A DNA stretch of 64,000 bases from the IMG/VR virus record IMGVR_UViG_2974579171_000001, positions 1 through 64,000 of that record; one strand, written 5' to 3'. The position numbers were made by a program, and so were the translations under genes. Below are positions 1-64,000 of this stretch, piece after piece. The stretch comes from a virus (lineage: Duplodnaviria; Heunggongvirae; Uroviricota; Caudoviricetes; Demerecviridae). The stretch's first letter is position 1, and each line of letters begins with the position of its first letter. Below the pieces are notes generated by a model that saw nothing but the letters and a program-made list of their open reading frames with translations, had not been told where the DNA came from and made no database searches.

Positions 1-1124
1 CCAGCCACGTTATGTTTCTGGCAGATGGATTTGAAAGACGAGCTAACAACCATCTGTTCTTTCCAGTCATACATATCAATGGTTTTAGAGTCTGGAAGTC
101 GGGTTTGGTTAATATAGTCCAGTAAAGCTACTGTAACTTTATCGCCATATCTAGCAACTAGTTTATTTAGTTCTACGTCAACTGTTGTAATAGACAGCTC
201 AGGGTCATAAACAATAATCATAGGAGTATGTAGCTCATACCCTTCTATTAGCTTACTCTCCATATCGTAGAAATCACTCATCTTAGCCATTGTGTACTGT
301 TTAACGAAGTTATCAAAAAGCTCTTCACCCCCATTAAACATTCTAGCTCTAGTTCTGGCTAATCTCAATAGGGCTGCACCTTCTAGAGTATTATTACGCA
401 TTGCTAATGCTGATACACCAGCTAACATGGCTAGATTACGTCTAAATACTTCATGTTCTTTCATCTCAATTGAGAAGTATGGAGCAATATCTCCATTCAA
501 ATATTGCTGAACCTGTATGTTTGAACAGATAATGGATTTACCAGTACCACGCCAACCACCAAGCAGTAACGTTTCTGTGCGAGCTAAACCAATTTGAGCG
601 TCGAACTCATTACAAATACCAAGAGCGATTAAGTTCAGTTTGGTATCTTCTTCTCTCTGGAAAATACGCATGTTATCTGCGTTGAATACTTTTCCAGTAT
701 TCGTTACTTTCTCTTCTAATTTTAAGTGAAGGGAGGCAACTCGGTTGAGAATTTCTCCCTGATCCAGCATTGTTAAATCTTGAAGCACGTCTGTTTCTAG
801 AAGCTTCAGGAATAAATCCTGTGTATATTCGGCCTCTAGGACTTCAAGTGCCTGTTCCATGCTCACTTCTGGAATTTGAGTGTTAGCTAAGACGACTAGA
901 GCTTGAGAAAGGCGGGCGTTCCTATTAGCTTCAAGCATAAGTGCGTCAATGGACGGCATTGTGTTATATTTTTTATAATAATTCTGGACGGCTTGGTAAA
1001 TTGAGGAGAAAGCGTCATTAAAATGATCTTTATGCAGTTTTGAGAATGTTTCCAATGCTATTTGCTTCTGTTCGGAAGCTAGAAGCATCTTCAACACTAC
1101 AGCTTGCACGTTAAACAAGGTCAT
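1..1124 (-). CDS. DnaB-like replicative DNA helicase, N-terminal part (gene continues beyond window start)
   Basis: Minus-strand frame is open from the ATG at 1124 (AAGGAGA Shine-Dalgarno upstream) to the window edge. Translation MTLFNVQAVVLKML... contains a RecA/DnaB-type P-loop (LLLGGWRGTGKS). Absent from the ORF track because it is truncated. Confidence 0.65.
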   Translation of the reverse strand, partial: MTLFNVQAVVLKMLLASEQKQIALETFSKLHKDHFNDAFSSIYQAVQNYYKKYNTMPSIDALMLEANRNARLSQALVVLANTQIPEVSMEQALEVLEAEYTQDLFLKLLETDVLQDLTMLDQGEILNRVASLHLKLEEKVTNTGKVFNADNMRIFQREEDTKLNLIALGICNEFDAQIGLARTETLLLGGWRGTGKSIICSNIQVQQYLNGDIAPYFSIEMKEHEVFRRNLAMLAGVSALAMRNNTLEGAALLRLARTRARMFNGGEELFDNFVKQYTMAKMSDFYDMESKLIEGYELHTPMIIVYDPELSITTVDVELNKLVARYGDKVTVALLDYINQTRLPDSKTIDMYDWKEQMVVSSSFKSICQKHNVA

Positions 1125-1155
1125 TCTCCTTTGCACGCTTTCGTGCCTTCTAAAT

Positions 1156-1190
1156 GCAAAAAGGGGAAGGAGCATAGCCCCCTCCCCTTA
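1156..1190 (-). terminator. rho-independent terminator (minus strand) after D5-like gene
   Basis: On the minus strand, AAGGGGAGGGGGCTATGCTCCTTCCCCTT forms a stem-loop and is followed by TTTTGC. Confidence 0.45.
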
Positions 1191-1206
1191 GGTTTAATTT
1201 ACCAGA

Positions 1207-1974
1207 TTATTCAGCAGCCGCAGCTTTTGCATCCAGTTTAGCACGCTTAGCGGCACCATCATAGTCCTTAGCAACCAGACCACGACGAGACAGCATAGAT
1301 TTAACACCGCGCTCAGACTTACCAGTTTTCTCAGCGATCTCAGCAACAGTCATGTTAACCAGATCCAGACCTTCTAACAGATCTTCACGAGTTTTAGCAC
1401 TTGAAGTTTCCTGTACCGGCATAGCAGCAATACGACCTTCACGAAGCAGGCTCAGAGCTTTACCGCGGATCTGCTTAATATTGCGACCGAAGTGAGCAGC
1501 GATAGCTTCGATAGTAGCACCAGCAACAACCTGATTAACAAAATCAGTTTCTTCATCCGGAGTGAAGGAACGAACAGCAGCAGCTTTTTCGGTTGGCTTA
1601 ACAGAAGCGGTCATTTCCAGGCTCAGAATCTTACCCTGTACCTGCTTAGCACCGAACTGACCACCAGCTACAGCAGCAGCGATTTCAGCATAGGTATACT
1701 GACCAGCATGAGCGTTCAGGAAATCAACCAGTTCAGCTTCCTGCTCAGGAGTCCACGGAGATTTCTGTACTTCATTAGCTTTCTGTACTTCAAAACCTTC
1801 TTTACGCAGTTTAGAGCCAACAGAGCGAGCGGTAACATCTTTGCCAGTTTCAGCGGCCAGTTCAGCAGCGATAGCAGCTACTTGTTCTTGAGAGATTACA
1901 GCAACACCCAGAGCAGTGGCTTTTGCTTTCAGAGACTCGGTTACACCTTCTACGTTCCAGTTCAGTTTAGACAT
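1207..1974 (-). CDS. DNA-binding protein with internally repeated ~45-aa domain (T5 D5-like)
   Basis: 255-aa ORF. A repeated motif (...SVGSKLRKEGFEV / ...GVKSMLSRRGLVAKDY) also occurs in the ORF at 4692-5102. Position next to the ligase matches T5 D5; this is recalled from memory, not verified. Confidence 0.4.
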   Translation of the reverse strand: MSKLNWNVEGVTESLKAKATALGVAVISQEQVAAIAAELAAETGKDVTARSVGSKLRKEGFEVQKANEVQKSPWTPEQEAELVDFLNAHAGQYTYAEIAAAVAGGQFGAKQVQGKILSLEMTASVKPTEKAAAVRSFTPDEETDFVNQVVAGATIEAIAAHFGRNIKQIRGKALSLLREGRIAAMPVQETSSAKTREDLLEGLDLVNMTVAEIAEKTGKSERGVKSMLSRRGLVAKDYDGAAKRAKLDAKAAAAE

Positions 1975-2740
1975 TATTATTTTTCTCCAATAGTTCTTTA
2001 ATCGACAGGATTTCTATCCCATTCGTTTCGGCTTTCTTATAAGATGAGGAAGAACGTTTTGATTCATCCTCACAGATTAGGTATTTGACGTCTTTGGTAA
2101 CGGATTTCTTAACCGTATATCCTAGACCTTCTAAATAGTTTGTTGCATCCGTTCTATTTGCAAAATCTTGCAAAGATCCGGTAATACATACCGTGATTCC
2201 ATTTGGCTGGGCAACTAATTCATCCGTAATGATAATATTAGCTTTAGCACCCGTTGAGAATTTCCACGGTAGTTCGATAACATCCTTGCCTTGTGGGGAA
2301 TTTAGCCAGGCTTTGTAGTTTTCTCCAGCCTTGCCGTCAGCCTTCACATCGTGGAAGCTAGTGCAATTTTGGGATAATTTCTTTGCTGCAACCTCTCCAA
2401 TTAGAGGGATTCCTAAAGACCCGAGAACTGAACCAAAGTCAATGTCTCCGCGAACTTTAGTATTTAATTCGCTAATTAACTTAGCGGCAACCTTGCTACC
2501 CACGGCTCTAACCAAATCTTCTTCGGTTAGGTAAAATAGTTCTGAAATCTTCGTCAGCTCCAGCTTCTCAATAGTTTTTGGACCAAAGCCCTTTAACTTC
2601 ATTTTTGTACAGAAGTTCTCAATTAACTTACTTGATTGCGCTGGACAGTTAGACTTATTCCGACAGAATAATTGTCCGTTGACAAGATCTAGCTTAGAAC
2701 CACAAGAGGGACATTGTGTTGGAATTTCGATTTTCATCAA
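1967..2740 (-). CDS. lig: NAD-dependent DNA ligase, C-terminal segment (Zn-finger, HhH, BRCT)
   Basis: 257 aa. Cys4 motif CPSCGSKL...CRN..CPAQ, helix-hairpin-helix region (GFGPKTIEKL), and a C-terminal BRCT-like tail (ITGSL...LICEDE). Confidence 0.8.
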   Translation of the reverse strand: MMKIEIPTQCPSCGSKLDLVNGQLFCRNKSNCPAQSSKLIENFCTKMKLKGFGPKTIEKLELTKISELFYLTEEDLVRAVGSKVAAKLISELNTKVRGDIDFGSVLGSLGIPLIGEVAAKKLSQNCTSFHDVKADGKAGENYKAWLNSPQGKDVIELPWKFSTGAKANIIITDELVAQPNGITVCITGSLQDFANRTDATNYLEGLGYTVKKSVTKDVKYLICEDESKRSSSSYKKAETNGIEILSIKELLEKNNNV

Positions 2741-2767
2741 ATTTCTTCCTTATCAATTTATATAAAT

Positions 2768-2796
2768 ATTATAGCAAGTATTTAAGCATTTAGCAA
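2768..2796 (-). promoter_or_regulatory. T5-type early promoter inside the ligase split (drives C-terminal ligase segment)
   Basis: Minus strand TTGCTA, 17-bp spacer, TATAAT (plus strand reads attata..17..tagcaa), then cATAAATTga. Confidence 0.5.
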
Positions 2797-2939
2797 CTAC
2801 AATTTTAACTAACTTTGCTTACCCTCGCCATAACTTTCTATCCCTCAACTGAATGATAATAGTATATACCTAAGCGGCGAAAATGTCAATAACCACTTTA
2901 TAATTCCGATATGGTAGATGGGTAGCAAAGGGTTATGTA

Positions 2940-3911
2940 TTAATCGTATACTCGCTCTACTATGCACGGGATTACACCACCAGCGCGAATTACTCGAATC
3001 TGACAACCGATCTCTAGATCGAGAGAGTTAATATAATCAACGTTATTAAGAGTCGCTTTAACAATTGTAGCATCATCAATAATTACCGGTTCGAAATAAC
3101 CAACTGGAGTTACTTTACCAGAAGCCCCTACCTGCCATTCAACTTTAGTAAGAGTTGTAATCTCGCCTTCTTCATCCTCTTTAATAGCGAACGCCCCGCG
3201 AGGGAATTTATTAGTCCAGCCTTCTCGGAAGAATTTGTTGTTGTCATTAATACGAACAACTTTACCATCCGTCGGAATCCATTCAAAGAAGGAACGCACA
3301 TTAACAACTGTTAAGAAGTCTTCATTCTCTAGCCAAAGCATATCTTTTAAATATGATTCTGTAATGCCTACAGAATCAGCAGAACACTGGATACCATATG
3401 CAACGAAGATTAAACCACCTTCCCCGATACGTTGTACGAAATCATCGCTATCTTTGAGGTTAATAGCACCAGAGGCAAAGTTACGTTTATTTTCTACTTC
3501 TTTTGTAATTAGAACTTCACCAGTGATTTGAGTAGGTACTTTTTGGGAAATCTTTTTAGGGATGTTCAGCAATCTTACGTTGCTTGTGACATCATTCCCT
3601 AGAATACCATTACCACGAGTTAGTGCTTGAACAAATTCTCCATTAATATATAACAGAGAAATCGCACAACCATCTAACTTATCAGTTTCTACCTGACCTA
3701 ACGGGTTAAATGGGGGTTTATCTCCACGATTATAATAAACTTTCTGTAAAGAATACATACGATACAGATGTGGAATATCGCCCTTAGGCCCGATCTCTTC
3801 TTCTAACGGAAATCTTTTAATCAGACGATCATATTCTTCGTCAGAGATTAAAGACATTCCCTGGTAATACGCTTCTTGGCAACGTTTAATAAAGTCTTTT
3901 ACATTAGTCAT
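2940..3911 (-). CDS. lig: NAD-dependent DNA ligase, N-terminal segment (adenylation domain with KxDG, OB fold)
   Basis: 323 aa. Adenylation motif TDKLDGCAIS (KxDG) and LigA-type Ia/adenylation/OB architecture. Separated from the C-terminal segment by a 199-bp spacer. Confidence 0.85.
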   Translation of the reverse strand: MTNVKDFIKRCQEAYYQGMSLISDEEYDRLIKRFPLEEEIGPKGDIPHLYRMYSLQKVYYNRGDKPPFNPLGQVETDKLDGCAISLLYINGEFVQALTRGNGILGNDVTSNVRLLNIPKKISQKVPTQITGEVLITKEVENKRNFASGAINLKDSDDFVQRIGEGGLIFVAYGIQCSADSVGITESYLKDMLWLENEDFLTVVNVRSFFEWIPTDGKVVRINDNNKFFREGWTNKFPRGAFAIKEDEEGEITTLTKVEWQVGASGKVTPVGYFEPVIIDDATIVKATLNNVDYINSLDLEIGCQIRVIRAGGVIPCIVERVYD

Positions 3912-3942
3912 TTATTTGTATCTCTCATTAATTTATATAAAT

Positions 3943-3972
3943 ATTATATAACAAAACTGAGTTGAAAGCAAA
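3943..3972 (-). promoter_or_regulatory. T5-type early promoter for ligase N-terminal segment
   Basis: Plus strand reads attaatttatataaatattatata...agcaaa, the reverse complement of TTTGCT, ~17 bp, TATAAT, cATAAATTAAT. Confidence 0.5.
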
Positions 3973-3998
3973 TACATTTATAAAGAAAAAGCCAAGAA

Positions 3999-4307
3999 CT
4001 AGGCATTCTTGGCTTTGAGTTCTTCAGCTCGTTTCTGTACTTCATGTAAAACCTCAGATTCGCTAAGAATCTGTGTAAATGCATAGAAAAGCTGTGATGT
4101 TGTTTCTAGGGTGTAAGGAAAAGAGAAGCCAGATTTCGTTGGAAACCATTCATCATTAATATCAAGAAGCCAGTAACGAATACCCATGTATAGATTCCCA
4201 CGAAATTCAGATACTGTTAATCTTACTTGTTCTCCCTCCTTCTCCCAAAGTATGATGGACTGGTCATCAACGTGTCCTTCATAGTTTTGATTTACCTGTT
4301 CGCTCAT
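3999..4307 (-). CDS. PC4/YdbC-like ssDNA-binding protein
   Basis: 102 aa. Motif VRLTVSEFRGNLYMGIRYWLLD...PTKSGFSFP resembles the PC4 fold signature. Confidence 0.4.
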   Translation of the reverse strand: MSEQVNQNYEGHVDDQSIILWEKEGEQVRLTVSEFRGNLYMGIRYWLLDINDEWFPTKSGFSFPYTLETTSQLFYAFTQILSESEVLHEVQKRAEELKAKNA

Positions 4308-4357
4308 TTACATATCCCAAATACACAAAAAGCCCCATATAGGGGCTAATTGGTTTC

Positions 4358-4654
4358 TTATCGGCCTACTGGAGAAGCACGATCTAACTCTGATTGGAGG
4401 CTAGTCACACGACGGACTTTATCGACAGGAATAAAACGGAAGCTATCATTAGTACGAGAGAAGACAAGGATCTCATCATCTTTCGCTTTACGAATACGTT
4501 CACGTTTAATACGCTCAGCCAGATATTTATCTTGGGCTGGATCAAATTCCATCGTACCCTGAAGGTACGTGGTTCCTTTCTGACGAAGTTTTTCGTAATG
4601 AAGATAAAACTCACCAAATTTTTCACATTGTGCAATAATTTCAGCTTTGGTCAT
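4358..4654 (-). CDS. hypothetical protein
   Basis: 98-aa ORF, co-oriented in the operon. Confidence 0.45.
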   Translation of the reverse strand: MTKAEIIAQCEKFGEFYLHYEKLRQKGTTYLQGTMEFDPAQDKYLAERIKRERIRKAKDDEILVFSRTNDSFRFIPVDKVRRVTSLQSELDRASPVGR

Positions 4655-4691
4655 AACTGTAGTTCCTTTTGTTGGTGGATTTATCTAAAAA

Positions 4692-5102
4692 TTACTTAGT
4701 GATAGCTCGGATTGCTTCTGCCAGATGAGCAGCCGCTTTACCGGTCAGTTTGTCGATAATTGCATCATCCAGAAAATCTGGTGCTAGGCCAGCATCAGAG
4801 AATGCTGAATGAAGGTCGGCATGAGCTTGGGCTTTGGAAGTACGAGAACCGCCAGAAGCTTTTTCTCCAGTAGATGCGCTAGATTTAGAAGCAGAGCCAG
4901 CAGCTTTCTTGATATACAAACCTGCTTTAGTCAGCTTCATACGAAAACCGTTCGGAGTTACACCATTTTCCTGGGCAATTTCGCTAACAATTTCCATGCT
5001 AACACCCGGACGTTCATCCTCTGGGAATTGCTCCATACGAGCAACGTATTCGGAAGACATTTTTTCGAACAGTTCATCAGTCCACTGAGTTGGAGTAGTC
5101 AT
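4692..5102 (-). CDS. hypothetical protein sharing the D5-like repeat motif
   Basis: 136 aa. VTPNGFRMKLTKAGLY resembles repeat units of the 1207-1974 protein. Own T5-type promoter at 5125-5160. Confidence 0.5.
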   Translation of the reverse strand: MTTPTQWTDELFEKMSSEYVARMEQFPEDERPGVSMEIVSEIAQENGVTPNGFRMKLTKAGLYIKKAAGSASKSSASTGEKASGGSRTSKAQAHADLHSAFSDAGLAPDFLDDAIIDKLTGKAAAHLAEAIRAITK

Positions 5103-5208
5103 ATTTTATATTTCCTTAATTAAGAATTAAACAGAATAGTTCTTTCAAACTATGAGAATATTATATCAAGAATTATAGGGTTAAGCAACTGAAATTTTTC
5201 GGTAATTG

Positions 5209-5463
5209 CTACACATCTAGTTCAACAATCTCCCAATCGTCGGCCAGAGCCTCGTCTAGGGTAAGGTTTACTTGACGGATAAGTGGAGATTCCATACCGT
5301 TCTCCCACACATGTTCGGTCACTGTACCCTGCTCTACGTTAAATTCTAAAACCACTGTAAAGTATTTATTATTTTCCCAACTATCCCGCTGTAGATATTT
5401 TACTTCCCCATCTTTAAGCAAATCTGTTAGCTTACTCACGGCGTTTTCCTTTTTCTTTATCAA
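5209..5463 (-). CDS. hypothetical protein
   Basis: 84-aa ORF. Confidence 0.4.
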   Translation of the reverse strand: MIKKKENAVSKLTDLLKDGEVKYLQRDSWENNKYFTVVLEFNVEQGTVTEHVWENGMESPLIRQVNLTLDEALADDWEIVELDV

Positions 5464-6136
5464 GTTTCAGGGCAGCCTTAACAGCTTCGTTAATCAACGT
5501 AATAATTTCTTCACGAGTCCACTTATATCCTAGAGATTTTACATCAACCCCTAGCTTTTCCAGATGTTTAACGGAAGCCAGCTCGTAATTCATATAATGG
5601 ACGTTCTGTTGTTTGCCTTCTGATAGAAGCCATACACGGTAGCAACCAACAGGATTATCCATTGCTTTTTTGATTTCACCGATACACTGGTATCCAGGAA
5701 CCCAAACAAGTTCACCAACTGCAAATTCTTCTGCTACAGCATCATCAGGAATAATCGGAGGATTCAATGGATCTACAATATCATTCAAACGAAGCAGAGC
5801 ACCGTATCGTTCCAGAACAGATTTAACCATTGCTACAGAGCGATAATTACGATCGGCAATTTCTTCGAAAGAATCACCAGATAAATACTGCTCAATAACG
5901 TTAGCTAACTCAATGCCTTCAATGAGTGTGCCACGTTTCTTTTTCTTCATTTCGGCAACTTGAATCTGGCGGTCTTGCCATTCTTCAATCATCCTTTCCA
6001 TAGTTGGATTGGATGATACGCCTAGCATTTCACATGCTGCTTTCTTAGTACCACCGTTCTCCAGGTGCTCTATGACCTTTTTAAAGACTTCATCCGGGAT
6101 TTCATGGATATGTTTCTTTCTGCGAGAACCAGCCAT
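5432..6136 (-). CDS. helix-turn-helix protein transcribed from PN25
   Basis: 234 aa. N-terminal HTH-like segment (GGTKKAACEMLGVSSNPTMERMI). The PN25 promoter lies immediately upstream. Confidence 0.55.
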   Translation of the reverse strand: MAGSRRKKHIHEIPDEVFKKVIEHLENGGTKKAACEMLGVSSNPTMERMIEEWQDRQIQVAEMKKKKRGTLIEGIELANVIEQYLSGDSFEEIADRNYRSVAMVKSVLERYGALLRLNDIVDPLNPPIIPDDAVAEEFAVGELVWVPGYQCIGEIKKAMDNPVGCYRVWLLSEGKQQNVHYMNYELASVKHLEKLGVDVKSLGYKWTREEIITLINEAVKAALKLDKEKGKRRE

Positions 6137-6167
6137 ATTTAAACTCCTCTCTCAAATTTATGAATCT

Positions 6168-6197
6168 ATTATACAGAAAAATTTTCCTGAAAGCAAA
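6168..6197 (-). promoter_or_regulatory. T5 early promoter PN25 (minus strand)
   Basis: Reverse complement of 6141-6200 reads tcgtaaaaatttatttgctttcaggaaaatttttctgtataatagattcataaatttgagagaggag. This matches the PN25 sequence as I recall it. Confidence 0.7.
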
Positions 6198-6421
6198 TAA
6201 ATTTTTACGATTCCTTGAGCAAAGAAGCAAGTTCAGCATAGACTTTATCTAACTCAAAGCCAATGCGAAGAGACACGTTTGTTTTCCGTTGTTTAAGTAA
6301 CCACTCGGATATGTTAGGGATGCCAGCTAGTCTATGCGGTACCACCCTACATAGCTTTTCCGAAGTGTCGTAAACAGGAATTTTACGTTCTTTTACTGGG
6401 AACTTCCTTGTTTCCCATTTT

Positions 6422-6952
6422 TTATTCTTCACTGTCATATCTCTCCGAGGGATTAAATTCACCAAACAGTTCTTTAACTCCCATAAGGTATAGCTGATGG
6501 GCTTCTTCCGGGGTATCTCGTCTACCAAAAATATGCTGCTTTCCATCACAGTAAGCGTAGGCCATATACCTATTACCTCGTTTTACAACTCCAGTGAATC
6601 CGGTAGAATTAGTAGAACACTTCTTATTCTTTCCATTTTCGGAGTAGGTAGCCTTACGTAAATTATCCCACAAGTTGTTTAAGTTATCCCCGTCTTTGTG
6701 GTCGATAGTTTTATCCCCAGGATCTTCGCCTGTTTTTATAAACCAGATTATTCTATGGGCTAAGTAAGCTGTCCGCTCTCCCTTTATAGTAAACTCTAAC
6801 TGTCTCCCAGTTTTCATTTTGGAGCCCGCTACCCTTCCCTTCCTTGGGCCAGATAACCAAATTAAGTCCCCAGTACTTTCGTCATACTTAAGCTTTTTCA
6901 GGATAAATGCCATAGGAGGCATTGGTTTATGTATCTTCATTGGTTGCTCCAA
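6422..6952 (-). CDS. HNH homing endonuclease (HNH_3 + AP2-like)
   Basis: 176 aa. IDHKDGDNLNNLWDNLR HNH motif. Paralog of the ORF at 19111-19608. Overlaps the 3' end of the upstream 928-aa gene by 26 nt. Confidence 0.8.
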   Translation of the reverse strand: MEQPMKIHKPMPPMAFILKKLKYDESTGDLIWLSGPRKGRVAGSKMKTGRQLEFTIKGERTAYLAHRIIWFIKTGEDPGDKTIDHKDGDNLNNLWDNLRKATYSENGKNKKCSTNSTGFTGVVKRGNRYMAYAYCDGKQHIFGRRDTPEEAHQLYLMGVKELFGEFNPSERYDSEE

Positions 6953-9713
6953 GTTCGGACATTACTTCTTCTGCCATGGCCCTCTCTTCCTCTGTCATGA
7001 ATTTTAGGGGGATTGGCATACACTCGATTTTACAATAGGTTCTGTACCAGTCTACAATATTTTCAGTGTTCATATCCTTACCAATACCCATCATACCAAG
7101 ATACATTCTGGCATATTTTGGGTTAGCACTCTGACCTGTTTTAAGGAAGAAGTCTTTCTTCTTACCTTTCAGAGCTTCTATGAATGGTTTGATAGTGATA
7201 TTTGAACACTTCTTAATATCTTCCCAGAACATCTCGTGCATTTTATGGAAGAATGCCGCTCGATCATTCGGTTTATCCTTGATATACTGTTCAACATGCT
7301 CAACTGTTACATCTTTAATAGACTCAAGATGATAATAGCGAACAAGAAGTAGTTTAGCTTCATACGCATCTGCATGGCGTGGAGCACAATAATCAGGAGT
7401 TGAATACAAAATGGCTTTGATTCGCTCTTCCGTATACTCTTTTCCTGCACCTTCGATAGTTCCCCAGCTTTCACTGAAAATATCAATAGTTGCACCCTGA
7501 TCAAGCAAGTAATAACGTAAAGTACTAGTATAGTTCCTAGACTCCAGCTCTCTACGACGTGCGTATAATTGCTGTGCTAACTCCAGCCAACCTTCATCAA
7601 TGTTGTATTGTTCAGAACCTGCGGAGAATCCACTCGTAGATTTATCAATAAAATAATAAATGTTCTGAGCGCCACGGTCGCGCCTGATTGCTTGGAAACG
7701 CATGTTTGGCGCTTGGTTGCTGGTTCTAGTAATAACGAATACGTTATCAAAGTAGTTGAAGTCAACGCCACTGGTTACGGATGGACTACATAATAAGCAA
7801 TCAATTTGTTGGTCAATTAGCTCATTAGTTGTGTAATCCAGAATACGTCGAATATCTACATCAGACGTAGAATTTGAGTGGATTTCCTTAACTAACGCAC
7901 CCGTATTACGACGCAACGCCATGCCCTTCTCATTCAGTTCATCCGGCCCACAGTCAGATACTAGGATAGATTTCTCACCCATCTCTAGAGAAGTCTGAAG
8001 TGCAACCCAAATACTGGATTCATCCGGGAACTCATAAGCATGAGCTTTTGACAGCATCTTACGGTGATGGTTGTAAAATGCAACCGGTTTATCAAAATCA
8101 ATTAGAGAACCGTAGGCTTCAATCGTCTCAGCACTAATATCACCATCAGATAAGATTACAGTTTTAGCTGTCATGAGGATGTCACGTAGAACTTGAATAC
8201 ATTCGCGACGTTGTTTAACAACGGGGGCGAATAATAGATCATTCATTACAGCGTCACATTCATCAATAAAAATGGTGTCTATTTGACCAATAAAACTCTT
8301 GAACTTATGCAAAGAGTGAATAGTTGTGGACATACGGTCAATAGCGCCACGCTTAAAATTAAGCATATCTACAGACTTATCATATTGTCCTGCACTAAAT
8401 TTCTTAGCATTTGAAGATACCAGCGCTCTAGTATTTGTAACTGCTAAAAAGTTGCCAGGAAGAACACCTGCGTCCAGCCATTTAGTTACTGCCGTAGTTT
8501 TACCAGTACCAAGACTTGCCTTAACAAATGTTATATGGCCTTTTGGGGGCACAATGTTAATCTTCAGGTATGGAACTTCTGGTGGAGAATCCACTTCTAA
8601 TTTCTTGAGTGGAACACCTTTCAGATTTAATGGAATCTCACGTTTAGAATTATTAACAAACGCTTTGAGAGCCTGCTTACGACCGTTATTAAAGTAATCT
8701 TGAATATTACGACTGTTATCTTTAGTTGCAATATATTCAGATAAAGCGGGTTTAATCTCACGTTCTAGCCATGCGAAATCAACACCATCCTCTAATGCTC
8801 TATGGTATAGTTTGGGGATAATACGCAAGTACACCCCATCCTCAGCTTCTTCCAATTCGCTGATGGTTTCTTCTACTTTATCAGAAGCAATCTTTTTGCC
8901 TTTAATTTGGTCAAGTAAAGAATAAAACTCCTCCTTAAACTCCCCTCTAGTTGTTTCATAGTCAACCAGATTATTAGGCAAATTTACCTTCGAACCTTTA
9001 ACATACACCAGACGTGGCTTACTCTCCGCTTTAAACGGATCAACAATACCATCGCTAAATAAAGGGTCGGCAAAATAGTGAAGCTGGACAGATGAATAAT
9101 AAGCTAAGTCGGCAATATCAAAACCGAATTTTTGCTTACTACTATCATTGATAGACGTAAATAAGAACTTTAACTGACCTTGAGTTACCTTGACGTTAGA
9201 TTCTAGCATTAAGTGCATTCGGATACCTGGTTTTAGGCCAGCCGAAGACGATGCATGAGCAATAAACCCTGCATCAAGAGGAAACATGTCCTCACTAATA
9301 CTATTCAACATCTTAATAATGTGGCGGGCCATACCTACAAGATTAAACTTGTCGTACCCACCGGTATCTAGGATACCATCCACGTCCATAGCAATAATAT
9401 TGCTAGGGTTGGATACATTAAAGTTACCTTTCTTACGTCGCACGTTATTTTTAGGTGCAAGACATCGACCTCGTACCGCAACGATATGAGGGTCAGACGT
9501 TAAACGTCTCATAAGTGGTAACATTTCGGCAAGGCTTTGCGGGTCATGCTCTTCTATTACATCAAATTTGAAGGGCATAGAAGCTGGTTTACCTTCTGGA
9601 TGCTCTTTAGAGAATCGCTTGGCAAAGGTATAATCTTCCGCTTTGATTTCTCGCCAAATACCTGTTGCTAAATCACGAGAAAATCCGGCGTGACCTTGAA
9701 GAATAGAAAACAC
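6927..9713 (-). CDS. putative replication origin-binding protein / SF2 helicase
   Basis: 928 aa. Walker A motif ASLGTGKTTAV in the central region. Large early replication protein preceded by a 600-bp noncoding region. Confidence 0.55.
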   Translation of the reverse strand: MFSILQGHAGFSRDLATGIWREIKAEDYTFAKRFSKEHPEGKPASMPFKFDVIEEHDPQSLAEMLPLMRRLTSDPHIVAVRGRCLAPKNNVRRKKGNFNVSNPSNIIAMDVDGILDTGGYDKFNLVGMARHIIKMLNSISEDMFPLDAGFIAHASSSAGLKPGIRMHLMLESNVKVTQGQLKFLFTSINDSSKQKFGFDIADLAYYSSVQLHYFADPLFSDGIVDPFKAESKPRLVYVKGSKVNLPNNLVDYETTRGEFKEEFYSLLDQIKGKKIASDKVEETISELEEAEDGVYLRIIPKLYHRALEDGVDFAWLEREIKPALSEYIATKDNSRNIQDYFNNGRKQALKAFVNNSKREIPLNLKGVPLKKLEVDSPPEVPYLKINIVPPKGHITFVKASLGTGKTTAVTKWLDAGVLPGNFLAVTNTRALVSSNAKKFSAGQYDKSVDMLNFKRGAIDRMSTTIHSLHKFKSFIGQIDTIFIDECDAVMNDLLFAPVVKQRRECIQVLRDILMTAKTVILSDGDISAETIEAYGSLIDFDKPVAFYNHHRKMLSKAHAYEFPDESSIWVALQTSLEMGEKSILVSDCGPDELNEKGMALRRNTGALVKEIHSNSTSDVDIRRILDYTTNELIDQQIDCLLCSPSVTSGVDFNYFDNVFVITRTSNQAPNMRFQAIRRDRGAQNIYYFIDKSTSGFSAGSEQYNIDEGWLELAQQLYARRRELESRNYTSTLRYYLLDQGATIDIFSESWGTIEGAGKEYTEERIKAILYSTPDYCAPRHADAYEAKLLLVRYYHLESIKDVTVEHVEQYIKDKPNDRAAFFHKMHEMFWEDIKKCSNITIKPFIEALKGKKKDFFLKTGQSANPKYARMYLGMMGIGKDMNTENIVDWYRTYCKIECMPIPLKFMTEEERAMAEEVMSELGATNEDT

Positions 9714-10331
9714 AACAATACTCCTGTGTTGGTTAATCGAAAATCTTTTCTTTAGGACTATTCAGAAAGAATAGAACAACTATTACTACTATTTACGTAA
9801 ACATCAATTATCATCAAACAATATGAATAAGTTATCATATCTCAGTGCTGTGCTCTCTTCGCTCATATACAGAATAGAACCTAGGTCATTGGCCGCTAAG
9901 CCGATTCTATTTGTCCTCACTATCCTATTGGTAGGTGACTACTGTACGTGCCGCCATTCGCTGCTCTTTTCGTTCGCACCCCCATATAAAGCTCTGCCTA
10001 TATAACGAGCTAAATATGCACGGTTTGGATTTACCTTTCCGAATTCAGGGTACACAGATCACTTAATTGAAGATTAACTAATGCAATATAAACACTAGTA
10101 ATAGTTAAAACAACCCTTAATGGGGCAGCCTAACTGTTCCGTATCGCGGATTGTAAACAAGAAAAATTAGCAAAATCAATTTTTACTAATGTCTCTCAAT
10201 TCAATATAAATATTATATCAAGATTTTGGGCATCCTGCAAGTAAAATTTTCCGGATGGTGCTATCATTGGTCTTGAGTACGTATAAAACCGAGCCAAAAT
10301 GACTCGGTAATCAGAGTTCAGCTAATAAAAA

Positions 10332-10724
10332 TCATTCATCATTTAGGCCTGGAACATAAATCCCAACACGATTTAATTGTTCTTTAGCTTCTGCGAGAAT
10401 ATCTGGAGTGTACTCCCAAATATCATCTTCCACCTGTAAAAGATGGGGCGAACAACCATCATCCGGCACACGACATATGGCCAAACCACGTGGATGGAAT
10501 ATAGAGAAGTTTAGGGCAACAATTAAACCCATAGCGGACAATTCATTCCAGTCCATCTCCCATTCCCCGGCATATCCAGATAGGAAAACGCCAATGCAGG
10601 GGTCATCTATTTGCTGCTCTGGAAAAGTGAAGGAGGCTTGTCTTACCCCCAACCAACGTTGTAGCAGCTTCTCCGCACGTTTCACCAAACTAGGATCAAT
10701 CTGACGCCAATATACTTGTTCCAT
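10332..10724 (-). CDS. hypothetical protein (paralog pair, member A)
   Basis: 130 aa. Shares ...PCIG...W.E.D.MGL..ALN...F.P...IPGL pattern with the next ORF. Confidence 0.5.
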   Translation of the reverse strand: MEQVYWRQIDPSLVKRAEKLLQRWLGVRQASFTFPEQQIDDPCIGVFLSGYAGEWEMDWNELSAMGLIVALNFSIFHPRGLAICRVPDDGCSPHLLQVEDDIWEYTPDILAEAKEQLNRVGIYVPGLNDE

Positions 10725-10733
10725 TCTGCCTCC

Positions 10734-11162
10734 TTAAGCAGTTAAACCTGGGATCATATACCCGAAACGGCAAAGTTTTTGGATACCCTCATTTACTTCT
10801 TCCGGTGAGTAAGACCAACCGTAACGTTCATTAACCTGAAAACCAGGAGATTCACTAGTTTTATAGTTAACAACGAGGCGATGCTTAGCAGGCATAAACA
10901 GCTTATAGTTTAACGCAAAAACTAAGCCCATTTCATCTAACTCTTTCCAGCCGACAATCTCTTCAAGACCATCCTCTACCTGAACAATTAAACCAATACA
11001 GGGAGCCTCATCAATATCGTCTTTAAAGGCAAAGGAGATTTCGTTATTCTCACACCATATTTTCAAAGAGTTAATAGCCTCATTATACAGGCTAGAGGGG
11101 AGAGTACGCCAAAAGTTAACTAAAATTGGGTTAGCTTCTTTAGAGAAGACATTATTGAACAT
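10734..11162 (-). CDS. hypothetical protein (paralog pair, member B)
   Basis: 142 aa. Tandem paralog of 10332-10724. Confidence 0.5.
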   Translation of the reverse strand: MFNNVFSKEANPILVNFWRTLPSSLYNEAINSLKIWCENNEISFAFKDDIDEAPCIGLIVQVEDGLEEIVGWKELDEMGLVFALNYKLFMPAKHRLVVNYKTSESPGFQVNERYGWSYSPEEVNEGIQKLCRFGYMIPGLTA

Positions 11163-11164
11163 AT

Positions 11165-11671
11165 TTACACCTTAAATTGTTGTAAGGATTTACACATTTC
11201 AAGATCTGGGCTAAATTCTAGCATATAGCTAACAGCCATTAAATCTTGAAGATTTATTCCAGTTCTACCGTTGACTATAACCGTTGGATACTGATACATC
11301 ATAGCACCCGCATCATCAAGTACACACCAATGTTTGAGCTTATGCTTTTCAACGAAGCGAAGAACAGAATTACCCCTAGATAATCCACCCCCAGTAAAAT
11401 CCGTTGTACCAAGAAAACGATCGATAAGACCTAATCCGGTCATAATCCGAACGTTCTCCATCTCATTTCTAACAGAGAACCAAGATGATACTCCAACAAT
11501 CATTATCGGAGAAGGACGAATAAAGTCCTGAAAAGCCTTGAGAAGCGGTTTGAAAACCCAGTCACTTCCAAAGAAAATCTTTTCATCATCAGGTGCATGA
11601 TGGTGGGAGATGCTCGAATTGAGCACTCCATCAATGTCCAGAAAAATAATTGGAGTATTACTTATTTCCAT
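11165..11671 (-). CDS. HAD-superfamily hydrolase/phosphatase-like protein
   Basis: 168 aa. N-terminal FLDIDGVL (HAD motif I, DxDG). Confidence 0.5.
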   Translation of the reverse strand: MEISNTPIIFLDIDGVLNSSISHHHAPDDEKIFFGSDWVFKPLLKAFQDFIRPSPIMIVGVSSWFSVRNEMENVRIMTGLGLIDRFLGTTDFTGGGLSRGNSVLRFVEKHKLKHWCVLDDAGAMMYQYPTVIVNGRTGINLQDLMAVSYMLEFSPDLEMCKSLQQFKV

Positions 11672-11867
11672 TTTTGTTCCTTTCTAAGAACGTATCATAC
11701 TCAACCGTATCAACATATATAACACCATAGTCATCGGATTTATAGTCCATTTCCCACAGCTCACAGCGATAGCACCAACTACCGTCCGCCCATACAAATA
11801 TATCATCAGGATGTGTATACACAGGTTTAACTATGGACATATCTGTTTCCCTTGCTTCTCGACACAT
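11658..11867 (-). CDS. hypothetical small protein
   Basis: 69-aa ORF overlapping its neighbours by a few codons. Confidence 0.3.
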   Translation of the reverse strand: MCREARETDMSIVKPVYTHPDDIFVWADGSWCYRCELWEMDYKSDDYGVIYVDTVEYDTFLERNKNGNK

Positions 11868-12663
11868 AAGGTCTACCCTCTAAATGAGCTTCTACACGAG
11901 CAATAAAATCAGGATCACTGAAAGCATCTACCGCACCTTTACTCCAGTAAGGGATACCACGTTCTTCTAGCTGGTACATCTCACTACGAGTCATACCTTG
12001 ATAGCCCGGTTCCGCTGCGAGGGCACTATCATAGTAGTTAACAACCATAAGTTTCGCAGCAGTCAAATTAAGAACAGGAAATAATTCCCAGTAGAAGTTA
12101 ATTACTTGGTTAGAGCAACCAACCACAATGATCATATCTTGACTGGTAATACCATCAAAAACGTTATACATTTCTGCGTATGCAGGAGCATGCTCTCCAA
12201 AGAAGATTACATTAGGTTTAACCCATTTATAATCATCTGGATCAATAGAATTGTATCCTACATCAATAATCCGTTTATTGCTACTATTGTAGCTATCAGC
12301 TACAACAACCTCTTTTAAATATCCGTGAATGTGCAGAATGTCACTATGTGAAACGCCAGCACGCTCAATAAGGTCATCAACGTTGGTAGTCAAGTTTACT
12401 ACTTGACCTGGATATTGTTTATACCATTCACCAATACGCAAATGCGCAAGATTGGGTTCAACAGTTTTTAGCTCTTCACGACGCTTGTTGTAAAACATAT
12501 GGGTTTTATGATAAAAATTACCACGAAAGGCATGAATATTACATACTTCTTCTAGATCATAATCATCCCACAATGCTTTACCACTAGCAGTATCGGTACG
12601 AAAAGCTCGTACACCACTTTCAACACTCAAACCTGCACCGCTAATAATAATTAATCTACGCAC
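11827..12663 (-). CDS. Sir2-family NAD-dependent deacetylase/NADase-like protein
   Basis: 278 aa. GAGLSVESGVRAFR matches the sirtuin GAGIS.ESGIPTFR NAD-binding motif. Confidence 0.7.
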   Translation of the reverse strand: MRRLIIISGAGLSVESGVRAFRTDTASGKALWDDYDLEEVCNIHAFRGNFYHKTHMFYNKRREELKTVEPNLAHLRIGEWYKQYPGQVVNLTTNVDDLIERAGVSHSDILHIHGYLKEVVVADSYNSSNKRIIDVGYNSIDPDDYKWVKPNVIFFGEHAPAYAEMYNVFDGITSQDMIIVVGCSNQVINFYWELFPVLNLTAAKLMVVNYYDSALAAEPGYQGMTRSEMYQLEERGIPYWSKGAVDAFSDPDFIARVEAHLEGRPYVSRSKGNRYVHS

Positions 12664-12759
12664 TATACGATTCCTCGCTTAAATCCTTCGATAATAATTC
12701 GGAGTAAAATTGCTTCCTCCGGGCGTACCTTTTCTTGCTTAATAAGCGTGTTTTCTAGA

Positions 12760-12963
12760 TTACTTTTTAGATTCTGATTCAAGAAGTCCATAAAGTTTCT
12801 CCTCTAGTTCCATAACACGATTTTCATAAGAGGCACGTAACTTTTCAATTGCCAGCGCACGCACTGTAACCTCATTAGAATTAATAGCTAATTGGGCCAG
12901 GTCTTCTGTTTCCATACGTCCGTTGTAAATTAAGCGATATTTAAGATGTTTTACGTTTTTCAT
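12760..12963 (-). CDS. hypothetical protein
   Basis: 67-aa ORF. Confidence 0.35.
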   Translation of the reverse strand: MKNVKHLKYRLIYNGRMETEDLAQLAINSNEVTVRALAIEKLRASYENRVMELEEKLYGLLESESKK

Positions 12964-12972
12964 TCTTGTTCC

Positions 12973-13254
12973 TTAGTTCTGTACTGTAAATTCATTCTTA
13001 TCACAGTGAGCATAATAATACCCATACATACAATAAATTTTCACAGCCTTAGTAGACCCCTTCGATTCTTCATAATCAATCCAGAGCCACTTGTCTTTAC
13101 CTACATAATGTACCCGAAACTTCTTAACTTTCTTATCATTCCATGTTGCGACAACACGACGATAATCAAATCCGCCCAACCAATCTAGAGCCTTACGTTC
13201 TTCACTAGGCTCTCCAAGATGGGAGACATCTACTTTAGGAAGCAATTCGCTCAT
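12973..13254 (-). CDS. hypothetical protein
   Basis: 93-aa ORF. T5-type promoter at 13270-13310. Confidence 0.45.
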   Translation of the reverse strand: MSELLPKVDVSHLGEPSEERKALDWLGGFDYRRVVATWNDKKVKKFRVHYVGKDKWLWIDYEESKGSTKAVKIYCMYGYYYAHCDKNEFTVQN

Positions 13255-13353
13255 AGCTTTCTCCTCTCAAATTTATAAATCTATTATATATAAATTTTTG
13301 GCTGAAAGCAAATAAAATAAAAGCCAGGTCGACTAGCAACCCGGCTGATTAGC

Positions 13354-15228
13354 TTATTTAGCTCGAATATCCTGATGTTTAACTCTGCCCATCACCTCGT
13401 GCTGTTTGCCAGGGTTAAATGGACGAGCACCCGGATTTCCAAGATACCCACAAACTCGACGAGTTACTTCAAGAGTTTCGGGGTCATGATTACCACAGAT
13501 AGGGCACTTAAACCCATCTTCGGATGCTATTGTTTCACCTAAGAATCCACATTTACCACAAGAATCCACTGGAGTATTAATACCGAAGTAATGAACCTTA
13601 CTAGCAGCATAATTAATAACCCATTCCAGTGCATCTGGGAATCGTTTCATATCTGGTAGTTCTACATAGGAAATGCACCCACCAGAAGCAATAGGAGTAA
13701 AGTTAGATTCATAATCAAATTTGACGTTAGGAGCAACTTTACGTTCCACATCAAGATGGTGAGAGTTAGTATAGTATCCTTTGGACAGAATATCTTCATG
13801 CTCCGGGAAATATTCACGGTCTAGACGACAAAAACGGTCACATAGGGATTCTGATGGTGTAGCATACAGGCTATAACCTAACTTAGTTTCTTCCTTCTTC
13901 TGATCGACTCTATCTCGCATGTACTGCAATACATGCTGAACAAACTTGATGCAGGTCTCGGACATTGTATCTACGTCTTTGCCAAACATGAACTGTAGCA
14001 TTTCATGGCAGCCAATATACCCCAGAGATACAGAAGCACGGTTATAGAAATGATCGAATACATACTCATCAGGCCCTAAGCGTAATCCAAAGGCTCCTGA
14101 CATATAGAGGATGGGTGCGGCTTTAGCTTGAATGTATTTTAAACGATCAACTCTCCATTCCAATGCTTTTAACGCTGTATCCACACGTAGCTCAAGCAAA
14201 TCAAAGAATAGGTCAATATTTCCTTCAGCTTCGATAGCAATTCTAGGCAAGTTTACAGAAACAACACCTAAGTTATTACGACCGGCAGTTTCACCATCTT
14301 CTGTAGCAGCTAGGAATGAACGGCAGCCCATAGAAACTTTGTAGTCTCCAGTAACTTCTACAACTTTGTCATAGCTGATATAATCTGGATACATACGTTC
14401 AGCAGTACATTTCATAGCTAACTTCTTGATATCATAATTAACATCTCCTGGTTTCATGTTAACACCATCACGAAGTACAAATACCAGTTTCGGGAAGATA
14501 GCTGTACGTTTATTGATACCTAAACCATCCATGCGTACTTTCAGTATTGCTTTCTGTACTAGACGTGCTTCCCAAGAAGTTCCTAGACCAAAACCAAAGG
14601 TAATAAATGGACTCTGACCATTAGAGTTGAACATGGTATTGATTTCATATTCTAAACCCTGACAAGCGTCATAGACTTCTTTTTCAGTCATCTCCGTAGC
14701 CATTACCGATGCTTTGGCTTCATCCTTAGTCCAACGTTTTGCAAACGCATGATTTTTGTCATAGGATTTACGAACATAAGGGGCTAATACTTCATCAAGG
14801 CGATCTACAGAAGTACCACCATACTGATGGGAGCTAACTTGAGTGATAATCTGAGCAGTAATAGCTGCCGCAGTAGTGATAGAGTTTGGAGTGCTAATTT
14901 CAGCATTACCAACCTTCATACCATTCTTCAACATATCTTCCAGAGCTACTAGACAACAGTTAGTCATGCCTAATGCAGCATAATCAGCATCATGGAAATG
15001 AATATCTCCAATCATATGAGCATTTCTAATCTGAATCGGCATTTCTTCTAGAATTAGATACTTACTCAATTCACCTGCAAGCATATCCCTTTGTGTAGGG
15101 AAACGTTCTGAGGGTTTATTAGCATTATTAAACAGCAGCTCTTCATCTGCTGACCCTTCGATAATCTCTTTGCAGTTTCTAATTAACGCCTGCATTTCTT
15201 TATACTTTAGTTCTTCATTGCGATTCAT
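13354..15228 (-). CDS. nrdD: anaerobic ribonucleoside-triphosphate reductase (class III)
   Basis: 624 aa. C-terminal glycyl-radical motif RVCGYLG and Zn ribbon CGKCG...CPICG. Confidence 0.9.
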   Translation of the reverse strand: MNRNEELKYKEMQALIRNCKEIIEGSADEELLFNNANKPSERFPTQRDMLAGELSKYLILEEMPIQIRNAHMIGDIHFHDADYAALGMTNCCLVALEDMLKNGMKVGNAEISTPNSITTAAAITAQIITQVSSHQYGGTSVDRLDEVLAPYVRKSYDKNHAFAKRWTKDEAKASVMATEMTEKEVYDACQGLEYEINTMFNSNGQSPFITFGFGLGTSWEARLVQKAILKVRMDGLGINKRTAIFPKLVFVLRDGVNMKPGDVNYDIKKLAMKCTAERMYPDYISYDKVVEVTGDYKVSMGCRSFLAATEDGETAGRNNLGVVSVNLPRIAIEAEGNIDLFFDLLELRVDTALKALEWRVDRLKYIQAKAAPILYMSGAFGLRLGPDEYVFDHFYNRASVSLGYIGCHEMLQFMFGKDVDTMSETCIKFVQHVLQYMRDRVDQKKEETKLGYSLYATPSESLCDRFCRLDREYFPEHEDILSKGYYTNSHHLDVERKVAPNVKFDYESNFTPIASGGCISYVELPDMKRFPDALEWVINYAASKVHYFGINTPVDSCGKCGFLGETIASEDGFKCPICGNHDPETLEVTRRVCGYLGNPGARPFNPGKQHEVMGRVKHQDIRAK

Positions 15229-15478
15229 TATACTCTCCTTCTCTAACTAAGACTACTATTATAACTCATTCGAGGGCGGATGTCAACAATATTTTACTAT
15301 AAAGTTCTGTAACATGATCTGAGTCAAAAAATTTTATTTGCCAATCTCTATTAAAAATTGTATAATCACGCACTCGTGCACGCGATATAAAATGATTATC
15401 TAGTATCACACATCTCACGTTAAAAGCAAGCAAATTTTTTATTTAAATGCAATATCATAGGCTTATTTAAAATTGTAG

Positions 15479-15507
15479 TTGCTTTTTACTGTATATATTG
15501 GTATAAT
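15479..15507 (+). promoter_or_regulatory. T5-type early promoter (phoH operon)
   Basis: TTGCTT, 17-bp spacer, TATAAT, then atatttgtaagttga. A second promoter with TTGCCA, 17 bp, TATAAT lies at 15342-15370. Confidence 0.55.
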
Positions 15508-15580
15508 ATATTTGTAAGTTGATAAACAAGATCTTTTTGTTGATCCTCTGTTAGCGAAGTACACTATAGGAGTGTTATTT

Positions 15581-16333
15581 ATGGGAAAAGCACGTCAAAA
15601 AAGAGAGAACCGCAATGGTTCAAGAAAGCGTGGCAACAAATATGAGAACAACGTAATTCAGGCTGATTTTTCTAATGATTACGCTAACCCAGTTGCTAAA
15701 TCCCTAGTAGGTAAAAACCGCGAGCAAAAATCATATATCAATATGATCAAGAACAACACAGTGACTGTGGGTATCGGTGAGCCAGGTACTGGTAAAACCT
15801 TTATTCCGTCCGTTCTTGCAGCTCAGGAACTCGTAGACATTCACTCAGATATTGAGCAAGTGATTCTCGTACGTCCTAATGAACCTCTAGGTAAGTCTCT
15901 TGGTATGCTTCCTGGTGATCTAGCAGAAAAGCTAGAGCCTTGGTTGGAGCCAATAGCTGATGGTATGAAATGGGCCATCGGCGATCATGCGTATAAAGGA
16001 TATGTCGAACGTCAGAAAATTAAATTTTTGGCTGTCGAACATGCTCGTGGCAGAACTTTCAACAACTCCTATGTAATTGTCGATGAAGCTCAGAATATTT
16101 CCGTTGAGGCAATGATTTGTCTCCTAACTCGTGTAGGACAAGACTGCCGTTTAATTATCTGCGGAGATATAGCTCAGAAAGACATTAAAGGTGACTCAGG
16201 TCTAGCACTCCTTATGGAAGTCTATGAAAAATACGAAAATGCCCCATTCTCAATGATCGAATTGATTGATAACGTTCGTTCTGTTGAGTCTAAAGCATTC
16301 TATGATATTTTTAAAGACATGGGGAAGGTGTAA
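15581..16333 (+). CDS. phoH: PhoH-like ATPase
   Basis: P-loop GEPGTGKT and PhoH architecture. ATG at 15581 with a Shine-Dalgarno site. Confidence 0.85.
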   Translation: MGKARQKRENRNGSRKRGNKYENNVIQADFSNDYANPVAKSLVGKNREQKSYINMIKNNTVTVGIGEPGTGKTFIPSVLAAQELVDIHSDIEQVILVRPNEPLGKSLGMLPGDLAEKLEPWLEPIADGMKWAIGDHAYKGYVERQKIKFLAVEHARGRTFNNSYVIVDEAQNISVEAMICLLTRVGQDCRLIICGDIAQKDIKGDSGLALLMEVYEKYENAPFSMIELIDNVRSVESKAFYDIFKDMGKV

Positions 16334-16334
16334 T

Positions 16335-16556
16335 ATGGGAAACGTCGTTCATCTGAGCCGTAAAACTAAAATACATCGTACTTCACTGAGTGCTGCTAAT
16401 ATTATTACACGTAAGGAAGGGGAAGAAAGTCCTAAGACAACCCTAGCGTGGAAAATTGTAACCTCAAATCCAAATAAACCATTCAATTATAACGAGCTGA
16501 GCACCTCCATAGATATTCTATTAAAAGAAGTAGCTAGAGCTAAAGTAATTGAATAA
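16335..16556 (+). CDS. hypothetical protein
   Basis: ATG 16335 follows GGAAGG. 73 aa. Followed by a terminator. Confidence 0.4.
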   Translation: MGNVVHLSRKTKIHRTSLSAANIITRKEGEESPKTTLAWKIVTSNPNKPFNYNELSTSIDILLKEVARAKVIE

Positions 16557-16583
16557 GCTAAAAAGCTAGACTGGTAATATACA

Positions 16584-16616
16584 GGGCCTGGGTATGAAAA
16601 TACTCGGGCCTTTTCT
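16584..16616 (+). terminator. rho-independent terminator
   Basis: GGCCTGGGTA...TACTCGGGCC stem (with G-U pairs) followed by TTTTCT. Confidence 0.45.
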
Positions 16617-16698
16617 ATCAGAAAATTTTATTTGCCTAATGACCGATAATAAAGTAGAATATTCCTTAAATCCTGATAACTATAAAAAGGAAAGCCAA

Positions 16699-19029
16699 AT
16701 GAGCCATCGCATTGAAAAAGTAATTAAACGTGACGGTACTGTAGAAGACTTTGCTCCTGAAAAACTCAATGGTTGGGCGGAGTATGGTTGCAAAACAGTT
16801 GATGTAAGTTGGTCAGCCATTACTATGGCTGCTCAAAAAACTCTGCCTAAAGGGGTTGTAGATTCCGACACTCTGATGGATGCATTAATTAAAGCTGCTG
16901 AAAGTCTTATTAAAGATAATCCAGCATATGATGTGCCAGCAAAGGAATTACGTCTTGCGCAAATGCGTAAACGCCTTTATGATTCTTTCGAACCACCTTC
17001 TCTACGCTTCTTCCATGACCATATGGTTAGCGTAGGTGCATGGGAAGACATGAGTGCATGGATTACCGATGAGCAATTTGAAGCTCTGAATCAGGTTATC
17101 GACCATGATCGTGACCGTCTTTTTACTAGTGGTGGGCTGAAACAGTTCTTTGATAAGTATTCCCGTCGTAACATAGCCACTGGTGAAATTTATGAAACCC
17201 CGCAGTTTGCCTACATGGGTATGGCAATGGCGATGTTATCTCAACCTAACTGGACAATTCTAGATGCAATCGACCTCTACAACGCAATGTCACTCCACAA
17301 AATCAACGTTCCTACGCCGCCACTGGTTGGTCTGCGCTCTAGTGACCGTGGATTTGCTAGTTGCTGCCTCGTGGATTCCACTGACACGCTGGATTCAATC
17401 GACACCGCCGAGCACATCGTCTTCAAAATGGTCGCAGCCAGAGCGGGAATCGGGTATCATCTTGAAAGCCGATCAATTGCTGATCCGGTGCGAAATGGGG
17501 CATTCCCGCATTCCGGAAAACTGCCATATTATCGACACATTGACCGCTCAGTAAAGGCCAATACTCAGCAAACTCGTGGTGGTTCTGCTACAGTGTCTTA
17601 TCCATACTTCGACCCTGAAATCATTCAATTGATGCAGGTTAAGCAACAACGTGCTACAGATGAGAATAAAATCGATAAGATGGATTATTCTCTGAGCTTT
17701 AACAATCTTTTGTTAAAACGTTATCTTAAAAACGAAGATATTACGCTAATGTCATACTTCTATGCTCCAGAAGTTCATGAAGCGTTTTATAGTGATGACG
17801 AGGCTAAATTTGAAGAAATCTACGTGGCAGCGGAGAAACGTGTGGCATCTCTTACAAAGATCGACCACGAAGGAAAAACAGTTCCTGCAGCTCCTAAAGT
17901 CTCTGCAAAAGAAATCCTAGATACTTGGCTACGTATTCGAATGGAAACAGGACGTATGTACGCTCATCACATCGGGGAATCTAACCGTCACGGTAACTTC
18001 CTTGATCCGATCCGTATGACAAACCTTTGTGTTGAAATTACTCAGCCTACACGCCCGTTCCATCATATTACAGAGCTATATAAGACAAAAGAGCAGCTTG
18101 ATCAAATGAAGCCGGAGGATATTGGTGAAGTATCTCTGTGTAACTTAGGTGGTGTTGTACTTGGACGCATGGAATCTCTAGCTGAGTGGGAAAAAACTTG
18201 CTACATCCTTCTGAAATTCGTTGATACAATTATTGAAATTCAGGATTATCCGTTCCCAACTATGGAATATACGGCTAAGAAACGTCGTAATGTTGGTATT
18301 GGCCTGATGAACGCAGCGGGTGCAATGGCAGCAGAAGGTCTGGCTTATGAAGGTATTGAAGCCCGTAACTGGATTCACCGTGAGGCTGAAAAACTGTCTT
18401 ACTTCCTGCATAAAGCCTCTGTACGCCTAGCTAAAGAACAGGGTGCATGTGAGTGGTTTGATCGTACTAAACCATCTAAAGGAATTTTGGTAATCGACAC
18501 GTACAAGAAAACTGTTGATGAACTGGTATCCGTAGGTCTAGAAATGGATTGGGAGTCTCTACGTGCAGATATTCTGAAATATGGTATGCGTAACTCTGTT
18601 CTGACTGCTCAAATGCCAGGAGAAAGTTCTTCTGTTCTGTTAGGTGTTACTAACTCTATCGAACCACCTCGTAAGATTGTATCTATCAAGGGTAGTGCAG
18701 TAAATAAAGTAATTGCAATTGCTCCAGGTGCAACCGATTGGGAAACATTAATGAGCTATAAACTGGCTTATGATGTAGATCGTATCGAGTGGATCAAGTG
18801 GGTAGCAACTATGCAGAAATTCTTCAGTCAGTCTATCAGTACGAATATGTACTATGACTACACCAAGTTTGAGAATGAAATCATTCCTGGCCCAGTAGTA
18901 GTTCGTGATTTCATGACTGCTGTTAAGTATGGGTGGAAAACTTGGTATTATGCTAACTTCAATACCGCAAATGGTGGAGGTGCTGGAGAAGAAGCAGCCG
19001 GTTGTGCATCCGGTGGTTGTACTATTTAA
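16699..19029 (+). CDS. nrdA: ribonucleoside-diphosphate reductase alpha subunit
   Basis: Starts MSHRIEKVIKRDG (ATP-cone). Class Ia NrdA core (CNLGGV, C-terminal CxxC...GGC). Confidence 0.9.
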   Translation: MSHRIEKVIKRDGTVEDFAPEKLNGWAEYGCKTVDVSWSAITMAAQKTLPKGVVDSDTLMDALIKAAESLIKDNPAYDVPAKELRLAQMRKRLYDSFEPPSLRFFHDHMVSVGAWEDMSAWITDEQFEALNQVIDHDRDRLFTSGGLKQFFDKYSRRNIATGEIYETPQFAYMGMAMAMLSQPNWTILDAIDLYNAMSLHKINVPTPPLVGLRSSDRGFASCCLVDSTDTLDSIDTAEHIVFKMVAARAGIGYHLESRSIADPVRNGAFPHSGKLPYYRHIDRSVKANTQQTRGGSATVSYPYFDPEIIQLMQVKQQRATDENKIDKMDYSLSFNNLLLKRYLKNEDITLMSYFYAPEVHEAFYSDDEAKFEEIYVAAEKRVASLTKIDHEGKTVPAAPKVSAKEILDTWLRIRMETGRMYAHHIGESNRHGNFLDPIRMTNLCVEITQPTRPFHHITELYKTKEQLDQMKPEDIGEVSLCNLGGVVLGRMESLAEWEKTCYILLKFVDTIIEIQDYPFPTMEYTAKKRRNVGIGLMNAAGAMAAEGLAYEGIEARNWIHREAEKLSYFLHKASVRLAKEQGACEWFDRTKPSKGILVIDTYKKTVDELVSVGLEMDWESLRADILKYGMRNSVLTAQMPGESSSVLLGVTNSIEPPRKIVSIKGSAVNKVIAIAPGATDWETLMSYKLAYDVDRIEWIKWVATMQKFFSQSISTNMYYDYTKFENEIIPGPVVVRDFMTAVKYGWKTWYYANFNTANGGGAGEEAAGCASGGCTI

Positions 19030-19037
19030 TAAAAACA

Positions 19038-19066
19038 AGGAGATCTTCGGGTCTCCTTTTTCTTTG
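19038..19066 (+). terminator. rho-independent terminator after nrdA
   Basis: AAGGAGATC-TTCG-GGTCTCCTT stem followed by TTTTCTTTG. Confidence 0.55.
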
Positions 19067-19075
19067 AAATTTTAC

Positions 19076-19104
19076 TTGCTAATCGCTACCAGATTTGTTA
19101 TAAT
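19076..19104 (+). promoter_or_regulatory. T5-type promoter driving HNH gene (near-leaderless)
   Basis: TTGCTA, 17 bp, TATAAT, with the ATG only 6 nt downstream of the -10 element. Confidence 0.5.
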
Positions 19105-19110
19105 ATCTAT

Positions 19111-19608
19111 ATGAAATTAACACAGAGTAGATTAAAAGAGCTAATCTCCTATAACCCTGAAACTGGCGAATTTACCTGGCTCCCAAGAAAAACTTTAGCA
19201 AAGCATTTATGGAACGCTAAAGCAGGAACCTACGATAAATTAGGGTATCTTCGTATAAAAGTTGAGGGAGTTCAATATTTAGCTCATCGCCTAGCCTTCT
19301 TGTATATGACTGGAGAAATACCAGAAGGAAAAATTGACCATAAAGATACTAATCCGTCCAATTGTGCCTGGGATAATCTCCGTGAAGCCACGAGTTCTCA
19401 AAATTCTATGAACTCGTGTGCAAGAGCGGATAACCAGTTTGGAATGAAAAATATTCGTGTAAAAGGCACTTCATTTCAGGTTAGGATAGGCAAAGACGGC
19501 AAATCTTATACAAAAACTTTTAAAACCCTAGAAGAAGCTATAGAATGGAGAGACACCAAACTACTAGAACTTCATGGGGACTTTGCAAACAACGGAGAAG
19601 CTAAATGA
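19111..19608 (+). CDS. HNH homing endonuclease inserted between nrdA and nrdB
   Basis: 165 aa. IDHKDTNPSNCAWDNLR motif. Paralog of 6422-6952. ATGA overlap with nrdB. Confidence 0.85.
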   Translation: MKLTQSRLKELISYNPETGEFTWLPRKTLAKHLWNAKAGTYDKLGYLRIKVEGVQYLAHRLAFLYMTGEIPEGKIDHKDTNPSNCAWDNLREATSSQNSMNSCARADNQFGMKNIRVKGTSFQVRIGKDGKSYTKTFKTLEEAIEWRDTKLLELHGDFANNGEAK

Positions 19609-20750
19609 CTACTTTACTTAACTTAGAATGGGATCATACTAACGCTGATCTTTTCCTCGGTGATTCTTTGGGTATTGCAGATTATGTTCGTGTGGCACAC
19701 CCCGAACTAGAGCGATTAGCTCTGTTGCAGCGTTCCCAGTTCTGGACTGAAACTGAAATTAGTCTTGAAGCTGATAAAAAGCAGTGGGGTAATCTCCCAC
19801 GTGAAATTCAGGAAATTACACTCCTGAACTTAGCATGGCAGACTCAGACAGATTCCTTTATCAGTCGTGCTCCTGAAGCAGCTATTATGCCGCTTGTAAG
19901 TCGTCCAGAATTGGAAGGTATGCTCAAACAGTGGAGCTACTTCGAAGATCTGCATAGCCGTGCTTATAGTAATATTATTCGTAATGTGCTGACTGATCCA
20001 GCAGAATTTATTGATTCTGTAACCAAAAACCAGGAAGCATTCGCACGCATCGCTGATTCTGTTGAGCTATTTGATGAGCTATATCAGTTAGGTCAGTATT
20101 TCCTAGCAGTACGTGATCATCGTGGCGATAATACTTACCCAGAAACCGAGTTTCCTGAAGTTAAACGTGAAACTCAGGCTAAGCTATTAGACGCTTACTT
20201 TGCAATCTACGGTCTGGAAGCAATGCAGTTTTACGCATCCTTTGCATGTACCTTTGCATTAGCAGAGAACGATATTCTGCAAGGTATTGCTAAAAACCTA
20301 CAACTAATCGCTAAAGATGAAGCTCTACACACTCAGATGTCTAAAACAATCATCCAGATTATGTTCCAGCAGTTTGACAAAGATCTAGTGGATGAAGCAT
20401 TGGCTAAAGCGCCAGCACAGCTCCTGAAAACTTTGAAAACTGAAATTGAATGGGGTCATTTCATTTTCAAAGGTCGTAGTCTGATTGGCTTGAATGCAGA
20501 ACTTCTAGAAGAATATCTGTACTTTGTGGGGCGTAATGCATTTATGCACATCGGTGTAGAATGGCCTAGTCACTTACCAGTAATCACTAAAAACCCTATT
20601 CCGTGGATCATGAACTGGTTGGATACTACTTCTCTACAGCCTGCTCCTCAAGAAATCCAGATTGGTGCAGCTTACCGTGTAGGTCAGGTAACTGAGACCT
20701 CTACTGATACTCTGAAAGATCTGGGCAATGAATTTGGAGATTTCTTATGA
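19605..20750 (+). CDS. nrdB: ribonucleoside-diphosphate reductase beta subunit
   Basis: 381 aa. Di-iron ligand motifs (EALH, FYASFACTFALAE). Confidence 0.9.
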   Translation: MTTLLNLEWDHTNADLFLGDSLGIADYVRVAHPELERLALLQRSQFWTETEISLEADKKQWGNLPREIQEITLLNLAWQTQTDSFISRAPEAAIMPLVSRPELEGMLKQWSYFEDLHSRAYSNIIRNVLTDPAEFIDSVTKNQEAFARIADSVELFDELYQLGQYFLAVRDHRGDNTYPETEFPEVKRETQAKLLDAYFAIYGLEAMQFYASFACTFALAENDILQGIAKNLQLIAKDEALHTQMSKTIIQIMFQQFDKDLVDEALAKAPAQLLKTLKTEIEWGHFIFKGRSLIGLNAELLEEYLYFVGRNAFMHIGVEWPSHLPVITKNPIPWIMNWLDTTSLQPAPQEIQIGAAYRVGQVTETSTDTLKDLGNEFGDFL

Positions 20751-21280
20751 TAACGGCATTATATGCAGTTGGGCCGAATGGGGAGTTCGGCCTCCGCGGT
20801 AAACTCCCGTGGGGTTCCTTCAAAGAAGAACTAGATGCTTTCTACTCTCAACTGGACGTGTTGAACCCAGATAACATCATCATTGGTGCGGGTACTTATT
20901 TAGCACTTCCAGAAGTTGTTCGGCAACGTATGATTGGAGAATCTGACCTCTTTATTCGTGCGGATCGTCCTCTGCCTGATGATACTAAACACGGTATCTA
21001 TACCCCAATTTCAAAGATTGGGGATACATTACCTACGTTCTTAAAAGATCAGCAGACAGTGGTTTTAGGTGGCGCAACATTACTGTACGAAATGTACATT
21101 CACGGACATATTGAAAGTGCTTTTGTATCTACAATCTTCAGTAATCAAAAACTAGAGGCAGATGTACATCTGGATAATACGATTCTAGATTACAACTATG
21201 AATCTACTCGTTTAGTTTACGCAACTGGCGCAAACAGTGATAACAGCCTGCGATTTGTACAGGAATTGGTTACTTATTAA
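20747..21280 (+). CDS. frd: dihydrofolate reductase
   Basis: 177 aa. [14 protein letters not shown] matches the DHFR N-terminal motif. Confidence 0.8.
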
Positions 21281-22134
21281 TGGATCAGTATATCGAAGTT
21301 GGAAAACGTATCCTATCAGAAGGTCAGTGGGTAACAAATCCTAGAACAGGGGTTCGTTGCCTCACTATTATTGACGCAGATTTTACTTTTAACGTAGGTG
21401 CAGGTGAATTCCCCCTTATTACTACTCGTAAGGCGTTTGCAAAACAAGCAATAATGGAAATGATTGGGTATCTACGTGGATATGATTCAGCAGCACAATT
21501 CCGCGCTATTGGTGTTAACACATGGAATGCTAATGCAAATGAAAACTTAGCTTGGCTAGACAATCCATACCGTAAAGGTGAGGATGATATGGGACGAGTC
21601 TATGGTGTTCAAGGACGTCAGTGGACTAATTCCGATGGTCTTATGTTTGACCAACTAGCCAAGATTTATCATAATCTGAAAGAGGGCATTGATGATCGTG
21701 GGGAAATTTTAACCTTCTGGAATCCGGGGGAGTTCTCAAAGGGTTGCTTACGTCCATGTATGCACACTCATCAGTTCTCTATTTTGGGAGATACATTATA
21801 CCTGAACTCTTTCCAGAGATCTAATGATTTCCTGTTAGGACAAGTATTTAACATGGTTCAGTGCTATACACTTCTAGCATTAATGGCACAGATTACAGGC
21901 CTTAAACCAGGAATTGCACGTCAGAAGATTATCAATCTTCATATCTATGAGGATCAATATAATGTTTTAATGGAGCATAAGCAATTCGATCGTGAACCTT
22001 TTGCACCTCCTACTCTAGAAATCAATCCAAATATCCGAACTCTAGAGGATGTATTGACCTGGGTAAGCAAGGATGATTTTACTGTTCGTGGTTACGAACA
22101 CCACCCTGCTATTGCATATCCATTCACTGTGTAA
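21280..22134 (+). CDS. thyA: thymidylate synthase
   Basis: 284 aa. Active-site PCMHTHQF and ...QRSNDFLLG... motifs. Confidence 0.9.
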
Positions 22135-22140
22135 TTTAAA

Positions 22141-22170
22141 TAGCCCTTCGGGGCTATTATATTTAAATTT
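22141..22170 (+). terminator. rho-independent terminator after thyA
   Basis: ATAGCCC-TTCG-GGGCTAT stem followed by TATATTTAAATTT. Confidence 0.55.
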
Positions 22171-22173
22171 CAT

Positions 22174-22202
22174 TTGCTTATTTAGTGAGATTTAAATATA
22201 AT
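22174..22202 (+). promoter_or_regulatory. T5-type early promoter
   Basis: TTGCTT, 17 bp, TATAAT, then atattttataaattgg. Confidence 0.55.
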
Positions 22203-22227
22203 ATATTTTATAAATTGGAGGTATATA

Positions 22228-22509
22228 ATGATTTCAGCCAAAGAAGCCCAAGAACTTGCAGGATTAACAGAAGTACCCGCATTTCTAAAATTTATAGAAG
22301 AAAAGATTGTAGAAGCTGCTAAGTCTGGAAATACAGAAGTAATTATTAGAGATAATCCTTACGCTAGGTGGCTATATAACCCTAGAGAAATGCCAGGAGC
22401 GGCTAAATCGGTACTAAAAACCTTATCGGATAAGGGGTATCATCTCTCACAATACTACCGAGAAGCCGCCTTTGTAGACATGGGTCTTAAAATTAGTTGG
22501 GAGGTATAA
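22228..22509 (+). CDS. hypothetical protein
   Basis: 93-aa ORF. TAATG overlap with rnh. Confidence 0.5.
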   Translation: MISAKEAQELAGLTEVPAFLKFIEEKIVEAAKSGNTEVIIRDNPYARWLYNPREMPGAAKSVLKTLSDKGYHLSQYYREAAFVDMGLKISWEV

Positions 22510-22985
22510 TGTCGGTTTTCCACATTTACACAGATGGTGCTTGTAAGTCTAATCCAGGTCCAGGTGCTTGGGGTTTTATTGTCTATGATGATAACGACGA
22601 TCGTTTAGGTTCTAAATCTGGTTATAATCCTAAAACTACAAATAATGAGATGGAACTCACAGCTATTGTAGAAGCTCTACGTTGGTCTGTTAAAAAAGAT
22701 AATAGACCAATTGCTATCTATACTGACTCTGCTTATTGCAAAAATGGTATGGAAAGTTGGATGTTTTCTTGGCAAAGGAAAGGCTGGAAGAAAGCAGATG
22801 GTGAAGTTCCTCTTAATCTAGAACTTTGGCAGGAAGCATTTAAATTAACACAGCAGTATATCAACTTTCATAATACTAACCCTACCTTTATTAAGGTTAA
22901 AGGACATTCTGGTATTAGTGGTAATGAAGCTGTAGATGCCTTATGTAACACAGTTATTACTGAAGCTGAAATGGCTGAGATGTGA
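22509..22985 (+). CDS. rnh: ribonuclease H
   Basis: MSVFHIYTDGAC... with the RNase HI DEDD motifs (YTDGA, ELTA, YTDS, H..SGISGNEAVD). ATG 22509 follows GGGAGG. Confidence 0.8.
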   Translation: MSVFHIYTDGACKSNPGPGAWGFIVYDDNDDRLGSKSGYNPKTTNNEMELTAIVEALRWSVKKDNRPIAIYTDSAYCKNGMESWMFSWQRKGWKKADGEVPLNLELWQEAFKLTQQYINFHNTNPTFIKVKGHSGISGNEAVDALCNTVITEAEMAEM

Positions 22986-23062
22986 TAAATAAATTAAAAA
23001 ATTCTCTTGCTTAAAGCCCTCTAATTTAGTATAATATTCGTATTGAAAGTGAGGAGGGCTTT

Positions 23063-23347
23063 ATGCGGATTTATAACTCAAATTCATTAGGATTTAAACC
23101 ATTGAGAAAACGTGCACAATCACCTCGTCAAATAAGAAAGGCTAATATTGGTGAGCCAGAAACACGTCTTCCACCCCCTCCAGAACAACGTTTAGTTTAT
23201 CTGGATGAAGAATTAGCTGAACGCGAAAGAAAAGCCCAAGAAGAGATTGAGCGTAAGAAAATGTGTACTGCTCCAGCCTACTCCAAAGGGGCTTATCAGT
23301 ATATCTATACAGCCGAAGAGGCTAAAGATGCGGGGCGTAAAAAATGA
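23063..23347 (+). CDS. hypothetical protein
   Basis: 94-aa ORF downstream of promoter 23008-23037. Confidence 0.45.
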   Translation: MRIYNSNSLGFKPLRKRAQSPRQIRKANIGEPETRLPPPPEQRLVYLDEELAERERKAQEEIERKKMCTAPAYSKGAYQYIYTAEEAKDAGRKK

Positions 23348-23793
23348 AGATTACTGAATTTAAAGGTGCTTATAGTTTCTTATCTAACTTTTATTTATCA
23401 CCAATTACTTTCGAATACCTAAATGAGATATGGCATGCTGATACTGTAGAACATGCTTTTCAGGCTATGAAATCCGACCAAAAAGATGATGTAGCTCATG
23501 TACTGCGCTCCCTAAATGCAGGAGTTGCCAAACGTAGAGGACGTAAATTAACTCTGCGCTCTGACTGGGATAAGGTAAAAGATGATGTAATGCTAGAGCT
23601 TTTACGGTTAAAGTTTGCAATCCCTGATTTGAGAGACAAACTGTTAGCAACAAAAAATGCAACTTTGATCGAAGGAAATACCTGGGGAGATACATATTGG
23701 GGTGTTTGCCGAGGCATCGGGGATAATACTTTAGGAGTTCTTTTGATGCAGGTAAGGTCTGAAATTAAAAGAAGCTTACAGTTAATAAATTAA
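23344..23793 (+). CDS. NADAR / YbiA-family (DUF1768) protein
   Basis: 149 aa. FLSNFY...EHAFQAMK...GNTWGDTYWG are the hallmark NADAR motifs. Confidence 0.65.
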   Translation: MKITEFKGAYSFLSNFYLSPITFEYLNEIWHADTVEHAFQAMKSDQKDDVAHVLRSLNAGVAKRRGRKLTLRSDWDKVKDDVMLELLRLKFAIPDLRDKLLATKNATLIEGNTWGDTYWGVCRGIGDNTLGVLLMQVRSEIKRSLQLIN

Positions 23794-23801
23794 AAATTCA
23801 T

Positions 23802-23830
23802 TTGCTAAACGCTTCAAATTCTCGTATAAT
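23802..23830 (+). promoter_or_regulatory. T5-type early promoter
   Basis: TTGCTA, 17 bp, TATAAT, then atacttcataaattga. Confidence 0.55.
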
Positions 23831-23868
23831 ATACTTCATAAATTGATAAACAAAAAGGAAAACAAATA

Positions 23869-24384
23869 ATGGCTAAGCAGAAAAACGCAAAAACTCAAGC
23901 AGCTCCGGCAGTTAAAACTTTCCCGCAGACCGAGGCTAATCGCAAAGCTCGTCTGGAACGTCACCTGCGTAAGCATCCTACCGATGCTCAGGCTGCGCAA
24001 GCACTGAATAATCCGGCTCCGATTCGTCAAAAGCCTAAAGCTAAAAATGCCACCCGTAAATCCTACAAAATGGTTATGTATGTAGAAAATTACGGCCACA
24101 AATCTGTCCCGGTTTCCCTGAGCTTTAACGCTGGGGCTGAATTGTTCTCTCGTAATGGTATGTCTATGAAGGATTATGAGAAGGCAGTTAACCAGAAGCG
24201 TAAACCAACAGCAGATGTATTGCGTGATACTCGTGGACAGTTTGGTTCTGTTAAGCCAAATATCTTTGGCGTAGAGTATAGTAAAGATAATGTTCGTGCT
24301 CTGTGTTACGGTGTAGGCATTAAGTTCACGGGTGATTCTGCTCGTAAATCTGCTAAACCAGCTCGCAAGCGTAAAGCGAAGTAA
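23869..24384 (+). CDS. basic (K/R-rich) hypothetical protein
   Basis: 171 aa, lysine-rich N- and C-termini. Followed by the GGGGCGAAAGCCCC hairpin. Confidence 0.5.
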   Translation: MAKQKNAKTQAAPAVKTFPQTEANRKARLERHLRKHPTDAQAAQALNNPAPIRQKPKAKNATRKSYKMVMYVENYGHKSVPVSLSFNAGAELFSRNGMSMKDYEKAVNQKRKPTADVLRDTRGQFGSVKPNIFGVEYSKDNVRALCYGVGIKFTGDSARKSAKPARKRKAK

Positions 24385-24447
24385 TAGATAAATAGGGGCG
24401 AAAGCCCCTACAATCGACTAATTCTCTAACTAATCAAGGATATTTTT

Positions 24448-24663
24448 ATGTTCTCTAAGAAACCACGTTCTGTTACTGAAATCGTTGCTTCCTTTACCAC
24501 TATCACTGATGAGCTTCAAGCTCGTATTGAGGCTGATCAAAAAATCGCAGCTGATATTCAGAAACAGCAGGAAGAACTCGCTTTAAAGTTGGCTGAAACC
24601 AACAAGAGTGAAAAATCTGCCCAAACTATTATGGAAAATATCCTTAAACTGCTGGGCAAGTGA
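24448..24663 (+). CDS. hypothetical coiled-coil protein
   Basis: 71-aa ORF with a Shine-Dalgarno site. Followed by a second GGGGGCGAAAGCCCC hairpin. Confidence 0.4.
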   Translation: MFSKKPRSVTEIVASFTTITDELQARIEADQKIAADIQKQQEELALKLAETNKSEKSAQTIMENILKLLGK

Positions 24664-24704
24664 TTTAAATCAGGGGGCGAAAGCCCCTCTTATTTGGAGA
24701 AACT

Positions 24705-24941
24705 ATGCGTAATTTTGTAGCAAAGAATGATTTTAACCGTGCTAGCACCCATAAGTCAGCTAGGGATTATACACGACTTTCTAGTCATGAGGTAATGGAT
24801 ACCTGTTATGAAGAGCTGGAAGGTAGCTGGAATGAATGGCCCGACTTCTCTATGGAAGAGAACTGGGATGTCAGTGAGGATATGCTTCCTGGTTTTAAAG
24901 ACCCCAAGAAGTGGGAGTCTATTAAAGAGACAGCTCTTTAA
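24705..24941 (+). CDS. hypothetical acidic protein
   Basis: 78-aa ORF. Confidence 0.4.
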   Translation: MRNFVAKNDFNRASTHKSARDYTRLSSHEVMDTCYEELEGSWNEWPDFSMEENWDVSEDMLPGFKDPKKWESIKETAL

Positions 24942-24968
24942 TAGTTTTCTACACAATAAGGATAAGTT

Positions 24969-25670
24969 ATGAAAGTAAAACCATTTGGTATGCTAGATAT
25001 TGAATCTCTAGGAACTCCAGGAGATTGTGGTACTACTCATATCGCAATGCCTTCTTTCGCTTTTGTGGCTATGCATGGGATTGATAAAGACCCTGATCTA
25101 GTATTTGTTACTTTGGATGTACAAGATCAGCTTAATTCTGGTGCTAAAGTTACAGCATCTACTCTAGCATTCTGGATGGATCAGGCTAAACATAGCCCAT
25201 CTGCTATCCACATTAAGGAAGCTATGAACGAGCGTAATCCAAAACTGATTGCCTTCCAAAATGGTAAGCATCATTGCACTAATAAACTTGGCTCTAACTA
25301 TGCTGCCTTCTCTATGGCTCAAAATATTATGGAGTTGGCTCTAGGAGAAGATGCTTTGTACTATGGCAATGGCCCAGAGTTTGATATGACTATCTACTCC
25401 GCAAATACGTTCCATGCGGGGACTCACGAAGAGGTAGTTCCGTGGAAATTCTGGAATTTGGGCAATGTTCGATCTCTTCGTAATCTCTGGATGCAAGCTG
25501 GTTATAGTTACAAAGATCTAGAGGCTGAAGGTATTAGCTGGGCAATAGCTAAAATGGAGAAGATGGACACTATTCGTTATGGGATCTATCCGGCTAAGCA
25601 CGACCCAGCATTTGATGCCTTAGTTGAGAGCTATTGTGTTGCAGCTATGATCGAAAAAATGAAAATTTGA
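24969..25670 (+). CDS. DEDDh-type 3'-5' exonuclease-like protein
   Basis: 233 aa. LDIESLG (exo motif I, DxE) and C-terminal AKHDPAFDAL (HxAxxD). Confidence 0.55.
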   Translation: MKVKPFGMLDIESLGTPGDCGTTHIAMPSFAFVAMHGIDKDPDLVFVTLDVQDQLNSGAKVTASTLAFWMDQAKHSPSAIHIKEAMNERNPKLIAFQNGKHHCTNKLGSNYAAFSMAQNIMELALGEDALYYGNGPEFDMTIYSANTFHAGTHEEVVPWKFWNLGNVRSLRNLWMQAGYSYKDLEAEGISWAIAKMEKMDTIRYGIYPAKHDPAFDALVESYCVAAMIEKMKI

Positions 25671-25671
25671 T

Positions 25672-25700
25672 TTGCTTCCGGCTCCAAAATTCTGTATAAT
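25672..25700 (+). promoter_or_regulatory. T5-type early promoter
   Basis: TTGCTT, 17 bp, TATAAT, then atattcataaatttga. Confidence 0.55.
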
Positions 25701-25740
25701 ATATTCATAAATTTGAGAAAACAATAAAAGGAAAACAAAT

Positions 25741-25923
25741 ATGCCAGTATCTAAAAATGTTCGTAAAAATGGTAAGAAAGCTACTCGTAATCTGGGTATC
25801 CGTCGTATGGCTGAACGTCAATCAGGTGTCCAGAAAATCTTTGATCTGCTAAATCGTGCTAATCCTAAAATTGATAACAGTAACGATACTGTTCTACGCA
25901 CTCTGCTGGCAATTGGTCTGTAA
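25741..25923 (+). CDS. small basic hypothetical protein
   Basis: 60-aa ORF. Confidence 0.4.
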   Translation: MPVSKNVRKNGKKATRNLGIRRMAERQSGVQKIFDLLNRANPKIDNSNDTVLRTLLAIGL

Positions 25924-25976
25924 TAGACCAACTTTAAACAAATTCAAATCTCAAACTTCATATAAGGAAGCAAATA

Positions 25977-26615
25977 ATGACTACTCGTATTTCTAAAACT
26001 CGCGCTCTGGCAACTATCAAATCTCTGGAAGCTAAAATCCGTAAAGCTACTGAACAGCAGCTTCTGATCGCTGTTGGTGAAGGTAAGGATAAAAACCAGG
26101 TTGTAGTTGGCGCTGCAATCGAAGTAGATGACCTGTCTACTCGTATTAAGACTGATTTCCAATCTCTGCTGGATATGATGTCTCAGCGCGATCGTATCAA
26201 ATCTGCTCTAATTAAGAGCAATGCAGAAACAATCGTTGAGATCGGTTCTCGTAAAATGACTGTTGCGGAAGCAATTGAAGCTAAGCGTTCTATGGAGCTT
26301 AAAGCTCAACTGCTGGCTAACATGCGTAAGCAGTTCCATGCCGCTACGGTTAAGTTTAATACGCAGAAAGCACAGTTTGATGCTAAATATGAGCGTTTGC
26401 AGGATAGCATGGCTACCCGCGATAAGAAAACTTCCGAAGATGAAGTTAAAATGCAGCTCAACCTGCTGGAACTCAAGAATACTCCATTCTTGATTGATCC
26501 GCTGGAACTGGAGAAGCTGATTAAGCAGCATGACGAGGAATACCAGGACTTTGCAACAAATGTTGACTTTGTTCTGTCCGAGTCTAACGCTTCTACCTTC
26601 ATTGAAGTAGAGTAA
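25977..26615 (+). CDS. hypothetical coiled-coil protein
   Basis: 212-aa ORF. Confidence 0.5.
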   Translation: MTTRISKTRALATIKSLEAKIRKATEQQLLIAVGEGKDKNQVVVGAAIEVDDLSTRIKTDFQSLLDMMSQRDRIKSALIKSNAETIVEIGSRKMTVAEAIEAKRSMELKAQLLANMRKQFHAATVKFNTQKAQFDAKYERLQDSMATRDKKTSEDEVKMQLNLLELKNTPFLIDPLELEKLIKQHDEEYQDFATNVDFVLSESNASTFIEVE

Positions 26616-26998
26616 TAATTTAAAAGCTAGTAAATCGGTAGACGAAAGCCCAAGCATCTTACCTCGCAGCAGCGGTTGAAATACGAGGTTAAATAAGACC
26701 GCTGACCATACTATAAAGTATAATCTATTGGAGATTATGTTTATTACACCAGCCTTTTAAGCTGACATGTAAGAACAAAGCGTCGTTGATATTACCGACA
26801 CAACTTCAAAGATCAACATTTAAGTATGAAAGCTGAAAAGTTTAAAGAACTCAAACTTCTAAACTTCCAAAGCTAAAAGATGCAAAGTATTCGTTGATGA
26901 TTCAAACCCTAGATCAAAGGTACATGGCTCATAAGATATGGCCTGTGGCGCCTCTAGGCTGTTTATCGGTTTACTAGTTTCACAATTTAAAAATGTAT

Positions 26999-27027
26999 TT
27001 GCTAATCTACTAAATTATATGTATAAT
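26999..27027 (+). promoter_or_regulatory. T5-type early promoter
   Basis: TTGCTA, 17 bp, TATAAT, then atatttttaaattgatga. Confidence 0.55.
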
Positions 27028-27057
27028 ATATTTTTAAATTGATGAAACGAGGCTATT

Positions 27058-27375
27058 ATGACTTTTCATATTTTGATTGATGATGTGCGTAATCTTCACG
27101 GAATGGACATTATCATTCGAACCCCAGAAGCCGCTGTAGAGTTTCTGAATAAAACTGATACCACCGGCCATTTCGTTTATATGGATAATGACTTGGCTGT
27201 AGATGGTATGGAAGGTTATCAAATTCTTCGTTTACTCTTAGAATTTGGGCAGAGACCAAAGAAAGTGGTACTAGTAACCTCGAACCCAGTAGCTAAGCAA
27301 AATATGCGTAATGATTTGCTTGACTTAGGGTATAAAGAAAATCCCAATCGTGTTGAATATGATTGGCAGGAGTAA
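27058..27375 (+). CDS. CheY-like receiver-domain protein (orphan)
   Basis: 105 aa. N-terminal acidic pair ILIDDV, central YMDNDLAVDGMEG (phospho-acceptor Asp context), VLVTSN (conserved T/S) and a following K. Confidence 0.5.
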   Translation: MTFHILIDDVRNLHGMDIIIRTPEAAVEFLNKTDTTGHFVYMDNDLAVDGMEGYQILRLLLEFGQRPKKVVLVTSNPVAKQNMRNDLLDLGYKENPNRVEYDWQE

Positions 27376-27380
27376 AAAGA

Positions 27381-27830
27381 ATGAAGGCAGCTTTGCTTTT
27401 AGTAGCTGCCCTTACCTTCAGCTTTAGTAGTCAGGCATCGCACGATGCAAAAGAAATAGATTGCATTGCTAAAAATATCTATTTCGAAAGTCGTGGTGAG
27501 GGCATAAAGGGAATGACGGCGATTGCACATGTTACTAAAAACCGTGTAAACTCCGGTAAATTCCCAGATTCCTACTGTAAAGTAGTATATCAGTCTAACC
27601 AGTTCTCTTGGGTATCTAAGAGACCAAAAGTTGATAAAACTGATGAGGCTTGGCAAACCGCTAAGAATTTAGCTAGAGTGATATACTACGTTGATTTACC
27701 ACAAGATCCTACACATGGAGCACTATACTTCCATAGTGGTAAAGATAAACCTTACTGGACAAAGAAATTTAAGAAAACAACTAAGATTAAGGGACATACA
27801 TTCTATAAACCTGTTGTCACTAAAACTTAA
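27381..27830 (+). CDS. secreted SleB-family cell-wall hydrolase
   Basis: Signal peptide MKAALLLVAALTFSFSSQA, then IYFESRGEG...AIAHVTKNR (Hydrolase_2/SleB motif). ATG 27381 follows AGGAG. Confidence 0.6.
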   Translation: MKAALLLVAALTFSFSSQASHDAKEIDCIAKNIYFESRGEGIKGMTAIAHVTKNRVNSGKFPDSYCKVVYQSNQFSWVSKRPKVDKTDEAWQTAKNLARVIYYVDLPQDPTHGALYFHSGKDKPYWTKKFKKTTKIKGHTFYKPVVTKT

Positions 27831-27838
27831 AAATTTAC

Positions 27839-27867
27839 TTGCTTAACTACTTAAATTTCTGTATAAT
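27839..27867 (+). promoter_or_regulatory. T5-type early promoter
   Basis: TTGCTT, 17 bp, TATAAT, then actttcataaattaatga. Confidence 0.55.
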
Positions 27868-27898
27868 ACTTTCATAAATTAATGAGAGGAAGCGAAAT

Positions 27899-28069
27899 AT
27901 GAAATCAGTTGTAATTATTGGTGTTAACACTCGCGGTATTCGTACTACGAAAACTGTTAAAACTTCTAACGTTGCTGAAATCACTACGAACCCTAAAAAG
28001 TTTGATTTCGCCAAAGTCTCAGCAGTTATGACAGAACAATCTTTTAACCAAGCATTGGGGATGAAATAA
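27899..28069 (+). CDS. small hypothetical protein (56 aa)
   Basis: ATG 27899 follows GAGAGGAAG. TAATG overlap with the next ORF. Below the ORF-track size cutoff. Confidence 0.3.
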   Translation: MKSVVIIGVNTRGIRTTKTVKTSNVAEITTNPKKFDFAKVSAVMTEQSFNQALGMK

Positions 28070-28503
28070 TGGGTGAAAATATCCTAATGACCCTTCGTGG
28101 ACTGCTTAGTCTAGCACGTACTCACGGTGATAAAGAGCGGGCACTTAATCTTCAGACCATGATTGGCGACCTGCAACGTATTGATAAAGACATTGTTACT
28201 CGAACCGAGTTTGTAGCCTATCTGAAAGCTCAGATTAAGGCTCTAGAAAATGCAAAACAGCGCGCTATTAAAGTTGGTACGAAAATTCCTACTGATGTAG
28301 ACTATGAGCAACTGCTTTATTCCATGCTGCAAGAGTATCAGCCAAGTCAACTGACTGAAACTGAAATTCGTGAGTATTTTGCAGAACTGGTTAAGTTAAA
28401 CCCAGATATTACCAAAGCTCTATTAATGAAAACTATTAAGGCAGAATTTCCTGGACGTTATGATGGTAAAACAACTGCTTTGATTGCTAGTGAATTTTTC
28501 TAA
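28069..28503 (+). CDS. hypothetical protein
   Basis: 144-aa ORF. Confidence 0.5.
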   Translation: MGENILMTLRGLLSLARTHGDKERALNLQTMIGDLQRIDKDIVTRTEFVAYLKAQIKALENAKQRAIKVGTKIPTDVDYEQLLYSMLQEYQPSQLTETEIREYFAELVKLNPDITKALLMKTIKAEFPGRYDGKTTALIASEFF

Positions 28504-28511
28504 AAATTCAT

Positions 28512-28540
28512 TTGCTAAATGCTTATAAATTCTGTATAAT
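28512..28540 (+). promoter_or_regulatory. T5-type early promoter at the start of the tRNA region
   Basis: TTGCTA, 17 bp, TATAAT, then atattcataaatta. Confidence 0.55.
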
Positions 28541-28763
28541 ATATTCATAAATTAGGGAACAGCGAGCCGATTACGCTGAGTGCAGAATCCCAACCGGAGC
28601 GCATTGAATAGAGTCGGTGGGTTAGTTGTAAAACTAGTACACAGGGGGCGGCAATCCCGGTTAGTGGCTAGAACGTGTAAAATGAGGCGTCTGAAACCTC
28701 TCCCCTAAACTCTTCTCTAATTTATAAATAGTGGGGTGTGGAAATCACTTATGTAGTAACACT

Positions 28764-28835
28764 GCCGTCCTAGTATAATTGGTATTATCAAGCCGTAACT
28801 GGTGGAAGATGTAGGTTCGAATCCTACGGTCGGTA
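28764..28835 (+). tRNA. tRNA-like element (degenerate; no clear anticodon stem)
   Basis: T-arm GTAGG-TTCGAAT-CCTAC and a 6/7-bp acceptor pairing (gccgtcc / ggtcggt). D and anticodon arms are non-canonical. Confidence 0.3.
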
Positions 28836-29337
28836 AGAACTGGATAACTGGTGCTTTTAACGTAAAAGCTTCCGAGGTTAGTTGCGCACTGCCTAAACCA
28901 CGCGGTAGTTGGTTCCAGACTAACCAACCAGTCTGCTGAATAGTTTTATTACGATTTAACTATGTCCAGGCTAAAGAAGAACTTTAGAAGGTATTCTAGG
29001 ATAGTGAAGTTCTTTCTCCATATCGGAGTAGTTTTTCAAGCTATCCACAAAGTGGGAAATGCTGACATGAGAGATGTCACTAATGGTGCACAATAGCACA
29101 GGTAATTCGCGATAACTCCTGTTGAGTAGCAGCAAAAGGTGGGAAGTCATGACCCCAAGCCTAACCGAGTCCTCAATATACCGCAGGACATAACCACCAA
29201 GTCACCCTGACTTAAACTGGAAAATAATAGACGTTACCGTATTTTGTCTTGAAATACTTAATGAGTGAGACTTATGACTCTCCCGGTATCGTCTGTATTT
29301 TTAAGAGTTTTTACGAGAGTTCTTAAAAATACTTAAA

Positions 29338-29409
29338 CGGGGTGTAGTCTAAGGGAGAGGCAGGAGTCTTCTAAATTCCTTTATGCAGGTTCGAATCCTG
29401 TCACCTCGG
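29338..29409 (+). tRNA. tRNA-Arg (anticodon TCT)
   Basis: Acceptor cggggtg/cacctcg, anticodon arm ggagt-cttctaa-attcc, T-arm gcagg-ttcgaat-cctgt, encoded CCA. Confidence 0.7.
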
Positions 29410-29446
29410 CCAATTTTATTAACTGTAACTAAAACAAAGGAAATAT

Positions 29447-30394
29447 ATGTTTAATACTAAAAATATGAAAGAACTGACTTCTGAGCAGAAAGTAATTCGT
29501 ACTATTAAACGTTGGGGTATTGGTGCTGTAGTTGGTTTAGCGGGTTTAATCCTAGCTTTTAATTCATATACTATTGTTTCTGATGGTACGGTTAAAACCC
29601 AAACATTCCTGGGTAAAGTAGACCCTAATCCAGTATTGCCTGGTTTCCATCTTGTAAACCCGTTTGCATCTTTCGATACTTTTAGTACAAAAGATATTGC
29701 TGTAAAATTAGATAAACTTCAGGTTCCTAGTCAGGACAAGTTTAAATCCACTGTTGACCTGACTGTTATGTTGCAGTTTGATGGTTCTAAGGCACCGATT
29801 AACCGTATTAACGCAGGTACTCAGGATCAGGCACTAGACAAATATGTAACTGAAAAATTACTGTCTACTATTCGTGAGTTTGGTAAGTCTGTACCTAAAG
29901 CACAAGATTTATTTGATGCTAAAATTCAGGCTCAATTGCAAACTGCAATTCAACAGGAAGTTGAAGAGTATGCACGCCCATATGGTTACACAGTTAAGCA
30001 GGTATTCCTTCAGGATATTACTCTGCCACCAGTAATTATGGAACAGGTACAGAATACCAAAGTTCGTGAAGAGCAAGTTAATGCTGCGAAAGCTGAACTG
30101 GCTCGCGTTGAACAAGAAGCTCAGCAGAAAGTTAAACAAGCAGAAGCAGACCGTGAAGCTCGCAACAACCAAGCTATTGCTAATGAACGTGACGCAGATG
30201 CTAAACTATACGCAGCTAAAAAAGAAGCTGAAGCTAACGCCGCATTGCAACGTACCATTACTCCTGAGATGATTCGCTGGAAGCAACTGGAAGTTGAAAT
30301 GATTCGTGCTCAGAAGTATCAAGGTGGTGTTCCTCAGACTGTGGTAGGTACTGGCTACGATGGTCAAATGATCATGGATATGCGTAACAAGTAA
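29447..30394 (+). CDS. SPFH/band-7 (HflK/C-stomatin-like) membrane protein
   Basis: 315 aa. N-terminal transmembrane segment (GIGAVVGLAGLILAF), band-7 core, and a C-terminal coiled coil rich in AEA/QQK repeats. Confidence 0.65.
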   Translation: MFNTKNMKELTSEQKVIRTIKRWGIGAVVGLAGLILAFNSYTIVSDGTVKTQTFLGKVDPNPVLPGFHLVNPFASFDTFSTKDIAVKLDKLQVPSQDKFKSTVDLTVMLQFDGSKAPINRINAGTQDQALDKYVTEKLLSTIREFGKSVPKAQDLFDAKIQAQLQTAIQQEVEEYARPYGYTVKQVFLQDITLPPVIMEQVQNTKVREEQVNAAKAELARVEQEAQQKVKQAEADREARNNQAIANERDADAKLYAAKKEAEANAALQRTITPEMIRWKQLEVEMIRAQKYQGGVPQTVVGTGYDGQMIMDMRNK

Positions 30395-30416
30395 TAGTTA
30401 CACGTAATCTTCGAAC

Positions 30417-30453
30417 CAAGCCCGCGTTTCCTCCGAGAGCGCGGGCTTTTCTG
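30417..30453 (+). terminator. rho-independent terminator
   Basis: AAGCCCGCG...CGCGGGCTT stem followed by TTCTG. Confidence 0.6.
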
Positions 30454-30471
30454 TATTTAAGATAAAAGAAA

Positions 30472-30506
30472 AGCCCCTAAGTCTTTCGACTAGGGGCTTT
30501 ATTGTT
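30472..30506. terminator. bidirectional terminator between convergent transcription units
   Basis: AGCCCCTA...TAGGGGCT stem flanked by A-run and T-run on both sides. Confidence 0.55.
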
Positions 30507-30513
30507 TGGTTCT

Positions 30514-30708
30514 TTAGAACCATATACTCTTGTTACAGCAACCACCCATACGGGAGACCAATCTTGACTGAAAATCTACTCTAGGGGGCAGGATAAGAGT
30601 AGGCTTAAAGGCAAACGGATTGAACGCCGGTATTTGCGTAAACATTGCTGGAGAGCAACAACGTGCTACAGGCATTGGGCAGCACGAAATAGATTTTCTG
30701 CAACACAT
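30514..30708 (-). CDS. Cys-rich small protein (64 aa)
   Basis: Perfect AAGGAGG Shine-Dalgarno 5 nt upstream of the ATG (minus strand). 10 Cys in 64 residues. Confidence 0.4.
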   Translation of the reverse strand: MCCRKSISCCPMPVARCCSPAMFTQIPAFNPFAFKPTLILPPRVDFQSRLVSRMGGCCNKSIWF

Positions 30709-30717
30709 AATTCCTCC

Positions 30718-31134
30718 TTAGGAGTTATTACCTCCATTTTGAGCTTTTGCAACCTGGCTTTGGCAGAAGCTATTAAACTTACCCATAAGTGATACAAGCT
30801 GCTTCCCATCCTCTGTCTTTGCGAAGTCTTCGAAAAGGGCTAGTACTGCCTGTCCTTCCGCAGAAACCTGCGGTTGTTGGGTTTGTTGCTGAACTTGCTG
30901 CTGCGGCATCTGTTGCTGCATTTGTTGAGACATTTGCGACTGCCCGCTCATTTGCTGCATCATTTGCATAGGACTTACACTTCCAGGGTTTTGCTGGAGT
31001 TGTTGCTGCATCTGTTGTGCTTCTGCTAAACGCTGTTGCAACTGTTGTAAGTAGGGGTTATCCAGACCCGGAACGGGCTGCTGGGAGCCCATACTTTGAT
31101 TAAGTCCGTTATTTACAAAACCATATTTACTCAT
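30718..31134 (-). CDS. Gln-rich low-complexity protein
   Basis: 138 aa, about 35 percent Q (MQQQLQQ..., QMQQQMPQQQVQQQTQQPQ). Confidence 0.55.
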   Translation of the reverse strand: MSKYGFVNNGLNQSMGSQQPVPGLDNPYLQQLQQRLAEAQQMQQQLQQNPGSVSPMQMMQQMSGQSQMSQQMQQQMPQQQVQQQTQQPQVSAEGQAVLALFEDFAKTEDGKQLVSLMGKFNSFCQSQVAKAQNGGNNS

Positions 31135-31155
31135 AATGGGCTCCTCCCCTTAATA

Positions 31156-32142
31156 TTAAGCCGGCAGTTTAGCCTGCAGACCAGCCAGAGTCTGAGTGAT
31201 AGCACCAAGACTTAAAGCGATTTGATTAATTACCTGACCGTTAGCACCGCTACCCGCAGCGATTGCTTCACGTAGACGACACGCGTCTAACTCATCCTGA
31301 ATACGCGCAGTAGTTACACCAGCGATCGCAGTCTGAAGTTCACAGCAACATTCAGCGATCTGACGTTCCAGAGAGTTCTGGTTAGCACACATCTGAGCCT
31401 GAACAGCGGCAAACTGGTTATTAGTTTGTAAAGTCTGCTGGAAAGCGATCTGTGCAGAATCAAACTTATCTTGTGCACGAGCTATCTGGTTAGCTGCGAA
31501 AGATTGATCAATCTGGCGAGAAAGATCGAACTGACCCTGAATAACGTTTCGAGTTTCCTGGCAGATCTGATTAGACAGATTAGCACCTGTACCATAGATC
31601 GTAGTTAGTACAGACTGAGTATCACGGCTCTGGTTTTGGGATGTCTGGCTAAAACCATTGTTAACTGCGCTTAAAACAGCTCCAGTACCCTGGTTAGCTT
31701 CTGTACGAGTAGTGTTAATAGCTGCTAGAATACTAGCGGTATCTTGGTTCTGAAGTACTGCATCAACTGCGGTACCTTCACCAACTACACCACGTCCACC
31801 GAATCAGCCGAAACCACCGAATCCGCCTGTTAGTAGAGCACCAATTAGGATAGCTCCAAATAGTCCCATACCTTCACCGCCGAAAGCACCTGCGTTTGCT
31901 GGGTAACCACCCATTAGGCCAGGGAAGCCATTAGTGAATACGTTTACTGGTTCTTGCATTTTATGTTTTCCATATTTATGACAATGTTCATCATCATCTT
32001 CTTCATCATCATCGTGTTCACGATGTTTTTCTTCGTAGGCTCTGACCTTCTCCCACTTTTTCTTATCTGATTCCTCGTGACGGTGCAGTTCTGCTGCAAC
32101 GCTAGCGACGGTCTCAGGACTCTTAGCTACTTCTTCTGTCAT
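31156..32142 (-). CDS. 329-codon reading frame interrupted by one in-frame TGA (codon 113; plus-strand 31804-31806)
   Basis: ATG 32142 lies 8 nt after AGGAGG. N-terminal acidic/His-rich region then Gly-rich hydrophobic segment ...GGFGGFG, then TGA, then FGGRGVVGEG... The frame is fully open through a long Q/N/T/S-rich region to the stop at 31156. The first downstream ATG is at 31392. Confidence 0.5.
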
Positions 32143-32348
32143 TTTTGACACCTCCTAGTATATAGAAAATGTGTGTCTCTTTGATCACTCATCCATAACA
32201 TATACTTTACACTACCCCAGCGAAAATGTCAAGGGGTCTTTAAAAATTGCCCCTGAATTTTTAGTGGGGTCACAAATTTTGGTCCTCACCACTTATCTGC
32301 TATCCTTAAGTGCCCTATGATTTTCCTCTAAAAAGTTAAAAAATTTGA

Positions 32349-32377
32349 TTGCTTGAATGCTAAATTCTCTGTATAAT
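32349..32377 (+). promoter_or_regulatory. T5-type early promoter
   Basis: TTGCTT, 17 bp, TATAAT, then atatctataaatttga. Confidence 0.55.
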
Positions 32378-32407
32378 ATATCTATAAATTTGAAAGAGGA
32401 ACCAAAT

Positions 32408-32926
32408 ATGAATGTTGATGAGCTAACACAGCACCTCTTATCTAGAGGATTTGATACAGATAAATATCATTGCTGGTTAAGTCCGGAAGGATGGCTAACA
32501 GTCCCGTTGTATGACTTCTCTGGGATGTTGAGGGGCTATCAAACTTATAATCCTTCTGCTCCAAAAGGTCATGGTAAGTGCCCCTTTGAAGCTAAATACT
32601 TTACTTATTCTACTACCCAGTGTGTATGGGGACTAGAAACTCTCAATGGAAATGAAAAAGTAGTATTGATTGCTGAATCTGTATTTAAGGCAGTTGCGTT
32701 ACATAACGCTGGTTATCCAGCCCTGGCAATGTTGGGTTCTTCTCCAGGAAAGGCGTTATTAAAGCAACTAAAATTATTACCTTTTAAATTGGTAGCTGTC
32801 GGGGATAATGATCCTGCGGGTGAAAAATTTGCTAGAAAATTAAACGGCTTTGTTTCTCCCGTAGATGTGGATGAGATGTCTACCGAAAACTTGAAAAATT
32901 TTCTTGCTATGAAGCTAAATTTCTAA
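32408..32926 (+). CDS. small stand-alone TOPRIM-domain protein
   Basis: 172 aa. VVLIAESVFKAV (conserved Glu) ... VAVGDNDPAGEKFA (DxD) is the TOPRIM signature. Confidence 0.5.
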   Translation: MNVDELTQHLLSRGFDTDKYHCWLSPEGWLTVPLYDFSGMLRGYQTYNPSAPKGHGKCPFEAKYFTYSTTQCVWGLETLNGNEKVVLIAESVFKAVALHNAGYPALAMLGSSPGKALLKQLKLLPFKLVAVGDNDPAGEKFARKLNGFVSPVDVDEMSTENLKNFLAMKLNF

Positions 32927-32932
32927 TATAAT
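32904..32932 (+). promoter_or_regulatory. T5-type promoter embedded in the 3' end of the TOPRIM gene, feeding tRNA-Ser/tRNA-Met
   Basis: TTGCTA, 17 bp, TATAAT, then atatcttataaattcgg. Confidence 0.5.
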
Positions 32933-32947
32933 ATATCTTATAAATTC

Positions 32948-33033
32948 GGAAGAATAGCATAATGGTATTGCAGCAGATTGCTAATCTGTCGGTTTGAAAT
33001 ATAGCCTTGTGGGTTCGATTCCCACTTCTTCCG
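32948..33033 (+). tRNA. tRNA-Ser (anticodon GCT), type II
   Basis: Acceptor ggaagaa/ttcttcc, anticodon arm gcaga-ttgctaa-tctgt, long variable arm, T-arm gtggg-ttcgatt-cccac, encoded CCA. Confidence 0.8.
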
Positions 33034-33042
33034 CCAGATTTT

Positions 33043-33117
33043 GGTTCTCAAGCTCATATGGTATGAGCACCCAGCTCATAACTGGAAGGTACGTAGGTTC
33101 GAATCCTCGGGGAGCCA
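33043..33117 (+). tRNA. tRNA-Met or tRNA-Ile2 (anticodon CAT)
   Basis: Acceptor ggttctc/gggagcc (with G-U pairs), D-stem gctc/gagc, anticodon loop ctcataa, T-loop ttcgaat, encoded CCA. Confidence 0.6.
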
Positions 33118-33139
33118 CCAAATTAAATAAGGACAACTA

Positions 33140-33328
33140 ATGGAATTATTCATAGTTTCTATTAAATTTGCACAAGATAGAGAACGTTCGGACGAGTTTA
33201 AACAAGGATACAGACTAGTAAAGGCTACATCCGAACTCCATGCTATGGACAAAGTAGTAGACTATATGTATAATGTAGAAGATGTTTACTACGTCAATGC
33301 TTTAGAAGCCTCAAAAGTAATTGACTAA
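33140..33328 (+). CDS. hypothetical protein
   Basis: 62-aa ORF. Confidence 0.4.
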   Translation: MELFIVSIKFAQDRERSDEFKQGYRLVKATSELHAMDKVVDYMYNVEDVYYVNALEASKVID

Positions 33329-33337
33329 GGAGACTAT

Positions 33338-33523
33338 ATGTCCAAGTTTCAAGAACTCAAGCAAGAGCTAGAAGAATGTGCCTGCCCTGAATGTGAGGGA
33401 ATTGGTGAAATTTCTGATGCAGAAGCAGGAGATACTTTTTGCAATATCTGGGTTTGCCCAAATTGCAATGGTACAGGTATTAATCCTAACTGTGGTATTT
33501 CTCTAGATATTGAAAGAGGATAA
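33338..33523 (+). CDS. small Cys-rich (zinc-ribbon-like) protein
   Basis: 61 aa. CACPECEG...CPNCNGTG. Confidence 0.4.
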   Translation: MSKFQELKQELEECACPECEGIGEISDAEAGDTFCNIWVCPNCNGTGINPNCGISLDIERG

Positions 33524-33624
33524 TACCTGTGAAACTAAAAGATTATTATATTGGTTGGTTTGTGGGACTAGTAGTAGGATTTTCACTGGGATATAATATG
33601 TATCAACTAATAAACTGATTACAT

Positions 33625-33698
33625 GGGGGTGTAATCGAATTGGCATAGGTACTGGACTTAAAATTCAGGTTTTGTGGGTTCGAATCCCACCACCCCTA
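33625..33698 (+). tRNA. tRNA with anticodon TAA (Leu?), atypical D-arm
   Basis: Acceptor gggggtg/cacccct, anticodon arm ctgga-cttaaaa-ttcag, T-arm gtggg-ttcgaat-cccac, encoded CCA. Short variable loop is unusual for Leu. Confidence 0.5.
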
Positions 33699-33716
33699 CC
33701 AAATTAAGGAAATAAG

Positions 33717-33884
33717 ATGTATAGACATCCACCTCCGCCAACACGTCGTTCTAGAGAAGTTATTCTCATGGAGTTGACTAAAAACTTCAAGGCAACTCTT
33801 GAAGATAGAGATCTAGGCACGGATGAAGACATTGATTTTATTTGTAGACTATTAAAGATGAAATTGGAGAAACAACATGGCTAA
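33717..33884 (+). CDS. small hypothetical protein (55 aa)
   Basis: MYRHPPPPTRR... Below the ORF-track cutoff. Overlaps the next ORF start. Confidence 0.25.
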   Translation: MYRHPPPPTRRSREVILMELTKNFKATLEDRDLGTDEDIDFICRLLKMKLEKQHG

Positions 33885-34083
33885 TCCTGAAATTACTGCA
33901 CAACGTTTTATGCTTAAAGGCATGATTGCTGAGGCAGGTATAACTCAAGAGGTTGCAGATTTTCATAAGCAATTTCTTGACATTATAACTCTAGCTAAAG
34001 AGACTGGAGAAAAAGAACATGGAGCGGCAATTATGGCTATATCTCTTATTAGCCTAGACTTGGCTGAAGAATCTGGAGTTTAG
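33877..34083 (+). CDS. hypothetical protein
   Basis: 68-aa ORF. Confidence 0.4.
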   Translation: MANPEITAQRFMLKGMIAEAGITQEVADFHKQFLDIITLAKETGEKEHGAAIMAISLISLDLAEESGV

Positions 34084-34173
34084 CTCCTCCAAACAGAATT
34101 TTTAAAAATGTACTTGCCTTTTGCTTTAAATTTCTGATATAATAGTTATATAAATTGATGAAGGAGTTAATGA

Positions 34174-34449
34174 ATGCAAAATCGTGTTATAGCAGCTGGT
34201 ATTGAAAGTGCAATCTGTAAATCCTGGGAAGGCTGGGAAGGTGAGATTGAATGGCTTTATTTCTATGATGTAGAACTTCTGCCGGAAATTAAAGCTAAAT
34301 GTGTTGAAGCTGGCATGGCTCCGGATGCAAAAGCTGATATTGATATTTCAATGTCTGAACTTAAAGGTCGTGTAATTACTGTTAGTAATGAGGGTGAAGA
34401 AGTTTTCGAACTTCCATTCTCCTTAACTGTCACTCCTAAGTTCGACTAA
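34174..34449 (+). CDS. hypothetical acidic protein
   Basis: 91 aa. Promoter at 34115-34143 upstream. Confidence 0.45.
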   Translation: MQNRVIAAGIESAICKSWEGWEGEIEWLYFYDVELLPEIKAKCVEAGMAPDAKADIDISMSELKGRVITVSNEGEEVFELPFSLTVTPKFD

Positions 34450-34485
34450 CCAATACAGCACTGAGCAAGTTCTTTAAAATTTGAC

Positions 34486-34514
34486 TTGCTCAGTGCCTTA
34501 AAACTTGGTATAAT
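34486..34514 (+). promoter_or_regulatory. T5-type promoter embedded in a 12-bp perfect inverted repeat
   Basis: GCACTGAGCAAG (34458-34469) and CTTGCTCAGTGC (34485-34496) flank the -35 element. TTGCTC, 17 bp, TATAAT. Confidence 0.45.
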
Positions 34515-34580
34515 AGTTTCCTAATTTGGAAACATATTTAAAAGTGTTTAAATTAGAATTTTTTGAATACTTCTAAATAT

Positions 34581-34665
34581 GGGGAAATATTCTGTAAGTG
34601 GTAGCAGAGCTGACTGTAAATCAGTTGTCATTGCGACTCGGGTGGTTCGACTCCATCTTTCCCCA
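34581..34665 (+). tRNA. tRNA-Tyr (anticodon GTA), type II
   Basis: Acceptor ggggaaa/tttcccc, anticodon arm gctga-ctgtaaa-tcagt, 15-nt variable arm, T-arm ggtgg-ttcgact-ccatc, encoded CCA. Confidence 0.8.
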
Positions 34666-34674
34666 CCAATTTAA

Positions 34675-34748
34675 GTCCTGTTAGACAAACTGGTAAAGTC
34701 ACTACCCTTTCAAGGTAGGATTTGCGGGTTCGACCCCCGCACAGGACG
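34675..34748 (+). tRNA. tRNA-Glu (anticodon TTC)
   Basis: Acceptor gtcctgt/acaggac, anticodon arm ctacc-ctttcaa-ggtag, T-arm gcggg-ttcgacc-cccgc, encoded CCA. Confidence 0.8.
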
Positions 34749-34757
34749 CCAATTCCT

Positions 34758-34833
34758 GCATTCCTAGAGTGTTACTGGACAGCATGTCGGTCTCCAAAAC
34801 CGTACGGTCTAGGTTCGAGTCCTAGTAGGTTTG
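34758..34833 (+). tRNA. tRNA-like element with CCA anticodon-like loop (Trp?) and poorly paired acceptor stem
   Basis: Perfect T-arm ctagg-ttcgagt-cctag and loop ctccaaa. The acceptor stem pairs only about 4 of 7. Confidence 0.3.
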
Positions 34834-34842
34834 CCAAAATTT

Positions 34843-34914
34843 GCACCTTTAGCTGAGATGGATTAGCGCTTGCCTGAAGAGCTTGAGAGGTTCGTTCGAT
34901 ACGAACAGGGTGCA
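34843..34914 (+). tRNA. tRNA-Phe (anticodon GAA)
   Basis: Acceptor gcacctt/agggtgc, D-stem gctg/tagc, anticodon loop ctgaaga (stem has two U-U pairs), T-arm gttcg-ttcgata-cgaac, encoded CCA. Confidence 0.55.
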
Positions 34915-34934
34915 CCAAATTGAAGGAGCTGCTG

Positions 34935-35207
34935 ATGCATCCTGAAAACTTCTTTATTTACTGCGCGGATAAGTCGCTGAAACGTAGAATTAACAAAGTC
35001 TATCATTATCGTGCTAGTCAACAGCCCTATGTATACGCTTTTGACGGTGATCACATTCCACTAGAACAATTATCTTGTGATTACATGATATTGAAGAACT
35101 TTGACGAGACGAAGATCTCAAGCGTTCATAATCGACAGAATCCATTAACGTGGAAATATAAGAAGAAAAAGAAAGGCATCAAATTCTTAAAAAATGTAGT
35201 TGCTTAG
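34935..35207 (+). CDS. hypothetical protein
   Basis: ATG 34935 follows AAGGAG. 90 aa. Confidence 0.4.
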   Translation: MHPENFFIYCADKSLKRRINKVYHYRASQQPYVYAFDGDHIPLEQLSCDYMILKNFDETKISSVHNRQNPLTWKYKKKKKGIKFLKNVVA

Positions 35208-35228
35208 TTTCCAAAAGTTCTGTATAAT
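35200..35228 (+). promoter_or_regulatory. T5-type promoter feeding tRNA-Cys cluster
   Basis: TTGCTT, 17 bp, TATAAT, then aattacataaattgaa. Confidence 0.5.
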
Positions 35229-35276
35229 AATTACATAAATTGAACTGGAGAAGCAACATGACAGAACAAGATAAAT

Positions 35277-35349
35277 CGACCGTTGGCTGAATGGCTTAGG
35301 CGAAGGATTGCAAATCCTTTTTATGTGAGTTCAAATCTCATGCGGTCGT
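35277..35349 (+). tRNA. tRNA-Cys (anticodon GCA)
   Basis: Acceptor cgaccgt/gcggtcg, anticodon arm aagga-ttgcaaa-tcctt, T-arm gtgag-ttcaaat-ctcat, encoded CCA. Confidence 0.75.
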
Positions 35350-35354
35350 CCAAT

Positions 35355-35494
35355 TTGCTGAAAGAATTGTTAAATCAATTCAGGCACGCGTAGGAACACT
35401 GTCTCCGTAATTGAAAGATGAGGCACGGTTTGGAGAGGTATGCCGCTACACGCTACGGTGCTAACTCCGTCTAGGTGAAAATCCTAGTCAGCAA
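35355..35494 (+). ncRNA. 140-nt tRNA-like structured RNA (acceptor-like terminal stem plus T-arm-like hairpin)
   Basis: Terminal 7-bp pairing ttgctga/tcagcaa. Internal perfect hairpin gaattg-ttaaat-caattc. T-arm-like ctagg-tgaaaat-cctag next to the 3' end. No ORF. Confidence 0.3.
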
Positions 35495-35504
35495 TATAAA
35501 TTTA

Positions 35505-35584
35505 GGGTCGTTAGCCAAGCGGTTTGGCGGTGGACTGTTAATCCATGTCGAAAGACAACGTAGGTTCGAATCCTACACGGCCCG
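35505..35584 (+). tRNA. tRNA-Asn (anticodon GTT) with extended variable arm
   Basis: Acceptor gggtcgt/acggccc, D-stem gcca/tggc, anticodon arm gtgga-ctgttaa-tccat, 13-nt variable arm with gtc-gaaa-gac hairpin, T-arm gtagg-ttcgaat-cctac, encoded CCA. Confidence 0.65.
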
Positions 35585-35689
35585 CCAAATTCTGTGTAGA
35601 GTTAAGTAAACCGGTAGCCAACCAGCTATCATTGCTGACATCGAATTCAGCCACAGATACCATTTTCATTAATAACTGAGGAAACAAGC

Positions 35690-35875
35690 ATGTCCAAGAA
35701 TGTAATTGCACAGCTAGAAGTTCATCGTGATAGCACTATCAACAATATTGAAGTTGAGAAGAAATACATCGAAGAACTTAAACATGATATACTAGTAAGT
35801 CTTAATCGTCTTAATGTACGAAAAGAGTTTCTTAAGGAACTTAATGCAGCTATTGAAAAACTCAAAGCTGAGTAA
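35690..35875 (+). CDS. hypothetical coiled-coil protein
   Basis: 61-aa ORF with a Shine-Dalgarno site. Confidence 0.45.
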   Translation: MSKNVIAQLEVHRDSTINNIEVEKKYIEELKHDILVSLNRLNVRKEFLKELNAAIEKLKAE

Positions 35876-35884
35876 ATGAATTAT

Positions 35885-35958
35885 GCGACCGGGGCTGGCT
35901 TGGTAATGGTACTCCCCTGTCACGGGAGGGAATGTGGGTTCAAATCCCATCGGTCGCG
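35885..35958 (+). tRNA. tRNA-Asp (anticodon GTC)
   Basis: Acceptor gcgaccg/cggtcgc, anticodon arm ctccc-ctgtcac-gggag, T-arm gtggg-ttcaaat-cccat, encoded CCA. Confidence 0.8.
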
Positions 35959-35978
35959 CCAAATAAGGTAGGTTAGCT

Positions 35979-36137
35979 ATGGAACGTAGGGAGTTTACTC
36001 CAGAAGAGATAGAGCAGATAAAAGAATCTGCTATGAAAAATGCTAGAATATCTCTGTCACTGGAAGGTATCATTATAAGTGATGTAAACTTTGAAAAAAT
36101 CAAAGCCATAGCTGATGAACTGGAAAAAGTAATTTAA
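35979..36137 (+). CDS. small hypothetical protein (52 aa)
   Basis: MERREFTPEEIEQIKE... Below the ORF-track cutoff. Shine-Dalgarno GGTAGG. Confidence 0.3.
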   Translation: MERREFTPEEIEQIKESAMKNARISLSLEGIIISDVNFEKIKAIADELEKVI

Positions 36138-36138
36138 T

Positions 36139-36211
36139 ACATCCATAGCTCAATGGTTAGAGCTACCGCCTCTTAAGCGGAGGGTTCTAGGTTCAAGTCC
36201 TAGTGGGTGTA
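36139..36211 (+). tRNA. tRNA-Lys (anticodon CTT)
   Basis: Acceptor acatcca/tgggtgt, D-stem gctc/gagc, anticodon loop ctcttaa, T-arm ctagg-ttcaagt-cctag, encoded CCA. Confidence 0.7.
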
Positions 36212-36240
36212 CCAAACTAAACTAGCACGAGAAATATGCT

Positions 36241-36588
36241 ATGATTAATGCTAAAGAAGAATTGTTACTTGCCCTAAAGAATACTAATTCTGAAGTTAAG
36301 TGTATTAAGATAGAATTCGGTTATTATGGGAACAAAGAAGTTTGGGTATTGCCCGTAGGTTATACAGAAAAAGATATTGAAGATTTTCTAAATAATCTAG
36401 ACTTTAAATATGATTCTGGTTATGGTGGGCAATTGCTTTATGGTAATGTATGGTTTACTGACGGAACTTGGTTAGAACGTGGTGAATATGACGGTTCTGA
36501 GTGGTGGGAATATAAGGCTACACCAGAGATCCCAGAAGAATGCCGAACAATTAATGGTGAAGTAGATCGTACTTTACTGTTAAATTAA
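36241..36588 (+). CDS. hypothetical protein
   Basis: 115-aa ORF. Confidence 0.5.
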   Translation: MINAKEELLLALKNTNSEVKCIKIEFGYYGNKEVWVLPVGYTEKDIEDFLNNLDFKYDSGYGGQLLYGNVWFTDGTWLERGEYDGSEWWEYKATPEIPEECRTINGEVDRTLLLN

Positions 36589-36596
36589 CAAAATTT

Positions 36597-36697
36597 CAGT
36601 GCAGAACACGGGGCTAGCAATTCGGAAGTGCTGACTCATGATAAGCTGCCTATGTACTTGCGAAGCGGTCGTGTCCAAGACTCGGACTCTTGCACTG
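36597..36697 (+). ncRNA. structured RNA element A (about 100 nt, closed by 7-bp stem cagtgca/tgcactg)
   Basis: Long-range inverted repeat. Internal hairpin gtcc-aagactc-ggac. No ORF. Confidence 0.3.
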
Positions 36698-36710
36698 AAA
36701 ATAATCAAAC

Positions 36711-36830
36711 ATTCTAGCGTGGTTGATGGGGAAACCAGCTTGGCGAGGGCAGAAGCTCGTTCGATTCGAGTGAAAGAATGGTTCTCGTAAGTCCGCACAA
36801 GTGATAACAGGTTCGAGTCCTGTCTAGAAT
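36711..36830 (+). ncRNA. structured tRNA-like RNA element B (about 120 nt; closing stem attctag/ctagaat; canonical T-arm)
   Basis: T-arm acagg-ttcgagt-cctgt adjacent to the 3' acceptor-like strand. Internal ctcg-ttcgatt-cgag hairpin. Confidence 0.3.
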
Positions 36831-36853
36831 GACACTATAAAGTTTACTTATTA

Positions 36854-36953
36854 TGTAGGTTCCGATAGATCGGCGGGTCTATTCTGGCATTTAAGAGAGG
36901 TCTCGCAAACTTCTTTGTCAGCCGTGGGGTTGGTAGCCTCCAGGTGGCCTACA
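36854..36953 (+). ncRNA. structured RNA element C (about 100 nt, closed by tgtagg/cctaca)
   Basis: Long-range inverted repeat with internal palindromic segments. No ORF. Confidence 0.25.
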
Positions 36954-36980
36954 CAATAAGTAAATTTATTAAAAATTCAT

Positions 36981-37009
36981 TTGCTATTCTGCTTAATTCT
37001 CTGTATAAT
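36981..37009 (+). promoter_or_regulatory. T5-type early promoter
   Basis: TTGCTA, 17 bp, TATAAT, then atatcttataaagtga. Confidence 0.55.
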
Positions 37010-37041
37010 ATATCTTATAAAGTGAAGAGAAGGAAAGCTAA

Positions 37042-37239
37042 ATGAAGAAAGTTTTATTACTATCTGTATTCCTACTTACTGGTTGTTTTAAATTTGACTC
37101 AACCATTAATAAAGAGTATGAATTTGCTAAAAATTTCTGTGGCGGAGAGAGTAATATAAAGAATTTCTACATATATAGTACGATTCCTAGTACCGTTTAT
37201 TGTGTAGATGGACGAATTATTAATATTCCTCCACAATAA
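37042..37239 (+). CDS. small lipoprotein (65 aa)
   Basis: Signal peptide plus lipobox MKKVLLLSVFLLTGC. Confidence 0.5.
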   Translation: MKKVLLLSVFLLTGCFKFDSTINKEYEFAKNFCGGESNIKNFYIYSTIPSTVYCVDGRIINIPPQ

Positions 37240-37248
37240 AAGAATTAA

Positions 37249-37321
37249 CAGTGCGTAGCGCAGTTGGTAGCGTGGGAGCCTTGGATGCTTCGGGTCGCAG
37301 GTTCGAGTCCTGCCGCACTGA
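37249..37321 (+). tRNA. tRNA-Pro (anticodon TGG)
   Basis: Acceptor cagtgcg/cgcactg, D-stem gcgc/gcgt, anticodon arm ggagc-cttggat-gcttc, T-arm gcagg-ttcgagt-cctgc, encoded CCA. Confidence 0.85.
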
Positions 37322-37331
37322 CCAAACAATT

Positions 37332-37402
37332 GCGGGTGGGAGGCATAGAGTTCTTCTTAGTCTCATAAGCTAAGTAAGTCCAGGGCAGTACTGGAACCCG
37401 CT
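37332..37402 (+). tRNA. pseudo-tRNA (acceptor stem present, T-loop degenerate)
   Basis: 6-bp acceptor pairing gcgggt/acccgc plus ACCA. The T-arm is replaced by ccag-ggcagta-ctgg. Anticodon arm cttag...ctaag has a 9-nt loop. Confidence 0.25.
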
Positions 37403-37415
37403 ACCAAGTTATTTT

Positions 37416-37491
37416 GGGTTGCTAGCTCAATAGGTTTAGTAGCATCCGACTTTTAATCGGAAGGTTCTGGGTTCGAGTCCCAGGCGACCCA
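37416..37491 (+). tRNA. tRNA-Lys (anticodon TTT)
   Basis: Acceptor gggttgc/gcgaccc, anticodon arm tccga-cttttaa-tcgga, T-arm ctggg-ttcgagt-cccag, encoded CCA. Confidence 0.8.
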
Positions 37492-37512
37492 CCAATTTCA
37501 AGAAAAATGCAG

Positions 37513-37541
37513 TTGCTTGATGCTTAATTTCTTGTTATAAT
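37513..37541 (+). promoter_or_regulatory. T5-type promoter followed by a 9-bp leader hairpin and a structured RNA
   Basis: TTGCTT, 17 bp, TATAAT. Hairpin TGATGAGGA-gaaat-CCTCATCA at 37554-37575. Confidence 0.5.
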
Positions 37542-37589
37542 ATTTATATAAATTGATGAGGAGAAATCCTCATCATAGTTCACTAAGGT

Positions 37590-37756
37590 ATTAGCTCGAC
37601 CTAGGACTGGCTGCCAAAAAGCACGATCCCTACGATTCGGGAGAAGTTCTAGATTAGTCCACTAGATTCAGCGGCAACTGAATAGTGTATTGGGTTTGCG
37701 AGATGACGCAGTTCCTTCCGCTCGAAGCGAAGGTGCTGTAGTTACGCCGAGCTAAT
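37590..37756 (+). ncRNA. structured RNA (about 165 nt) closed by 9-bp long-range stem attagctcg/cgagctaat
   Basis: No ORF. Internal imperfect hairpin ccttccgc-tcgaa-gcgaagg. Lies between a promoter and tRNA-Ala. Confidence 0.3.
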
Positions 37757-37779
37757 AGCCTTAGTAAACTAAAGAGTTT

Positions 37780-37852
37780 GGGCGGTTAGTTTATCTGGGG
37801 AAAATACCTGACTTGCACTCAGGAGTGAGGAGTTCGACTCTCCTACTGTCCA
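37780..37852 (+). tRNA. tRNA-Ala (anticodon TGC)
   Basis: Acceptor gggcggt/actgtcc, anticodon arm cctga-cttgcac-tcagg, T-arm aggag-ttcgact-ctcct, encoded CCA. Confidence 0.75.
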
Positions 37853-37873
37853 CCAAATTAAAGGGTATGTAGT

Positions 37874-38374
37874 ATGAAGGTAGCTAAAAATGGGAGAAAA
37901 GATAACTTAAATGAGTTAGAAATATTCCTCCACAATAACAAACTAGACGTAACCGCTAGTAATTACATGCAAATAGCTCTATGGTATAATGGGTATATAG
38001 TTAGAAAGGCCAATCCTAGTAAGGATAAGAAGTCAAATACATACCAAAAGAGACTAGAGCATAGCTATCAAAGATCCCTAAGAGTAGTACAGCTTTACTG
38101 TTATATCAATAATATAAATAATAAGCTGGGATATATTTATATAATATCTAATCCAGCTTTTCCAGGCTGGTTTAAAGTAGGAGCAGCCAAAGATGCTGAG
38201 ACTAGATTAAATACCTATCAAACATACTCCCCTTTTCGGGACTATGTATTAGAGTATTATAAACTAGTAGATAATTATGAACTCAAAGAAAAAGAAATCC
38301 TAAGTTCTTTTTCATCTAGAAATAATGAGTGGGTTCATGCTCCACTTGAAGAAATAATTGCTTGCGTGGCGTAA
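37874..38374 (+). CDS. T5orf172-domain (GIY-YIG-like) protein; 3' end overlaps tRNA-Leu
   Basis: 166 aa. GYIYIISNPAFPGWFKVGAAKDAETRLNTYQ matches the T5orf172/MUG113 motif. The stop at 38372-38374 lies 15 nt inside the tRNA. Confidence 0.6.
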   Translation: MKVAKNGRKDNLNELEIFLHNNKLDVTASNYMQIALWYNGYIVRKANPSKDKKSNTYQKRLEHSYQRSLRVVQLYCYINNINNKLGYIYIISNPAFPGWFKVGAAKDAETRLNTYQTYSPFRDYVLEYYKLVDNYELKEKEILSSFSSRNNEWVHAPLEEIIACVA

Positions 38375-38439
38375 TTGGTAGACGCGCGATCCTTAGGAGT
38401 TCGTGTTAATTCGTGTGGGTTCGAGTCCCTCCGCAAGCA
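38360..38439 (+). tRNA. tRNA-Leu (anticodon TAG), type II
   Basis: Acceptor gcttgcg/cgcaagc, D-stem gcgt/acgc, anticodon loop cttagga (G37), 11-nt variable arm, T-loop ttcgagt, encoded CCA. Confidence 0.7.
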
Positions 38440-38554
38440 CCAAATTTGATGGTCAGAGTAAATTAAACCTACTATCTCGGTTGAGCTGTTTTAATGGGTT
38501 CGAATCCCAGCGAGGCGTAACTGCCTGGTGTGATAGAGGCATCATCTTATTATT

Positions 38555-38642
38555 GGAAGAGCAAATCGAATTGGCGACGAAAACCGCTTGGAAAGTGGCT
38601 GACTGGTAAAACGGCTTGAGAGTTCAAATCTCTCCTCTTCCG
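38555..38642 (+). tRNA. tRNA-Ser (anticodon GGA), type II
   Basis: Acceptor ggaagag/ctcttcc, anticodon loop ttggaaa, long variable arm, T-arm gagag-ttcaaat-ctctc, encoded CCA. D-arm atypical. Confidence 0.6.
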
Positions 38643-38664
38643 CCAAACATTTGAGGTAATAATA

Positions 38665-39012
38665 ATGCTAGCAAAAGATAAAGCTCTAGAGTTTTTAGCA
38701 TCTTTAGATGAAGATAAGATTATAGATGCTGCTGAAAAAGCTGGAATGCCTGATTTAACATATCTGGAACGTGCTATTATTGCTCGTGATAAACTACAGA
38801 AAGAATTTGCTATTGCTCAGGAGGAGTTTTATACTCGCTATAACGCTCTTACTAAGCAAATTGAAAATGAGTGTTCTCATACTTGGGGAGTAACAGAAAA
38901 CCTAGGTAATGATCACGATGGCTGGTCTAAAGTAAAAATTACCTACTACCATCGTAGGACTTGTAAAATTTGTGGAAAAGTAGAAAACTTCACTAGTACG
39001 AGTGACTATTAG
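38665..39012 (+). CDS. hypothetical protein with C-terminal zinc-ribbon-like Cys pairs
   Basis: 115 aa. ...CSHTW...HRRTCKICGK. Confidence 0.5.
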   Translation: MLAKDKALEFLASLDEDKIIDAAEKAGMPDLTYLERAIIARDKLQKEFAIAQEEFYTRYNALTKQIENECSHTWGVTENLGNDHDGWSKVKITYYHRRTCKICGKVENFTSTSDY

Positions 39013-39025
39013 TACAATAAATACT

Positions 39026-39112
39026 AGAAGATAGGACGTAGTGGTACGTAACTGGTCTTGAAAACCAGCCCGCTGTAGCGATACGGTGATGGTTCGACTC
39101 CATTATCTTCTG
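39026..39112 (+). tRNA. tRNA-Ser (anticodon TGA), type II
   Basis: Acceptor agaagat/atcttct, anticodon arm ctggt-cttgaaa-accag, variable arm with cgc-tgta-gcg hairpin, T-arm gatgg-ttcgact-ccatt, encoded CCA. Confidence 0.8.
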
Positions 39113-39131
39113 CCAACTTATAGGATAATAT

Positions 39132-39314
39132 ATGTCTTTAACAAAAACTGTGAAGGTTACACTAACTGATGGCACAGAGTTTAGTGCACAAATAACCTTA
39201 CTAGAGGACGGTTATTGGGAAGTATATCTTCCACATGTTAATTCTACTGGTAGAGGATGGACGCAACAACAGGCTATTGTTGATGCTTTAAATGAGGCTT
39301 CTGCTGGTTTATAA
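39132..39314 (+). CDS. hypothetical protein
   Basis: 60-aa ORF with a Shine-Dalgarno site. Confidence 0.4.
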   Translation: MSLTKTVKVTLTDGTEFSAQITLLEDGYWEVYLPHVNSTGRGWTQQQAIVDALNEASAGL

Positions 39315-39321
39315 AAGTTCT

Positions 39322-39452
39322 TGAAGTATGCCGGAATCGGTAGACGGGGCTGCCTAAAAGGTTTATAGGGAACATCCACTCCCTGCAACATACCTCATAA
39401 AGCGGCTGAGATAAATGGTCTATCTCGTGAAGGTTCAAGTCCTTCTACTTCT
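39322..39452 (+). ncRNA. 131-nt tRNA-like structured RNA (acceptor-like ends, canonical T-arm, extra internal hairpins)
   Basis: Ends tgaagta/tacttct pair 6 of 7. T-arm gaagg-ttcaagt-ccttc. Internal hairpins aggga-acatccac-tccct and gagata-aatggtc-tatctc. D-like arm with GG. Confidence 0.3.
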
Positions 39453-39568
39453 TGATACATCTATGGCTCAAAGTGTAACGGTGCTATTTGATGCTCTTGG
39501 TAAGACTTCCCCGACATGCGTTCGGGAGTAAGCTGCTAAGACTAGAGTAGAAGAGTTTCGGAGAGCCG

Positions 39569-39686
39569 CCACAATTGAAAATTCGTACTCGTCTTGAGCT
39601 GCGTGCAATAGGAGATAACTTGATTAGTATTCTAGAACATGCTAATTGAGGAAGGTTTCGCTAACCCTGCGAGTTTTCAATTGTGG
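39569..39686 (+). ncRNA. structured RNA closed by a perfect 13-bp long-range stem (ccacaattgaaaa / ttttcaattgtgg); 3' arm overlaps tRNA-His 5' end
   Basis: 13-bp perfect inverted repeat enclosing about 90 nt. No ORF. Confidence 0.3.
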
Positions 39687-39756
39687 CTATATCATAATTG
39701 GTTAATGATCCTGATTGTGAATCAGGCCTATGTGGATTCGAATTCCACTAGCCACC
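39683..39756 (+). tRNA. tRNA-His (anticodon GTG)
   Basis: Acceptor gtggcta/tagccac, D-stem tcat/atga, anticodon arm cctga-ttgtgaa-tcagg, T-arm gtgga-ttcgaat-tccac, encoded CCA. Confidence 0.85.
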
Positions 39757-39784
39757 CCAAATTAACTTAAATAGGAAATAAAAT

Positions 39785-39982
39785 ATGGCTGATTTCTGCA
39801 AACAATGCTCCATTGATATGTGGGGCAGAGATACTGGTGATCTTTCTGGTTTGATTACAGAAGCTGAGGTCAAAGAAGGTTATGGTGCAGTTGTGATTTG
39901 CGAAGGATGCGGAGTTATTCGAGTAGATCATGAAGGCAAACGTTTAGAAGAACAGGAAAACTTAGGAGAAACAAATGAGTAA
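39785..39982 (+). CDS. small Cys-rich protein
   Basis: 65 aa. CKQC...CEGCG. Confidence 0.4.
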   Translation: MADFCKQCSIDMWGRDTGDLSGLITEAEVKEGYGAVVICEGCGVIRVDHEGKRLEEQENLGETNE

Positions 39983-40211
39983 TGCTTTAATTAGTGAAAT
40001 TATGTTAACACGTCTTGCAGAACTGCAAACTCTTCGAGATGAGTCTCAGAATAACTTAGCTTACCATAAACAAATGGTAGATACTCTTACTACTCGTATT
40101 GATACTTACGAGCGTGATATTGCAGCATTACAAGCTCTTTTCTCCGTATCAGCACCAGATACGTTAGAACAGCCGGCTGTATCTCAGCCAGTAGAAACAG
40201 CATCTAGTTAA
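39975..40211 (+). CDS. hypothetical coiled-coil protein
   Basis: 78-aa ORF. Confidence 0.4.
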   Translation: MSNALISEIMLTRLAELQTLRDESQNNLAYHKQMVDTLTTRIDTYERDIAALQALFSVSAPDTLEQPAVSQPVETASS

Positions 40212-40220
40212 TAGCATTCT

Positions 40221-40293
40221 TGGGATGTAGATCAATTGGCAGATCGTCGGCCTCTGACTCCGAAGGTTCCACGTTCGATCCGTGGCATCCCAG
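40221..40293 (+). tRNA. tRNA-Gln (anticodon CTG)
   Basis: Acceptor tgggatg/catccca, D-stem gatc/gatc, anticodon loop ctctgac, T-arm ccacg-ttcgatc-cgtgg, encoded CCA. Confidence 0.7.
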
Positions 40294-40302
40294 CCAAACA
40301 AT

Positions 40303-40375
40303 TGGAGAGTAGTGTAACGGTTAGCACAACGGCCTTTGACTCCGTTAATGGTAGGTTCGATTCCTCCTTCTCCAG
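40303..40375 (+). tRNA. tRNA-Gln (anticodon TTG)
   Basis: Acceptor tggagag/ttctcca, D-stem gtgt/gcac, anticodon loop ctttgac, T-loop ttcgatt, encoded CCA. Confidence 0.7.
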
Positions 40376-40386
40376 CCAAGTAATAA

Positions 40387-40459
40387 GCGGTTAAGCACAC
40401 GGGTTGTGTCGCAGGCCTTCCAAGCCTCGCTGAGTAGGGTTCGATTCCCTCTAGCCGCT
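40387..40459 (+). tRNA. tRNA-Gly (anticodon TCC)
   Basis: Acceptor gcggtta/tagccgc, D-stem caca/tgtg, anticodon arm aggc-cttccaa-gcct, T-loop ttcgatt, encoded CCA. Confidence 0.7.
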
Positions 40460-40478
40460 CCAACTTTAAGGAAACATT

Positions 40479-40700
40479 ATGCACGTTTTTGAGTTTCGTA
40501 ATAAAAGTACCGATAAACGAGTTATTGTTATTGGAGAAACATACCGAGCATACGAACAAACTGACGGCTCTGTTATCCTGAATGATGAGAAAGGGGGTTT
40601 TAGCTTTTATCCCAAAGAAACTTACGAAGAATTTCGTACAAAGTTTCTTCTACCAGACTGGCTAGAAGTAGCACAGCAACGAGAACCCGAAGATGGCTGA
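40479..40700 (+). CDS. hypothetical protein
   Basis: 73-aa ORF. Confidence 0.45.
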   Translation: MHVFEFRNKSTDKRVIVIGETYRAYEQTDGSVILNDEKGGFSFYPKETYEEFRTKFLLPDWLEVAQQREPEDG

Positions 40701-40857
40701 CAACCTAAAAGTCAAGATCGATAAACAAAAGAAACGTGTAGAAGTAGAGATTGGTGAAGAACGTGTAGCCTTCACCTTTGAATTTCTACAACAAATGGCA
40801 ATGACAGTTATGACTGATAAGTCTCCTGTTATTGAAAAAGAAATCCCGTTGAAATAA
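40693..40857 (+). CDS. small hypothetical protein (54 aa)
   Basis: MADNLKVKIDKQ... ATGGCTGA overlap with the upstream ORF. Below the ORF-track cutoff. Confidence 0.3.
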   Translation: MADNLKVKIDKQKKRVEVEIGEERVAFTFEFLQQMAMTVMTDKSPVIEKEIPLK

Positions 40858-40865
40858 CGGGTTCT

Positions 40866-40949
40866 GCTGGGTTGGCAGAATGGTTGAATGCACCTGATTT
40901 GTAATCAGGAGGAATAATCCCACTGCAGGTTCGAATCCTGTGCCCAGCA
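40866..40949 (+). tRNA. tRNA with anticodon TGT (Thr) and extended variable arm
   Basis: Acceptor gctgggt/gcccagc, anticodon arm cctga-tttgtaa-tcagg, about 15-nt variable arm with gga-ataa-tcc hairpin, T-arm gcagg-ttcgaat-cctgt, encoded CCA. Confidence 0.55.
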
Positions 40950-40966
40950 CCAATTTAAGGACTAGT

Positions 40967-41134
40967 ATGTTTAAACTCCTAGTAGTTATCTGGTATAGCC
41001 AATCAAACAGAGCTAATACCTCTCACGTTATAGACTTTAATACTAAAAATGAAGCTGAAAAAGCATACGCTAATTTAATAGAACGTAATAAAGAATCTCG
41101 TAGTATAGTTTATGAAGTGACTAAACTTTATTAA
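40967..41134 (+). CDS. hypothetical protein
   Basis: ATG 40967 follows AAGGAC, avoiding overlap with the tRNA. 55 aa. Confidence 0.4.
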   Translation: MFKLLVVIWYSQSNRANTSHVIDFNTKNEAEKAYANLIERNKESRSIVYEVTKLY

Positions 41135-41142
41135 AAATTCAT

Positions 41143-41171
41143 TTGCTTTCTCTCTTATTTCTTGTTATAAT
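41143..41171 (+). promoter_or_regulatory. T5-type early promoter
   Basis: TTGCTT, 17 bp, TATAAT, then atttatataaattaatga. Confidence 0.55.
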
Positions 41172-41201
41172 ATTTATATAAATTAATGAGAGGGAAACCA
41201 A

Positions 41202-41495
41202 ATGAAACGTTATCTTTCTGTTGTATTCCAAACTGGTGGTCAACGCTATACCTATGAATTTCCTAGCTCTTGGAAGATCAAAGAAGGTGATCAAGTAGTA
41301 GTGTTAACACCGCGTGAGGGTTTCAAGGTAGTAACGGTTAAGCAAGTATTTCCAAAAGATCATGAACCAGCTAAAGGCATTCGCTATAAGATGATTCATG
41401 GTGTAGTTCGTCAAGTACCACGAGCGGAAGTCGAAATCAAAGTAGATAAAGATGGTAAACTTAAATATACCTCTTGCTTAGATGAGTTGCTATAA
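41202..41495 (+). CDS. hypothetical protein
   Basis: 97-aa ORF. Confidence 0.5.
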   Translation: MKRYLSVVFQTGGQRYTYEFPSSWKIKEGDQVVVLTPREGFKVVTVKQVFPKDHEPAKGIRYKMIHGVVRQVPRAEVEIKVDKDGKLKYTSCLDELL

Positions 41496-41701
41496 TGAGA
41501 ATTACTTTTACAGAAAAGATCATGAGTAATGGTGTTATGATCATTACTGCATGGGATGGCAATCAGTGGTGTAGTGTTTCAGGTATTAAGCCTGAAAAAC
41601 AAACACTAGAAAATATCTCAAAGATTAAGCGAAGAATGGCAGAACGTGCACGACTTCCAGGTGCGCCTAGAAATGGTAAACGTTCTGCTGTAAAATGTTA
41701 A
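41495..41701 (+). CDS. hypothetical protein
   Basis: 68-aa ORF. Confidence 0.45.
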   Translation: MRITFTEKIMSNGVMIITAWDGNQWCSVSGIKPEKQTLENISKIKRRMAERARLPGAPRNGKRSAVKC

Positions 41702-41702
41702 T

Positions 41703-41777
41703 GCTTCGGTAGCTTAGCGATCTAAAGCACTCGGCTGATAACCGAGAGATCGGGGGGTTTAAATCCCTCCCGGAGTA
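41703..41777 (+). tRNA. tRNA-Ile (anticodon GAT)
   Basis: Acceptor gcttcgg/ccggagt, D-stem gctt/aagc, anticodon arm ctcgg-ctgataa-ccgag, T-arm ggggg-tttaaat-ccctc, encoded CCA. Confidence 0.8.
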
Positions 41778-41876
41778 CCAAATTTAGGAATTAAGACTAT
41801 GCGTCCAGGAAAGTTTAAAAAAGCTAATTGGTCTAAAGAGTATAAAGAATACTTACTTAGTCTAGTAAAACATAAC

Positions 41877-41949
41877 AGTTAGTTGGCAGAGTGGTTATGC
41901 ACCTCCTTCATACGGAGCGACTACAGTGGTTCAAATCCACTACTAACTA
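41877..41949 (+). tRNA. tRNA-Met (or Ile2) (anticodon CAT), second copy
   Basis: Acceptor agttagt/actaact, anticodon arm ctcc-ttcatac-ggag, T-arm agtgg-ttcaaat-ccact, encoded CCA. Confidence 0.75.
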
Positions 41950-41975
41950 CCAAATTCTAACATCGGGGAGATCTA

Positions 41976-42344
41976 ATGAAAGCATATCAAAATCTTAAAT
42001 CTGGCGTAATTAACCTTGTTCATGAAAATCAGATTATTCAGCTATACTCCGACAATGGTGAACTTAAACAGAAAGTTCTAGTTGAAGATCTAGAAGGTAT
42101 CACACCACAATTCGATCCCGAAGCCTTCCGTGAAGTCAAAGTGGAAGTCGCTCCTCAAATCGAAGGTGGTCAGCACCTAAATGTCAATGTGTTAAGCCGT
42201 GATCAGCTTTTGGATGCACAGAAACATCCTGAAAAATATCCTCAATTGACTATCCGTGTCTCTGGCTATGCTGTTCGATTTAACGCACTGACTCGTGAAC
42301 AACAGAACGACGTTATTAGTCGTACATTTACTCAGGCGATGTAA
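41976..42344 (+). CDS. stand-alone glycyl-radical domain protein (GrcA/YfiD-like)
   Basis: 122 aa. C-terminal [25 protein letters not shown] matches the PFL/GrcA glycyl-radical motif (RVSGY). Confidence 0.7.
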
Positions 42345-42425
42345 TGGGGTTTGGATACGATTTCTCCCAGCTACGCAAGGTAGTCGAGCAAACTTCATTT
42401 ATCTCCCAAGTTTTAGGAGAAATGT

Positions 42426-42731
42426 GTGGATCGAGCATTAAGACGCCATCACCGGCAACGTGTGAAGAACAACCGCAAGAAGTATTGGACAGTCTTTCCA
42501 CATGAAGAAAGCCCTAAGCGGTTAGGTATTATCACTACTACTCCTTGCATCTGTTCTTGTTGGATGTGTGGGAACCTTCGCAAGTACTATAAGAATAGTA
42601 AAGCAGGCATGAAAATCTCGGAGATCAGGAAAATGGAAGCGATGATTGCGGACATCACCTATACTGGTGGTATTTCAAATGATGAATTTGATGGCTTCGT
42701 AGCGTTCGAAGATGAACGCCCCGATCTGTAA
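42426..42731 (+). CDS. hypothetical protein with basic N-terminus
   Basis: GTG start with AGGAGA Shine-Dalgarno. 101 aa. Confidence 0.4.
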   Translation: MDRALRRHHRQRVKNNRKKYWTVFPHEESPKRLGIITTTPCICSCWMCGNLRKYYKNSKAGMKISEIRKMEAMIADITYTGGISNDEFDGFVAFEDERPDL

Positions 42732-42741
42732 TTAATAACAA

Positions 42742-42778
42742 ACCCCAGCTATTGAATAAGTAGTCTGGGGTTTTTCTG
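42742..42778 (+). terminator. rho-independent terminator
   Basis: ACCCCAG...CTGGGGT stem followed by TTTTCTG. Confidence 0.6.
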
Positions 42779-42852
42779 TATAAAGGTACATAATATATGT
42801 ATAATAAAATTCATCCACATTAGGTTAGTTTAAAAGACTTAATGGAGGTAAT

Positions 42853-43200
42853 ATGAGCCGTACTTATCGTAGACAATCTGGTGATCAGTGGTGGAAGTCT
42901 AAAGAACAATTCTCTCAAGAATATTCTTTCCTCAAAGAAAATGGCTACTGGATTCGTGTTATTTGTGCCAAATCCTGGGACGACATCAAAAAAGACATGA
43001 AGGAAGCAACCATTCGTAATGAGAAAAAGGATGGTTATAACTGGAATTCTATCAGTAAGAATGTTAAGTGGCATTCTAATAAAATGGTTCGTCAAGGGAA
43101 TCGTCAAGAACTCCACCGCGTGATGAAAGACCCAGAAAATTATGATTATAATCGCGATCATGACATGCGTAAACGTGGGTTATGGTGGTGCTATGACTAA
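42853..43200 (+). CDS. hypothetical Trp-rich protein
   Basis: 115 aa. TATAAT upstream and GGAGGT Shine-Dalgarno. Preferred over the antisense ORF at 42820-43161. Confidence 0.5.
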   Translation: MSRTYRRQSGDQWWKSKEQFSQEYSFLKENGYWIRVICAKSWDDIKKDMKEATIRNEKKDGYNWNSISKNVKWHSNKMVRQGNRQELHRVMKDPENYDYNRDHDMRKRGLWWCYD

Positions 43201-43217
43201 ATTCTGAAATAATTCAT

Positions 43218-43246
43218 TTGCTAAACCTCTCTTTTCTTGCTATAAT
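43218..43246 (+). promoter_or_regulatory. T5-type early promoter
   Basis: TTGCTA, 17 bp, TATAAT, then atgtttataaattgatga. Confidence 0.55.
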
Positions 43247-43276
43247 ATGTTTATAAATTGATGAGAGAGGCTTGAA

Positions 43277-43558
43277 ATGAAAACTCGTCTAGACTGTACT
43301 GTTCATGTTCTTGAACATGATGTTGCTGGAACCTGTATGTCTTACCACGAAGCAGGTCGTTTAATTAAAGAACGTGTGGCGGACGTGTGCGGATTGAAGA
43401 TTACTGCTGAGGAAGCTGATGATCTTTTAGGCCAAGCACTGGAGAAAACCGAAATGTTTCTCTGCGATTCTTGTTCTTGGTGGTGTGAAGCCCACGAACG
43501 TTCTTTCAACGATTATGATGTATGTCGTGACTGTAGCGGGGAGAATGAAGATGAATAA
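43277..43558 (+). CDS. hypothetical Cys-rich protein
   Basis: 93-aa ORF. Confidence 0.5.
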   Translation: MKTRLDCTVHVLEHDVAGTCMSYHEAGRLIKERVADVCGLKITAEEADDLLGQALEKTEMFLCDSCSWWCEAHERSFNDYDVCRDCSGENEDE

Positions 43559-43850
43559 GTTTATTATTGCACTGATGATCCCCGCAGTTAGTTTCGGTTC
43601 TCTGGCATCTACCAAAGTTTCTATGAAAAATGGTAATGTTAAAGTCCAACAGAACGGCATTATTACCGAGTATGGTAAAGTTCGTGATGTTAAAGAACGT
43701 AATGGTAAAGTAGAAATCTATACTAACAAAAACTTCTCTACTCCAGCCGTTACTATTAGCAAACGCGGTGAAATAACCACTCAACGTACTAATAGCTCCA
43801 GTTCTTTTACTTGTCGTTATGATTGTGACTTTGAAGGTGAAGATGAATAA
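43545..43850 (+). CDS. secreted hypothetical protein
   Basis: Signal peptide MKMNKFIIALMIPAVSFGSLAS. Start overlaps the upstream stop. Confidence 0.45.
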   Translation: MKMNKFIIALMIPAVSFGSLASTKVSMKNGNVKVQQNGIITEYGKVRDVKERNGKVEIYTNKNFSTPAVTISKRGEITTQRTNSSSSFTCRYDCDFEGEDE

Positions 43851-44235
43851 TTTAGATCCTAGAATTAAACTTGCTATTACAGAAATCCAAGAGCAAATTG
43901 ATGAGGACTTCACTGTTTGGTCAAGGTCTGGTAATGGAGAATATTGCCAGCTTTATAGCATGAAAACGGGTATCTCAATTGAGCTTAATATCAACTCTGA
44001 AGGTAGAGTAGAAGCCCAACCCATGTTCAGTGTTCCAGGCTTCTCTGGATTTGTTGCGGGTATAAAATTATGCCTACCAAATAACCATCTTCATCGAGTT
44101 ATTTGTCAACTAGAGACTATTAAGCATTTCCTACCAGAAGGTAACATTAATGACTACTACCACGAAGTTGTAGCAGCTCATATGATGAAAGAAAGTAAAC
44201 GTAGGAGAGAAGAACGTGAAAAGACTAAATATTAA
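43843..44235 (+). CDS. hypothetical protein
   Basis: ATG 43843 overlaps the upstream stop. 130 aa. Confidence 0.45.
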   Translation: MNNLDPRIKLAITEIQEQIDEDFTVWSRSGNGEYCQLYSMKTGISIELNINSEGRVEAQPMFSVPGFSGFVAGIKLCLPNNHLHRVICQLETIKHFLPEGNINDYYHEVVAAHMMKESKRRREEREKTKY

Positions 44236-44512
44236 TAGCACAGTGCAGATTCCAGCAACTAAGGATATTTTAACATTCCTGCGTAGTGAGAGTACCCAAT
44301 TTTGGCATGACTATATTCAAGAAAATAAAAATAATCCAGACATAGTTGCCTTTGCCAAGAAACGTATTGGTGAATATAAAGACCCAGAGATTAAAGATGG
44401 GATGATTACCATGCAGTTATGGGTAGCTATGAAAACCTTTGGACCCACTATGAGTCTAGGATTTACTCCACTGTTTACTAATATCCTAATTAATGAAAAG
44501 GATCTGAAATGA
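44216..44512 (+). CDS. hypothetical protein
   Basis: GTG 44216 follows AGGAGAG. 98 aa. Confidence 0.4.
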   Translation: MKRLNINSTVQIPATKDILTFLRSESTQFWHDYIQENKNNPDIVAFAKKRIGEYKDPEIKDGMITMQLWVAMKTFGPTMSLGFTPLFTNILINEKDLK

Positions 44513-44793
44513 TTATCTCTCCATTTGCTCTTTGGTTCGTCATTGGATTTGTGGTTGCTATTTACAGCTTGGCTGATGATCTGTATATTTCTAAGAATAA
44601 AGATGTAATATTATACGTTATACATAAAACTCGACCGTTAGATCTGCCACCTCTTGATGATAAGACATTACTCAGATGTGCTAGATCTGTGATATTTATT
44701 GTGGATATTCTTCTAGGCCCAACATCTGTGTTTTTCTTTTATAGAAAAACTCGTAATATGAAAAAATTTAAAGCTGAAATGCAGAATACCTAA
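44509..44793 (+). CDS. hypothetical membrane protein
   Basis: 94 aa with an N-terminal transmembrane segment. Confidence 0.45.
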   Translation: MIISPFALWFVIGFVVAIYSLADDLYISKNKDVILYVIHKTRPLDLPPLDDKTLLRCARSVIFIVDILLGPTSVFFFYRKTRNMKKFKAEMQNT

Positions 44794-44848
44794 AGAACTC
44801 GCGTAGGACCGAGTTGCGTCACCTGCAACTGTTACGGATAAGGGAGTC

Positions 44849-45247
44849 GTGCCCCTTAGTGCGGTAAGTGGTGAGTTGGTCGCTGACTTAACTGGAGATT
44901 ATATGACTATAGTACTAATTCTTGTTACCACCTGGTTTTTAATCGGCGCTGTGTATGCAGTAGCTATACTTAGACACTTAGATGAATATTCTGCTGAATG
45001 GTTCATTAAACACCTTCGTATAGACAACAAGGAGCACGAGTTTGAAAACGAAAAACAAAGAAAAGCAGTTGAAGAAATGACAGGCGAAGAATGTTTATTC
45101 TACATGCGTGCAATAGGATTCTTAGGATTATTTGGTGCTGGCCCACTAGGTTTTACCATAGCCCCCTATAAAGAAACAGTAGACGATATTAAGTTATGGA
45201 GAAATGCAGGGGTACTACGCAAAGCTAGAGAAACCAATACTACATAA
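44849..45247 (+). CDS. hypothetical membrane protein (start uncertain: GTG 44849 or ATG 44906)
   Basis: Transmembrane segment TIVLILVTTWFLIGAVYAVAIL. Followed by a terminator. Confidence 0.4.
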   Translation: MPLSAVSGELVADLTGDYMTIVLILVTTWFLIGAVYAVAILRHLDEYSAEWFIKHLRIDNKEHEFENEKQRKAVEEMTGEECLFYMRAIGFLGLFGAGPLGFTIAPYKETVDDIKLWRNAGVLRKARETNTT

Positions 45248-45290
45248 GATTGATACTAAATCAACTTACTAGCAAAAGCAAATAATGACA

Positions 45291-45328
45291 AAGCCCAGCC
45301 TGCACTTTTGCGACTGGGCTATTTTTAT
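45291..45328 (+). terminator. rho-independent terminator
   Basis: AGCCCAGCC...GACTGGGCT stem followed by ATTTTTAT. Confidence 0.5.
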
Positions 45329-45341
45329 AATAAAATTTTAG

Positions 45342-45370
45342 TTGCTTAGATGCCCAAACTTTTGTATAAT
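45342..45370 (+). promoter_or_regulatory. T5-type early promoter
   Basis: TTGCTT, 17 bp, TATAAT, then atgtttatagattga. Confidence 0.55.
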
Positions 45371-45401
45371 ATGTTTATAGATTGAGGCAAGAGGATTAAA
45401 T

Positions 45402-46100
45402 ATGAGGATTATTTCTAAGTTCGCCGATGTGTATGATTTGCAGAACAGTTTGTTCGACCCAGATCGTGTGTGGGAACGTAAAACTGAGGAGTTGCTGGTT
45501 AAAGTAACCGATGATGCAGAAAAGAACATTGTGCATACTCGCCAGGTATTTCGTGATGGTTCACTATCTTTCCGTGGTGATTTCGAATACTTCGTAAATC
45601 CACTGTTTGTTGCAGGTGAAGTTTACTGGTTACACGAGCTGTACTGCTGGCATCCAGCATTTAGCTTCAAAACGTTTAATCTCGACACTATGTTCGATAA
45701 AATGGAAGAGATGGGATTGCATGCTCGCTCTTACTTAATGGATAAGAGTCGTGGAGATGTTCGTGAAACAATGCGTGATCTGCTAGCTGAAGCAAAACCT
45801 AAAGCAGAACGTATCTTATCCGAACTGCGCGTACCGATTGCATATGTGAAAGGTATTAAAAAGAACGATAACGATGATGTTCGTAACTTCGTAATTCAGA
45901 CTAACATTCGTTTCCATCAGTCAGGTATTCCGTGGCAGGAAATTGAAAGTAACTTATACCGTTTACACCAAGTTCTCGAACAGTATATCTTCGGTGTACT
46001 AGGAACTGGTGAGCCTGATATGATTAAAGTATCAGATAAAGACAGGTTAGCAGCGCATGGATTTGATACAAAAACTTCTTTCAGGAATATGGCACGGTAA
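45402..46100 (+). CDS. hypothetical protein
   Basis: 232-aa ORF. Confidence 0.55.
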   Translation: MRIISKFADVYDLQNSLFDPDRVWERKTEELLVKVTDDAEKNIVHTRQVFRDGSLSFRGDFEYFVNPLFVAGEVYWLHELYCWHPAFSFKTFNLDTMFDKMEEMGLHARSYLMDKSRGDVRETMRDLLAEAKPKAERILSELRVPIAYVKGIKKNDNDDVRNFVIQTNIRFHQSGIPWQEIESNLYRLHQVLEQYIFGVLGTGEPDMIKVSDKDRLAAHGFDTKTSFRNMAR

Positions 46101-46506
46101 GTGGTATATCCTGGGAGCAGGTCTAGCGATAGGCATCGGGTTCGGTGCTTATCACTTAGTAGATAAAGTGGAGACTTTAGCAGGAGATCTTGCGGTAGCT
46201 ACTAAAAAGATTTCTTCTCTAGAGACTTCCCTTAATAAGGTGAAAGCTGAAAGTGAACTTCGTGAGACTAGAATGAATCAGTATTTCACAATGAATAATA
46301 TTTCGCAAGCAGACTTAGATAAGAAAATTGGTCAGCTTGATAAAGCACTTAACCGACAAGATATTATAGCCGCAAAGCCTGGATTGGTAACATTAATTGC
46401 TAAAAAGCAGAGTAAGGAGTTCGAGGAAAGATTAGCATGTTTAACTGGAAACTTGGAATACTGCTCGCAGCCGCAATCACAATCACAGGCTGTGCACAAG
46501 AAATAG
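46057..46506 (+). CDS. i-spanin-like protein (N-terminal TM plus coiled coil)
   Basis: 149 aa. Transmembrane segment WYILGAGLAIGIGFGAYHLV followed by a coiled-coil periplasmic domain with Cys near the C-terminus. Confidence 0.45.
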   Translation: MDLIQKLLSGIWHGKWYILGAGLAIGIGFGAYHLVDKVETLAGDLAVATKKISSLETSLNKVKAESELRETRMNQYFTMNNISQADLDKKIGQLDKALNRQDIIAAKPGLVTLIAKKQSKEFEERLACLTGNLEYCSQPQSQSQAVHKK

Positions 46507-46790
46507 AGTCAGAACCCTCACATGAGTTACCAACAGCTCATGTAGATTGGCCTAAAGGACTTCAACCTTGTAGCTTTGACTTTAAGTTTGAAAAGAAATT
46601 AGCTACAAATGGAGAAGATGGCGTAGTAGTTGTTGTACCATATAAAGATTGGAATATGTTGGCAAAATGCCGTGAGGCAGAATATTCATATATTTCACGA
46701 CTGACAAGTATGGTTTGCTTCTATCGTCAAGATTTGCAAGAAAAACGTTGTTTAGTATATTATCCACCAATTAACAATAGGAAAGATTAA
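46437..46790 (+). CDS. o-spanin-like outer-membrane lipoprotein; start embedded in the previous gene
   Basis: 117 aa. Lipobox AAAITITGC. Four further Cys. Overlapping architecture typical of Rz/Rz1. Confidence 0.45.
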   Translation: MFNWKLGILLAAAITITGCAQEIESEPSHELPTAHVDWPKGLQPCSFDFKFEKKLATNGEDGVVVVVPYKDWNMLAKCREAEYSYISRLTSMVCFYRQDLQEKRCLVYYPPINNRKD

Positions 46791-47542
46791 TGTCAGTATT
46801 AGTCGGTTTACATGGTGAAGCTGGTTCGGGAAAAGATACCGTTGCAAAATTAATTATCGATTGGTGTAATGACACGTATCCAACGTGTTTTTCTCGTCGT
46901 TATAGTTTTGCTAAGCCAGTTTATGAACTTGCATCCGTAATCCTCGGTGTAACTCCAGAGTTTCTAGGAGAGCGCAGAGGAAAAGAGATTGACCAATGGT
47001 TTACGGTCACACAATCTCAATTGGAGCGAGCCAGAGATGTATGGTTTAAGTACGGTATCGATAAGTTTGAAGACTTCTCGTACGTTTGGCCTATTTTTGA
47101 GGAAAAATACCTTAATCCTCAACAACTTATCTCAGAGAATAAAGAAGACGGACTTTATAGTTTATTTATTTCTCCGAGAAAAATGTTACAGCTCGTAGGG
47201 ACAGAGCTAGGAAGGCAGCTGGTGCATGAACGCATTTGGCTCATAATTCTGGAGCAATCCATCGCTAAAGACGACCCAGACGTCGCCGTAATAACAGATG
47301 TTAGATTCCCCAACGAAGGAGAGTTACTCAGAGAAACAAACCATTTAGATATGGATTCTTTGATAGTAAATGTAGCACCCGCTGAGCAGAAGTTCACTAT
47401 TAAATCAGATCATCCATCTGAAAGTGGTATTCCTGCAAAGTATATTACTCATGAATTAGTTAATAAATTTGATGGTATCAATAACCTTAAACTAGAAGTT
47501 TATAACTTCTGTGACTTAGAGCTAGAACCACTAGTTGGATAA
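46790..47542 (+). CDS. deoxynucleoside monophosphate kinase
   Basis: 250 aa. P-loop GLHGEAGSGKDT. Confidence 0.65.
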   Translation: MSVLVGLHGEAGSGKDTVAKLIIDWCNDTYPTCFSRRYSFAKPVYELASVILGVTPEFLGERRGKEIDQWFTVTQSQLERARDVWFKYGIDKFEDFSYVWPIFEEKYLNPQQLISENKEDGLYSLFISPRKMLQLVGTELGRQLVHERIWLIILEQSIAKDDPDVAVITDVRFPNEGELLRETNHLDMDSLIVNVAPAEQKFTIKSDHPSESGIPAKYITHELVNKFDGINNLKLEVYNFCDLELEPLVG

Positions 47543-47554
47543 TCAAGGATCGCT

Positions 47555-48154
47555 ATGACTAATAAAAAAGAAGAAAAGACTAACCTGTTTCACTCCATTC
47601 GCCAATCTAATGAATATACCTTTTTCTTTGATGAAGAATTAGGCCCGCCGGATGAATACCGTGATTTATCAATGGTACTTATGCAGGCACATGAGGACGA
47701 CGAAATTAATCTGATGATTAATGGCCCGGGTGGTTATGTTGATACTGCTGCACAGTTATCTAACTTAATTGCTAATTGCCGTGGAACAGTTATAGGACAT
47801 CTGGTTGGTCCTAGTGCTTCTGCTTACTGCACAATTTTCCTATCCTGCCATGGGTGGGTAGTACATCCACATGCTACGCTAATGGGACACACGTTCTCTG
47901 GCGGATTCTGTGAGAAGGGTCAAGAAATCAAGAAAGCCTATGAATCTTACAACAAGTTCGTAGAAGATATGATGCTAGATGTCTACTATCCGTTCTTCTC
48001 AATAGACGAAATCGACGAGATGGTAAAAGACAACAAAAATATCTATCTAGATAGCAAAGAAATCCATAAGCGTATTGAAATCTTGGCAAAATATCGATCT
48101 GAGCAATATAATAAAGCCCAGTTACCTCAATCAGAGGAGCATAACGAAGAGTAA
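47555..48154 (+). CDS. ClpP-like (S14) serine protease homolog
   Basis: 199 aa. MINGPGG (compare ClpP INSPGG), GPSASAYC (Ser), and His in HGWVVHPH. Confidence 0.55.
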   Translation: MTNKKEEKTNLFHSIRQSNEYTFFFDEELGPPDEYRDLSMVLMQAHEDDEINLMINGPGGYVDTAAQLSNLIANCRGTVIGHLVGPSASAYCTIFLSCHGWVVHPHATLMGHTFSGGFCEKGQEIKKAYESYNKFVEDMMLDVYYPFFSIDEIDEMVKDNKNIYLDSKEIHKRIEILAKYRSEQYNKAQLPQSEEHNEE

Positions 48155-48162
48155 GTAATTTT

Positions 48163-48196
48163 AAGCCAGGGTTTAACGACCCTGGCTTTTCTTTTA
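48163..48196 (+). terminator. rho-independent terminator
   Basis: AAGCCAGGGT...ACCCTGGCTT stem followed by TTCTTTTAT. Confidence 0.6.
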
Positions 48197-48310
48197 TCTA
48201 AAATTCTTCTTGACAACGACAAAATTTTATGCTCCAGAAGTGATCTTTAAAAACACATTGTAATTTTCCTCCAAAATTAGTATAATGGTACTGGTTAGAG
48301 GAGGTTACAA

Positions 48311-48967
48311 TTGGAAAAGTTCTTACAATTATTAACGGTACTGCTCCAAGAAGCGAAAGATCCAGCATCGCTTCTTAAACGTCTGCTAACTATCTTAGTT
48401 GCTGTCATTATTTTCTTATTTGTTAGTAATACTAGCGAGGTGATGTCATTCTTAAAGACTTTCTCCACGTCTGCGGTTCTACAGGATGTTCAAACTCAAA
48501 GGATAAGTAATTTTCCTAACGTAGCTAGAGAAAAGAGCATGGTGCTTTTTTCCCAAACGGGTGCGGATGCTGTTTTTGTAGTCAAGTATAAACCCGATGC
48601 CATTAATGATTATTCTAACATTATTGCATGGGAAAGCAATGCGCAATTAGATAGGGCTGACTTGGCCGATAAAGCGGTAAATAAGACGTCTGAGCTATAT
48701 AGACGTCACTTGGAAGGCTTTAACTACGCATCGGATTTAAGTGTAAAAGTAAATAAATATATGGGGTTAAATATACCTGCGTTTAAGAACGTTACTTTTA
48801 ATTACATATACACTTGTCCGTATTTCAATCTAAACAATATCTATGCTGGATATATTGGTATTGCTTGGAAAGATAATCCTGTAGATGCAGCCGATTCTGA
48901 GAAATTTAACGAGTATTTAACAAAGCTCTGTTCTCCACAACAGAGATCTTTAGGTAGATCAATATGA
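48311..48967 (+). CDS. hol: holin (218 aa, TTG start)
   Basis: TTG follows GAGGAGG. Single N-terminal transmembrane segment LLTILVAVIIFLFV. Immediately upstream of and overlapping the endolysin gene. Confidence 0.55.
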   Translation: MEKFLQLLTVLLQEAKDPASLLKRLLTILVAVIIFLFVSNTSEVMSFLKTFSTSAVLQDVQTQRISNFPNVAREKSMVLFSQTGADAVFVVKYKPDAINDYSNIIAWESNAQLDRADLADKAVNKTSELYRRHLEGFNYASDLSVKVNKYMGLNIPAFKNVTFNYIYTCPYFNLNNIYAGYIGIAWKDNPVDAADSEKFNEYLTKLCSPQQRSLGRSI

Positions 48968-49377
48968 GTTTTAAATTTGGTAAAAATAGCGAAAAACAAT
49001 TAGCTACCGTTAAGCCAGAGCTACAAAAAGTAGCTCGTAGAGCTTTAGAATTATCTCCATATGATTTCACGATCGTACAGGGTATTCGTACAGTAGCACA
49101 AAGTGCCCAGAATATTGCTAATGGTACTTCATTTTTAAAAGATCCTAGTAAAAGCAAGCATATTACTGGGGATGCCCTTGATTTTGCTCCATACATTAAT
49201 GGCAAAATTGATTGGAATGATTTAGAAGCATTTTGGGCAGTTAAAAAGGCTTTTGAACAAGCTGGTAAAGAACTAGGCATTAAACTTCGTTTTGGTGCTG
49301 ATTGGAATGCTTCGGGAGATTATCACGATGAAATAAAACGTGGTACCTATGATGGCGGTCATGTCGAACTAGTTTAA
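48964..49377 (+). CDS. lys: endolysin, L-alanyl-D-glutamate peptidase (peptidase M15)
   Basis: 137 aa. H..D...H zinc-binding pattern (SKHITGDALDF ... DGGHVEL). ATGA overlap with the holin gene. Confidence 0.8.
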   Translation: MSFKFGKNSEKQLATVKPELQKVARRALELSPYDFTIVQGIRTVAQSAQNIANGTSFLKDPSKSKHITGDALDFAPYINGKIDWNDLEAFWAVKKAFEQAGKELGIKLRFGADWNASGDYHDEIKRGTYDGGHVELV

Positions 49378-49387
49378 TTAATAACTT

Positions 49388-49412
49388 AGGCGGGAATATT
49401 CCCGCCTTTTTA
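49388..49412 (+). terminator. rho-independent terminator after lysis cassette
   Basis: GGCGGGAATATTCCCGCC stem followed by TTTTTA. Confidence 0.65.
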
Positions 49413-49455
49413 GGCAAAGGGGGGCTTTAATAATTTTTGAAGATAGGAGAAAGCC

Positions 49456-49872
49456 ATGTTTGCAGAACTATTCACTATGATGCTGCTAGGTATCTGGAAA
49501 ATAAGTCTAGTAGTATTCGTTTTAATGATAGTCTTTACTATCCTTGCATTAACTACCCGAAATAGCTTATTAATAAAGGTTATTCACGGACTAGAGTATA
49601 TAATTATGGGTTCATTCGGCGTTTGTAAATGCAATTGCCATAGAGATACGAAATATTGTTGGTTATGGATGGAACTAGAGAATCCTATATCCATAGCTTT
49701 GGCTGTTTCATTCGGCATGATTCTTATGGCCCTTACTCTAGCATTAATACCTTTGATGTTAGCTGGGGGAGTTACAGCGTATTTCACCCTTTTCTCCCCG
49801 ATACTTATGTACTCAATTTATCCAATAACTATGTATCTAGTTAGGAAAAGATTTATACATGCAGTAGATTAA
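49456..49872 (+). CDS. multi-pass membrane protein
   Basis: 138 aa with 3-4 predicted transmembrane segments. CxCxC motif (CKCNCH). Confidence 0.5.
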   Translation: MFAELFTMMLLGIWKISLVVFVLMIVFTILALTTRNSLLIKVIHGLEYIIMGSFGVCKCNCHRDTKYCWLWMELENPISIALAVSFGMILMALTLALIPLMLAGGVTAYFTLFSPILMYSIYPITMYLVRKRFIHAVD

Positions 49873-49885
49873 GATAAAAAAGTAG

Positions 49886-49914
49886 TTGACTTTTAGCCCT
49901 AGTTATTATATAAT
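49886..49914 (+). promoter_or_regulatory. T5-type early promoter
   Basis: TTGACT, 17 bp, TATAAT, then atatacataaattagt. Confidence 0.55.
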
Positions 49915-49949
49915 ATATACATAAATTAGTTAAGAGAGGTATATATATT

Positions 49950-50381
49950 ATGTCTGATCGTTTCTATACTCAAATGGCGGAACATTTTCGTATACCACAT
50001 TACGAGCTAAACATTGCACTCCGTGATCATGACTCTCCTGAGTACAAAAAGCTCGAAAAGAAAGCGGAAAAATCTATTGATACAAAGGTAGGTGCATCTA
50101 TGTCTAAGGGCAAAAAGTTAACTCGTCTTGATCTTAATAAAATTTTAACTGAACTTTTGGGTACTGATATTGAAGGTGCTAAATTACCGCTTCTTGTACT
50201 AGAGACTATGATTAAAAAGGTCAAAAATAAAGAGTATAAAAAGGTAGAAGTCCCGGAAGGCAGATTAAAGGCTCCTTATCAGGAAGCATTAACCGAGTGT
50301 TTAGGTGTAAATCTTGATCTAAGCACCGCAACCGTAAAAACCATGAGAAACTTCTTAGAGGCCATTAATAACTATGAGTAA
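49950..50381 (+). CDS. hypothetical protein
   Basis: 143-aa ORF. Confidence 0.5.
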   Translation: MSDRFYTQMAEHFRIPHYELNIALRDHDSPEYKKLEKKAEKSIDTKVGASMSKGKKLTRLDLNKILTELLGTDIEGAKLPLLVLETMIKKVKNKEYKKVEVPEGRLKAPYQEALTECLGVNLDLSTATVKTMRNFLEAINNYE

Positions 50382-50664
50382 ATTAGTATATCTATTAAAA
50401 GGTTCCACTTGCAACCCTTGCAAACTTTTCGAGCCAGTATTTGATAAAGTAGTCAGTGACTATAATTTGGAAATCCATAAAGAGACTGATAATACAGAAT
50501 TAATGCAGAAATTTGGTGTGCGCCAAGTTCCTGTAGTAGTTCTGGCGGATCGTTTACCTAATGGTCGAGTAGAAGCTAATCATATTCTGATTGGACGTCA
50601 GCTTCGTAAAGAAACTATGCACGAAGCTATTAAAAATTTCCTGGATGATAATCCGGAGGACTAA
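50374..50664 (+). CDS. thioredoxin/glutaredoxin-like protein (CxxC)
   Basis: 96 aa. Active site STCNPCK near the N-terminus. Thioredoxin-fold size. Confidence 0.6.
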   Translation: MSKLVYLLKGSTCNPCKLFEPVFDKVVSDYNLEIHKETDNTELMQKFGVRQVPVVVLADRLPNGRVEANHILIGRQLRKETMHEAIKNFLDDNPED

Positions 50665-50669
50665 TAAAC

Positions 50670-50704
50670 AAAGCCTGATCTTAGCTGATCAGGCTTTTAT
50701 TTTA
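50670..50704 (+). terminator. rho-independent terminator
   Basis: AAGCCTGATC...GATCAGGCTT stem followed by TTATTTT. Confidence 0.65.
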
Positions 50705-50705
50705 C

Positions 50706-50734
50706 TTGCTTTTTGCTAAAAATTTTGGTATAAT
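50706..50734 (+). promoter_or_regulatory. T5-type early promoter
   Basis: TTGCTT, 17 bp, TATAAT, then agttatataaattgat. Confidence 0.55.
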
Positions 50735-50761
50735 AGTTATATAAATTGATTGGAGGATTAA

Positions 50762-51007
50762 ATGTTAGCGGAACAAGCAAAACGTTTAGCCAGGATAAAT
50801 AGAGCTGCACTCCTTAATAGCAGGAAGAAACCCTATAAGTATGTTAAAAAGAGAATAGTTTCTTCTGTGGGGATTGGGGGTTCTTTTGTGCAGTTTAATC
50901 GTGATGAAATTAGTTATGAAGCTATAAAAGCCCTCTATAAAGAGGGTTATACTCTCCAACTATCTAATGATTATGGCACAACTATTTTAACCGTTATTTG
51001 GGAATAA
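50762..51007 (+). CDS. hypothetical protein
   Basis: 81-aa ORF. Confidence 0.5.
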   Translation: MLAEQAKRLARINRAALLNSRKKPYKYVKKRIVSSVGIGGSFVQFNRDEISYEAIKALYKEGYTLQLSNDYGTTILTVIWE

Positions 51008-51009
51008 TT

Positions 51010-51873
51010 ATGAAAAAAGAATTCAATGTACATAAAACTCTAGTAGTGCCGGATGACGCCAACTTGTTTTTCGTCGGTGATATTCATGGATGCAATGATT
51101 TGCTAGAAGATGCGTTGAAATTGGCTGGGTATAATAGCAAAAAAGATTGCGTAGTATGTGTTGGTGACTTAATTGATCGAGGCACGCAAAATCTACAAGT
51201 TTTAGCCAAATTCCTGTATAATCCACGTTTTATCAGTGTCCGTGGTAATCATGACCAATTTATGATTGCAGGAGATTGGGCTAATTGGATGTATAATGGT
51301 GGTATGTGGGCCATGAATGAATTGGATGCAGACACCATTAAAAGTATTGCCGAAGATATGGCTGAAAAAATGCCAGTATTCCTAACTGTTAGACATCGTG
51401 GTAAGAAATTTGGTGTTGTTCATGGTGGTGTACCTTTTACGTACAAAGAATGTGGTAATGAAGTAGAAACCCCAGTATGGGATAATCTTATTGCGCAAGT
51501 AGAAGCAGCTAAGGAAGACCCACATGACCATCCGGGATACCATATTGAACCATATTTATGGGATCGAGATGTAATCCAAGAAATAGGCTTCTACTTGTCC
51601 AAAAATGGTGAGGAACACCCATATTTCCAGCGTTATGCAGGATTTAAAGAAAAATACATGGTAGAAGTGCCAGAAGTTAAAGGTGTAGATTTCGTGTTTC
51701 ACGGACATACTGGAGTTCCTTACCCACTTCTTTATAAGAACCGTGTTTATCTTGATACTGGCGGTGTTTTCAACGGGCAGTTGACGGTTGCGCAAGTTAA
51801 CGATGAAACTGGCAAAATCACCACATTTACCACTGATAAAAATAATAGCTGCGGTGTACAGAGGATTCTTTAA
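51010..51873 (+). CDS. Ser/Thr protein phosphatase (PPP-family metallophosphatase)
   Basis: GDIHGC, GDLIDRG and GNHD motifs. Confidence 0.8.
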   Translation: MKKEFNVHKTLVVPDDANLFFVGDIHGCNDLLEDALKLAGYNSKKDCVVCVGDLIDRGTQNLQVLAKFLYNPRFISVRGNHDQFMIAGDWANWMYNGGMWAMNELDADTIKSIAEDMAEKMPVFLTVRHRGKKFGVVHGGVPFTYKECGNEVETPVWDNLIAQVEAAKEDPHDHPGYHIEPYLWDRDVIQEIGFYLSKNGEEHPYFQRYAGFKEKYMVEVPEVKGVDFVFHGHTGVPYPLLYKNRVYLDTGGVFNGQLTVAQVNDETGKITTFTTDKNNSCGVQRIL

Positions 51874-52394
51874 TGAAAGTTAGCTTTTGGAGTGATCTCC
51901 ACTTGGGACATGCAAATATTACTAAATTCAGACCAATCTTCTCTACTATGGAAGAGCATGACGAATTTATTATGGATACTATTACATCCGTGAAGGATAA
52001 GCGTACATTATTCTATATTTTAGGAGACGCATTTGTATCTAGAAATGGTTTGGAGAAGTTCGAAAAACTCTTTGGCAATGTTAGAACTACGTTAGTTTTG
52101 GGAAACCACGACTTAGAACGAGAAGGATTATCTTTCAAAGACTTAATAGGGGTTGTAGATAACGTACAATCACTAGTTAAGTATAAAAACTTCTGGCTTT
52201 CCCATGCCCCAATACACCATGGGGAGCTGAGAGGTAAGAAGAACTTACATGGGCATACTCACTTTGAGCTAATGGGAGATCCTCGTTATATTAACGTTTG
52301 TGTCGAGTATGCAAAATCACCAGTACGCCTGGAAGACATCATGAGTGGTAAGTACACTTCGCATGATAAAACTAGCTGGATGTTAAATGTCTAA
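51873..52394 (+). CDS. calcineurin-like metallophosphoesterase
   Basis: 173 aa. GDAFVSRNG, GNHD and HGHTH motifs. Confidence 0.65.
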   Translation: MKVSFWSDLHLGHANITKFRPIFSTMEEHDEFIMDTITSVKDKRTLFYILGDAFVSRNGLEKFEKLFGNVRTTLVLGNHDLEREGLSFKDLIGVVDNVQSLVKYKNFWLSHAPIHHGELRGKKNLHGHTHFELMGDPRYINVCVEYAKSPVRLEDIMSGKYTSHDKTSWMLNV

Positions 52395-52509
52395 GTATAT
52401 AGCTGAGGCTATTATTAAACGAATCATACAAGCGATAGCAATACTTATACTCATTTGTATTGCTATTGGCACGGGATTAGGCATTTTAATTAAAAGTTTT
52501 ATTTGCTAA
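52387..52509 (+). CDS. small hydrophobic peptide (40 aa)
   Basis: MSKYIAEAIIKRIIQAIAILILICIAIGTGLGILIKSFIC. Below the ORF-track cutoff. Overlaps the promoter region. Confidence 0.25.
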   Translation: MSKYIAEAIIKRIIQAIAILILICIAIGTGLGILIKSFIC

Positions 52510-52531
52510 AATGCTTAAGTTTCTGTATAAT
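52503..52531 (+). promoter_or_regulatory. T5-type early promoter
   Basis: TTGCTA, 17 bp, TATAAT, then tactttataaattgatga. Confidence 0.55.
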
Positions 52532-52561
52532 TACTTTATAAATTGATGAGAAGGAATCAAA

Positions 52562-52990
52562 ATGAACAAAGTTGACAAAGCTCTAGTTTTCGCAGCAGCA
52601 GATAAGTTTGAACAAGTTAAGGCAACTTTCCGAACCTTGTTCCAGTCTTACGTTCAAGATAAGTCTAATCCTATCTCTGAACGTTTGATGGTTTGGGAAT
52701 GTTACGCAACTGATGCCCTATTAATGGCATATTACAGGGGTGAGGCAGACGAAGAGATCGAAGAACTCTTTACTGAAGAGGCTCCACGTTATCAGGCAGT
52801 TTATTTCCAAGACCTAGCTGAACGCATCATTCCTAATGATCTTTGGAATAAATACTACGGTGATCCTGAAGATGAAGGAATGACTCCAGAAGCCTGTATT
52901 GAGCTGATCTGCAAAGATCATCCTGAAATTGCAGAGAAATTTGAAAAAGTTTTTGCTTCTGAGTTCTCCGGCGTTGTTAACGATTGGTAA
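52562..52990 (+). CDS. acidic hypothetical protein
   Basis: 142-aa ORF. Confidence 0.5.
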   Translation: MNKVDKALVFAAADKFEQVKATFRTLFQSYVQDKSNPISERLMVWECYATDALLMAYYRGEADEEIEELFTEEAPRYQAVYFQDLAERIIPNDLWNKYYGDPEDEGMTPEACIELICKDHPEIAEKFEKVFASEFSGVVNDW

Positions 52991-53007
52991 GTAATTAAAA
53001 AATTCAG

Positions 53008-53036
53008 TTGCTTTAAGCCTTAAAATTCTGTATAAT
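53008..53036 (+). promoter_or_regulatory. T5-type early promoter
   Basis: TTGCTT, 17 bp, TATAAT, then aagttcataaattaatga. Confidence 0.55.
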
Positions 53037-53068
53037 AAGTTCATAAATTAATGAGAGAGGAAATTCTA

Positions 53069-53347
53069 ATGAAAAACATGACTAAAGACTTCGACGCCTC
53101 TAACCTTACCAAGACTGAAATGGCCAATGTATTAGCAATTCTCCTCGACATGCAGGGTTTTGAGGGTCAGCTCATGAAGATGTCTATTCCGGCGATGAAG
53201 AAGATGTATGATTCTCTTAACAAGAACGCTATGGCCTTTAACTTAGCAAAACAAGAGGCACGCTTTGCTAAGGAGCATCAAGCAGTGGCAGAACGCCGAG
53301 CAGCTAGCTTTGAGCGTGAAGTTAAGCAACTGAAAGGTAAGAAATAA
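53069..53347 (+). CDS. hypothetical protein
   Basis: ATG 53069 follows GAGAGG. The upstream in-frame ATG lies in the conserved promoter +1 region. Confidence 0.45.
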   Translation: MKNMTKDFDASNLTKTEMANVLAILLDMQGFEGQLMKMSIPAMKKMYDSLNKNAMAFNLAKQEARFAKEHQAVAERRAASFEREVKQLKGKK

Positions 53348-53369
53348 GGACTAAGGGAGTATATAATTA

Positions 53370-53651
53370 ATGTTAACTGAAATTCTCATTGGATTGCTAG
53401 TGCTTATGACACTAGTAGCTATAGGTGGGATTATTGGTATTGTAAGCATGCGAAAAAATATAGAGAGTATGCTTACTACTAATAGCGGACTTCACTGCCG
53501 CCTAATAGAACAAGAACAAGATATTGAACTAGCACAGAGACGCTCGGATATTCTAAAAGAAAAACTAAACAATATTGAAGCAATAGCTGGGAATACAAAA
53601 TTACCTAATAAAGTAATGCGTGCACAGATAATTACGGAGATTAAAAAATGA
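53370..53651 (+). CDS. hypothetical membrane-anchored coiled-coil protein
   Basis: 93 aa. Transmembrane segment ILIGLLVLMTLVAIGGIIGIV. Confidence 0.45.
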   Translation: MLTEILIGLLVLMTLVAIGGIIGIVSMRKNIESMLTTNSGLHCRLIEQEQDIELAQRRSDILKEKLNNIEAIAGNTKLPNKVMRAQIITEIKK

Positions 53652-53893
53652 TGATGTTTATTCTAGCGTTTTATCTAATTGTGGTTGGTGTACTGGTTAC
53701 TAAGTACCACACATGGACGCCAAAGAATGTAGCTAAGGTAGCATTGTTTATTATTCCAGTTCCACTTATTATCATTTCTATGTTACTGGTAATGTTAGTT
53801 GGTAAAGTAACAAAAACCGATATTAAACGTATTGCTGATGAATTGCAACAGTCTTGTGATATGGTAGAGGATATTCTTAAAGATGAAGCTTAA
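53648..53893 (+). CDS. hypothetical membrane protein
   Basis: 81 aa with two transmembrane segments. Confidence 0.45.
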   Translation: MMMFILAFYLIVVGVLVTKYHTWTPKNVAKVALFIIPVPLIIISMLLVMLVGKVTKTDIKRIADELQQSCDMVEDILKDEA

Positions 53894-54209
53894 TTTTAAT
53901 GAATTAAATACCTTACATGAGATACTACAGTTTGTGAATAATAATATTAGTATTCCAGATGATACACTAGAAGTTCTCAGGATAATTGAGAAAAAGGTAG
54001 GAATTGAAATTGAGGACTCTTGGAAACCACTTTCTGTATTAACACCACTTAATATGAAAGTGATAGTTAAAAATATTGATACTGGTGAAGAGTGTGAAAT
54101 GATTCGTAAAGAACTAGCTGATAGCTATTCACCAAAGTCTGTAGTAATGTACCATGATGATACTGCTAAAACTCTACAGACAGCTAATTACGTATGGCGT
54201 CTCCCATGA
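53883..54209 (+). CDS. hypothetical protein
   Basis: 108-aa ORF. Confidence 0.45.
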   Translation: MKLNFNELNTLHEILQFVNNNISIPDDTLEVLRIIEKKVGIEIEDSWKPLSVLTPLNMKVIVKNIDTGEECEMIRKELADSYSPKSVVMYHDDTAKTLQTANYVWRLP

Positions 54210-54308
54210 TTGATTTAGTACCAATTACTGCTGGGCTAATAGCACTATTAGTGCTTGCAGTTTTTATTATTGTGGAGCAGGCCAAAGTAATAAGGAGACT
54301 TAAAAACA

Positions 54309-54509
54309 ATGATAAAACGTCTTGTTTATCAGGCACCAAAGATTGTAACTGAGTATTTTGTATTACTGCCTCAGATTGTACTTCTAACAGCATTATTTAA
54401 TATACTTTTTCGACATCTAGGAATAACGGAAAATATCTTCTATACTTCTGAACTACTTCCTTTTATGTACGAAGGCATCATCGTGGCAATTAACGGAGTT
54501 CGTAAATGA
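54309..54509 (+). CDS. small membrane protein
   Basis: 66-aa ORF. A competing 48-aa hydrophobic ORF at 54206-54352 overlaps in another frame. Confidence 0.35.
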   Translation: MIKRLVYQAPKIVTEYFVLLPQIVLLTALFNILFRHLGITENIFYTSELLPFMYEGIIVAINGVRK

Positions 54510-54967
54510 CAGCACTACAACAACTACAGAATTACTGGTTTGATAACCAATTTAACGATCTCTTTATCCAGTTATTTGTCGAAACGAACGGACGCTTCAA
54601 CTACCGATTCTTTAATAAGTTTCACGAAACAAAATTCTCACATACAGAAATTAATGCAGCGATCCAAGACCTAGCTGGTTCTAAAGTAGTCCAATATCGT
54701 GAAGTAGACTTTACACCAGATTGTTTTGGGTTTGAATTGTTTAAGAAAGCATATAAATTTGGTAAGTTTGAGGATGCTCGTCAATGGGTTCATGATTTCT
54801 GGTATAACACCGATATTGTTCCTAGTCGTATACTGATTCTTAACTGGATTGCTAAACAACATCCGCCTAAAGCTCAATCGTCCTTCTTACCAACTGACAC
54901 AGGAAACCTCTACCATGACAGAAAAGAAAAATCCATTGCTGGAGCAGATGAAGGAATGGGAGAGTAA
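54506..54967 (+). CDS. hypothetical protein
   Basis: 153-aa ORF. Confidence 0.5.
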   Translation: MTALQQLQNYWFDNQFNDLFIQLFVETNGRFNYRFFNKFHETKFSHTEINAAIQDLAGSKVVQYREVDFTPDCFGFELFKKAYKFGKFEDARQWVHDFWYNTDIVPSRILILNWIAKQHPPKAQSSFLPTDTGNLYHDRKEKSIAGADEGMGE

Positions 54968-55286
54968 TATTGAATCTGGTCTAATAGACGGTGAAGATAT
55001 TATTAACTCTATGTTAGAAGTAACAGTAGATAATATTAATCCTATTTTGGCCGGAGAAACCTCAGATCTTATAGGACTTTCTAGTACTTTCGATTCTTTG
55101 GCTAAATTAGCGTTAGATGATGAAGAGATAACCAAAGAAGATCTCGCTACAGCTATGAATATGGCTATTAATGCTTACATCGGTAAACGTACTGATGAAC
55201 TTGGTAAACAGATCAATAAGCGTGATGCTACGCTAGGTCTTATGGAAACGGCCACTATGTTAAGAAGTGGTAAACAACTTCATTAA
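54948..55286 (+). CDS. hypothetical acidic protein (start uncertain)
   Basis: ATG 54948 follows TGGAG. The frame is open from 54849. Confidence 0.4.
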   Translation: MKEWESNIESGLIDGEDIINSMLEVTVDNINPILAGETSDLIGLSSTFDSLAKLALDDEEITKEDLATAMNMAINAYIGKRTDELGKQINKRDATLGLMETATMLRSGKQLH

Positions 55287-55291
55287 TTTTA

Positions 55292-55325
55292 GGAGGCCAG
55301 GACTTAATTGTTCTGGCCTTTTTGA
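55292..55325 (+). terminator. rho-independent terminator
   Basis: GGCCAGGA...TTCTGGCC stem followed by TTTTTG. Confidence 0.6.
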
Positions 55326-55345
55326 GTATATATAAGGAGACTATA

Positions 55346-55579
55346 GTGGAAATTGTATTACTTATTCTTGCAATAGCACTAGTATTTGCAATCAGCATAT
55401 CTATTAAAAGGACTCGTGATCTTAATAGAACTATAGATGATAACAGAAGACTACGGGGTGAAAAGGCTAGGCTTAACCTACAACATGAAGCTCTGAAGTT
55501 ATTTGTAGTTCAGGGCAGTAGAAACCATACTCCTGAAGACTTTATTAAACAGCTTAAAAAGCACTTAGGGCTCAAATAA
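55346..55579 (+). CDS. hypothetical membrane protein
   Basis: GTG 55346 follows AAGGAGA. N-terminal transmembrane segment. Confidence 0.4.
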   Translation: MEIVLLILAIALVFAISISIKRTRDLNRTIDDNRRLRGEKARLNLQHEALKLFVVQGSRNHTPEDFIKQLKKHLGLK

Positions 55580-55764
55580 TGGAAACTCTTTTTCTTTTAA
55601 TGCTCGTAGGTTCTCTGTTACTAATACTAGCACTTCTACTAATCTGCAACATTCTTAATAATAAGAATTTAGAGTTAAAGTGTGAGAACCAAATCCTTAA
55701 CCGTGAACTTAAACAATATAATCTAGCAGCCCATAAACTGTTAGACAAACTGGAGAATAAATAA
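55579..55764 (+). CDS. hypothetical membrane-anchored coiled-coil protein
   Basis: 61 aa. LLMLVGSLLLILALLLI transmembrane segment. Confidence 0.45.
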   Translation: METLFLLMLVGSLLLILALLLICNILNNKNLELKCENQILNRELKQYNLAAHKLLDKLENK

Positions 55765-56384
55765 TGACTTTTAATACGCAACAATCTATTCAAGTAGTAC
55801 CAGACCATGAACTGAACACATGGGATTATAGCTTTAAAGATTTAACTGCTACTATACAATTCAAATCTATGAAGCTAACATTTGCACACACTGACCTTAG
55901 AGCCTGTAAAGATCTTGAAGGTAAGCTCGAAGATGCTCGTAAGATTTTTGGCAAGGCTCGCATCCCGGCTGATAACCTGATTAATGCACTGATCGATGCA
56001 GGGTACAAACTCGTGAAGACCGAGGTGAACCGCCCTAGTACTCCAGTAACTATTAGAGATCCGTGGCAGTCAGGGACAATTTCAATGCTGAATAACTCCG
56101 ATAAAAGATTAATGTCGGATATGCACAATGTTCCTTGTGGGGGTGTAGTAAGTAGTACGCAGTCATATAAGTTTGCGGAAGATTACGGCCCTTCTGTACA
56201 GCTGAAACATACTCAAGAAGCTTTTGAATCTGATATGCGAAGCGCAGCACCTGCAGATGCTGGAGTTTCTAGGAGTTCTGTTTGTACTATTCATTTTAAT
56301 AATCCTGGTAAACATGGAAGTTTAGAGGATGCTATTATGGAGGCGTTGGGAGCTGCTATTAATGAAGATAAAAGAGGTAGTTAA
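55764..56384 (+). CDS. hypothetical protein
   Basis: 206-aa ORF. Confidence 0.55.
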   Translation: MTFNTQQSIQVVPDHELNTWDYSFKDLTATIQFKSMKLTFAHTDLRACKDLEGKLEDARKIFGKARIPADNLINALIDAGYKLVKTEVNRPSTPVTIRDPWQSGTISMLNNSDKRLMSDMHNVPCGGVVSSTQSYKFAEDYGPSVQLKHTQEAFESDMRSAAPADAGVSRSSVCTIHFNNPGKHGSLEDAIMEALGAAINEDKRGS

Positions 56385-57109
56385 TGAGTATTAAAAAGAA
56401 TTTAGCAGAGATTATTAAATTAGCTAGAGCTTGTAATGGGAAATGTGTTTCTCAGCTTAATGAGTTAGAGGCACATGCAGTAGCATTTTGTGCAGAGTTT
56501 TATCCTGCATATATTAATGCTAGTGGGCAACCCAAATATAATAAAGATGCAGAAGAAGTTACATTAGCACCTTCTTATATTAGTTTACGTCGTCTGATTC
56601 AAACTGTTGATCCTACTATTAAAGGATTTTCAGCAGATTCATTCCACGTCTTTGCAGATAAAGAACTCCCGTATTTTAAAGAAGGAAATGCAAAGTCATG
56701 TTTAGAATGTTATCCAAATATTCTGATGATTCCTCAAAAGCAATGTAAATACGATCATCTCCCTAGACTTACAAAGAAAATAGAACCACCTTACTCTTCT
56801 CTATCTGAGTTAAAGCTAGGAATCGTATCTATACTTGCGCAGGTTCATCTAAGTATAGTTGATGACTCAACAACATCTAACCCTATTCTAGATGCTGCTC
56901 ACTTTGAAATTTTACGTGATCCTGAACAAGCTAGAAAAGTTGCAAAGTCTGTTAAGTTTGATATATCAACAATTCTTGACACTAAACAAGAAATCAGACC
57001 TAGAGGAAGTGTAGATTATTCTGCGCTAAATTCCGAGTCATCTTATTTAGCAACATTCCTTTTCATGGCGTCAAAAGGGGTTATTCTGAAGGTTAATAAA
57101 GATGGATGA
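56384..57109 (+). CDS. hypothetical protein
   Basis: 241-aa ORF. Confidence 0.55.
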   Translation: MSIKKNLAEIIKLARACNGKCVSQLNELEAHAVAFCAEFYPAYINASGQPKYNKDAEEVTLAPSYISLRRLIQTVDPTIKGFSADSFHVFADKELPYFKEGNAKSCLECYPNILMIPQKQCKYDHLPRLTKKIEPPYSSLSELKLGIVSILAQVHLSIVDDSTTSNPILDAAHFEILRDPEQARKVAKSVKFDISTILDTKQEIRPRGSVDYSALNSESSYLATFLFMASKGVILKVNKDG

Positions 57110-57830
57110 TTTACGTACTGAAATTAATAAAAAGCTACGAGAGGAAGCCCGGAGGTTTCCTCTTAAAAACTTTTTGAAGTCAAATGGCTCTACTAATATA
57201 ACGAAGATTAGGCAACTTCACCCTGACTTCCAGCAAGAGGCCTTAAACCTTATCTTTATTAGGAAAGCTTTAAAAGTCCAGAAAGAAGAATATGGGTATG
57301 AAAAAGTTAATTATAAGACAGCCAATCAGTTAGTAGAGATATGGTGCTATAAGCATAAAGGATACTTTATGCAAACTGCTAGATCCCACCTAGATGGGCA
57401 CGGCTGTTTACAGTGTGCTAGAGAAAGCAACCTTAATACACCTGTCGAGAAGCCAGAAGTAGATGAAGATGTTCAATTTCCCACATATCTCTATATCTTC
57501 TCTAATAAAGATCAGTCTAGGAAAAAATTAAAGACAAAGATTGGAGTCTCTAGAGAGCCACATCAAAGGTTTAAGAATCTAGAGTATGATAAATTGCGTG
57601 TGCCGGGTTTCGAAGATATGGAAGTATTTGGTATCTACCAATATAAGAAAGGATCGAAAGAACTCGCTTACAGAATAGAACACCAAGCACATAAATTTTT
57701 CGAAAATAAATTTGCTAACCATTATAAATTCGATGGAGCAAAAGAGATATTCAACATTAAAGCTGTAGAGGCAGAAGAGTATCTATTAAGTCAAGGTTGT
57801 ATAAAAATTTACCCAACTCCAAACTCATGA
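57102..57830 (+). CDS. T5orf172/GIY-YIG-like domain protein with N-terminal Cys/His cluster
   Basis: 242 aa. TYLYIFSNKDQSRKKLKTKIGVSREPHQRF resembles the motif in 37874-38374. CYKHKGY...HLDGHGCLQC. Confidence 0.45.
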   Translation: MDDLRTEINKKLREEARRFPLKNFLKSNGSTNITKIRQLHPDFQQEALNLIFIRKALKVQKEEYGYEKVNYKTANQLVEIWCYKHKGYFMQTARSHLDGHGCLQCARESNLNTPVEKPEVDEDVQFPTYLYIFSNKDQSRKKLKTKIGVSREPHQRFKNLEYDKLRVPGFEDMEVFGIYQYKKGSKELAYRIEHQAHKFFENKFANHYKFDGAKEIFNIKAVEAEEYLLSQGCIKIYPTPNS

Positions 57831-57857
57831 CGAAAATTTAAAAATAACGAAATCTGC

Positions 57858-57887
57858 TTGACATTCGTGAGAATAATGTGTTATAAT
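57858..57887 (+). promoter_or_regulatory. consensus sigma70 promoter (TTGACA, 17-18 bp, TATAAT) firing into the noncoding repeat block
   Basis: ctgcTTGACAttcgtgagaataatgtgtTATAATaatc. No ORF of 60 aa or more for about 1.8 kb downstream. Confidence 0.5.
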
Positions 57888-58240
57888 AATCTCATAGATT
57901 AAAAACATCAACTTGTTTTTACCTCTAGGCCGTAGATTTACATCATTCCTCGTAGGAAAACACTTGATGACGGTTCTGCTCGCAGGTTCTCGTCAATTGT
58001 TCTTCCACACCGAGACTTAGGAGGATGTATCAAATCGCACGCGCCTAGAGGGGCTAACTCTCATGAAATGGGGGTATATTTACTTTTAAATAACTAAAAA
58101 ATATTTAAAGGCAATATCTGTGTTCAAGATGATACACCGGTTGCCGCTCATCTGCTAGGATGGCACAACACTTTCCTCTAGACTCCTAAGTTTTTAGGAA
58201 TAGTTGAATACTAACTCTAGGGTTTACACTAAACTTTAAA

Positions 58241-58976
58241 TCGGATTTGCACATGTTCTAGGGCAGTTTTTCATCTACTATAAATATCCTAGGCCGGTTT
58301 CCCTATACAGGGCGGTTATGGGGAGGGCGGTTATTTCTAGGAGACATTTTTTGAAAACACATTTCCAGAAATTACTGTCGGATTTGCACATTGTGTTTCT
58401 AGAAATTTATGGTCGGATTTGCACAATTGCATAAGTTTTCATGGACATATAATCTCCTGAAAATGGCAGCATTATTTCGGGCCGAAGGCCCATGATTGCC
58501 TGAGTTTTTAGAGCCACAGAAATTTTCACTTGTCAAGCTATTTTGCCCCATTTTGCTAATAAAATTTTACTTTATCTCGCCCCAAGCCCAATTAACCCAA
58601 ATTATCTCAACTATTCCCCAAAATCCCCGCAAATCGGGTGCCCCACACCAAACATGCGCCCCTCTAGCTTCTCCCCTAATTTTCTCTCACTCTCTCAACT
58701 TCTCCCCAAACCCACACAATCACACACCCTCTCATCGAAGTCACAAAAATCTTGTCGGTTTCGCACATCTTAATCCTAGAAAAACCGTGTCGGATTTGCA
58801 CATACTCCACAGGATTCGAACGCAGTTCGAGATTGCTGGAGTTTTTGGGAAAATTCATTGTCGGATTTGCACACTATAAAAATTTTTCGGGTCGGATTTG
58901 CACACTACCAAAAATTGTCGGATTTGCACATACACGCCCGCACGTAACACCCGTGGAGCAATGTCGGATTTGCACA
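58241..58976 (+). repeat. 9 direct copies of 14-mer GTCGGATTTGCACA (one variant GTCGGTTTCGCACA), irregular spacing
   Basis: Copies at 58241, 58377, 58412, 58754 (variant), 58789, 58860, 58891, 58917 and 58963, all in the same orientation. Confidence 0.8.
58560..58760 (+). repeat. strand-asymmetric C-rich/G-poor low-complexity tract (complement has G-runs)
   Basis: ccccaagcccaattaacccaaa...ttccccaaaatccccgcaaa...ctccccaaacccacacaatcacacaccctc. Confidence 0.6.
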
Positions 58977-58979
58977 AAA

Positions 58980-59001
58980 GCGCAGGGCAATTGCCCTGCG
59001 C
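58980..59001. repeat. 22-bp perfect palindrome GCGCAGGGCAATTGCCCTGCGC
   Basis: Exact reverse-complement symmetry. Confidence 0.85.
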
Positions 59002-59009
59002 TAAATACG

Positions 59010-59230
59010 AATGATAATAAGAATCATTCTCATTTAAAAAGCAGAATGAGAATGATAATAATTCGCATTTAGAAAGTGAAACGAGAATCAATCTCATTTA
59101 GAAAGTGAAACGATTCTCATTTAAAAAGTGGAATGAAAATTATTCAGGAAGTGAAACGATTCTCATTTAGATAGTGGAATGCAAATGATAATGATTCTCA
59201 TTTAAGAATGGAAGTGAGAAACACTGTTAT
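59010..59230 (+). repeat. degenerate tandem repeats (about 5 units of GATTCTCATTTAnAAAGTGnAAyG)
   Basis: Repeated tctcatttaaaaag / tctcatttagaaagtgaaacg / tctcatttagatagtggaatg units. Confidence 0.6.
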
Positions 59231-59345
59231 TTAAGTTATCCACAGACTTATCAACAGCACGATTTGACTTGACAAAATTCTAGCCGTTTTGAAGCGTTAT
59301 CAACAGACTTATCCACAGCTTATCCTACTGGATAAATATACAGTA
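59180..59345. repeat. left arm of large imperfect inverted repeat carrying DnaA boxes
   Basis: About 80 percent identical to the reverse complement of 62325-62460 (for example tatttaagttatccaca and acagacttatccacagcttatcctactg). Confidence 0.7.
59236..59317 (+). promoter_or_regulatory. DnaA-box cluster (2 TTATCCACA plus 2 TTATCAACA)
   Basis: TTATCCACA at 59236 and 59309. TTATCAACA at 59247 and 59297. Confidence 0.6.
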
Positions 59346-59711
59346 TTCCTACGCAGTGAATAATTCTAATATACCGCTAAAACGCCCTCAAACGCATTCT
59401 AACGCGTTTAATTTTGGTGGGGATACTAAAACAAGGGCAAAATTGGAGGAGGCTTGAAAATTAGTTAGCGCGCTAACGATCACACAAGGCGACACGTAAC
59501 ACCCGAACCATTAGCAGGCTAACCATCGCGGGCGCGGTTAAATGAGAATGATTATCATTTGAGAATTGGGGGCACTTCCGGATAGTTGCGCCCCGTGATT
59601 ATTATAGTAGTGGGCAATCGTTACGCTTTGCCCACTCCCGCCACTCATCTTGATGTCTAGACTTGCGACGGCATACTAAAAACCGTTTATACCAGTGATT
59701 AAACCATCGTT

Positions 59712-60062
59712 TCATTGCGCCACCTTTCGAAACGCTGTTTCAATACTATCAGCCGTGGATTGAATATATGCGCCTTTCATTATCAGGCGCTCAGTGCATA
59801 CCTTACGGAAAATATTAATAAAATCATCCTCATTTTCTGCGATTAATGCCTCGCCCATAACCTGAACGTCGCAAGATGCAAAGGTCAAAAATTGAAACGC
59901 TAGTTCACGGGCAACGACCGCATTGATTTTATAGTGTGCCTTGCCCTCGTAAATATTAATAACGCCCTTATATGCTGGCGAAAGCTGATTTAAATAGTTT
60001 GCTAACAATGCCGGGCGGCAATTAGCAACAAAACGGTTGCCCTCATAAATTATCATTTGCAT
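59712..60062 (-). CDS. hypothetical protein (GC-richer module)
   Basis: 116-aa ORF. Local GC content is noticeably higher than the rest of the window. Confidence 0.45.
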   Translation of the reverse strand: MQMIIYEGNRFVANCRPALLANYLNQLSPAYKGVINIYEGKAHYKINAVVARELAFQFLTFASCDVQVMGEALIAENEDDFINIFRKVCTERLIMKGAYIQSTADSIETAFRKVAQ

Positions 60063-60158
60063 AGCTCCCAGATAACGCCAACGATAATCATTAGCTGACT
60101 AATGATTATCAGAATAAAACCAATTGAAGGCAGGACGCCCCAAAAACGAAAAGCCGTT

Positions 60159-60302
60159 TTAATTTGCGCTATCATTTGACAACCTCCCGATCAGGTATCC
60201 CGATAACAACATAAAGATCCCCAGCGAAACGGGGTCATTCTTAAATAAGGCGGCGATAAAACCGCCAGCCATTGCAAGGAGAATAACAATAATGCTTCTC
60301 AT
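60159..60302 (-). CDS. small hydrophobic membrane peptide (47 aa)
   Basis: MRSIIVILLAMAGGFIAALF...GIFMLLSGYLIGRL. Below the ORF-track cutoff. Confidence 0.3.
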   Translation of the reverse strand: MRSIIVILLAMAGGFIAALFKNDPVSLGIFMLLSGYLIGRLSNDSAN

Positions 60303-60511
60303 AGTACCCCACGAAACGCAGCGTAAAAGGTGGCAAAGTGCCTGACCGTTTCAAGGATCACGTTGCCGCGCTTGTCGAATTTCTTTTCAGTAACACGAAA
60401 GGCATTTTTATTACGTGCTACATATTCGATTTTACAATCCGGACGCTCGAACGTGTTAGCATCCACCAGCTTAAAACCTTTCGAACGTGCAAGGGAAACG
60501 TTGCGGATCAT
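60299..60511 (-). CDS. hypothetical protein
   Basis: 70 aa. AAGGAGAATAAAA precedes the ATG (minus strand). Confidence 0.45.
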   Translation of the reverse strand: MIRNVSLARSKGFKLVDANTFERPDCKIEYVARNKNAFRVTEKKFDKRGNVILETVRHFATFYAAFRGVL

Positions 60512-60513
60512 TT

Positions 60514-60663
60514 TTATTCTCCTTTACCAGTCATGCAGCCCAGCAGATAAGAAAATACAGCGATACCCGCGCCGATAACAACCGCGTGAACGCCGAAAGC
60601 TATTGCAAACAAAGATAAAATAGCGCCCAAGATACCGGCTAAAAAAGCTCGAAAAATAACCAT
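60514..60663 (-). CDS. small hydrophobic membrane peptide (49 aa)
   Basis: MVIFRAFLAGILGAILSLFAIAFGVHAVVIGAGIAVFSYLLGCMTGKGE. Below the ORF-track cutoff. Its 3' end supplies the Shine-Dalgarno of the next gene. Confidence 0.3.
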   Translation of the reverse strand: MVIFRAFLAGILGAILSLFAIAFGVHAVVIGAGIAVFSYLLGCMTGKGE

Positions 60664-60712
60664 TTGTAATACTCCCCTAGTTAGTGGGGCGATACTTTCG
60701 CCCCGTTATTAA

Positions 60713-60976
60713 TTACATTAAAATAATTTTAGCGGCTTGCTTTTCGGTGCAATGTTCCGCTTTCAGGGTATCCAGCAAAAAGCCCGCGGTTTGCTGATCG
60801 ATTTGATCATTATCATAAAGCGCCTGTATGGTAGTGTAAGTTTTAGCAATGCCGTATTCTTGGACCATTTCCTGAATAATCCAGCGATTTGATACCCAGC
60901 CTTTTCCGGTGAAAAGAGCGTCAGAAGAAGAAAAAGCAACCATTTTAAGCCTCCAAAATTTTGGGAAAATTTTCAA
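60713..60976 (-). CDS. hypothetical protein
   Basis: 87-aa ORF (possibly starting at an internal Met). Confidence 0.4.
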   Translation of the reverse strand: MKIFPKFWRLKMVAFSSSDALFTGKGWVSNRWIIQEMVQEYGIAKTYTTIQALYDNDQIDQQTAGFLLDTLKAEHCTEKQAAKIILM

Positions 60977-61061
60977 CCGTCCTCGAACGGTGTAAAGGCA
61001 TTATAACAAAAAAGGCCACCATAAAAGGCGACCTTTACAAAACTTTACAATAGGCTAGTTA

Positions 61062-62054
61062 TTACTCGTTTTCGGTGTTATTGGTGAAAGTAGAAATATC
61101 GATACCTTTTACCATTTCATCGATCATCTCAGCAATGTTAAAGCTCTGCACCATTTCTAACATTGCCGCTTCCATAGCCGCCCCCGCTACCGCTTTCGCT
61201 TTCTGGTTACTCGGGGCGTACTGGTCAACCGCTACACTCAGCAGGTTAGCGATTACTACGCGACCAATCGGCGTATCGATATAACCTTTGATCATGAACG
61301 GTGCTTTTTTAGCCGCTACTTTCGTGATTTGAGTTAGTGCAATTTTACCCGCTTCCAGTTTTGCAGCGTTTACAACGGCAGACTTATTGGCGGCAACGAT
61401 ATTAGCGATCTTGGTCATGGCATTTTTTCCTTTGTTTTCAGTAGTTTGAGCGTGAACGCTTTTAGTGTTAGAATTTACAGCATGTTTTTCTATACTGTTA
61501 ATAATCTGATCCTCATCTTTCCAGAAAGTAAAACCGGCCTCCTGTATCAGATCATTATAAACATACGGGCATAGTTCCGACGGTAGCAAAAAATTACCGT
61601 TATCATCAAAGGCCATTATAGCTGCAAAACGATACCCGTCATAATCCGACCGATTCCAGCCAACTGATAAATAACGCCAAAATGAATCGAGAAAATTTTC
61701 TACGTCATAAAGATCATTATCATTAGCCTCATAGTTTTCTATTGAAAAAACTTCTAAGCTCGCCCCAGTATCATAGGCTTTTACTGTGTTGCCTTTTACG
61801 ATTATGAAATCAGTATCCGGCCCCCGACTAGTGAGCAATTGATAATCCTGATTATACAAAACAAGCGTTGCCCCTTGTTTATATAACGGTAGAAAACTAT
61901 TCATATTATAAGCGTCATATTCATCAAAAAAGTTTTGGTGAATAGTTTCAATATTGAAAACAAAATGCCGGATGCTGGTTGTTCTGCTACCATCCAGCAG
62001 GTTACGCAGCGCACCTTTTAAGACGGTTGCGTTATCTGGTTTATATAGCCTCAT
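61062..62054 (-). CDS. hypothetical protein (330 aa)
   Basis: Long ORF with an Ala/Lys-rich C-terminal third. No recognisable motif. Confidence 0.5.
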   Translation of the reverse strand: MRLYKPDNATVLKGALRNLLDGSRTTSIRHFVFNIETIHQNFFDEYDAYNMNSFLPLYKQGATLVLYNQDYQLLTSRGPDTDFIIVKGNTVKAYDTGASLEVFSIENYEANDNDLYDVENFLDSFWRYLSVGWNRSDYDGYRFAAIMAFDDNGNFLLPSELCPYVYNDLIQEAGFTFWKDEDQIINSIEKHAVNSNTKSVHAQTTENKGKNAMTKIANIVAANKSAVVNAAKLEAGKIALTQITKVAAKKAPFMIKGYIDTPIGRVVIANLLSVAVDQYAPSNQKAKAVAGAAMEAAMLEMVQSFNIAEMIDEMVKGIDISTFTNNTENE

Positions 62055-62324
62055 TTGTTGGCCCTCTCGTTAATCGGTGAGTAAATGATAAGGGTAATTT
62101 TCTAGCATAGGCAAAGATTATTTTACTTTTTTATTTTTCTTGCCTAACGCCTATTTTTATGATAACCGCGCAGCGGCGTAATAAAGAGCAAAACACGGCG
62201 AAGCCACCAGGGCGACGCGTTGGGTCTTTACTTTAATATTACCTTGTCGCGTTCAGCTCGTTAGAAAGCGTTTTAAGCCGCTTAAAATTGATTGCAGTTG
62301 TTAACACTACCTTTTTACCCTGTA

Positions 62325-62460
62325 AATTTATACAGTAGGATAACCTGTGGATAAGTCTGTGTAAAAGCCCTCATATCGCCGCCTATCGTGTCAAATTATT
62401 TTGTGCTGTGGATAACGTTGTGGATAACTTAAATGATAGTGGTTCTCACTTAGGCCGATA
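62325..62460. repeat. right arm of large imperfect inverted repeat carrying DnaA boxes
   Basis: Reverse complement reads catttaagttatccacaacgttatccacagcac...acagacttatccacaggttatcctactg, homologous to 59180-59345. Confidence 0.7.
62346..62427 (-). promoter_or_regulatory. DnaA-box cluster (3 TGTGGATAA on the plus strand)
   Basis: TGTGGATAA at 62346, 62407 and 62419. Confidence 0.6.
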
Positions 62461-62550
62461 GTTTCTTATCGTTATTATTATACTGGTGATGATTTCTTAT
62501 AGTTATTATTATATTGAGGATGATTTCTTATAGTTATTATTTCTCATTAA
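62458..62550 (+). repeat. three tandem about 31-bp iteron-like repeats (GATTTCTTATnGTTATTATTATA...)
   Basis: tgatgatttcttatcgttattattatactgg / tgatgatttcttatagttattattatattgagga / tgatttcttatagttattatt. Confidence 0.7.
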
Positions 62551-63231
62551 TTTATATGTATATTATATATCATGAAATAGTTAGTTGGCTAATGAGATTT
62601 TCCGTGATTAATAGTCTGCTAATAATTCAGGCCGTTACAATCCACCAGCATGATTATCATCCTAGCAATTATTAGTCTGCTATCCTTCCGATGCAGACTA
62701 ACAAATAAAAGTCAATTAATTTATTTTATAAATTAAGTCATTTGATCTTGATTTTTAAAAGTCAAGACCTTTTCCAACTATTTTTCAATTTTGCGTTTGT
62801 TAATGATTTGTTAAGTCGAAAATAGGCGGCCTAAAACGCCCCAGGACGCAATAAAGTTTTTGGCCATCCAATCATAAAGGGATAAGCCGTTTATCGCCGC
62901 CACGAGCTTTTTAGATTTTGTCAAGTAGGGCAAAGCAAATATAAATGAAAAAATTACTTGCTTATCTGCTTTGTTTTGTGGTATTCGCGCGCCCGTTTCT
63001 TTTAATTTTTAATGCGCCGCGCCCAGGTCGCCGCAAGGTGTCCGGTGGCGTTTGTCTTTACATTTCTTTACAAAAATAAGGTTGCGCCTTTTTCGTTGTT
63101 TGTTATTATTTATCTCGTAGGGCGGCAATGACGAACTACACGGCGGTAAACTTCCCGCCGCGCTCTTTAAAAATTGGGTATATCTTAAAGCCTATCGGCG
63201 GTAAACTTATTCATTATAAGGAATCGACGAT

Positions 63232-63435
63232 ATGAAACAAACGTTATTGATCACTGGTAAACCTAGCAAGGCACTGGATAGCGAAACTAAAAAATTATTG
63301 ACAGTAGCGCAAAGATCGGTAAAATACCGATTCAAGCAATACAAGAAAGGCCGCCAGCAAGGTTTAGAAATGATCTGGCGAAATATTATGATTGACCTGA
63401 AAGAAAATCATAAAAAACTGCAAAAAACTATTTGA
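63232..63435 (+). CDS. small basic hypothetical protein
   Basis: 67-aa ORF. Confidence 0.4.
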   Translation: MKQTLLITGKPSKALDSETKKLLTVAQRSVKYRFKQYKKGRQQGLEMIWRNIMIDLKENHKKLQKTI

Positions 63436-63664
63436 CAACCTAGCCGATAGGCTTTAAGATGTACCCAGTTCGATAAGAGCGATAACTTGATAAAATCTGA
63501 CGGTCGGTGCTTACCATAATGCATCCCGCCCCCTAACGGGATATAGCGGCCTTCGTGGAGTTCCTTAAATTGATTTTATAATGGCGAGCGGATTTTTTCT
63601 TATTACCTGATACTTTTTATCAGGTAATGCGAAACAATCCGAAAAATAACTTGGAGTATATACT

Positions 63665-63916
63665 ATGCAAAACGTTATTACCGCGCCTAAAATTGGTCAA
63701 TCTGTTTTCATCCCTTTCGTTACTAAAACGGATGAATTAACCGGAAAAGCCGAACGTATTAAAGGCGCGGCGCTCATGCCGTTCGATACAATCGACGCGG
63801 TATACGCTGAAAATGAGCGCAGTAACAACGGCAAGCCTATTTATAACGTTCGCGTTAAATCCGGCGACGTTGTAAAGGTTGTTCAACGCAACGAAAAATG
63901 GGAAGCTGTTTTATAA
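63665..63916 (+). CDS. hypothetical protein
   Basis: 83 aa. GGAG Shine-Dalgarno. Hairpin TATATGCCCC...GGGGCATATA downstream. Confidence 0.45.
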   Translation: MQNVITAPKIGQSVFIPFVTKTDELTGKAERIKGAALMPFDTIDAVYAENERSNNGKPIYNVRVKSGDVVKVVQRNEKWEAVL

Positions 63917-64000
63917 ATTAGTGTTAACTTTATATGCCCCAGTAGTTCGGGGCATATAACGATTAACATTAGTTAATCATTTAATCCCTTAAATTAAATT

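What the first reader, a model, noticed from the sequence alone, without database searches (positions are those of the whole stretch)
35355..39686. F5. Family of 100-170-nt structured RNAs and tRNA-like elements interspersed with the tRNA genes
Besides about 23 canonical tRNAs, the tRNA region holds several ORF-free segments closed by long-range perfect stems, some with canonical T-arms. Examples are 35355-35494 (7-bp acceptor-like closure ttgctga/tcagcaa, ctagg-tgaaaat-cctag hairpin), 36597-36697, 36711-36830 (closure attctag/ctagaat plus acagg-ttcgagt-cctgt T-arm), 36854-36953, 37590-37756 (9-bp closure, directly after a promoter with a 9-bp leader hairpin), 39322-39452 (tRNA-like ends plus extra hairpins), and 39569-39686 (13-bp perfect closure whose 3' arm overlaps the tRNA-His acceptor stem, implying mutually exclusive folding). 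Degenerate tRNA-like elements occur at 28764-28835, 34758-34833 and 37332-37402. I vaguely recall reports of small stable RNAs in T5 but cannot place them. These could be such RNAs, tRNA-processing decoys, intron- or ribozyme-like elements, or anti-defence RNAs.
Basis: seen in the sequence. Interest (0 to 1): 0.6.

Follow-up and report, generated by a model that had tools for sequence, protein, structure and literature searches.

The report
T5-type stable RNAs among tRNA genes
The ORF-free structured segments between the tRNA genes of this T5-like Salmonella phage are real RNA genes: mostly the long-known "stable RNAs of unknown function" of phage T5, plus three unannotated ones, and several are tRNA bodies whose anticodon loop has been replaced by a conserved extra module.

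Summary
The window is Salmonella phage SE11, a T5-like phage. RNAI and RNA3 lie alongside them.

Compensatory base changes across T5-like phages support the folds of RNA1, RNA2, RNA2H and 35355-35495. Support is weaker for RNAIV, RNA3 and RNAI.

RNA1 and RNA2 are complete tRNA bodies with a conserved module in place of the anticodon loop. The 35355 element has a similar cloverleaf. RNA2 also occurs in Acinetobacter T4-like phages, and the 35355 element in Klebsiella Mydovirus.

RNAIII sits inside a conserved 20-bp duplex that joins the RNAI 3' end to the tRNA-His 5' end. This looks like an RNase III site.

These RNAs are not one sequence family, not ordinary tRNAs, and not known introns or ribozymes. 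Their existence is already known. Their function is still unknown.

The parts
35355..35495 (+). E35353: unannotated tRNA-shaped RNA between tRNA-Cys and tRNA-Asn. It has a 7-bp acceptor-like stem (35356-35362 / 35488-35494), a T-like arm CUAGG-UGAAAAU-CCUAG and enlarged inner arms.
   Evidence: MFE fold z = -1.86. Found in 220 phage records; no RNA feature lies under any of the 40 listed matches. 92.3% of cells paired and 8/32 pairs compensatory, against <=2 in the slid controls. ARAGORN in relaxed intron mode calls it a tRNA with a 63-nt insert. In Klebsiella Mydovirus it lies between two tRNA-Ser genes. T5 has a T5orf172 nuclease-like ORF at this locus instead.
35590..35662 (+). RNA3: 73-nt degenerate tRNA-like RNA directly after tRNA-Asn, ending in ACCA.
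   Evidence: 100% identical to the T5 misc_RNA rna3, 'putative tRNA-like RNA'. z = -3.0. 3 compensatory pairs out of 17.
36594..36700 (+). E36590: unannotated multibranch RNA closed by an 11-bp stem, directly upstream of RNA2.
   Evidence: z = -2.3. 97.5% identical to the unannotated gap next to RNA2 in T5. Found only in Tequintavirus-type loci at >=96.7% identity. No compensatory change is available, but variable columns avoid the paired positions: 3/72 paired against 12/48 unpaired, Fisher p = 0.0012.
36710..36834 (+). RNA2: a tRNA body (8-bp acceptor, D arm, anticodon-stem-like helix, canonical T arm). The anticodon loop is replaced by a ~55-nt module that contains a second T-loop hairpin and the conserved single strands UGAAAGAAUGG and CGUAAnUCCGCA.
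   Evidence: 97% identical to the T5 misc_RNA rna2, 'tRNA-like stable RNA'. 96.8% paired, 22/28 pairs compensatory, 0/500 shuffles reach this. The RNA2 covariance model also matches ordinary tRNAs full-length at 12-30 bits. Present in 485 phage records, including 14 Acinetobacter phage records; the two inspected (133, Henu6) are T4-like.
36853..36955 (+). RNAIV: 103-nt three-armed RNA closed by UGUAGG/CCUACA.
   Evidence: 98% identical to the T5 misc_RNA rnaIV. z = -2.0. 3 compensatory pairs out of 35.
37513..37575 (+). Promoter P13b (-35 TTGCTT at 37513-37518, -10 TATAAT at 37536-37541) and the 9-bp leader hairpin at 37554-37575.
   Evidence: Read directly from the sequence. T5 annotates promoter P13b at the orthologous place. 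The hairpin is listed with 9 pairs.
37589..37760 (+). RNA2H: 172-nt RNA with a 10-bp closing stem and three arms.
   Evidence: 98% identical to the T5 misc_RNA rna2H. z = -3.3, 0/200 shuffles. 9 compensatory pairs out of 47. The core is conserved, while the peripheral hairpins are exchanged for different hairpins in Epseptimavirus-type phages.
38443..38554 (+). E38443: unannotated conserved element between tRNA-Leu and tRNA-Ser(GGA), with a T-loop hairpin UGGG-UUCGAAU-CCCA.
   Evidence: 100% identical in BF23, where it is an unannotated gap. 79% identical in Pectobacterium DU_PP_V and 80-82% in Klebsiella Sugarlandvirus. Two of its hairpins show compensatory changes. The single-sequence z-score is only -0.24.
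39320..39464 (+). RNA1: a class-II (long variable arm) tRNA body. The anticodon loop is replaced by two further helices that end in the near-invariant loop AACAUCCAC.
   Evidence: 84% identical to the T5 misc_RNA rna1, 'tRNA-like stable RNA'. It matches the Rfam tRNA model at 27.4 bits (threshold 29) with a 45-nt insertion at the anticodon loop. 96.9% paired, 15/34 pairs compensatory, 0/500 shuffles.
39465..39571 (+). RNAI: 107-nt irregular hairpin closed by GGCUC/GAGCC and ending in GCCA, a tRNA-like 3' end.
   Evidence: 91% identical to the T5 misc_RNA rnaI. z = -0.9. 2 compensatory pairs within Tequintavirus. The closing stem changes to GGGCC/GGCUC in Pectobacterium DU_PP_V.
39576..39681 (+). 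RNAIII: 106-nt stem-loop RNA that abuts tRNA-His.
   Evidence: 99% identical to the T5 misc_RNA rnaIII. z = -2.9. Too conserved for a covariation test. Other lineages have unrelated sequence at this place.
39568..39587 (+). 5' arm of the 20-bp duplex: the RNAI 3' end GCCA, the spacer CAAU and the start of RNAIII.
   Evidence: Pairs continuously with 39668-39687. Kept with compensatory changes in three lineages whose enclosed sequences are unrelated.
39668..39687 (+). 3' arm of the 20-bp duplex: the end of RNAIII, U-1 and the first 5 nt (GUGGC) of tRNA-His.
   Evidence: The RNAIII ends annotated in T5 (39576 and 39681) leave a 2-nt 3' overhang on this duplex (inference).
37330..37406 (+). A diverged tRNA-fMet-like element. 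It has the same acceptor and CAU anticodon arm as T5 tRNA-fMet, but non-canonical D and T arms.
   Evidence: Direct comparison with T5 tRNA-fMet. Not found by ARAGORN at any threshold tried nor by Rfam. Present in only three other loci.
28763..28836 (+). Weak tRNA-like element inside the region orthologous to T5 RNAX.
   Evidence: Rfam tRNA 35.5 bits. Relaxed ARAGORN gives a cloverleaf with a 3-bp anticodon stem. Lies within the T5 misc_RNA rnaX.

Best explanation
**What they are.** These segments are independent RNA genes embedded in the phage's tRNA operons. They are the T5-type 'stable RNAs' plus three unannotated relatives of the same kind. They are transcribed together with tRNAs and small ORFs, and host RNA-processing nucleases release them (inferred).

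**RNA1, RNA2 and, less canonically, the 35355 element act as natural 'tRNA scaffolds'.**
- They keep a tRNA acceptor stem and T arm. RNA1 and RNA2 also keep a D arm with the elbow nucleotides.
- That body would make RNase P and the 3'-trimming enzymes cut them out precisely (inferred).
- It would also shield them from decay, which would explain why they accumulate as stable RNAs (inferred).
- The anticodon loop is replaced by a conserved structured payload, so they cannot decode (shown from the structure).
- The acceptor sequences drift freely, so conserved aminoacylation is unlikely (inferred).
- The payload loops are what selection holds constant. They most likely bind a host or phage factor in trans, as accessory anti-host functions (inferred; partner unknown).

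**RNAIII works differently.**
- It is the loop of a conserved 20-bp duplex that pairs the RNAI 3' end with the first nucleotides of tRNA-His.
- This duplex most likely serves as an RNase III site that separates RNAI, RNAIII and tRNA-His (inferred).

**RNA2H, RNAIV, RNAI and the 36594 and 38443 elements** are other structured RNAs of the same operons with no assignable partner.
For: **Identity**
- The window is identical to phage SE11.
- RNA1, RNA2, RNA2H, RNAI, RNAIII, RNAIV and RNA3 map at 84-100% identity to misc_RNA features of T5 and BF23 annotated 'stable RNA with unknown functions'.

**Structure under selection**

| RNA | Cells paired | Compensatory pairs | Shuffles reaching this | Slid controls |
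|---|---|---|---|---|
| RNA1 | 96.9% | 15/34 | 0/500 | <=5 |
| RNA2 | 96.8% | 22/28 | 0/500 | <=6 |
| E35353 | 92.3% | 8/32 | 3/500 | <=2 |
| RNA2H | not counted | 9/47 | not run | not run |

**tRNA body**
- RNA1 aligns to the whole Rfam tRNA model, with the insertion exactly at the anticodon loop.
- The RNA2 covariance model matches ordinary tRNAs full-length.
- ARAGORN in relaxed intron mode calls all three as tRNAs with inserts of 41-63 nt.
- The D-loop GG and the T-loop UUCRA are invariant in RNA1 and RNA2.

**Payload conserved, acceptor not**
- The RNA1 loop AACAUCCAC is near-invariant (15 of 16 sequences) and the RNA2 core is largely invariant, while the acceptor stems covary freely.

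**Discrete spread between phage families, always inside tRNA clusters**
- RNA2 in Acinetobacter T4-like phages.
- E35353 in Klebsiella Mydovirus.
- Metagenome and genome scans with the RNA2 core motif. All three divergent contigs examined (L054, L056, L059) carry tRNA genes around it.

**The scaffold principle is established experimentally in E. coli.** Replacing the anticodon stem-loop of a tRNA with an insert gives precisely processed, nuclease-protected RNA (PMC3753655).

**RNase III stem**
- A 20-21-bp duplex is kept with compensatory changes around three unrelated inserts.
- The annotated RNAIII ends give a 2-nt 3' overhang on it.

**Accessory nature**
- T5 mutants that lack 3-8 kb of the tRNA region are viable (PMC10802454).
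- Phage tRNA genes of this region are known counter-defence factors (PMC11555353; PMC10802454).
Against: - There are no expression, processing or binding data for this phage. The stability claim rests on T5 annotation only.
- No partner or target was found. The conserved loops have no complementary site in the 64-kb window, and Rfam recognises no motif.
- In the PARIS study only the tRNA-containing fragment of a T5 deletion rescued infection. The other fragments had no effect.
- E35353 lacks a canonical elbow (T-like loop UGAAAAU, no GG in the D-like loop), and its inner fold is uncertain.
- The RNA2 alignment used for the pair counts was fitted to the model, which biases the counts upward.
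- Presence is patchy. E35353 is absent from T5, and RNAIII is replaced in other lineages. That also fits dispensable spacers.
- RNAIII, RNAI and E36590 have little or no covariation support.
Confidence: 0.5

Rival explanations
1. Cis-acting spacers only. The elements fold on their own to keep neighbouring tRNAs from misfolding and to offer RNase P, RNase III and RNase E sites. The 'stable RNAs' are then inert by-products of tRNA-operon processing with no function in trans.
For: - The 20-bp duplex at tRNA-His is conserved while its enclosed sequence is replaced by unrelated sequences.
- The peripheral hairpins of RNA2H are exchanged wholesale.
- The elements abut tRNAs.
- Their presence is patchy, and the region can be deleted.
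Against: - A spacer has no need for near-invariant unpaired loops: RNA1 AACAUCCAC, the RNA2 core UGAAAGAAUGG / CGUAAnUCCGCA, and the E35353 T-like loop UGAAAAU.
- RNA2 and E35353 have moved as discrete units into tRNA clusters of unrelated phage families with different neighbouring tRNAs.
Confidence: 0.3
2. Decaying tRNA genes. The elements are pseudo-tRNAs that picked up insertions and are drifting.
For: - The region does hold degenerate tRNA-like sequences: 28763-28836, 37330-37406 and RNA3.
- The E35353 copy in phage KKP_3822 has a broken T arm.
- Mobile nuclease genes (T5orf172, HNH) churn the region.
Against: - Compensatory substitutions maintain every helix of RNA1 and RNA2 and most helices of E35353 across genera and families.
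- The inserts themselves are the most conserved parts.
Confidence: 0.07
3. Intron-bearing tRNA genes. The inserts are spliced out to give functional tRNAs.
For: ARAGORN in permissive intron mode models RNA1, RNA2 and E35353 as tRNAs with inserts of 41-63 nt in the anticodon loop.
Against: - No Rfam intron or ribozyme family matches, even at E<=10.
- From established knowledge: bacterial and phage tRNA introns are group I introns of about 200 nt or more, and E. coli has no splicing endonuclease for short introns.
- T5 annotates the full-length 144-nt and 125-nt molecules as the stable species.
- The anticodons implied by ARAGORN (AAA, CCG, CUA) sit in arbitrary, poorly defined loops.
Confidence: 0.03
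4. Ordinary tRNAs that were mis-parsed, or short protein-coding genes.
For:
- Short ORFs overlap some elements, and some records annotate 'hypothetical protein' there.
Against: - None of the seven main segments reaches the ARAGORN default or the Rfam tRNA threshold.
- Indels among homologues are not multiples of three, and substitutions are compensatory in stems.
Confidence: 0.02

Closest known systems
Stable RNAs of bacteriophages T5 and BF23 (RNAI, RNAIII, RNAIV, RNA1, RNA2, RNA2H, RNA3, RNAX), annotated in NC_005859 / AY543070 and NC_042564 / AJ604530
   Same: Orthologous sequence (84-100% identity), the same order and the same neighbours in the tRNA region. T5 annotates RNA1, RNA2 and RNA3 as tRNA-like.
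   Different: SE11 also carries E35353 where T5 has a T5orf172 ORF. E36590 and E38443 are conserved in T5 and/or BF23 but are not annotated there.
T4 RNAC and RNAD (species 1 and species 2 RNAs)
   Same: Small stable RNAs encoded in a phage tRNA cluster. Their roles were still described as unknown in 2010 and 2022. The 3' part of RNAC is tRNA-like.
   Different: No sequence similarity to any SE11 element, and the RNA2 covariance model does not hit them. The RNA2 relatives in Straboviridae are in Acinetobacter phages, not in T4.
Engineered 'tRNA scaffold' for recombinant RNA in E. coli (PMC3753655)
   Same: Acceptor stem, D arm and T arm are kept and the anticodon stem-loop is replaced by an insert. 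The chimera is processed by the tRNA machinery and protected from decay. RNA1 and RNA2 have exactly this layout.
   Different: That is a laboratory construct. The elements here are natural, conserved genes, and the function of their inserts is unknown.
tmRNA and bacterial Y RNA (YrlA) tRNA-like domains
   Same: Non-decoding RNAs that present a tRNA-like acceptor / T-arm module to tRNA-binding proteins.
   Different: - ARAGORN finds no tmRNA in the window, and Rfam lists no tmRNA or YrlA match.
- There is no tag reading frame or pseudoknot domain.
- From memory: in YrlA the RNA ends lie on the anticodon side, whereas here they lie at the acceptor stem.
RNase III processing stems of rRNA operons and phage early transcripts
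   Same: A ~20-bp uninterrupted duplex formed by sequences that flank an excised RNA. The annotated ends give a 2-nt 3' overhang. RNase III is reported to take part in T4 tRNA synthesis (McClain 1979, listed in the references of PMC4810235).
   Different: Cleavage has not been shown for this stem. It overlaps the acceptor strand of tRNA-His and the CCA end of RNAI, an arrangement I have not seen described.

Membership tests
T5/BF23 stable RNAs | Sequence orthology and synteny with the annotated misc_RNA genes | tested here: met
   RNAIII 99%, RNAI 91%, RNA1 84%, RNA2H 98%, RNAIV 98%, RNA2 97%, RNA3 100%, in the same order relative to the tRNA genes. Not met for E35353 (absent from T5). E36590 and E38443 are orthologous to unannotated gaps.
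T5/BF23 stable RNAs | Accumulation as discrete stable RNA species in infected cells | not testable with these tools
   Rests only on the notes in the T5/BF23 records.
tRNA (Rfam RF00005 / ARAGORN) | Score at or above the curated threshold with a 7-nt anticodon loop | tested here: not met
   RNA1 scores 27.4 bits against a threshold of 29, with 45 nt in place of the loop. The other main elements do not hit at E<=10. Default ARAGORN calls none of them.
tRNA-like fold (cloverleaf body) | Acceptor stem stacked on a T arm with a T-loop, a D arm with GG, and an anticodon-stem-like helix, all maintained by covariation | tested here: met
   Met for RNA1 and RNA2. Partly met for E35353, which has the acceptor and T-like arm but no canonical elbow. 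Not met for RNA2H, RNAIV, RNAIII or E36590.
Intron-containing tRNA (group I) | Group I catalytic core within the insert | tested here: not met
   The inserts are 41-63 nt, and no Rfam intron family matches.
tmRNA | tRNA-like domain plus a tag reading frame | tested here: not met
   ARAGORN, which also looks for tmRNA, finds none. Rfam finds none.
T4 RNAC/RNAD | Sequence or structure-profile similarity | tested here: not met
   No BLAST similarity. The RNA2 covariance model does not hit the T4 locus apart from a tRNA.
RNase III substrate | About two helical turns of uninterrupted double-stranded RNA | tested here: met
   20 continuous pairs in SE11/T5, 20 in EH5-type phages and 21 in DU_PP_V, with compensatory changes.
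RNase III substrate | Staggered cleavage that leaves 2-nt 3' overhangs and depends on rnc | tested here: inconclusive
   The RNAIII ends annotated in T5 (39576 and 39681) fit a 2-nt 3' overhang. How those ends were determined could not be checked, and dependence on rnc cannot be tested here.
   All-against-all BLAST gives only chance-level short matches. The RNA2 model does not hit RNA1, E35353 or the others in the window.

The most novel reading that the evidence does not exclude
RNA1, RNA2 and E35353 are phage-made, non-decoding tRNA mimics: natural tRNA scaffolds that carry payload modules. They are exchanged between Demerecviridae, Acinetobacter T4-like Straboviridae and Klebsiella Mydovirus. 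They would act in trans as decoys or inhibitors of host tRNA-binding proteins, for example tRNA-targeting immune nucleases that read the tRNA body or variable arm. That would add an RNA-based layer to the counter-defence role already shown for the neighbouring phage tRNAs.
Probability: 0.2. Interest if true: 0.75.

Novelty: already known. Interest (0 to 1): 0.4.

Why it matters
The existence of these RNAs is not new. T5 and BF23 records annotate them, and T4 has analogous RNAs. What they do is still listed as unknown.

The comparative analysis adds testable structure to that old question.
- **Selected folds.** At least four of the RNAs (RNA1, RNA2, RNA2H, E35353) have folds maintained by compensatory changes.
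- **tRNA bodies with payloads.** Two are tRNA bodies whose anticodon loop is replaced by a conserved payload. A third (35355) has a similar cloverleaf.
- **Spread between families.** Two of them have spread between unrelated phage families, always inside tRNA clusters.
- **A processing stem at tRNA-His.** One locus is a conserved 20-bp duplex that ties the maturation of tRNA-His to its upstream neighbours.
- **A reason to test now.** Phage tRNA clusters have recently been shown to counter tRNA-cleaving defence systems. These RNAs are therefore obvious candidates for the same conflict, and the exact loops to mutate are now defined.

For genome annotation, three conserved RNA genes are unannotated in T5, BF23 and the listed matches. 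Overlapping 'hypothetical proteins' in some records are probably spurious.

Tried and rejected
- **Rfam.** At the curated thresholds and at E<=10, only tRNA-type matches and obvious noise appeared. No intron, ribozyme, tmRNA, Y RNA, 6S or riboswitch family matched.
- **Similarity among the elements, and to T4 RNAC/RNAD.** None by BLAST or with the RNA2 covariance model. ARAGORN sees only the 3' part of T4 RNAC as tRNA-like.
- **Antisense targets.** Complements of the conserved loops of RNA1, RNA2 and E35353 occur in the 64-kb window only at the genes themselves, allowing one mismatch.
- **Bacterial origin.** A scan of 185,579 genomes with the RNA2 core motif returned one contig. At 167 kb and with a dense tRNA cluster it looks like a T4-like phage. 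The metagenome scan gave 12 contigs; the ones examined are phage-like tRNA clusters.
- **IMG/VR scans.** They returned few and mostly redundant T5-like genomes. GenBank phage records were more useful.
- **Aminoacylation.** I considered conserved charging. RNA2 ends in GCCA or UCCA in some lineages. I rejected charging as a conserved property because the acceptor stems and discriminator bases vary freely and most lineages lack an encoded CCA.
- **Helix CGAG/CUCG in the RNA2 insert.** The MFE fold predicts it, but its variants (CUAG, CUUG) break it. I left it out of the model.
- **Literature.** Nine full-text searches found no functional study of the T5 stable RNAs. The original 1980s papers of the Ksenzenko/Bayev laboratory are not in the library, so what I say about them is from memory.
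- **E36590 and RNAIII.** Covariation cannot be tested because the homologues are too similar.

Full report
**Source and setting**

The 5-kb stretch around the finding is 100% identical to Salmonella phage SE11 (MK972715 / NC_048786) at the same coordinates. 586 phage records share parts of it, nearly all of them T5-like phages of enterobacteria.

ARAGORN finds 22 tRNA genes in the window, all on the + strand between 29.3 and 42.0 kb. Rfam at its curated thresholds finds 23 tRNA matches and no other family.

**What is already annotated**

BLAST hits of the segments fall on features named rna2, rnaIV and rna2H in T5, BF23, DT57C and DT571/2. The T5 reference record and the BF23 tRNA-region record annotate eight misc_RNA genes. 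RNA1 and RNA2 are 'tRNA-like stable RNA', and RNA3 is 'putative tRNA-like RNA'.

Mapping these features onto the window gives:

| T5 RNA | Window coordinates | Identity |
|---|---|---|
| RNAIII | 39576-39681 | 99% |
| RNAI | 39465-39571 | 91% |
| RNA1 | 39320-39464 | 84% |
| RNA2H | 37589-37760 | 98% |
| RNAIV | 36853-36955 | 98% |
| RNA2 | 36710-36834 | 97% |
| RNA3 | 35590-35662 | 100% |

  - 36597-36697 lies in a 97.5%-conserved gap next to RNA2.
  - 35355-35494 sits where T5 has an ORF instead. That ORF is the founding T5orf172 / MUG113 nuclease-like protein, and SE11 has another such ORF at 37874-38374.

**Are the folds more than chance?**

Single-sequence folding gives, for every element, a multibranch structure closed by a terminal stem. 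The z-scores are modest, from -0.9 to -3.3. RNA2H (0/200 shuffles fold as well), RNAIII (1/200) and RNA3 (3/200) stand out most clearly. The case therefore rests on comparative evidence.

I fetched the tRNA regions of diverse relatives:
- Epseptimavirus-type phages
- Pectobacterium phages My1 and DU_PP_V
- Klebsiella Sugarlandvirus
- Obesumbacterium phage Ob_P
- Acinetobacter T4-like phages
- Klebsiella Mydovirus

I also used IMG/VR and metagenome loci.

**RNA1**

- The Rfam tRNA model aligns end to end at 27.4 bits (threshold 29). It covers the acceptor stem, the D arm, a 5-bp anticodon stem, a long variable arm and a canonical T arm. A 45-nt insertion sits exactly where the anticodon loop should be.
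- The D stem of 3 bp with a large GG-containing loop and the long variable arm resemble class-II tRNAs such as tRNA-Ser. This rests on my knowledge of E. coli tRNA-Ser.
- On 16 distinct sequences from four genera, my structure is 96.9% paired. This structure is the cloverleaf plus two extra helices that extend the anticodon arm. 15 of its 34 pairs show compensatory change. No shuffle out of 500 reaches these values, and the slid controls give 42-53% pairing and at most 5 such pairs.
- The apical loop AACAUCCAC is the same in 15 of the 16 sequences and the variable-arm loop AAAUGGUC is nearly invariant, whereas the acceptor stem changes completely (GAAGUA, GGAAUA, GAUGCCG).

**RNA2**

- Homologues occur in 485 phage records. 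They include Pectobacterium and Klebsiella T5-like phages and, unexpectedly, 14 Acinetobacter phage records.
- In phage 133 the element lies between tRNA-Gly and tRNA-Cys.
- The alignment shows compensatory replacement in every helix.
- I built a covariance model from Tequintavirus-type sequences with five helices. It recovers all homologues at 60-163 bits. On the resulting alignment of 16 sequences, 96.8% of cells pair and 22 of 28 pairs are compensatory. No shuffle out of 500 reaches this, and the slid controls give 34-43% pairing. This alignment is fitted to the model, which inflates the counts somewhat. The model-free MAFFT/RNAalifold run already gave 17 compensatory pairs out of 26.
- The same model matches ordinary tRNAs over its full length at 12-30 bits. 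This shows the scaffold is tRNA-shaped.
- The ~55-nt module that replaces the anticodon loop contains a second hairpin with a perfect T-loop. Its stem is CUCG-UUCGAUU-CGAG, changing to ACGG/CCGU, AUGG/CCAU and GGGAG/CUCCC in other lineages. The module also carries the conserved single strands UGAAAGAAUGG and CGUAAnUCCGCA.
- The 3' tail after the acceptor stem varies: GACA, GACU, GACC, GCCA, UCCA.
- A motif scan found 12 metagenome contigs and one 'genome' contig. That contig is 167 kb with a dense tRNA cluster and looks like a phage. No bacterial chromosomal copy appeared.

**E35353 (35355-35495)**

- Present in 220 phage records, with no RNA feature under any listed match.
- It occurs in Klebsiella Sugarlandvirus (88% identity) and in Klebsiella Mydovirus, a different family of myoviruses. 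There it lies between two tRNA-Ser genes.
- Compensatory changes:
  - The acceptor-like stem changes at three consecutive pairs (UUGCUGA/UCAGCAA to UUGUCUA/UAGACAA).
  - The T-like arm changes from CUAGG/CCUAG to CUUGG/CCAAG.
  - The loop UGAAAAU is invariant.
- On seven sequences, 92.3% of cells pair and 8 of 32 pairs are compensatory. 3 of 500 shuffles reach this, and the slid controls give at most 2.
- The inner fold differs between the single-sequence and the consensus predictions, so I treat it as uncertain.
- With relaxed thresholds and intron mode, ARAGORN calls E35353, RNA2 and RNA1 as tRNAs with inserts of 63, 48 and 41 nt.

**The other elements**

- **RNA2H.** It has 9 compensatory pairs out of 47. 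Its core is conserved, and its peripheral hairpins are replaced by different hairpins in Epseptimavirus-type phages.
- **RNAIV, RNA3 and RNAI.** They have 3, 3 and 2 compensatory pairs.
- **E36590.** It is too conserved for a covariation test, but its variable columns avoid the predicted stems (3/72 against 12/48, p = 0.0012).
- **E38443 (38443-38554).** I also found this further unannotated element between tRNA-Leu and tRNA-Ser(GGA). It is conserved from BF23 to Pectobacterium and Klebsiella phages, with compensatory changes in two hairpins.

**The RNAIII locus**

  - Its 5' arm is the GCCA end of RNAI, a 4-nt spacer and the start of RNAIII.
  - Its 3' arm is the end of RNAIII, one U and the first five bases of tRNA-His.
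- In EH5, Ob_P and a related locus, RNAIII is replaced by an unrelated shorter sequence. In Pectobacterium DU_PP_V it is replaced by another unrelated one. A duplex of 20-21 bp that reaches 5 nt into tRNA-His is kept in each case.
- DU_PP_V shows compensatory changes: CAAUUGAAAAU/GUUUUCAAUUG becomes CAAGUGAGUAC/GUAUUCACUUG.
- The duplex is absent upstream of tRNA-His in Sugarlandvirus and Mydovirus.
- The RNAIII ends annotated in T5 (39576 and 39681) leave a 2-nt 3' overhang on this duplex. That is the signature of RNase III. This is an inference from annotation, not a measured result.
- The phage tRNA-His gene has U at -1, where I recall E. coli encoding G-1. The duplex may therefore also bear on the unusual 5' end of this tRNA. 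This is speculation.

**How it most likely works**

RNA1 and RNA2 have exactly the layout of the engineered 'tRNA scaffold'. In that construct the anticodon stem-loop of a tRNA is replaced by an insert. The chimera is processed precisely by E. coli enzymes and escapes degradation (PMC3753655). This gives a mechanistic reason why these molecules would be cut out of polycistronic transcripts and accumulate as stable RNAs.

What selection conserves is the elbow and the payload loops, not the acceptor sequence or a CCA end. This argues against conserved charging and for a payload that binds something in trans.

The region is accessory. T5 mutants that lack 3 or 8 kb of it are viable (PMC10802454). 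The tRNAs of this region protect T5-like phages against tRNA-cleaving defence systems (PMC11555353; PMC10802454). A role in the same conflict is plausible but unproven. In the PARIS study only the fragment that carried tRNA genes rescued infection.

The main rival is that the elements are cis-acting processing spacers whose excised products are inert. The RNAIII locus and the swapped hairpins of RNA2H fit that reading well. The invariant loops and the horizontal spread of RNA2 and E35353 fit it poorly.

**What it is not**

- No Rfam family other than tRNA matches at the curated thresholds, and the matches at E<=10 are chance-level.
- The elements share no significant similarity with one another or with T4 RNAC/RNAD.
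- The conserved loops have no complementary sites in the window.
- The inserts are far too short for group I introns.
  - 34758-34833 is a normal tRNA-Trp.
  - 28764-28835 is a borderline tRNA inside RNAX.
  - 37332-37402 is a diverged relative of tRNA-fMet that keeps the acceptor and anticodon arms but has lost canonical D and T arms.

**Verdict**

The identification with T5 stable RNAs is correct, so the phenomenon is already known.

The increments are these:
- covariation-backed structures;
- the tRNA-scaffold-with-payload reading of RNA1 and RNA2, and tentatively of E35353;
- three unannotated elements;
- the cross-family distribution;
- the conserved RNase III-type duplex at tRNA-His.

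Function remains unknown, as it does for the analogous T4 RNAs (PMC3014915 and PMC9697503).

Noticed in passing
window 38443-38554: A conserved, unannotated structured element between tRNA-Leu(UAG) and tRNA-Ser(GGA), with a T-loop hairpin. It is 100% identical in BF23 and 79-82% identical in Pectobacterium and Klebsiella T5-like phages, with compensatory changes. T5 has the HNH endonuclease gene hegC at this position instead.
   Followed up: partly
window 39682-39759: The phage tRNA-His gene has the same acceptor stem and C73 as I recall for E. coli tRNA-His, but U instead of G at position -1. T5 annotates the tRNA as 78 nt, starting at that U. Its 5' strand is locked in the 20-bp duplex with the RNAI 3' end.
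   Followed up: partly
window 37330-37406: This element has the same acceptor stem and CAU anticodon arm as T5 tRNA-fMet, but non-canonical D and T arms (T-like loop GGCAGUA). That is the mirror image of RNA1 and RNA2, which keep the elbow and lose the anticodon. It occurs in only three other fetched loci. SE11 has no BLAST-detectable tRNA-fMet or tRNA-Val orthologue of T5.
   Followed up: partly
window 40387-40462, 38555-38645, 33043-33120: Default ARAGORN misses three tRNA genes that T5 or BF23 annotate and that are 100% identical here: tRNA-Gly(UCC), tRNA-Ser(GGA) and tRNA-Ile2(CAU). Rfam at its curated thresholds also misses the first two.
   Followed up: yes
window 37874-38374; L001 8007-8525 (T5.069): ORFs with a T5orf172 / MUG113 (GIY-YIG-like) domain sit at different intergenic sites of the tRNA region in SE11 and T5. 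In T5 the ORF occupies the place where SE11 has the E35353 RNA. This suggests that mobile nuclease genes displace RNA genes.
   Followed up: partly
L040 1502-1640 (Salmonella phage KKP_3822): The E35353 copy in this phage has several deletions and a broken T-like arm. It appears to be a decaying copy.
   Followed up: no
window 37042-37239: A 65-aa ORF after promoter P13a starts MKKVLLLSVFLLTGC, which looks like a lipoprotein signal peptide with a lipobox. It has no Pfam match.
   Followed up: no
window 28708-29337: This region is orthologous to the T5 'RNAX', a 719-nt annotated stable RNA upstream of tRNA-Arg. It contains the weak tRNA-like element at 28763-28836. I did not analyse it further.
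   Followed up: no
L059 7053-7127 and 7358-7451 (167-kb contig filed as a bacterial bin): This contig looks like a T4-like phage. Next to its RNA2-like element ARAGORN calls a tRNA with a CUA (amber) anticodon and a tRNA-Tyr with an AUA anticodon. These are possible suppressor or odd tRNAs.
   Followed up: no

What the first reader, a model, noticed from the sequence alone, without database searches (positions are those of the whole stretch)
57858..59230. F4. Consensus promoter transcribing a 1.8-kb ORF-free repeat block: 9 copies of GTCGGATTTGCACA, a C-rich skewed tract, a 22-bp perfect palindrome and tandem 27-bp repeats
After the last early gene a near-perfect sigma70 promoter (TTGACA, 17-18 bp, TATAAT; 57858-57887) points into DNA with no ORF of 60 aa or more. 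The ORF-track hits at 58496-59097 are low-complexity artefacts. The block contains nine same-orientation copies of the 14-mer GTCGGATTTGCACA at irregular spacing of 24 to about 330 bp. That pattern fits an array of binding sites for a sequence-specific protein rather than a CRISPR array. It also contains a 200-bp strongly C-rich/G-poor tract (58560-58760) whose complement has G-runs capable of G-quadruplex formation. A perfect 22-bp palindrome sits at 58980-59001. A GGGCCGAAGGCCC hairpin is at about 58478. Two copies of CACGTAACACCCG are at 58941 and 59493. These are plausible components of an injection-stop/partition-like or regulatory locus, or of a long noncoding RNA.
Basis: seen in the sequence. 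Interest (0 to 1): 0.6.

Follow-up and report, generated by a model that had tools for sequence, protein, structure and literature searches.

The report
T5-type injection-stop region and early sRNA
This block is the already catalogued, still unexplained "injection stop signal" region at the inner end of the terminal repeat of a T5-like Salmonella phage, and its strong promoter most likely makes a short, conserved, apparently undescribed structured RNA rather than one long transcript across the repeats.

Summary
The window is Salmonella phage SE11 (Tequintavirus), assembled with its terminal repeat (TR) collapsed. Region 57831-59711 is the ortholog, in reverse orientation, of phage T5 "Repeat Region 3", the injection stop signal (iss) region.

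Every listed feature is real and is already annotated in T5:
- The 14-mer is "direct repeat D" (DRD).
- The palindrome is palindrome J. It carries the nick consensus CCCTGCGC of the 7.9% major nick.
- The tandem repeats are DRC/DRE.
- The C-rich tract is the last ~250 bp of the TR. By homology the TR ends at 58510|58511.

The function remains unknown in the literature.

New observations:
1. The promoter drives a ~195-nt structured RNA (57894-~58088). This RNA is conserved in architecture, not in sequence, from Tequintavirus to Vibrio T5-like phages. It is not annotated in the records I read and has no Rfam match.
2. DRD copies flank the TR end at offsets conserved to the base.
3. The DRC/DRE repeats at the first-step stop point score as operator-grade Fur boxes, and such sites are nearly confined to the TR.
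4. No canonical G-quadruplex motif exists. The tract looks like a Rho-loading (rut-like) site.

Which protein binds DRD is unresolved. Candidates are A2, the small terminase (SciB) and the UL9-like origin-binding helicase.

The parts
57858..57887 (+). Consensus sigma70 early promoter (TTGACA, 18 nt, TGnTATAAT) immediately after the last + strand gene (57102-57830).
   Evidence: 12/12 match. A TTGACx-type -35 with a TATAAT or TATCAT -10 was found in 22 of 23 unique T5-like sequences, and also in Sugarland and Vibrio D149. AAS21 has a weaker match, TTGACG...TAAGAT. Not annotated in the three T5 records.
57894..58088 (+). Predicted ~195-nt structured early RNA. It has a 5' hairpin (57900-57921), a long imperfect hairpin (57922-58050) and a 3' hairpin (58057-58075) followed by a U-rich run. 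The start and end are inferred.
   Evidence: MFE -64.6 kcal/mol, z -5.95. Seven sequence versions fold the same way, with z from -2.8 to -7.5, and the + strand is always more stable than its complement. Compensatory changes occur in 16 of 56 and 3 of 72 predicted pairs. Terminator-like site. No Rfam or tRNA match.
58121..58200 (.). Most conserved block of the unique-side DNA (92-99% column identity). Role unknown.
   Evidence: The 141-nt segment 58100-58240 that contains it folds with z -3.1.
58240..58253 (+). DRD copy (T5 DRD-9 equivalent), ATCGGATTTGCACA, 271 bp outside the TR end.
58309..58338 (+). Direct repeat AGGGCGGTTAT x2. The segment 58321-58340 is 100% conserved in the panel. Copies are also present in Sugarland and AAS21.
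   Evidence: (D13).
58377..58390 (+). DRD copy (T5 DRD-8 equivalent), exact, 134 bp outside the TR end.
58412..58425 (+). DRD copy (T5 DRD-7 equivalent), exact, 99 bp outside the TR end.
58478..58490 (.). GC hairpin GGGCCGAAGGCCC, 20 bp outside the TR end. Conserved in T5, Spc35, EscoHU1, Sepoy and, with one base different, AAS21.
58510..58511 (.). Inner boundary of the long terminal repeat (GAGTTTTTA | GAGCCACAG). The TR runs from 58511 to about 67815. Placed by homology only, because the SE11 assembly has the TR collapsed.
   Evidence: The boundary is identical to the base in T5 (10139), Spc35, EscoHU1 and Sepoy (PhageTerm). Mapping onto the window. Left end inferred.
58560..58760 (+). C-rich, G-poor tract, the last ~250 bp of the TR (holds the T5 DRA-2/3 equivalents). 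As + strand RNA it is unstructured, which makes it rut-like.
   Evidence: Composition and genome-wide skew rank, and no G4 motif. As RNA the 250 nt 58511-58760 fold at -21 kcal/mol, z -0.9. An equivalent tract exists in Sugarland, AAS21 and Vibrio D149.
58754..58767 (+). DRD copy (T5 DRD-6 equivalent), 2 mismatches, 243 bp inside the TR.
58789..58802 (+). DRD copy (T5 DRD-5 equivalent), exact.
58860..58873 (+). DRD copy (T5 DRD-4 equivalent), exact.
58891..58904 (+). DRD copy (T5 DRD-3 equivalent), exact.
58917..58930 (+). DRD copy (T5 DRD-2 equivalent), exact.
58963..58976 (+). DRD copy (T5 DRD-1 equivalent), exact, 2 bp before the palindrome.
58979..59002 (.). Perfect 24-bp palindrome, the equivalent of T5 palindrome J. 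Each arm carries the T5 major-nick consensus CCCTGCGC, so this is the site of the 7.9% nick at the first-step-transfer boundary.
   Evidence: I14. T5 nick features and consensus. These are the only two occurrences of the consensus in the SE11 genome. The Sugarland PhageTerm end falls exactly here.
59004..59230 (.). Tandem and inverted AT-rich repeats (T5 DRC/DRE and palindromes E-I) that score as Fur boxes. Best sites: 59013-59031 (21.9 bits), 59048-59066, 59181-59205.
   Evidence: PWM scan. Six sites of at least 13 bits in 58980-59600, against 0.02 in shuffles. Calibration on E. coli Fur operators. The T5 equivalents at 9574 and 9615 sit at the calculated shear point 9618.
59236..59317 (+). 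Two pairs of DnaA boxes, each pair separated by 3 bp: TTATCCACA-GAC-TTATCAACA and TTATCAACA-GAC-TTATCCACA. This is the T5 IRD'-spacer-IRC'.
   Evidence: (D9). Described by Davison.
59538..59562 (.). Further Fur-box-like palindrome (18.2 bits).
62346..62427 (-). Inverted partner of the DnaA-box pairs (T5 IRC-spacer-IRD in Repeat Region 2). It lies outside the finding but belongs to the same system.
   Evidence: Davison.
56114..56127 (+). Outlying DRD copy (T5 DRD-10 equivalent) inside the CDS 55764-56384.

Best explanation
**Shown.** The block is the SE11 ortholog of the phage T5 untranslated region at the inner end of the ~9.3-kb terminal repeat ("Repeat Region 3", injection stop signal). It is read here on the opposite strand to T5.

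**Components.** It is a mosaic of cis-acting sites, not one transcript.
1. The consensus promoter is its own small transcription unit. It makes a ~195-nt RNA whose three-hairpin design, not its sequence, is conserved through the family. The unit ends at a hairpin plus U-run before the repeats.
2. Any read-through then meets a GC hairpin and a 200-nt C-rich, G-poor, unstructured tract. I infer that this tract loads Rho and keeps early transcription out of the repeat.
3. The 14-mers (DRD) are an oriented array of binding sites for one sequence-specific protein. I infer that this protein is phage-encoded.

**Order of DNA entry.** Entry runs from high to low window coordinates. The order is:
- the pre-early genes
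- the DnaA-box pairs
- the Fur-box-like repeats
- the nick-consensus palindrome
- DRD 1-6
- the TR end
- DRD 7-9

**Proposed mechanism (inferred).**
- Transfer pauses at the nicked palindrome. T5 ejection is reported to pause at nick sites.
- Host proteins already present in the cell (DnaA, possibly Fur) load on the boxes that have just entered.
- The DRD array is the first DNA to emerge when transfer resumes. The pre-early DNA-binding protein A2, with A1, captures it and restarts or ratchets second-step transfer.
- Because the same array brackets the TR end, a second role in forming genome ends is likely.
For: **Identity**
- The sequence is 100% identical to SE11 MK972715. The homologous stretch lies in the annotated left TR/FST DNA of Spc35.
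- It aligns with T5 9238-10528 at 85% identity.
- T5 records annotate DRD 1-12, palindromes, nick 1, the TR end and 'injection stop signal' there.
- A2, A1 and dmp lie to the right of the block.

**Conservation**
- The non-coding block 58120-59460 is mostly 85-100% conserved, more than the flanking genes. Davison made the same point.

**DRD**
- The motif is a sharp 14 nt with random flanks.
- The orientation is uniform, and the offsets from the TR end are identical in five phages.
- The same array is present in Sugarlandvirus and in Pantoea phage AAS21.
- A half-conserved version is present in a Vibrio T5-like phage.

**Nick and pause**
- The nick consensus lies in the palindrome.
- Ejection pauses correspond to nick positions (review PMC2771126).
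- In T5, DRD-1 starts 4 bp after nick 1, and DRD-11/12 lie 368 bp beyond nick 4. Both are on the later-entering side.

**sRNA**
-.

**rut-like tract**
-.

**A2**
- PHROGs files A2 as a DNA-binding protein.
- A2 was purified as a DNA-binding dimer, and A1 and A2 are required for second-step transfer (Davison).
Against: - No experiment links any protein to DRD, and Davison's model assigns DRD no role.
- Two of the four unique major nicks in T5 (18.3% and 32.6%) have no DRD within 1 kb.
- DRD copies bracket the TR end in T5-type, Sugarland and AAS21 phages. That pattern suits an end-forming or origin function at least as well as a restart ratchet.
- A2, the small terminase and the origin-binding helicase are all conserved enough to explain an unchanged motif. 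Comparison therefore cannot pick the binder.
- The 3' hairpin plus U-run of the RNA is weak in SE11 and T5, though strong in other versions. Some read-through is therefore possible.
- The RNA ends and Rho dependence are inferred, not measured.
Confidence: 0.6

Rival explanations
1. The DRD array is a set of iterons for the phage's own initiator, so the TR/unique junction is a replication origin. In this reading the DRD pair at 64.7% of the genome is a second origin. The initiator would be the 928-aa prim-pol plus UL9-like helicase annotated as 'replication origin binding protein' (window 6927-9713, - strand). The DnaA boxes and the strong promoter would be the usual origin accessories.
For: - The architecture is that of an iteron origin: oriented repeats, DnaA boxes and an adjacent strong promoter.
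- The phage encodes a UL9-family helicase. It matches Pfam Herpes_ori_bp. The best structural matches are HSV-1 UL9, E 6e-15, against about 1e-9 for other SF2 helicases.
- The invariant DxD...H motifs in the N-terminal domain suggest a primase-polymerase. This is my reading.
- HSV UL9 Box 1 is GTTCGCAC. The DRD variant ATTCGCAC matches 7 of 8 positions. The part of DRD that stays conserved in Vibrio phages is exactly TT(C/T)GCACA.
- The initiator is 74-79% identical in phages that keep the DRD motif unchanged, and 38-46% identical where the 5' half of the motif changes.
- Extra DRD copies lie far from the ends, at 12.1 kb and 79.0 kb in T5. From memory, this recalls P4 ori/crr.
Against: - The UL9-type origin-recognition module was not found. 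Sequence similarity to UL9 covers only RecA1.
- The Box 1 resemblance is 6-7 of 8 and was found post hoc.
- Davison cites EM work that places T5 origins near the genome centre, and notes that the replication genes are not expressed during the first step.
- There is no strongly AT-rich unwinding element beside the array. The best candidate is 88% AT over 40 nt at 58078-58117.
Confidence: 0.2
2. The DRD array is the recognition site of the small terminase (the T5 SciB homolog). It marks the place where concatemers are cut to make the inner TR end and where packaging starts. The nearby nick would be a by-product of terminase action.
For: - DRD copies sit on both sides of the TR end at offsets conserved to the base: -271, -134, -99 | +244...+453. 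A DRD-free zone around the cut holds the most conserved sequence of the block (58461-58560, 94-98%).
- The boundary motif TTTTTAGAGCCACAG survives in Sugarland and, as TTTTTAGAGCCACAA, in AAS21.
- T5 annotates the gene just upstream of the large terminase as SciB. The name stands for single-chain interruptions (from memory). PHROGs files the SE11 homolog as a small terminase.
- In T5, DRD-1 starts 4 bp from nick 1, and DRD-11/12 lie 368 bp from nick 4.
- From memory, lambda cosB has repeated small-terminase sites beside the cut.
Against: - There is no DRD at the other (outer) TR end.
- The copies at 12.1 kb and 79 kb have no obvious packaging role.
- Nicks 2 and 3 have no DRD.
- The direction and start of T5 packaging are inferred, not tested here.
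Confidence: 0.2
3. DRD sites are low-affinity DnaA boxes. The array would extend the strong TTATCCACA pairs into a long DnaA filament, in line with Davison's model of a DnaA-mediated injection stop.
For: - The 3' nine bases, ATTTGCACA, match the relaxed DnaA box TTWTNCACA at 8 of 9 positions, in the same orientation as the strong boxes.
- Some copies are perfect boxes (TTTTGCACA).
- The part conserved in Vibrio phages is this half.
Against: - The GTCGG half is invariant in all enterobacterial T5-like phages, which DnaA does not explain.
- The 'N' position is G in 77 of 77 copies, and a quarter of the copies have C at the conserved T4 position.
- DRD lies on the side that has not yet entered the cell at the pause.
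Confidence: 0.08
4. One reading: the promoter transcribes the whole 1.8-kb block as a long non-coding RNA, and the complementary strand forms G-quadruplexes.
For: - The promoter points into the block.
- The 3' hairpin plus U-run is not a strong terminator in SE11 or T5.
- There are 12 G-runs on the complement.
Against: - A conserved hairpin plus U-run follows, then a GC hairpin, then a rut-like tract.
- Only the first ~200 nt show conserved RNA structure with covariation.
- No canonical G4 motif exists.
- The block is conserved as DNA motifs that occur on both strands: palindromes and inverted DnaA boxes.
Confidence: 0.07

Closest known systems
Phage T5 Repeat Region 3 / injection stop signal (named from memory: Heusterspreute 1987, Wang 2005. 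Read here: T5 GenBank AY587007, AY543070, AY692264 and Davison, bioRxiv 10.1101/866236)
   Same: - Same position, at the inner end of the long terminal repeat next to the pre-early genes.
- Same order of elements: DnaA-box pairs, DRC/DRE repeats, palindrome J with the nick, DRD 1-6, skewed tract, TR end, GC hairpin, DRD 7-9.
- 85% nucleotide identity over 1.3 kb.
   Different: - SE11 has a perfect 24-bp palindrome with the nick consensus on both strands, whereas the T5 palindrome is imperfect.
- The ~300 bp holding the promoter and the RNA is not alignable with T5 by BLAST, but has the same design.
- The SE11 record has one collapsed TR copy, so the region sits mid-record.
Iteron-type replication origins. 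From memory: P1 oriR, pSC101, R6K gamma ori, P4 ori/crr. HSV oriS with UL9 boxes was read in PMC12543377.
   Same: - Oriented short repeats at irregular spacing, beside DnaA boxes and a strong promoter.
- The phage encodes a UL9-family helicase.
- The DRD core resembles UL9 Box 1.
   Different: - No initiator gene lies next to the array.
- The UL9-type DNA-recognition subdomain was not detected.
- Davison cites published EM mapping that puts T5 origins near mid-genome.
Terminase recognition regions such as lambda cos (cosQ-cosN-cosB with R sites). From memory.
   Same: Repeated protein-binding sites beside a fixed cut site that becomes a genome end.
   Different: - T5-type ends are blunt-mapped boundaries of a ~10-kb direct repeat, not cohesive ends.
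- The sites lie on both sides of the cut, and also far from it.
Fur boxes (iron boxes, consensus GATAATGATAATCATTATC)
   Same: - The DRC/DRE units contain AATGAGAATCATT-type cores.
- They score 14.6-21.9 bits with a PWM built from 11 published boxes. That is the same range as the real E. coli operators of fepD-entS and fepB-entC.
   Different: - The sites are not at promoters. They lie at the two ends of the first-step DNA.
- They are absent from the equivalent repeats of a Vibrio T5-like phage.
- Binding is untested.
Rho-utilisation (rut) sites (features from memory)
   Same: More than 200 nt that is C-rich, G-poor and unstructured as RNA, downstream of a strong promoter.
   Different: It lies at the very end of the terminal repeat, so its strand bias could equally serve a DNA-level role at the genome terminus.

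Membership tests
T5-type injection stop signal / Repeat Region 3 | Untranslated block at the inner end of the long terminal repeat, on the far side of the pre-early genes dmp, A1 and A2. | tested here: met
   A2 lies at 64017, A1 at 64767 and dmp at 66971. The TR boundary is placed by homology at 58510|58511.
T5-type injection stop signal / Repeat Region 3 | A series of about nine DRD repeats in one orientation. | tested here: met
   Nine copies, with the same offsets as T5 DRD 1-9.
T5-type injection stop signal / Repeat Region 3 | IRD'-spacer-IRC' with DnaA boxes in pairs separated by 3 bp, and an inverted partner in Repeat Region 2. | tested here: met
   Pairs at 59236/59248 and 59297/59309. 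Inverted copies at 62346-62427.
T5-type injection stop signal / Repeat Region 3 | Major nick site (about 7.9% of the genome) beside DRD-1. | tested here: met
   The consensus CCCTGCGC lies in both arms of 58979-59002. The nick itself was not observable here.
T5-type injection stop signal / Repeat Region 3 | Acts in cis to halt DNA transfer until A1 and A2 are made. | not testable with these tools
   Needs blender or qPCR first-step-transfer assays.
Iteron replication origin | Repeated initiator-binding sites plus DnaA boxes. | tested here: inconclusive
   The repeats and boxes are present. The binder is unknown.
Iteron replication origin | An initiator with a demonstrable DNA-recognition domain for the repeat (here the UL9-type SAP/RVKNL module). 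| tested here: not met
   [not shown]
Iteron replication origin | AT-rich unwinding element next to the repeats. | tested here: inconclusive
   The best candidate is 88% AT over 40 nt at 58078-58117. There is no 13-mer-type repeat.
Fur-regulated operator | A 19-bp site matching the iron-box profile at the level of known operators. | tested here: met
   Scores are 14.6-21.9 bits. Control operators score 14.5-19.0, with no false hits in 26 kb of E. coli DNA.
Fur-regulated operator | Overlaps a promoter and is bound by Fur-Fe2+. | not testable with these tools
   I saw no strong promoter at the sites, only 9-of-12 consensus matches in the AT-rich repeats. Binding needs FURTA or EMSA.
CRISPR array | Regularly spaced direct repeats of 24-48 nt with unique spacers of similar length. 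| tested here: not met
   The motif is 14 nt and the start-to-start spacing is 26-377 nt.
G-quadruplex-forming tract | Four G-runs of at least 3 with loops of 1-7 nt (or up to 12 nt). | tested here: not met
   No match on the complement of 58511-58800, nor anywhere in the genome.
Bacterial/phage small RNA gene | Own promoter, conserved secondary structure with covariation, terminator, and no conserved ORF. | tested here: met
   A 17-codon ORF in SE11 is frameshifted in Spc35 (alignment). The transcript itself has not been observed.
Known RNA families (Rfam 15) | Match to a covariance model. | tested here: not met
   The only hit is a chance-level one to rliI inside the AT-rich repeats (24 bits against a 45-bit threshold). 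Six relatives give nothing.

The most novel reading that the evidence does not exclude
The AT-rich repeats that sit exactly at the first-step stop point are genuine Fur operators. Host Fur, together with DnaA on the neighbouring boxes, would be the long-sought pre-existing host factor that holds T5-type DNA at the injection stop. Two-step transfer would then respond to the cell's iron status. That would make sense for phages that enter through the iron-regulated receptors FhuA and FepA.
Probability: 0.15. Interest if true: 0.8.

Novelty: already known. Interest (0 to 1): 0.4.

Why it matters
Why T5 DNA stops after 8% of the genome has entered, and how it restarts, has been open since the 1960s. 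[quoted passage not shown]

The block itself is not new. Three things found here turn the question into concrete experiments:
1. A conserved early structured RNA is encoded next to the block.
2. The DRD array has a fixed geometry around the repeat end and beside the nick sites.
3. Operator-grade Fur boxes are confined to the first-step DNA.

The experiments that follow are binding assays with four named proteins, fur and dnaA host mutants, and RNA end mapping.

There is also a practical point. Many T5-like genome records, including this one, have the terminal repeat collapsed, or have spurious small ORFs called across this region.

Tried and rejected
- **Coding potential.** The five mechanical ORFs of 60-127 aa are not kept open across relatives.
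- **tRNA, tmRNA and Rfam families.** Nothing was found.
- **CRISPR array.** The repeat length and spacing do not fit.
- **G-quadruplex.** No canonical motif exists.
- **Picking the DRD binder by co-variation.** A2, the small terminase and the origin-binding helicase all diverge in step with the phages, so the comparison does not discriminate.
- **UL9-like DNA recognition by the phage helicase.**
  - The full-length model matches UL9 best.
  - Profile-to-sequence similarity stops at RecA1.
- **Fur boxes as a universal feature.** They are absent from the Vibrio phage D149 equivalent. The site near the SE11 left terminus (67777) has no counterpart in T5.
- **Literature.**
  - Searches for the 14-mer, the promoter sequence, a Tequintavirus sRNA, or Fur boxes in T5 found nothing relevant.
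  - The Davison 2015 review was not held. I did not try to retrieve the 1987 and 2005 primary papers. An earlier mention in any of these cannot be excluded.
Full report
**What the window is**

The finding region is 100% identical to Salmonella phage SE11 (MK972715, Tequintavirus, 107,763 bp), and window coordinates equal record coordinates. In Spc35 the homologous stretch lies in the annotated "left TR; first-step-transfer DNA". A2 (64017), the A1 "DNA transfer protein" (64767) and dmp (66971) lie to the right. The window is therefore read in the opposite orientation to T5. The SE11 assembly carries a single, collapsed copy of the terminal repeat.

**Check of the observation**

All listed features exist.
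- The promoter is a 12/12 consensus with an extended -10.
- The 14-mer has 7 exact and 2 degenerate copies, all on the + strand. Across the window there are 11 matches with up to 2 mismatches, against 0.36 expected.
- The palindrome is a perfect 24-mer, 58979-59002.
- The C-rich tract (C 38%, G 7.5%) is the most skewed stretch of the whole genome.
- TRF finds periods of 23, 35 and 46 at 59009-59186, and a 31-nt period with a 27-nt consensus at 58857-58934.

There are two corrections.
- ORFs of 60-127 aa do occur, but stops or frameshifts break them in most relatives, and all are broken in T5, despite 85-95% DNA identity.
- No canonical G-quadruplex motif exists.

**It is the T5 injection-stop region**

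BLAST aligns window 58123-59437 with T5 (AY587007) 10528-9238 at 85% identity. The T5 record annotates the following there:
- direct repeat D copies 1-9
- palindromes C-J
- direct repeats A, B and C
- inverted repeats C' and D'
- "major single-stranded nick 1, 7.9%"
- the end of the left terminal repeat at 10139

The other two T5 records label the stretch "injection stop signal".

Davison's comparative paper describes the same elements, including "nine DRD repeats" and paired DnaA boxes. It calculates the first-step shear point at about 9618. It assigns no role to DRD. A 2026 preprint still calls the stop signal simply a repeat- and palindrome-rich non-coding region. The block is therefore known, and its mechanism is not.

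**Map of the block in window coordinates**

The T5 repeat end maps to 58510|58511. The junction sequence GAGTTTTTA|GAGCCACAG is identical to the base in T5, Spc35, EscoHU1 and Sepoy, and the Sepoy ends come from PhageTerm. From left to right the block contains:
- the promoter, 57858-57887
- the structured RNA, 57894-~58088
- a 92-99% conserved block, 58121-58200
- DRD-9, a GGGCGGTTAT pair, DRD-8 and DRD-7
- the GC hairpin, 58478-58490
- the TR end
- the C-rich tract
- DRD-6 to DRD-1, 58754-58976
- the palindrome
- the Fur-box-like repeats, 59004-59230
- two DnaA-box pairs, 59236-59317
- a further Fur-like site, 59538-59562

The inverted partner of the DnaA-box pairs lies at 62346-62427. The whole stretch 58120-59460 is mostly 85-100% conserved between Tequintavirus and Epseptimavirus, more than the flanking genes.

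**The 14-mer (DRD)**

- Across nine phages, 77 copies give a sharp 14-nt logo, RTCGGAT(T/A)(T/C)GCACA, with uninformative flanks.
- Offsets from the TR end are identical in T5, Spc35, SE11, EscoHU1 and Sepoy: -271, -134, -99 | +244 to +454.
- Sugarland, from another genus, has nine copies. Pantoea phage AAS21 has eight copies of the same motif. In both, copies lie on both sides of the conserved boundary motif.
- A Vibrio T5-like phage has six copies that keep only TT(C/T)GCACAT.
- Outlying copies exist at 56114 and at 98599/98614 in SE11. They correspond to T5 DRD-10 and DRD-11/12.
- In T5, DRD-1 starts 4 bp after nick 1, and DRD-11/12 lie 368 bp beyond nick 4. Nicks 2 and 3 have no DRD nearby.

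**The palindrome**

T5 major nicks 1-3 share CCCTGCGC, and nick 4 has CCCGCGC. Both arms of the SE11 palindrome carry this octamer, and these are its only two occurrences in the genome. The PhageTerm "repeat end" of Sugarland falls exactly at this site. A review reports that T5 ejection in vitro pauses at positions that correspond to the nicks (PMC2771126).

**The promoter makes a discrete structured RNA**

- A TTGACx-type -35 with a TATAAT or TATCAT -10, followed by a conserved start region (AATCTCATAGATT in most versions), occurs in 22 of 23 unique T5-like sequences. It also occurs in Sugarland and in Vibrio D149. AAS21 has a weaker -10, TAAGAT.
- The next ~180-215 nt exist in at least six versions that are unrelated or only partly related in sequence. 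All fold into the same design: a small 5' hairpin, a ~130-nt imperfect hairpin closed by a GC-rich stem, and a 3' hairpin followed by a U-rich run.
- The SE11 version has z = -5.95. Seven versions give z from -2.8 to -7.5, and the transcribed strand is always more stable than its complement.
- Within two sequence groups, 16 of 56 and 3 of 72 predicted pairs show compensatory double changes.
- There is no Rfam or tRNA match.
- None of the three T5 records annotates the promoter or the RNA. Wang's promoter list starts at 13.7 kb.
- The literature searches found nothing.
- Its function is unknown. The variable interior and the conserved shape suggest that the long duplex itself matters.

**The C-rich tract**

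As + strand RNA the tract is unstructured. The 250 nt 58511-58760 fold at -21 kcal/mol, z -0.9. The tract is C-rich and G-poor, which are the hallmarks of a Rho-loading site (general knowledge). I infer that it insulates the repeat from early transcription. It is also the terminal 250 bp of the genome's right end, so a DNA-level role at the terminus is equally open.

**Fur-box-like repeats**

I built a PWM from the 11 iron boxes listed in PMC10665472.
- In SE11, all 8 sites of at least 14 bits lie in the terminal repeat, which is 8.6% of the genome. Four of them lie in 58980-59600.
- That segment holds six sites of at least 13 bits, against 0.02 in shuffles.
- In T5, 8 of 9 sites of at least 12 bits and all 4 sites of at least 18 bits lie in the left repeat. 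Those at 9574 and 9615 sit at the calculated shear point.
- On 26 kb of the E. coli enterobactin cluster, the same threshold hits only the fepD-entS and fepB-entC operators, at 14.5-19.0 bits.
- Sites at the homologous place occur in all eight enterobacterial T5-like phages examined besides SE11. They do not occur in the Vibrio phage, which has different tandem repeats there.
- I found no paper that links Fur to T5.
- This is a prediction of binding, not a demonstration.

**Who binds DRD?**

- A2 is filed as a DNA-binding protein and the SciB homolog as a small terminase.
- The phage also has a 928-aa protein with a UL9-like helicase core. Its N-terminal domain has primase-polymerase-like invariant residues, on my reading.
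- HSV UL9 recognises GTTCGCAC, which resembles the DRD core at 6-7 of 8 positions. However, the modelled C-terminal domain of the phage protein shows no UL9-like or other known fold.
- Identity to relatives does not discriminate among the three candidates.

**Verdict**

The finding is real and correctly sensed as an injection-stop-type cis-acting locus. It is an already catalogued region of T5-like phages. Its value lies in three leads that I did not find reported: the sRNA, the Fur boxes and the DRD geometry. These give direct tests of an old question.

Noticed in passing
L011:34599-34627 (SE11 98599-98627): Two 1-mismatch DRD copies lie 15 bp apart inside the recombination-exonuclease gene. 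They match T5 DRD-11/12 base for base. In T5 those copies lie 368 bp beyond major nick 4 (64.7%).
   Followed up: partly
window 60077-60116; L011:3577-3601 (SE11 67577-67601); L011:3777-3795 (SE11 67777-67795): Further operator-grade Fur-like sites lie inside the terminal repeat. One is between two small pre-early ORFs. One is in the 3' end of dmp and is conserved in T5 at 228-252. One is 20-38 bp from the inferred left genome terminus and is not conserved in T5.
   Followed up: partly
window 58155-58399: Seven CTAG tetramers, mostly as YTCTAGR, occur in 245 bp. That is about 6 times the genome density. They may form another binding-site family on the unique side of the repeat end.
   Followed up: no
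window 58121-58200: This block is 92-99% conserved and lies between the RNA terminator and DRD-9. It is more conserved than any nearby gene. The 141-nt segment 58100-58240 folds with a modest z of -3.1. Its role is unknown.
   Followed up: partly
L008:2857 (Klebsiella phage Sugarland): The PhageTerm-predicted repeat end coincides with the nick consensus (…CACATAA|GCGCAGG…), not with the T5-type boundary motif, which is present 350 bp away at L008 2500. Either the repeat ends differently in this genus, or the nick misled the prediction.
   Followed up: partly
window 57102-57830: The gene just upstream of the promoter is a T5orf172-domain endonuclease. Other T5-like phages carry different genes at this spot, including a homing endonuclease in DT57C and Sepoy. 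The spot therefore looks like an insertion hot spot that leaves the promoter and RNA intact.
   Followed up: partly
[not shown]
   Followed up: yes
L048:7019-7190 (Vibrio phage D149): Where the enterobacterial phages have Fur-like repeats, this Vibrio T5-like phage has eight copies of ATATTATTGTA(C/T) in a 16/32-nt rhythm. The binder is unknown.
   Followed up: no
window 53406-55286 and L011:4287-6824 (SE11 record annotation): Several product names in the SE11 record look unreliable. Examples are 'tail sheath monomer' for an 81-aa protein, 'capsid and scaffold protein' for a 112-aa early protein, and 'tail fiber protein' for a 38-aa ORF. Other records call many tiny ORFs across the non-coding block, for example in AAS21 and Sepoy.
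   Followed up: no
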